Shown here in pieces: positions 1 to 2,555 of a stretch of DNA of 2,555 bases. Under the pieces are notes generated by a model. The model worked only from the letters and a program-made list of their open reading frames with translations. It searched no databases and had not been told where the DNA came from. The position numbers were made by a program, and so were the translations under genes. This DNA comes from a virus (Duplodnaviria > Heunggongvirae > Uroviricota > Caudoviricetes), in IMG/VR virus record IMGVR_UViG_2623620506_000010. One strand, given 5' to 3'. Each line of letters opens with the position of its first letter. Within the stretch, counting starts at the first letter, position 1.

Positions 1-105
1 CAATGAGTCACGGGCTGCACGTTCAGCATGAGCGCCTGATGCACTTAAGCGAAAATAAAAACGCTCAAGTGCTTTGTTAATGAGAGTTTTATATTCTTTA
101 CCCAT
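1..105 (-). CDS. Hypothetical protein, N-terminal 35 codons only (runs off the window start); fourth gene of the cox early operon
   Basis: ATG at complement 103-105 is preceded on the - strand by AGGG (113-116) with a 7-nt spacer. Open frame to position 1 reads MGKEYKTLINKALERFYFRLSASGAHAERAARDSL. It starts 11 nt after the stop of the upstream ORF. Not in the supplied ORF track because it is truncated. No recognisable motif. Confidence 0.35.
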   Translation of the reverse strand, partial: MGKEYKTLINKALERFYFRLSASGAHAERAARDSL

Positions 106-116
106 CGCAACGCCCT

Positions 117-404
117 TTAATCTGCTTTCTGAATTTCAGTTTCTGAATCCATACAAATAATTTCGATATAGGGTTCATCGCCATTAGCCTGGCGTGCCTT
201 TTCAGCTTCACTAATGATTTCTCGTACGGTCTGGTACGGAAGTTCCACAAGCAGTCGCGTGCCGTTCAGATAAACGTAAGTGGCTTCGTTGACTCCGTTT
301 TTACCCGCCGGAGCCACTCCATCAATAGCGGATGCGCGTAATAACAGTTCACCGCGAAAATCAATAAAACGGATAAATACACCTTGTGCATGCTCTTTGG
401 TCAT
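117..404 (-). CDS. Hypothetical small acidic protein (95 aa), third gene of the cox early operon
   Basis: ORF from the six-frame track. ATG at complement 402-404 is preceded by AGGTG on the - strand. Only a 10-nt gap after the upstream ORF stop (415-417), consistent with operon packing. Net acidic (about 16 D/E vs 10 K/R), with an acidic C-terminal tail DSETEIQKAD. I recognise no family. Confidence 0.6.
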   Translation of the reverse strand: MTKEHAQGVFIRFIDFRGELLLRASAIDGVAPAGKNGVNEATYVYLNGTRLLVELPYQTVREIISEAEKARQANGDEPYIEIICMDSETEIQKAD

Positions 405-414
405 AAAGCACCTG

Positions 415-756
415 TTATAAATCAGTCTGTTTAATAAAACTTTGTCCGCGAATCAGACGATCAACCGTGCGTAGTGCTTCGTATAATGTGAAATCCTGCC
501 CGAACTGATTGTCGCCGCTGCTTAGTGCAAAAATGCGATTTCCGGTAAACGGATTGCGTGGGCATTTATGGACCACGATTCCAGCTTTCTCAATCAGCCA
601 GGCATGCTCGCCGATTTGTTTTACTGGGTGGCCATCCGGCGTTGCGTGTGTATCACTCAGGCTGTAGCGGATGTTGTTGCGTGATGCACTGGTAGCGAAA
701 CGGTTAGCGTGGCGTTCAGCACCATTACGAAAGCGTGAATTACGTTGCTGTTTCAT
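415..756 (-). CDS. Hypothetical small basic protein (113 aa), second gene of the cox early operon
   Basis: ORF from the six-frame track. ATG at complement 754-756 is preceded by GGAG (complement 764-767) with a 7-nt spacer. It starts 18 nt after the cox-like stop. Arg-rich N-terminus (MKQQRNSRFRNGAERHANRF...). I recognise no family. Confidence 0.6.
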   Translation of the reverse strand: MKQQRNSRFRNGAERHANRFATSASRNNIRYSLSDTHATPDGHPVKQIGEHAWLIEKAGIVVHKCPRNPFTGNRIFALSSGDNQFGQDFTLYEALRTVDRLIRGQSFIKQTDL

Positions 757-774
757 ATCAAAACTCCCTGCATC

Positions 775-1101
775 TCATGCAGCAAAATTAAGAAAGCCTA
801 ATCCCAAATCTTCCGCCAGCTTCTTGGCTTTCTTAAGCCAGTGATTGCGCCAATCTTTACGCTCAGGAGGAAGCTGTTTCGTTGCGTCATAGACCATTTC
901 GAGCCACTCATTCCAAAGGATGAGAAGACGGCGCGAACTCCCTTCCTCGCCTAAAACCTCGCGCTCAGTAGTTAGAGGGATGAGTCGACGCTCTACCAAC
1001 TTTCTTACGGCTGATTCGGTCTTACCTGTGCGGCGGGAAAACTCATCGACGGTGATGGGGTCTGGGATCTTAAACAATGCCCTCAATAGTTCTTCATTCA
1101 T
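775..1101 (-). CDS. cox: Cox/Apl-like HTH excisionase and early-promoter regulator (108 aa)
   Basis: Divergent from the C-type repressor across a 95-bp spacer, as in P2. Start chosen at ATG complement 1099-1101 (MNEELL...) because it has a strong SD AGGGAGA (complement 1109-1115) and a 7-nt spacer; the track ORF extends to 1170 but that start has no SD and would consume the switch region. The segment ITVDEFSRRTGKTESAVRKLVERRLIPL resembles the P2 Cox HTH region as I recall it (IPYQEFAKLIGKSTGAVRRMIDKGKLPVI), and a C-terminal W/L-rich region ends in DLGLG like P2 Cox ...WLGLG. Confidence 0.75.
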   Translation of the reverse strand: MNEELLRALFKIPDPITVDEFSRRTGKTESAVRKLVERRLIPLTTEREVLGEEGSSRRLLILWNEWLEMVYDATKQLPPERKDWRNHWLKKAKKLAEDLGLGFLNFAA

Positions 1102-1196
1102 GTGATAATCTCCCTGTTTGGGGTATTTCTTGCGACGGATGCCCCAAATCAAACTCATTTGTATAAACATTAATACAGACGTTGGAGAATTGCAAC
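1102..1196. promoter_or_regulatory. Lysis-lysogeny switch region: promoters and operators for the divergent C and cox transcripts
   Basis: The only noncoding DNA between the two divergent start codons, so both promoters must lie in or overlap this 95 bp. It contains both SD sequences (cox at complement 1109-1115, C at 1184-1188) and an AT-rich core at 1159-1177 with -10-like hexamers on both strands. Exact promoter positions are not determinable from sequence alone. Confidence 0.6.
1160..1177. promoter_or_regulatory. Candidate operator: imperfect inverted repeat TGTAT-N8-ATACA centred on palindromic ATTAAT
   Basis: Read directly: TGTAT at 1160-1164 and its reverse complement ATACA at 1173-1177, 8-bp spacer AAACATTA, with the palindrome ATTAAT at 1169-1174 near the centre. 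Lies in the AT-rich middle of the switch region. Only 5-bp arms, so chance is not excluded. Confidence 0.3.
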
Positions 1197-1499
1197 ATGC
1201 GTATGACTATTGGAGAGCGCATAAAAATCATGCGTGAAAGCGAGAGACTTACTAGCCTCCCGGATACAGCAAAAATGCTTGGTTTAAACCGTGATGCTCT
1301 GTGGAGATATGAAAGCGGTAAAACTATCCCTAATGCTGAAGTAATTGAGCAAATACTAAACAACCCCAGATTTGAGAAATATGCGTTGTGGTTTATGACT
1401 GGAAAAATTGCGCCTGAATCCGGGCAGATAGCTCCGGCTCTCGCACACTATGGGCAAGAACCAACGGATTTACCCCCATCCGAAAGGAAAATTGGTTAA
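1197..1499 (+). CDS. C: P2 C-type immunity repressor (100 aa)
   Basis: Start at ATG 1197 (MRMTIGER...) with SD GGAGA at 1184-1188 and an 8-nt spacer; the track ORF begins at an upstream TTG (1182) that I reject. Stop TAA at 1497-1499. The protein closely matches P2 C as I recall it, especially KYALWFMTGKIAPESGQIAPALAHYGQ vs P2 KYTLWFMTNQIAPESGQIAPALAHFGQ, and has the same ~99-aa size. Position immediately upstream of int on the same strand matches the P2 Pc operon. Confidence 0.9.
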   Translation: MRMTIGERIKIMRESERLTSLPDTAKMLGLNRDALWRYESGKTIPNAEVIEQILNNPRFEKYALWFMTGKIAPESGQIAPALAHYGQEPTDLPPSERKIG

Positions 1500-1565
1500 C
1501 CCTTTATTATTCTTACGTTTTACAAACTGGAAATGTCTTTCCTCGTTTCACCGGAGGGCTTGCCA

Positions 1566-2555
1566 ATGGCAATTAAAGCACTCGATGGTGGACGGTATAA
1601 AGTGGATGTTAGACCGCGTGGCCGAAGTGGACGTCGGATTCAGCGGATTTTTAAGAAAAAGGCAGATGCAGTGGCCTTTGAGCGCTATGTTCTCAGCCAC
1701 ATGCACGATAAGGAATGGCTTGAAAAGCCAACAGAGCAACGTCATCTCTCAGATCTGCTTCCGTTATGGTGGGAATTGGGTGGACGCAATAAGCCATATG
1801 CTAACGGCGTTCTAACCAGATTGAAAAAAATCATCAAAGAAATGAATGATCCAAGGGTTAGCCAGATTAATGCTCGTTTCATGGCAGCTTATCGAAGCTC
1901 CCGTTTATCCTTGGGAGTAAAAGAGTCTACTGTTCGGCGTGACGAGTCGGATCTCGGGGGAATGTTTACACTCCTGGCAAATGCCGGAGAATTTCACGGA
2001 GAAAATCCACTCCGCGCCCTCCCCTCTTTGAAACGAAAATCACCCGAAATGACGTACCTCACTACGGAAGAAATCGCCAAATTGCTGGATGCAGTAAGCG
2101 GTGATGCTCGGCGGATTACGCTACTTTGTCTCAGTACTGGGGCGAGATGGGGAGAAGCGAAAAATCTGCGCGCGGAACACATCATCAATAATCGCGTGAC
2201 GTTTAACAAAACTAAAAACGGAAAAGTTCGAATTATTCCTGTCTCTGATGAAGTTGTTAGTGAGATCAAAACAAAGAAATCCGGCCTTTTGTTTGACGTC
2301 AATTATGAGGAATATCGCAAGGTGCTTCGCAGTGTTAAGCCAGACCTACCAAAAGGACAGGCTGTACATGTTCTACGCCATACCTTTGCTGCTCACTTTA
2401 TGATTAATGGAGGAAATATACTTACGCTCCAGCGAATTATGGGGCACGCCACGATCCAGCAAACTATGACCTATGCGCACCTCGCTCCTGATTTCCTCCA
2501 GGACGCAATTTCACTTAATCCGTTAAAAGGAGGCATCCACATTTCATCCACATAA
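1566..2555 (+). CDS. int: P2-family tyrosine recombinase (phage integrase, 329 aa)
   Basis: Start at ATG 1566 (MAIKALDGGRYKVDVRPRG...) with SD GGAGG at 1553-1557 and an 8-nt spacer; the N-terminus matches P2 Int as I recall it (MAIKKLDDGRYEVDIRPTG...). Conserved tyrosine-recombinase catalytic residues in the expected order: Arg in TGARWGEA (codon 2145-2147), His-x-x-Arg in HVLRH (2367-2378), catalytic Tyr in TMTYAHL (2472-2474). Stop TAA at 2553-2555. Confidence 0.95.
   Translation: MAIKALDGGRYKVDVRPRGRSGRRIQRIFKKKADAVAFERYVLSHMHDKEWLEKPTEQRHLSDLLPLWWELGGRNKPYANGVLTRLKKIIKEMNDPRVSQINARFMAAYRSSRLSLGVKESTVRRDESDLGGMFTLLANAGEFHGENPLRALPSLKRKSPEMTYLTTEEIAKLLDAVSGDARRITLLCLSTGARWGEAKNLRAEHIINNRVTFNKTKNGKVRIIPVSDEVVSEIKTKKSGLLFDVNYEEYRKVLRSVKPDLPKGQAVHVLRHTFAAHFMINGGNILTLQRIMGHATIQQTMTYAHLAPDFLQDAISLNPLKGGIHISST

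Follow-up and report, generated by a model that had tools for sequence, protein, structure and literature searches.

Among described P2-like phages, the closest counterpart of the gene examined here is gp04 of P88 (YP_009113047.1), whose product is 90.5% identical to our protein and is likewise encoded directly after cox. More distant counterparts are gp38 of the Salmonella phage SEN5 and gp05 of the Klebsiella phage ST16-OXA48phi5.4, which have early-operon position and basic charge in common with it and share the same five-stranded, one-helix (beta5-alpha1) core, at 35–42% identity over residues 47–108. Two further systems invite comparison through the position of their genes: phage 186, in which cII lies on the lytic transcript, after apl and directly before fil, and P2, where cox is followed directly by Orf78, a small basic ORF whose function is unknown. 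The P2-type switch has been described as having no CII equivalent (PMC3448106, PMC7708051).

The window (the whole stretch of DNA that was analysed, 2,555 bp) represents the lysogeny/early-control part of a P2-like prophage, with the following features:

1–105, − strand: N-terminal 35 codons of a DUF4754 gene, truncated by the window edge (PF15946, E 3.5e-20)
117–404, − strand: 95-aa ORF of the same operon (phrog_3800, E 1.1e-60; no Pfam match)
415–756, − strand: DUF4761 coding sequence, 113 aa, with an ATG start and its stop codon at 415–417 (ORF list, Pfam, PHROG)
445–627, − strand: DUF4761 core, codons 44–104 (AlphaFold2, block pLDDT 82–90)
628–756, − strand: Arg-rich N-terminal extension, codons 1–43, missing from short forms of the family (alignments A2 and A3)
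764–768, − strand: Shine-Dalgarno motif GGGAG, 7 nt before the ATG (754–756), read from the sequence
775–1101, − strand: cox-like gene (108 aa) that opens the early operon (Phage_Cox, PHROG, BLASTP)
1197–1499, + strand: P2 C-type helix-turn-helix (HTH) repressor, 52% identity to P2 C
up to 2555, + strand: tyrosine integrase, 54% identity to P2 Int

The leftward genes follow in the order cox-like, DUF4761, 95-aa ORF and start of DUF4754, and the short gaps between them (18 nt from the end of the cox-like coding sequence to the DUF4761 ATG, and 10 nt from the DUF4761 stop to the next coding sequence) lead us to treat the four as one tight operon. The arrangement places the DUF4761 gene in a P88-like (Xuanwuvirus-type) prophage and, judging from gene order, in its early lytic operon (Pe-type), where it would be co-transcribed with cox. 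The 95-aa ORF is 80% identical to P88 gp05, and the intact DUF4754 gene (80 aa) can be seen in E. coli and in P88. We note in passing that GenBank record KP063541 probably over-annotates the 80-aa DUF4754 protein of P88, which it names a 'DNA modification methyltransferase'.

As a whole, the window is 98% identical to E. coli chromosomes and is present at full length in 124 complete E. coli genomes; the matching prophage adjoins pheL/pheA, and its gene boundaries are annotated identically. Among sequenced phages the closest are P88-like (Xuanwuvirus, Peduoviridae), and these match positions 1–766 only. All matches in the phage collection are in fact restricted to 1–766 (or 1–735), and none of 50,697 phage records matches the int-C-cox module (767–2555). 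The joint at which immunity and early modules have recombined is thus at 735–766, that is, at the 5′ end of the DUF4761 gene, and the int-C-cox immunity module of the window is a different cassette from that of the P88-like phages. P88 gp04 accordingly stands behind another immunity module than the window protein, from which it also differs in that the window copy has a tail shorter by three residues.

The gene directly upstream stands where cox would be expected, facing a P2 C-type repressor gene, and by the measures available its product is a divergent type of Cox: it scores 25.3 bits against the Pfam Phage_Cox profile, under the cut-off of 27.5, and its BLASTP match to P2 Cox has 28% identity (E 2.9e-7). 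Its best PHROG is the unannotated phrog_11919 (E 5.7e-70), with a weak further match to phrog_272, 'Cox-like excisionase and repressor' (E 2e-4). RefSeq calls the product a 'hypothetical protein' and starts it at 1101 (108 aa), versus 1170 (131 aa) in the ORF list. The intergenic region between the cox-like and C repressor genes contains an inverted repeat (1117–1126 and 1139–1148, TTTGGGGTAT / ATGCCCCAAA) that could be an operator for the Pe/Pc switch; a consensus scan found no sigma-70 promoter between these two genes.

The original prediction had described the ORF at 415–756 as encoding a basic protein of 113 aa directly after cox, and that description is borne out by the ORF list, by a pI of 10.3 and by the 18-nt gap. 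Near-identical E. coli prophages carry the gene annotated at identical coordinates. To gauge selection on the coding sequence, we compared six homologues of the 113-aa protein (those of the window, an E. coli prophage, P88, Salmonella, E. albertii and a third enterobacterial copy). Pairwise dN/dS values ranged from 0.05 to 0.17 and were low alike in the first 40 alignment columns (0.05–0.14) and in the remainder, and variable sites fell at codon positions 1/2/3 in the numbers 19/15/64. As estimated from these substitution patterns, purifying selection on the gene is strong. An ORF that had arisen by chance, or a gene in decay that is neither expressed nor functional, would have to be reconciled not only with these ratios and the preponderance of third-position substitutions, but also with a good ribosome-binding site, 30–45% identity across genera and a confident predicted fold in both forms of the protein; the comparative data effectively refute it. 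That the ORF is translated, as opposed to open by chance, is the reading that dN/dS, the ribosome-binding site and the family match all favor, and we hold it practically certain that 415–756 is a real gene and a member of DUF4761.

Synonymous divergence is high at the start of the gene: dS in its 5′ part is 0.3–1.2, with the exception of one pair involving the near-identical E. coli copy, and thus gives no sign of an embedded conserved DNA element of the cII/pE kind. Near the cox/DUF4761 junction (approximately 650–850), a consensus scan revealed no promoter-like site on the + strand, and Rfam gave no match to the window at E values up to 1. The cox-like gene has, inside its 3′ end, an inverted repeat with perfect 11-nt arms (788–798 and 826–836, TTAAGAAAGCC / GGCTTTCTTAA). 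After it, on the − strand, come AUUUUG and a hairpin of 6 bp, CUGCAU-GAG-AUGCAG (769–783), that abuts the GGGAG of DUF4761. The repeat and the hairpin could form a weak attenuator, a translational element or a protein-binding site; hairpins at the junction are no more stable than those of shuffled sequence (z −0.12).

It had been said of the protein that it could not be placed in any family by eye, a point that needs correcting: it matches Pfam DUF4761 (PF15958) over essentially the full profile (residues 9–113 against positions 1–105 of 105; 228.5 bits, E 1e-68, for a gathering threshold of 27 bits), as do 16 of 16 members of alignment A2, and it matches phrog_2492 (E 2.4e-44) from residue 28 to 110, covering positions 2–83 of 83. 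The protein nonetheless deserves the description 'uncharacterised', since DUF4761 and phrog_2492 are both catalogued as being of unknown function. RefSeq labels near-identical E. coli proteins 'DUF4761 family protein', and homologues in a collection of 5.8 billion proteins are named solely 'DUF4761 family protein', 'hypothetical' or 'uncharacterised'. A literature search returned no mention of DUF4761 or PF15958, and papers naming Xuanwuvirus, P88 or P2-like phages yielded no functional information. The entity is thus already known, its near-identical relatives being catalogued, and it ranks as an ordinary 'conserved hypothetical' in a phage group that is well known.

The distribution of the family is narrow. 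When 1.84 billion cluster representatives were searched exhaustively with an HMMER profile, only 24 clusters were recovered, among them several fragments and one false positive that owes its score to composition. All DUF4761 copies that could be placed lie within P2-like prophages, and their hosts are nearly all Enterobacterales (Escherichia, Salmonella, Citrobacter, Klebsiella, Enterobacter and Serratia, with Hafnia, Erwinia, Pantoea, Edwardsiella and others as further genera), across which the family is conserved at 30–45% identity. Within E. coli, the ORF is matched in 1362 of 5426 complete genomes, O157:H7 and UPEC strains included, with copies that are nearly all chromosomal; for comparison, any part of the window is matched in 1383 genomes. 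The nearness of these two counts indicates high retention, unlike that of a fast-swapping hotspot gene.

Several outlying records were considered individually. A match in a contig labelled 'Microbacteriaceae' (L033), drawn in by the low-complexity N-tail of the profile, covers just 10% of its own ORF and was set aside as spurious. The 5161-aa S/Y-rich repeat protein P0133, with 11 'stretches', is a compositional false match to the low-complexity N-tail of the profile, and P0129 (222 aa), in which the N-half of DUF4761 is fused to an unrelated C-terminal sequence, was treated as an artefact and not as a member. A contig labelled 'Vagococcus' (L009) bears a genuine long-form copy in an enterobacterial-type prophage context, and we suspect that this record is mislabelled or contaminated.

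Two forms of the protein can be told apart. Short forms of 63–88 aa, such as SEN5 gp38, Klebsiella ST16-OXA48phi5.4 gp05 and those of many other prophages, consist solely of the region that aligns to window residues 44–108. Long forms of 102–120 aa, found in P88-like prophages of E. coli, Salmonella, Citrobacter and Cronobacter, have in addition an Arg/Ser/Asn-rich N-terminal extension, approximately 43 aa long in the window protein. In the AlphaFold2 model of the latter, pLDDT is below 50 over residues 1–28 and secondary structure starts only at residue 46, with strands at 46–49, 52–55, 60–64, 76–80 and 83–89 followed by a helix at 91–102; the predicted core is therefore made up of five beta strands against which a single C-terminal helix packs. 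A 68-aa short form, modelled independently, has the same beta5-alpha1 topology at a mean pLDDT of 85, which argues that DUF4761 is an autonomous domain of approximately 60 residues. Residues D88, F89, L91, E93 and A94 are invariant in both forms, and H51, G61, T71, G86, T97 and D99 nearly so. The conserved residues map to strand beta5, the beginning of the helix and the 'PRNPxT' loop between beta3 and beta4; the sole cysteine, C66, is not conserved, and no signature of a catalytic type was found in the protein.

All family members are basic (pI 7.8–10.8, with medians of 9.9 for short and 10.4 for long forms), and the median net charge is +3.5 for the short-form core, as against +2 for the long-form core plus +5 for its tail. 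Charge thus shifts between core and tail, so that positive charge, rather than the sequence of the tail, looks to be what is conserved. The tail is predicted to be disordered yet is under purifying selection, and its description in the original prediction as Arg-rich is correct (8 K/R and a pI of 11.9 over residues 1–36). What had been drawn from it, namely that the Arg-rich N-terminus suggests nucleic-acid binding, fared less evenly: constraint on the tail and the basic character of the family keep the idea plausible, but the tail is a lineage-specific addition that short forms do without, and for this reason it cannot define the function of the core.

To place the gene in its wider setting, we surveyed its context in P88, SEN5, Klebsiella phi5.4 and 26 genomic loci, which span several genera of Peduoviridae. 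Wherever flanking sequence is present, DUF4761 is in the early operon of a P2-like prophage, and in almost all of the 26 loci it stands zero or one small gene after a cox- or apl-type gene, almost always at a distance of 0–25 nt. One extra small gene intervenes in the SEN5 group and in L014; at L008, approximately 1.3 kb, including a 202-aa ORF, separates the cox-like gene from DUF4761; and at L024 and L025, transposase-like ORFs resembling an IS element lie in between. By eye, these last are IS21-type istA/istB-like ORFs (L024, Enterobacter hormaechei, 3043–4844; L025, Mixta mediterraneensis, 2999–4812). The two prophages are probably defective, since their early genes would be cut off from the promoter. 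A further observation from the survey concerns the prophage of E. coli FHI_NMBU_10 (L002, 523–2474). Between its replication endonuclease gene and ogr/portal, at the location of tin/old in P2, it encodes three proteins: a ParM-like segregation protein, one for partitioning/stability and a regulator of the Rrf2 family; a plasmid-like partition module of this sort is unusual cargo for an integrated P2-like prophage.

The immunity modules upstream of DUF4761 fall into three or more unrelated types: P2 C together with P2 Cox; C together with the cox type of the window; and an HTH repressor of 127–149 aa accompanied by two ORFs, one ribbon-helix-helix-like and one Apl-like (67 aa). This third module lies upstream of short-form DUF4761 in L014, L015, L018–L020, L022, L026 and L027 (at about 3400–4980). 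In it the repressor is followed by a 205–232-aa protein with a C-terminal hydrophobic segment, and this pair is divergent from the ribbon-helix-helix-like ORF (63–70 aa) and the 67-aa Apl-like ORF. The variety of immunity modules suggests that DUF4761 travels with the downstream early/replication module and not with immunity specificity.

The gene order of short-form phages is cox-(x)-DUF4761-Fil-like-Dhr-like, with DUF4761 often overlapping the Fil-like gene directly downstream. Long-form loci differ in that DUF4761 is followed by the 95-aa ORF and DUF4754; in the window no Fil-like gene stands behind it. The short-form order parallels apl-cII-fil-dhr of 186, so that DUF4761 fills the cII slot. 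The proteins themselves are dissimilar: 186 CII, the activator by which lysogeny is established, has 169 aa and carries, by annotation, a putative helix-turn-helix motif, whereas DUF4761 has no HTH, is predicted to be beta-rich and gives no BLASTP match to CII at E <0.05. Nor is an element evident at the DUF4761 locus that resembles pE, the leftward establishment promoter that 186 CII activates at the cox/cII junction, and the high 5′ dS, together with the missing junction promoter, argues against a literal cII/pE arrangement. The most ambitious reading would make DUF4761 a new beta-sheet nucleic-acid-binding fold and a second early regulator in the C/Cox-type P2-like phages, functionally analogous to 186 CII and providing delayed feedback from the lytic transcript onto the lysis–lysogeny switch; we regard it as a long shot. 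The comparison with P2 is similar in kind. The original prediction had located the gene where P2 has its small ORFs, and Orf78 is indeed found there, but this ORF has 56 aa, and no homology to it could be detected (hhalign with A2: probability 0.3%, P 0.2).

Searches for relatives of known function were negative throughout. BLASTP revealed no similarity to P2 Orf78, 186 CII, Fil, Dhr or P2 B, and hhalign gave no homology with the Fil-like (P 0.3) or Dhr-like (P 0.13) alignments; among P2 and 186 early proteins of defined function, the original prediction's proviso, no homologue was therefore found by either method. Searches of Pfam with 16 members at E values up to 10 returned nothing besides DUF4761 (no HTH and no AP2), and the PDB, searched by single sequence and by profile, and NCBIfam returned nothing. 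Foldseek on the predicted structure, a check proposed at the outset, produced no match at E ≤ 1e-3 in either the PDB or BFVD. Two folds were considered in particular. For a UBC/RWD/UEV-like fold there was no significant structural match, and C66 is not conserved, as the catalytic Cys of an E2 enzyme would be. By eye, the last three strands and helix ('YRGFTI...Y.I...G.YFGRDFALAEA..T.D') recall, in topology, the DNA-binding fold (three-stranded sheet plus helix) of AP2/ERF and integrase arm-binding domains, with a motif likeness of the form G-x-(D)F-x-L/T-x-E-A-x-x-x-x-D. In hhalign, five PDB-verified AP2 domains and 24 P2-type Int N-termini gave P values of 0.22–0.39, which do not improve on those of the unrelated controls Cox, C, Fil and Dhr; profile comparison thus lends the idea no support, and it stands as a lead only.

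As our main reading, held at a probability of roughly 0.3, we propose that DUF4761 is a non-enzymatic nucleic-acid-binding protein with an accessory or regulatory part in early development. It would be a small binding protein produced as lytic development starts, contacting DNA or RNA through a basic, aromatic face of its beta sheet, with the basic tail of the long form reinforcing the contact; an accessory or regulatory role is what the operon slot shared with 186 cII and P2 Orf78 would suggest. We favor nucleic-acid binding on account of the conserved charge with its compensation between core and tail, the constraint on the Arg-rich tail and the fixed position next to cox. Counting against it, searches of Pfam, NCBIfam and PDB sequences recovered no DNA- or RNA-binding family or fold, the invariant or nearly invariant acidic residues D88, E93 and D99 are atypical of a DNA-contacting surface, and 186 Fil, which acts on cell division, is basic too. 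Also unfavourable are the outcome of the AP2/integrase-arm comparison, the fact that P2 and 186 do without the gene, and the high 5′ dS with its lack of any sign of a cII/pE-like element.

An early inhibitor of a host division, replication or transcription protein, in the manner of 186 Fil and Dhr, is about as likely as nucleic-acid binding, which makes it an equally tentative proposal. DUF4761 is small, early-expressed and devoid of a recognisable enzymatic or DNA-binding motif, its short-form gene is directly upstream of a Fil-like and then a Dhr-like gene, and the exposed conserved residues D88, E93, T97 and D99 on beta5-alpha1 would suit a protein–protein interface. The weak structural neighbours, moreover, are mostly protein-interaction folds (UBC/RWD/UEV, SH2 and PsiB).

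Small proteins of early operons are often involved in anti-defence or exclusion, and both P2 and 186 do without DUF4761, which makes it dispensable for the P2-like life cycle as such and an accessory gene at the scale of the family. An anti-defence or superinfection-exclusion protein, among the roles raised in the original prediction, would fit such an accessory gene, and there are weak, non-significant structural matches to AcrIF24 and AcrIIA11. Set against this are the fixed position of the gene and its near-universal retention within carrier lineages, across immunity modules and host genera, which is unlike the behavior of the rapidly swapped P2-like hotspot genes; in addition, PADLOC defence profiles yielded no family at E values up to 1. 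A 2026 survey reported recognisable anti-defence genes in just 28 P2-like prophages, although a new type would be beyond its detection (PMC13586616). We consider this function unlikely, and think that DUF4761 is not strain-specific defence or anti-defence cargo.

Equally doubtful is a role as an accessory in phage DNA transactions, working with the A-type replication endonuclease or in Cox/Int excision, for example as a replacement for P2 B. The gene does adjoin cox, upstream of the replication genes, its product is basic, and the 26 loci contain neither a 186 cII homologue nor a convincing P2 B homologue (there is one weak partial match, in L016, E 6e-5). DUF4761 itself, however, has no similarity to P2 B, and 186 likewise manages without a P2 B homologue; 186 reportedly depends on host DnaC, as Hooper and Egan are said to have found in 1981. 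The linkage of DUF4761 to unrelated Cox types also argues against a specific partnership with Cox.

Returning to the family as a whole, the ORF is no orphan, and the result is mainly one of clean-up: the gene's location within a model genetic switch is of interest, and none of the findings is surprising. DUF4761 is narrow in distribution yet abundant, with copies in one complete E. coli genome out of four, and, whatever the immunity type, it comes second in the early operon, after cox, in a fixed position. It is an early gene, conserved and under selection, for which neither the PDB nor BFVD offered a detectable fold relative. It belongs to one of the best-studied groups of temperate phages and is a reasonable target for a simple study by deletion and expression. 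The CII-analogue reading, if true, would matter because C/Cox-type phages are held to lack a CII equivalent (PMC3448106, PMC7708051). Were DUF4761 to modulate the switch or early transcription, this would revise the view of the C/Cox-type P2-like phages as systems without a third switch component.

Follow-up and report, generated by a model that had tools for sequence, protein, structure and literature searches.

The closest described counterparts of the locus analyzed here are the switches of phages P2, WPhi, and 186. In P2 and WPhi, transcripts from the early promoter, Pe, and the repressor promoter, Pc, converge, with a mapped overlap of ca. 35 nt in the former and 82 nt in the latter (PMC1904263); the experimentally derived promoters occupy the two ends of the spacer and point toward one another (PMC1904263, PMC5009727, PMC3936717). 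In the P2 annotation, given here in the orientation of our sequence, cox starts at 786 and is followed by the Pc -10 TATAAT (824-829), operator half-site O2 (868-875), the Pe -10 (879-884), half-site O1 (890-897), and the Pe -35 TTGACA (902-907), which overlaps the C start at 901. The binding target of C proteins is a pair of direct repeats that varies by immunity class in sequence, in position, and in spacing, which is 22, 26 or 34 bp (PMC1904268). P2 Cox binds arrays of cox boxes over Pc and at att (PMC3936717), and the Cox protein of WPhi is reported to recognize, between Pe and Pc, a direct repeat of 12 nt (PMC5009727). In 186, the first lytic gene product, Apl, has a second role as excisionase and binds at the switch as well as at att.

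The DNA considered here is a 2,555-nt stretch of a Caudoviricetes virus (IMG/VR record IMGVR_UViG_2623620506_000010), referred to below in its full length as the window. It contains open reading frames (ORFs) at 117-404, 415-756, and 775-1101 on the minus strand and at 1197-1499 and 1566-2555 on the plus strand. Positions 1101 and 1197 mark two divergent start codons, read directly from the sequence as CAT at 1099-1101 and ATG at 1197-1199, and the spacer between them comprises 95 bp (1102-1196). An initial annotation of the window had given the same distance, and RefSeq agrees with it: a 98%-identical copy from Escherichia coli (L001) is annotated with the same two starts, its coding sequences at 6775-7101 (minus strand) and 7197-7499 (plus strand) being equivalent to window positions 775-1101 and 1197-1499. 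We consider it likely that this spacer controls a switch of the P2 type and carries a convergent pair of promoters, Pe and Pc, together with operators for C and Cox (Table 1).

Table 1. Genes and predicted control elements of the switch region, in window coordinates; promoters, operator half-sites and hairpin arms are candidates.
Feature	Position	Strand	Basis
cox-like gene, 108 aa	775-1101	-	Phage_Cox, PDB 4LHF, P2 Cox alignment, RefSeq start
Candidate Pc, extended -10 TG-a-TAATCT, predicted start ca. 1118	1103-1111	+	Conservation; pattern unique in the window
cox Shine-Dalgarno GGGAGA, 7 nt ahead of ATG	1109-1114	-	Columns 1109-1113 near-invariant in 21 loci
Left box TTTGGGGTAT, candidate Cox operator half and left hairpin arm	1117-1126	+	Inverted-repeat search; columns 1118-1127 near-invariant
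Right box, inverted: ATGCCCCAAA (+) = TTTGGGGCAT (-)	1139-1148	-	22 bp centre to centre from left box
Candidate C half-site O2, core CATTTGT (1156-1162)	1153-1166		Lag-20 direct repeat; spans predicted Pe start ca. 1160
Predicted Pe -10 TAATGT	1167-1172	-	17 nt from TTGCAA; A1167 and T1171 invariant
Candidate C half-site O1, core CAGACGT (1176-1182)	1173-1186		Lag-20 direct repeat; between Pe -10 and -35
C Shine-Dalgarno GGAGA, 8 nt ahead of ATG	1184-1188	+	G1185 invariant
Predicted Pe -35 TTGCAA, 1 nt from C start codon	1190-1195	-	GCAA 1192-1195 invariant (20/20); TT 1190-1191 in 13-15/20
C repressor gene, 100 aa	1197-1499	+	P2 C homology; Pfam HTH_31 and HTH_3
P2-type tyrosine integrase gene (int), same orientation as C	1566-2555	+	Pfam Int_N (5e-23), Phage_integrase (4e-17)

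The 108-aa product of the leftward gene scores 25.3 bits against Pfam Phage_Cox, slightly under the cutoff of 27.5, and matches P2 Cox (PDB 4LHF) over residues 12-88 in a phmmer search (E = 1.7e-4). Its alignment with P2 Cox extends through the recognition helix, and precomputed Phage_Cox matches are recorded for homologs of the product. Judged by these matches, it is a Cox homolog, encoded divergently from C. Its gene stands first in the early operon, the place that P2-type switches give to cox, which codes for a winged-HTH regulator and excisionase. Extension of the gene upstream into the spacer, as a 131-aa ORF (775-1170), was discarded because the relatives and RefSeq start at 1101. By tblastn, the 100-aa product of the rightward gene shares 52% identity with P2 C along its entire length, and it matches PDB 2L49/2XCJ over residues 2-100 (E = 4.8e-25); by homology, it is a full-length counterpart of the P2 immunity repressor. 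The int gene that follows is labelled "phage integrase" in RefSeq, and beyond it lies the att region beside pheL. Downstream of cox, the ORFs encode a DUF4761 protein and then a 95-aa product without a Pfam match; no CII homolog was detected among the window ORFs on this side. A search of the whole window against Rfam at E<=1 found no RNA families.

In E. coli, the module forms the end of a prophage inserted beside pheL, and full-length copies of it are present in 124 of 5,426 complete genomes of this species; strains 89-3156, FHI_NMBU_10, and UMNF18 are examples of carriers of the prophage. The left 766 bp of the window are 96% identical to P88/Xuanwuvirus phages, and the cox-C-int module gave no match to phage records by megablast; the nearest phage for the module is Klebsiella phage 3LV2017, at 70% DNA identity. 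For comparison we assembled ca. 20 switch regions whose C proteins are 57-91% identical to that of the window, many of them enterobacterial (Enterobacterales) and drawn from Klebsiella, Raoultella, Serratia, Yersinia, Citrobacter, Providencia, Xenorhabdus, Erwinia, Sodalis, Symbiopectobacterium, and metagenomes. These loci are phylogenetically non-independent. Spacer length is 91-100 bp across all of the related switch regions, in several genera. The spacer is conserved in its cox-proximal half and hypervariable in its C-proximal half, apart from a few columns and the final 13 bp.

Those few columns bear on the early promoter. With 20 loci anchored on the C start, every column of the hypervariable stretch 1146-1183 varies except A1167 and T1171 (20/20 each). 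On the minus strand, these two correspond to T(-7) and A(-11) of a promoter, and the GCAA at 1192-1195 becomes the TTGC of its -35 hexamer. TTGC, A(-11), and T(-7) are the most informative positions of sigma-70 promoters. When the loci are scored with a simple position weight matrix (PWM), a minus-strand promoter at one and the same offset (C-25) is among the top three matches in 15 of the 20 and is the best match in 10. Within the window, the pattern TTGCAA-N17-TAnnnT occurs once, at 1167-1195 on the minus strand, versus 0.04 occurrences expected. The predicted start, at ca. 1160, is an A on the minus strand, and column 1160 is T in 15/20 loci. A scan for the sigma-70 consensus at 9/12 matches gave no match in the spacer, and in the window alone the candidate has 7/12 consensus matches and a PWM score of 6.9; the support for Pe comes from comparison with relatives, not from the window sequence by itself. 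Conservation strongly backs the assignment of TTGCAA-17-TAATGT as Pe, reading leftward into cox. The initial annotation had proposed just this pair as its minus-strand promoter, and its four hexamers (TATAAA at 1162-1167, TAATAC at 1171-1176, TTGCAA, and TAATGT) are all found at the positions it gave, with a gap of exactly 17 nt between the last two.

The same annotation had counted ca. 27 bp for the two Shine-Dalgarno (SD) sequences and their spacers, which we measure at 28 bp, and had reasoned that they leave too little room for two independent back-to-back promoters. That reasoning fails, because the best-conserved promoter elements sit within the SD-to-ATG stretches: the Pe -35 lies 1 nt from the C ATG, and the extended -10 of the candidate Pc overlaps the cox SD and its spacer.

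This extended -10 matches the TGNTANNNT pattern (TGnTAnnnT), which has a single match in the whole window, at 1103-1111. Among 21 loci anchored on cox, T1103 and T1111 are invariant (21/21) and G1104, T1106, and A1107 are each kept in 20/21, while the intervening position 1105 varies freely (A in 14, C in 3, G in 4) and the wobble positions of the adjacent cox codons are near random. Since the cox SD also explains the conservation of 1109-1113, only the TG and TA (1103-1107) are specific for a promoter. The extended -10 is among the top three plus-strand PWM matches in 13/20 relatives, at cox+3/+5; in the window itself it falls outside the top three, with a hexamer of 3/6 plus the TG, and no -35 is recognizable. 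Its placement at the cox-proximal end of the spacer agrees with P2 and WPhi. A neighboring hexamer, GATAAT at 1104-1109 with TG at 1101-1102, was dropped because A1105 (14/21) and G1102 (17/21) are less well kept than the near-invariant TG at 1103-1104 and TA at 1106-1107. Most likely, Pc is a -35-independent extended -10 promoter, TGaTAATCT, that reads rightward into C and int.

Two other placements of Pc have to be weighed against this one. The initial annotation had also put forward TATAAA and TAATAC on the plus strand as promoter elements. Because transcription from them would begin at ca. 1174-1183, rightward of the Pe start (ca. 1160), they imply back-to-back promoters and so contradict the face-to-face model of the very annotation that proposed them. 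In a back-to-back switch, in the manner of lambda PR/PRM, Pc would be TATAAA (1162-1167, with a -35 ATGCCC at 1139-1144) or TAATAC (1171-1176), transcription of C would start at ca. 1174-1183 and that of cox at ca. 1160, the -10 regions would interlock, and one bound repressor would control both promoters. The score of ATGCCC-17-TATAAA in the window (PWM 6.7) is about equal to that of Pe; it is the best plus-strand match in the spacers of the window, L028, and L030, and a plus-strand match stands at a similar offset in L005, L034, L009, and L018. AT-rich -10 regions are frequently -10-like on both strands. T(-7) ranks with the best-conserved bases of promoters, yet at this position TATAAA has an A in 20/20 loci and TAATAC a C in 16/20; the A(-11) of TATAAA (column 1163) is an A in only 11/20. 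In the copy from E. coli 89-3156, moreover, the spacer departs from that of the window in one respect only, which is that TATAAA reads TACAAA. A back-to-back arrangement would also leave the conserved TGnTAAT beside cox unexplained, and mapping in P2 and WPhi has shown their promoters to converge (PMC1904263). We regard it as very improbable, and from the elements described above we infer a face-to-face geometry in the window.

Within a convergent arrangement, Pc might still lie elsewhere, either in the first codons of cox or further left (e.g., -10 AATAGT, 1085), or with GTGATA (1102-1107) as its -35 and TATTTC (1124-1129) as its -10, in which case the transcripts would overlap by ca. 25 nt or ca. 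65 nt instead of ca. 43 nt. The last of these has a precedent in WPhi, whose Pc extends from the cox start codon, with a -35 that abuts the cox ATG and a -10 ca. 24 nt into the spacer. CTGGGA-17-AATAGT is among the plus-strand matches in the window, and GTGATA-16-TATTAC/G among those in L032, L037, L041, and L003. The TATTnn hexamer, however, has the T at -7 (column 1129) in only 3/21 loci, AATAGT at 1085 lies within coding sequence, where conservation is inseparable from codon constraint, and both options score below the conserved extended -10 across loci. We judge a displaced Pc distinctly unlikely and keep the extended -10 at 1103-1111 as the candidate.

For the C protein, 1153-1166 and 1173-1186 are only candidate half-sites. 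They form a direct repeat with a lag of 20 around the Pe -10 that begins at a constant offset across loci and averages 5.68/14 matches over 19 loci, versus ca. 3.9 at other lags. The repeat is well matched in L028 (10/14), L039 (9/14), L003 (8/14), and L030 (8/14); in the window it is poorly matched (6/14), and a competing lag-12 repeat reaches 8/14 in the window's subgroup. An alternative C operator would be a 16-18-bp palindrome, GTATAAACATTAATAC, centred on the Pe -10 with arms TGTAT-N8-ATACA. It is kept in some relatives (TGAAT-N8-ATTCA) and falls to 4/8 pairs in others; because of this unevenness, and because P2-type C proteins bind direct repeats, we did not adopt it.

The other repeated element of the spacer is a pair of inverted boxes (TTGGGGTAT) located at the predicted Pc start. 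Of 22 spacers, 19 have this pair as their best inverted repeat, namely that of the window and 18 of 21 related ones, with intervening loops that vary in sequence and in length (6-17 nt). In relatives, a further copy adjoins the int stop codon: the 9-mer of the box, at <=2 mismatches, occurs 3-24 nt past the int stop in 13/18 loci, versus an expectation of 0.11 per 60 nt. Of these 13 copies, 12 are minus-strand ones, and the loci span several distinct int/att modules. The box motif is constant across groups with differing C recognition helices and tracks the conserved Cox helix; between immunity groups that differ in C helix 3, the box region stays constant and the Pe-proximal half of the spacer varies with C. 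Because the motif occurs at both the switch and att, as a Cox/Apl-type protein requires, we read the inverted TTTGGGGTAT/ATGCCCCAAA pair as, probably, a Cox operator. An Int arm site was considered and rejected, since the att-side copy of the box is single, separate GTGGGTTTT repeats (in L001) resemble arm sites, and the box is constant where Cox is conserved.

The inverted repeat at 1117-1148 might instead act as RNA, forming a 5' stem-loop of the C-int mRNA that stabilizes the transcript or modulates its antisense pairing with the cox leader. The plus-strand RNA of the pair folds at -16.2 kcal/mol (z = -3.5), a stability reached by 0/200 shuffles, and the minus strand at -10.1 kcal/mol (z = -2.2). 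The hairpin starts at the predicted Pc +1, and both P2 and WPhi have an inverted repeat, of unrelated sequence, just past the Pc -10 or start. In 18/22 loci the fold is more stable on the plus strand than on the minus strand, because the mismatches there are G.U. The arms, however, are conserved in sequence rather than covarying: RNAalifold on the 22 spacers returned 3 pairs and 0 compensatory changes, in a weak test for which MAFFT left the variable loop ungapped. The lone 9-mer beside the int stop, being incapable of forming a hairpin, points to recognition by a protein. A function as RNA in place of the Cox operator seems unlikely to us. The two roles are compatible, and the Cox operator may have an additional, possible role as a 5' hairpin on the C-int mRNA. 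We also entertain, as a tentative and somewhat doubtful reading, a compressed switch in which the promoter cores lie in the rival initiation regions, Cox acts through the palindromic pair of 10-bp boxes instead of directional arrays like those of P2, and the same pair is the 5'-terminal hairpin of the C-int transcript. If true, a single element used as both DNA and RNA would be central to the convergent overlap in a widespread clade of P2-like prophages.

Built on the observed gene homologies, element positions, and conservation, the model that we favor makes predictions of promoter activity, start sites, protein-repeat pairing, and interference. Pe (predicted start ca. 1160) and Pc (ca. 1118) would face each other and yield leaders complementary over ca. 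43 nt, with the core of each promoter inside the translation-initiation region of the rival gene. C would bind the repeats flanking the Pe -10 (ca. 1153-1166 and 1173-1186) and turn Pe off. Cox would bind the inverted TTTGGGGTAT boxes (1117-1126 and 1139-1148) at the Pc start and turn Pc off, and would also bind the box copy that adjoins int at the attachment site, directing excision. Active transcription from Pe would cross Pc, adding transcriptional interference.

By this model, a common immunity module of E. coli prophages, with relatives in Klebsiella, Serratia, Yersinia, Citrobacter, Providencia, and Xenorhabdus, would follow the convergent-promoter design of P2. The predicted coordinates of Pe, Pc, and the candidate C and Cox operators should help in annotating prophage switches, in predicting heteroimmunity classes, and in designing induction and reporter experiments; the understanding of how P2-type switches work is unchanged.

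Klebsiella phage 3LV2017 (Reginaelenavirus) has the same cox-spacer-C module as the window, with a C protein 63% identical, a Cox protein 69% identical, and a spacer of 94 bp, and both carry the TGATAATCT and TTTGGGGTA/TACCCC elements. Its C, however, belongs to another specificity group, with a different helix 3, and its repeats are two copies of CATTTGRA 20 bp apart. The initial annotation had likened the region to P2 and 186 together, a comparison that stands for P2, given the P2-type C, Cox, and Int proteins, and fails for 186 at the protein level. The pR and pL promoters of 186 do resemble the model, as face-to-face lytic and lysogenic promoters with overlapping transcripts and documented transcriptional interference. 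Unlike the window, 186 has a larger, 186-like CI repressor (PMC1904268) and a cII gene with an establishment promoter (PMC3448106); membership in the 186 type is ruled out, as the repressor here is a 100-aa P2-type C, and the window ORFs downstream of cox include no detected cII.

WPhi resembles the predicted layout of the window in that each promoter abuts the start codon of the opposite gene (annotation AJ245959) and that a repeat pair, the 12-nt TCCCTTCTAGGT/TCCTTTCTAGGG in WPhi, lies just after the Pc start; in both, there are two boxes ca. 20-22 bp apart and not an array of six or more. WPhi differs in its spacer of 152 bp, its overlap of 82 nt, and the 34 bp between its C half-sites. The boxes are inverted in the window, whereas descriptions of the Cox sites in P2 and WPhi give direct or directional repeats.

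With P2, the window shares the order cox, spacer, C, int, with int co-oriented with C and next to att. The predicted Pe of the window agrees with that of P2 in having its -35 next to the C start codon, 17 nt away from the -10. The candidate C half-sites of the window would flank the Pe -10 about two helical turns (20 bp) apart, much as P2 O1/O2 do at 22 bp (PMC1904268). The candidate Pc would, like that of P2, be cox-proximal and convergent, with a predicted overlap of ca. 43 nt versus ca. 35 nt in P2, and in both an inverted repeat comes directly after the Pc -10. The spacer measures 95 bp in the window and 114 bp in P2, and ca. 30 bp are missing on the cox side, which would place the window's Pc -10 on the cox ribosome-binding stretch and any -35 inside cox. 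The candidate Pc of the window resembles an extended -10 promoter, whereas the Pc -10 of P2 is TATAAT. The window lacks the P2 cox boxes, TTAAA(G/C)NCA, and has the two inverted TTTGGGGTAT boxes instead; its Cox is 108 aa long versus 91 aa in P2, and its downstream early genes are of the P88/Xuanwuvirus type, unlike those of P2. Its candidate operator sequence is unlike that of P2, which would make it a different immunity class. As a whole, the switch reads as an ordinary new example of the known P2 design, from which it departs only in its compact layout and its different operator sequences.

The window has a mosaic joint at 760-775. Positions 1-766 are 96% identical to P88/Xuanwuvirus phages, and from position 775 onward, across cox, C and int, no phage record was matched by megablast; given this pairing, the immunity-integration module appears, judging from sequence, to be swapped as one cassette, with the DUF4761/cox boundary as the point of exchange. 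The mechanical list of open reading frames included a 131-aa version of cox (775-1170), in which an ATG at 1170, within the spacer, serves as an upstream start; this start was ruled out by the relatives and RefSeq, which place the real one at 1101. Within the spacer, the window and the copy of its prophage in E. coli 89-3156 differ solely by T1164C. This substitution leaves the minus-strand -10 unaffected and weakens the plus-strand TATAAA, which the initial annotation had read as a candidate promoter element.

Recombination inside the repressor gene, between its DNA-binding and dimerisation parts, is suggested by the sequence of the E. coli C protein P0056, because its N-terminal 55 amino acids resemble Klebsiella group-B repressors and its C-terminal 45 are identical to those of the window's C (alignment A1). 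The Providencia sp. MAG locus L010 (NZ_JBEBNT010000003.1, 835-1981) has one 93-bp switch spacer followed by three tandem full-length C paralogues. Their recognition-helix regions all differ and correspond to the three specificity groups found in relatives; through these paralogues, the prophage could provide immunity to several heteroimmune phages. Among Providencia and Xenorhabdus relatives, an ORF downstream of C shows homology only to C residues 46-100, the dimerisation/C-terminal half, and lacks the HTH. This ORF may be a remnant; alternatively, it could be a dominant-negative or anti-repressor-like partner.

Repressor paralogues and C-terminal-half ORFs in related loci
Locus	Feature	Coordinates	Remark
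L010	C paralogue 1	928-1221	full-length
L010	C paralogue 2	1218-1484	full-length
L010	C paralogue 3	1501-1797	full-length
L010	C fragment, C-terminal-only	1859-1981	after the three paralogues
L007	C-half ORF	1860-1982	
L008	C-half ORF	1438-1593	
L013	C-half ORF	1860-1982	
L014	C-half ORF	1087-1251	
L015	C-half ORF	1869-1994	

In the E. coli copy L001, GTGGGTTTT occurs three times, twice direct and once inverted, between the int stop and pheL (8557-8650). These repeats are probably Int arm-type sites, and between them the GGGG box, the candidate Cox operator, recurs in degenerate form as TAACCCCCAC.

Directly after the -10 or start of Pc, the repressor/integrase promoter, P2 carries the inverted repeat TTTAGTGC/GCACTAAA (L002, 832-839/850-857) and WPhi carries CCAGTCCCT/AGGGACTGG (L042, 1870-1836). 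We found no discussion of such a repeat in the literature examined on P2-type switches. An inverted repeat just past the Pc -10 or start seems to belong to the conserved architecture of these switches. The repeat sequences of P2, WPhi and the window are mutually unrelated.
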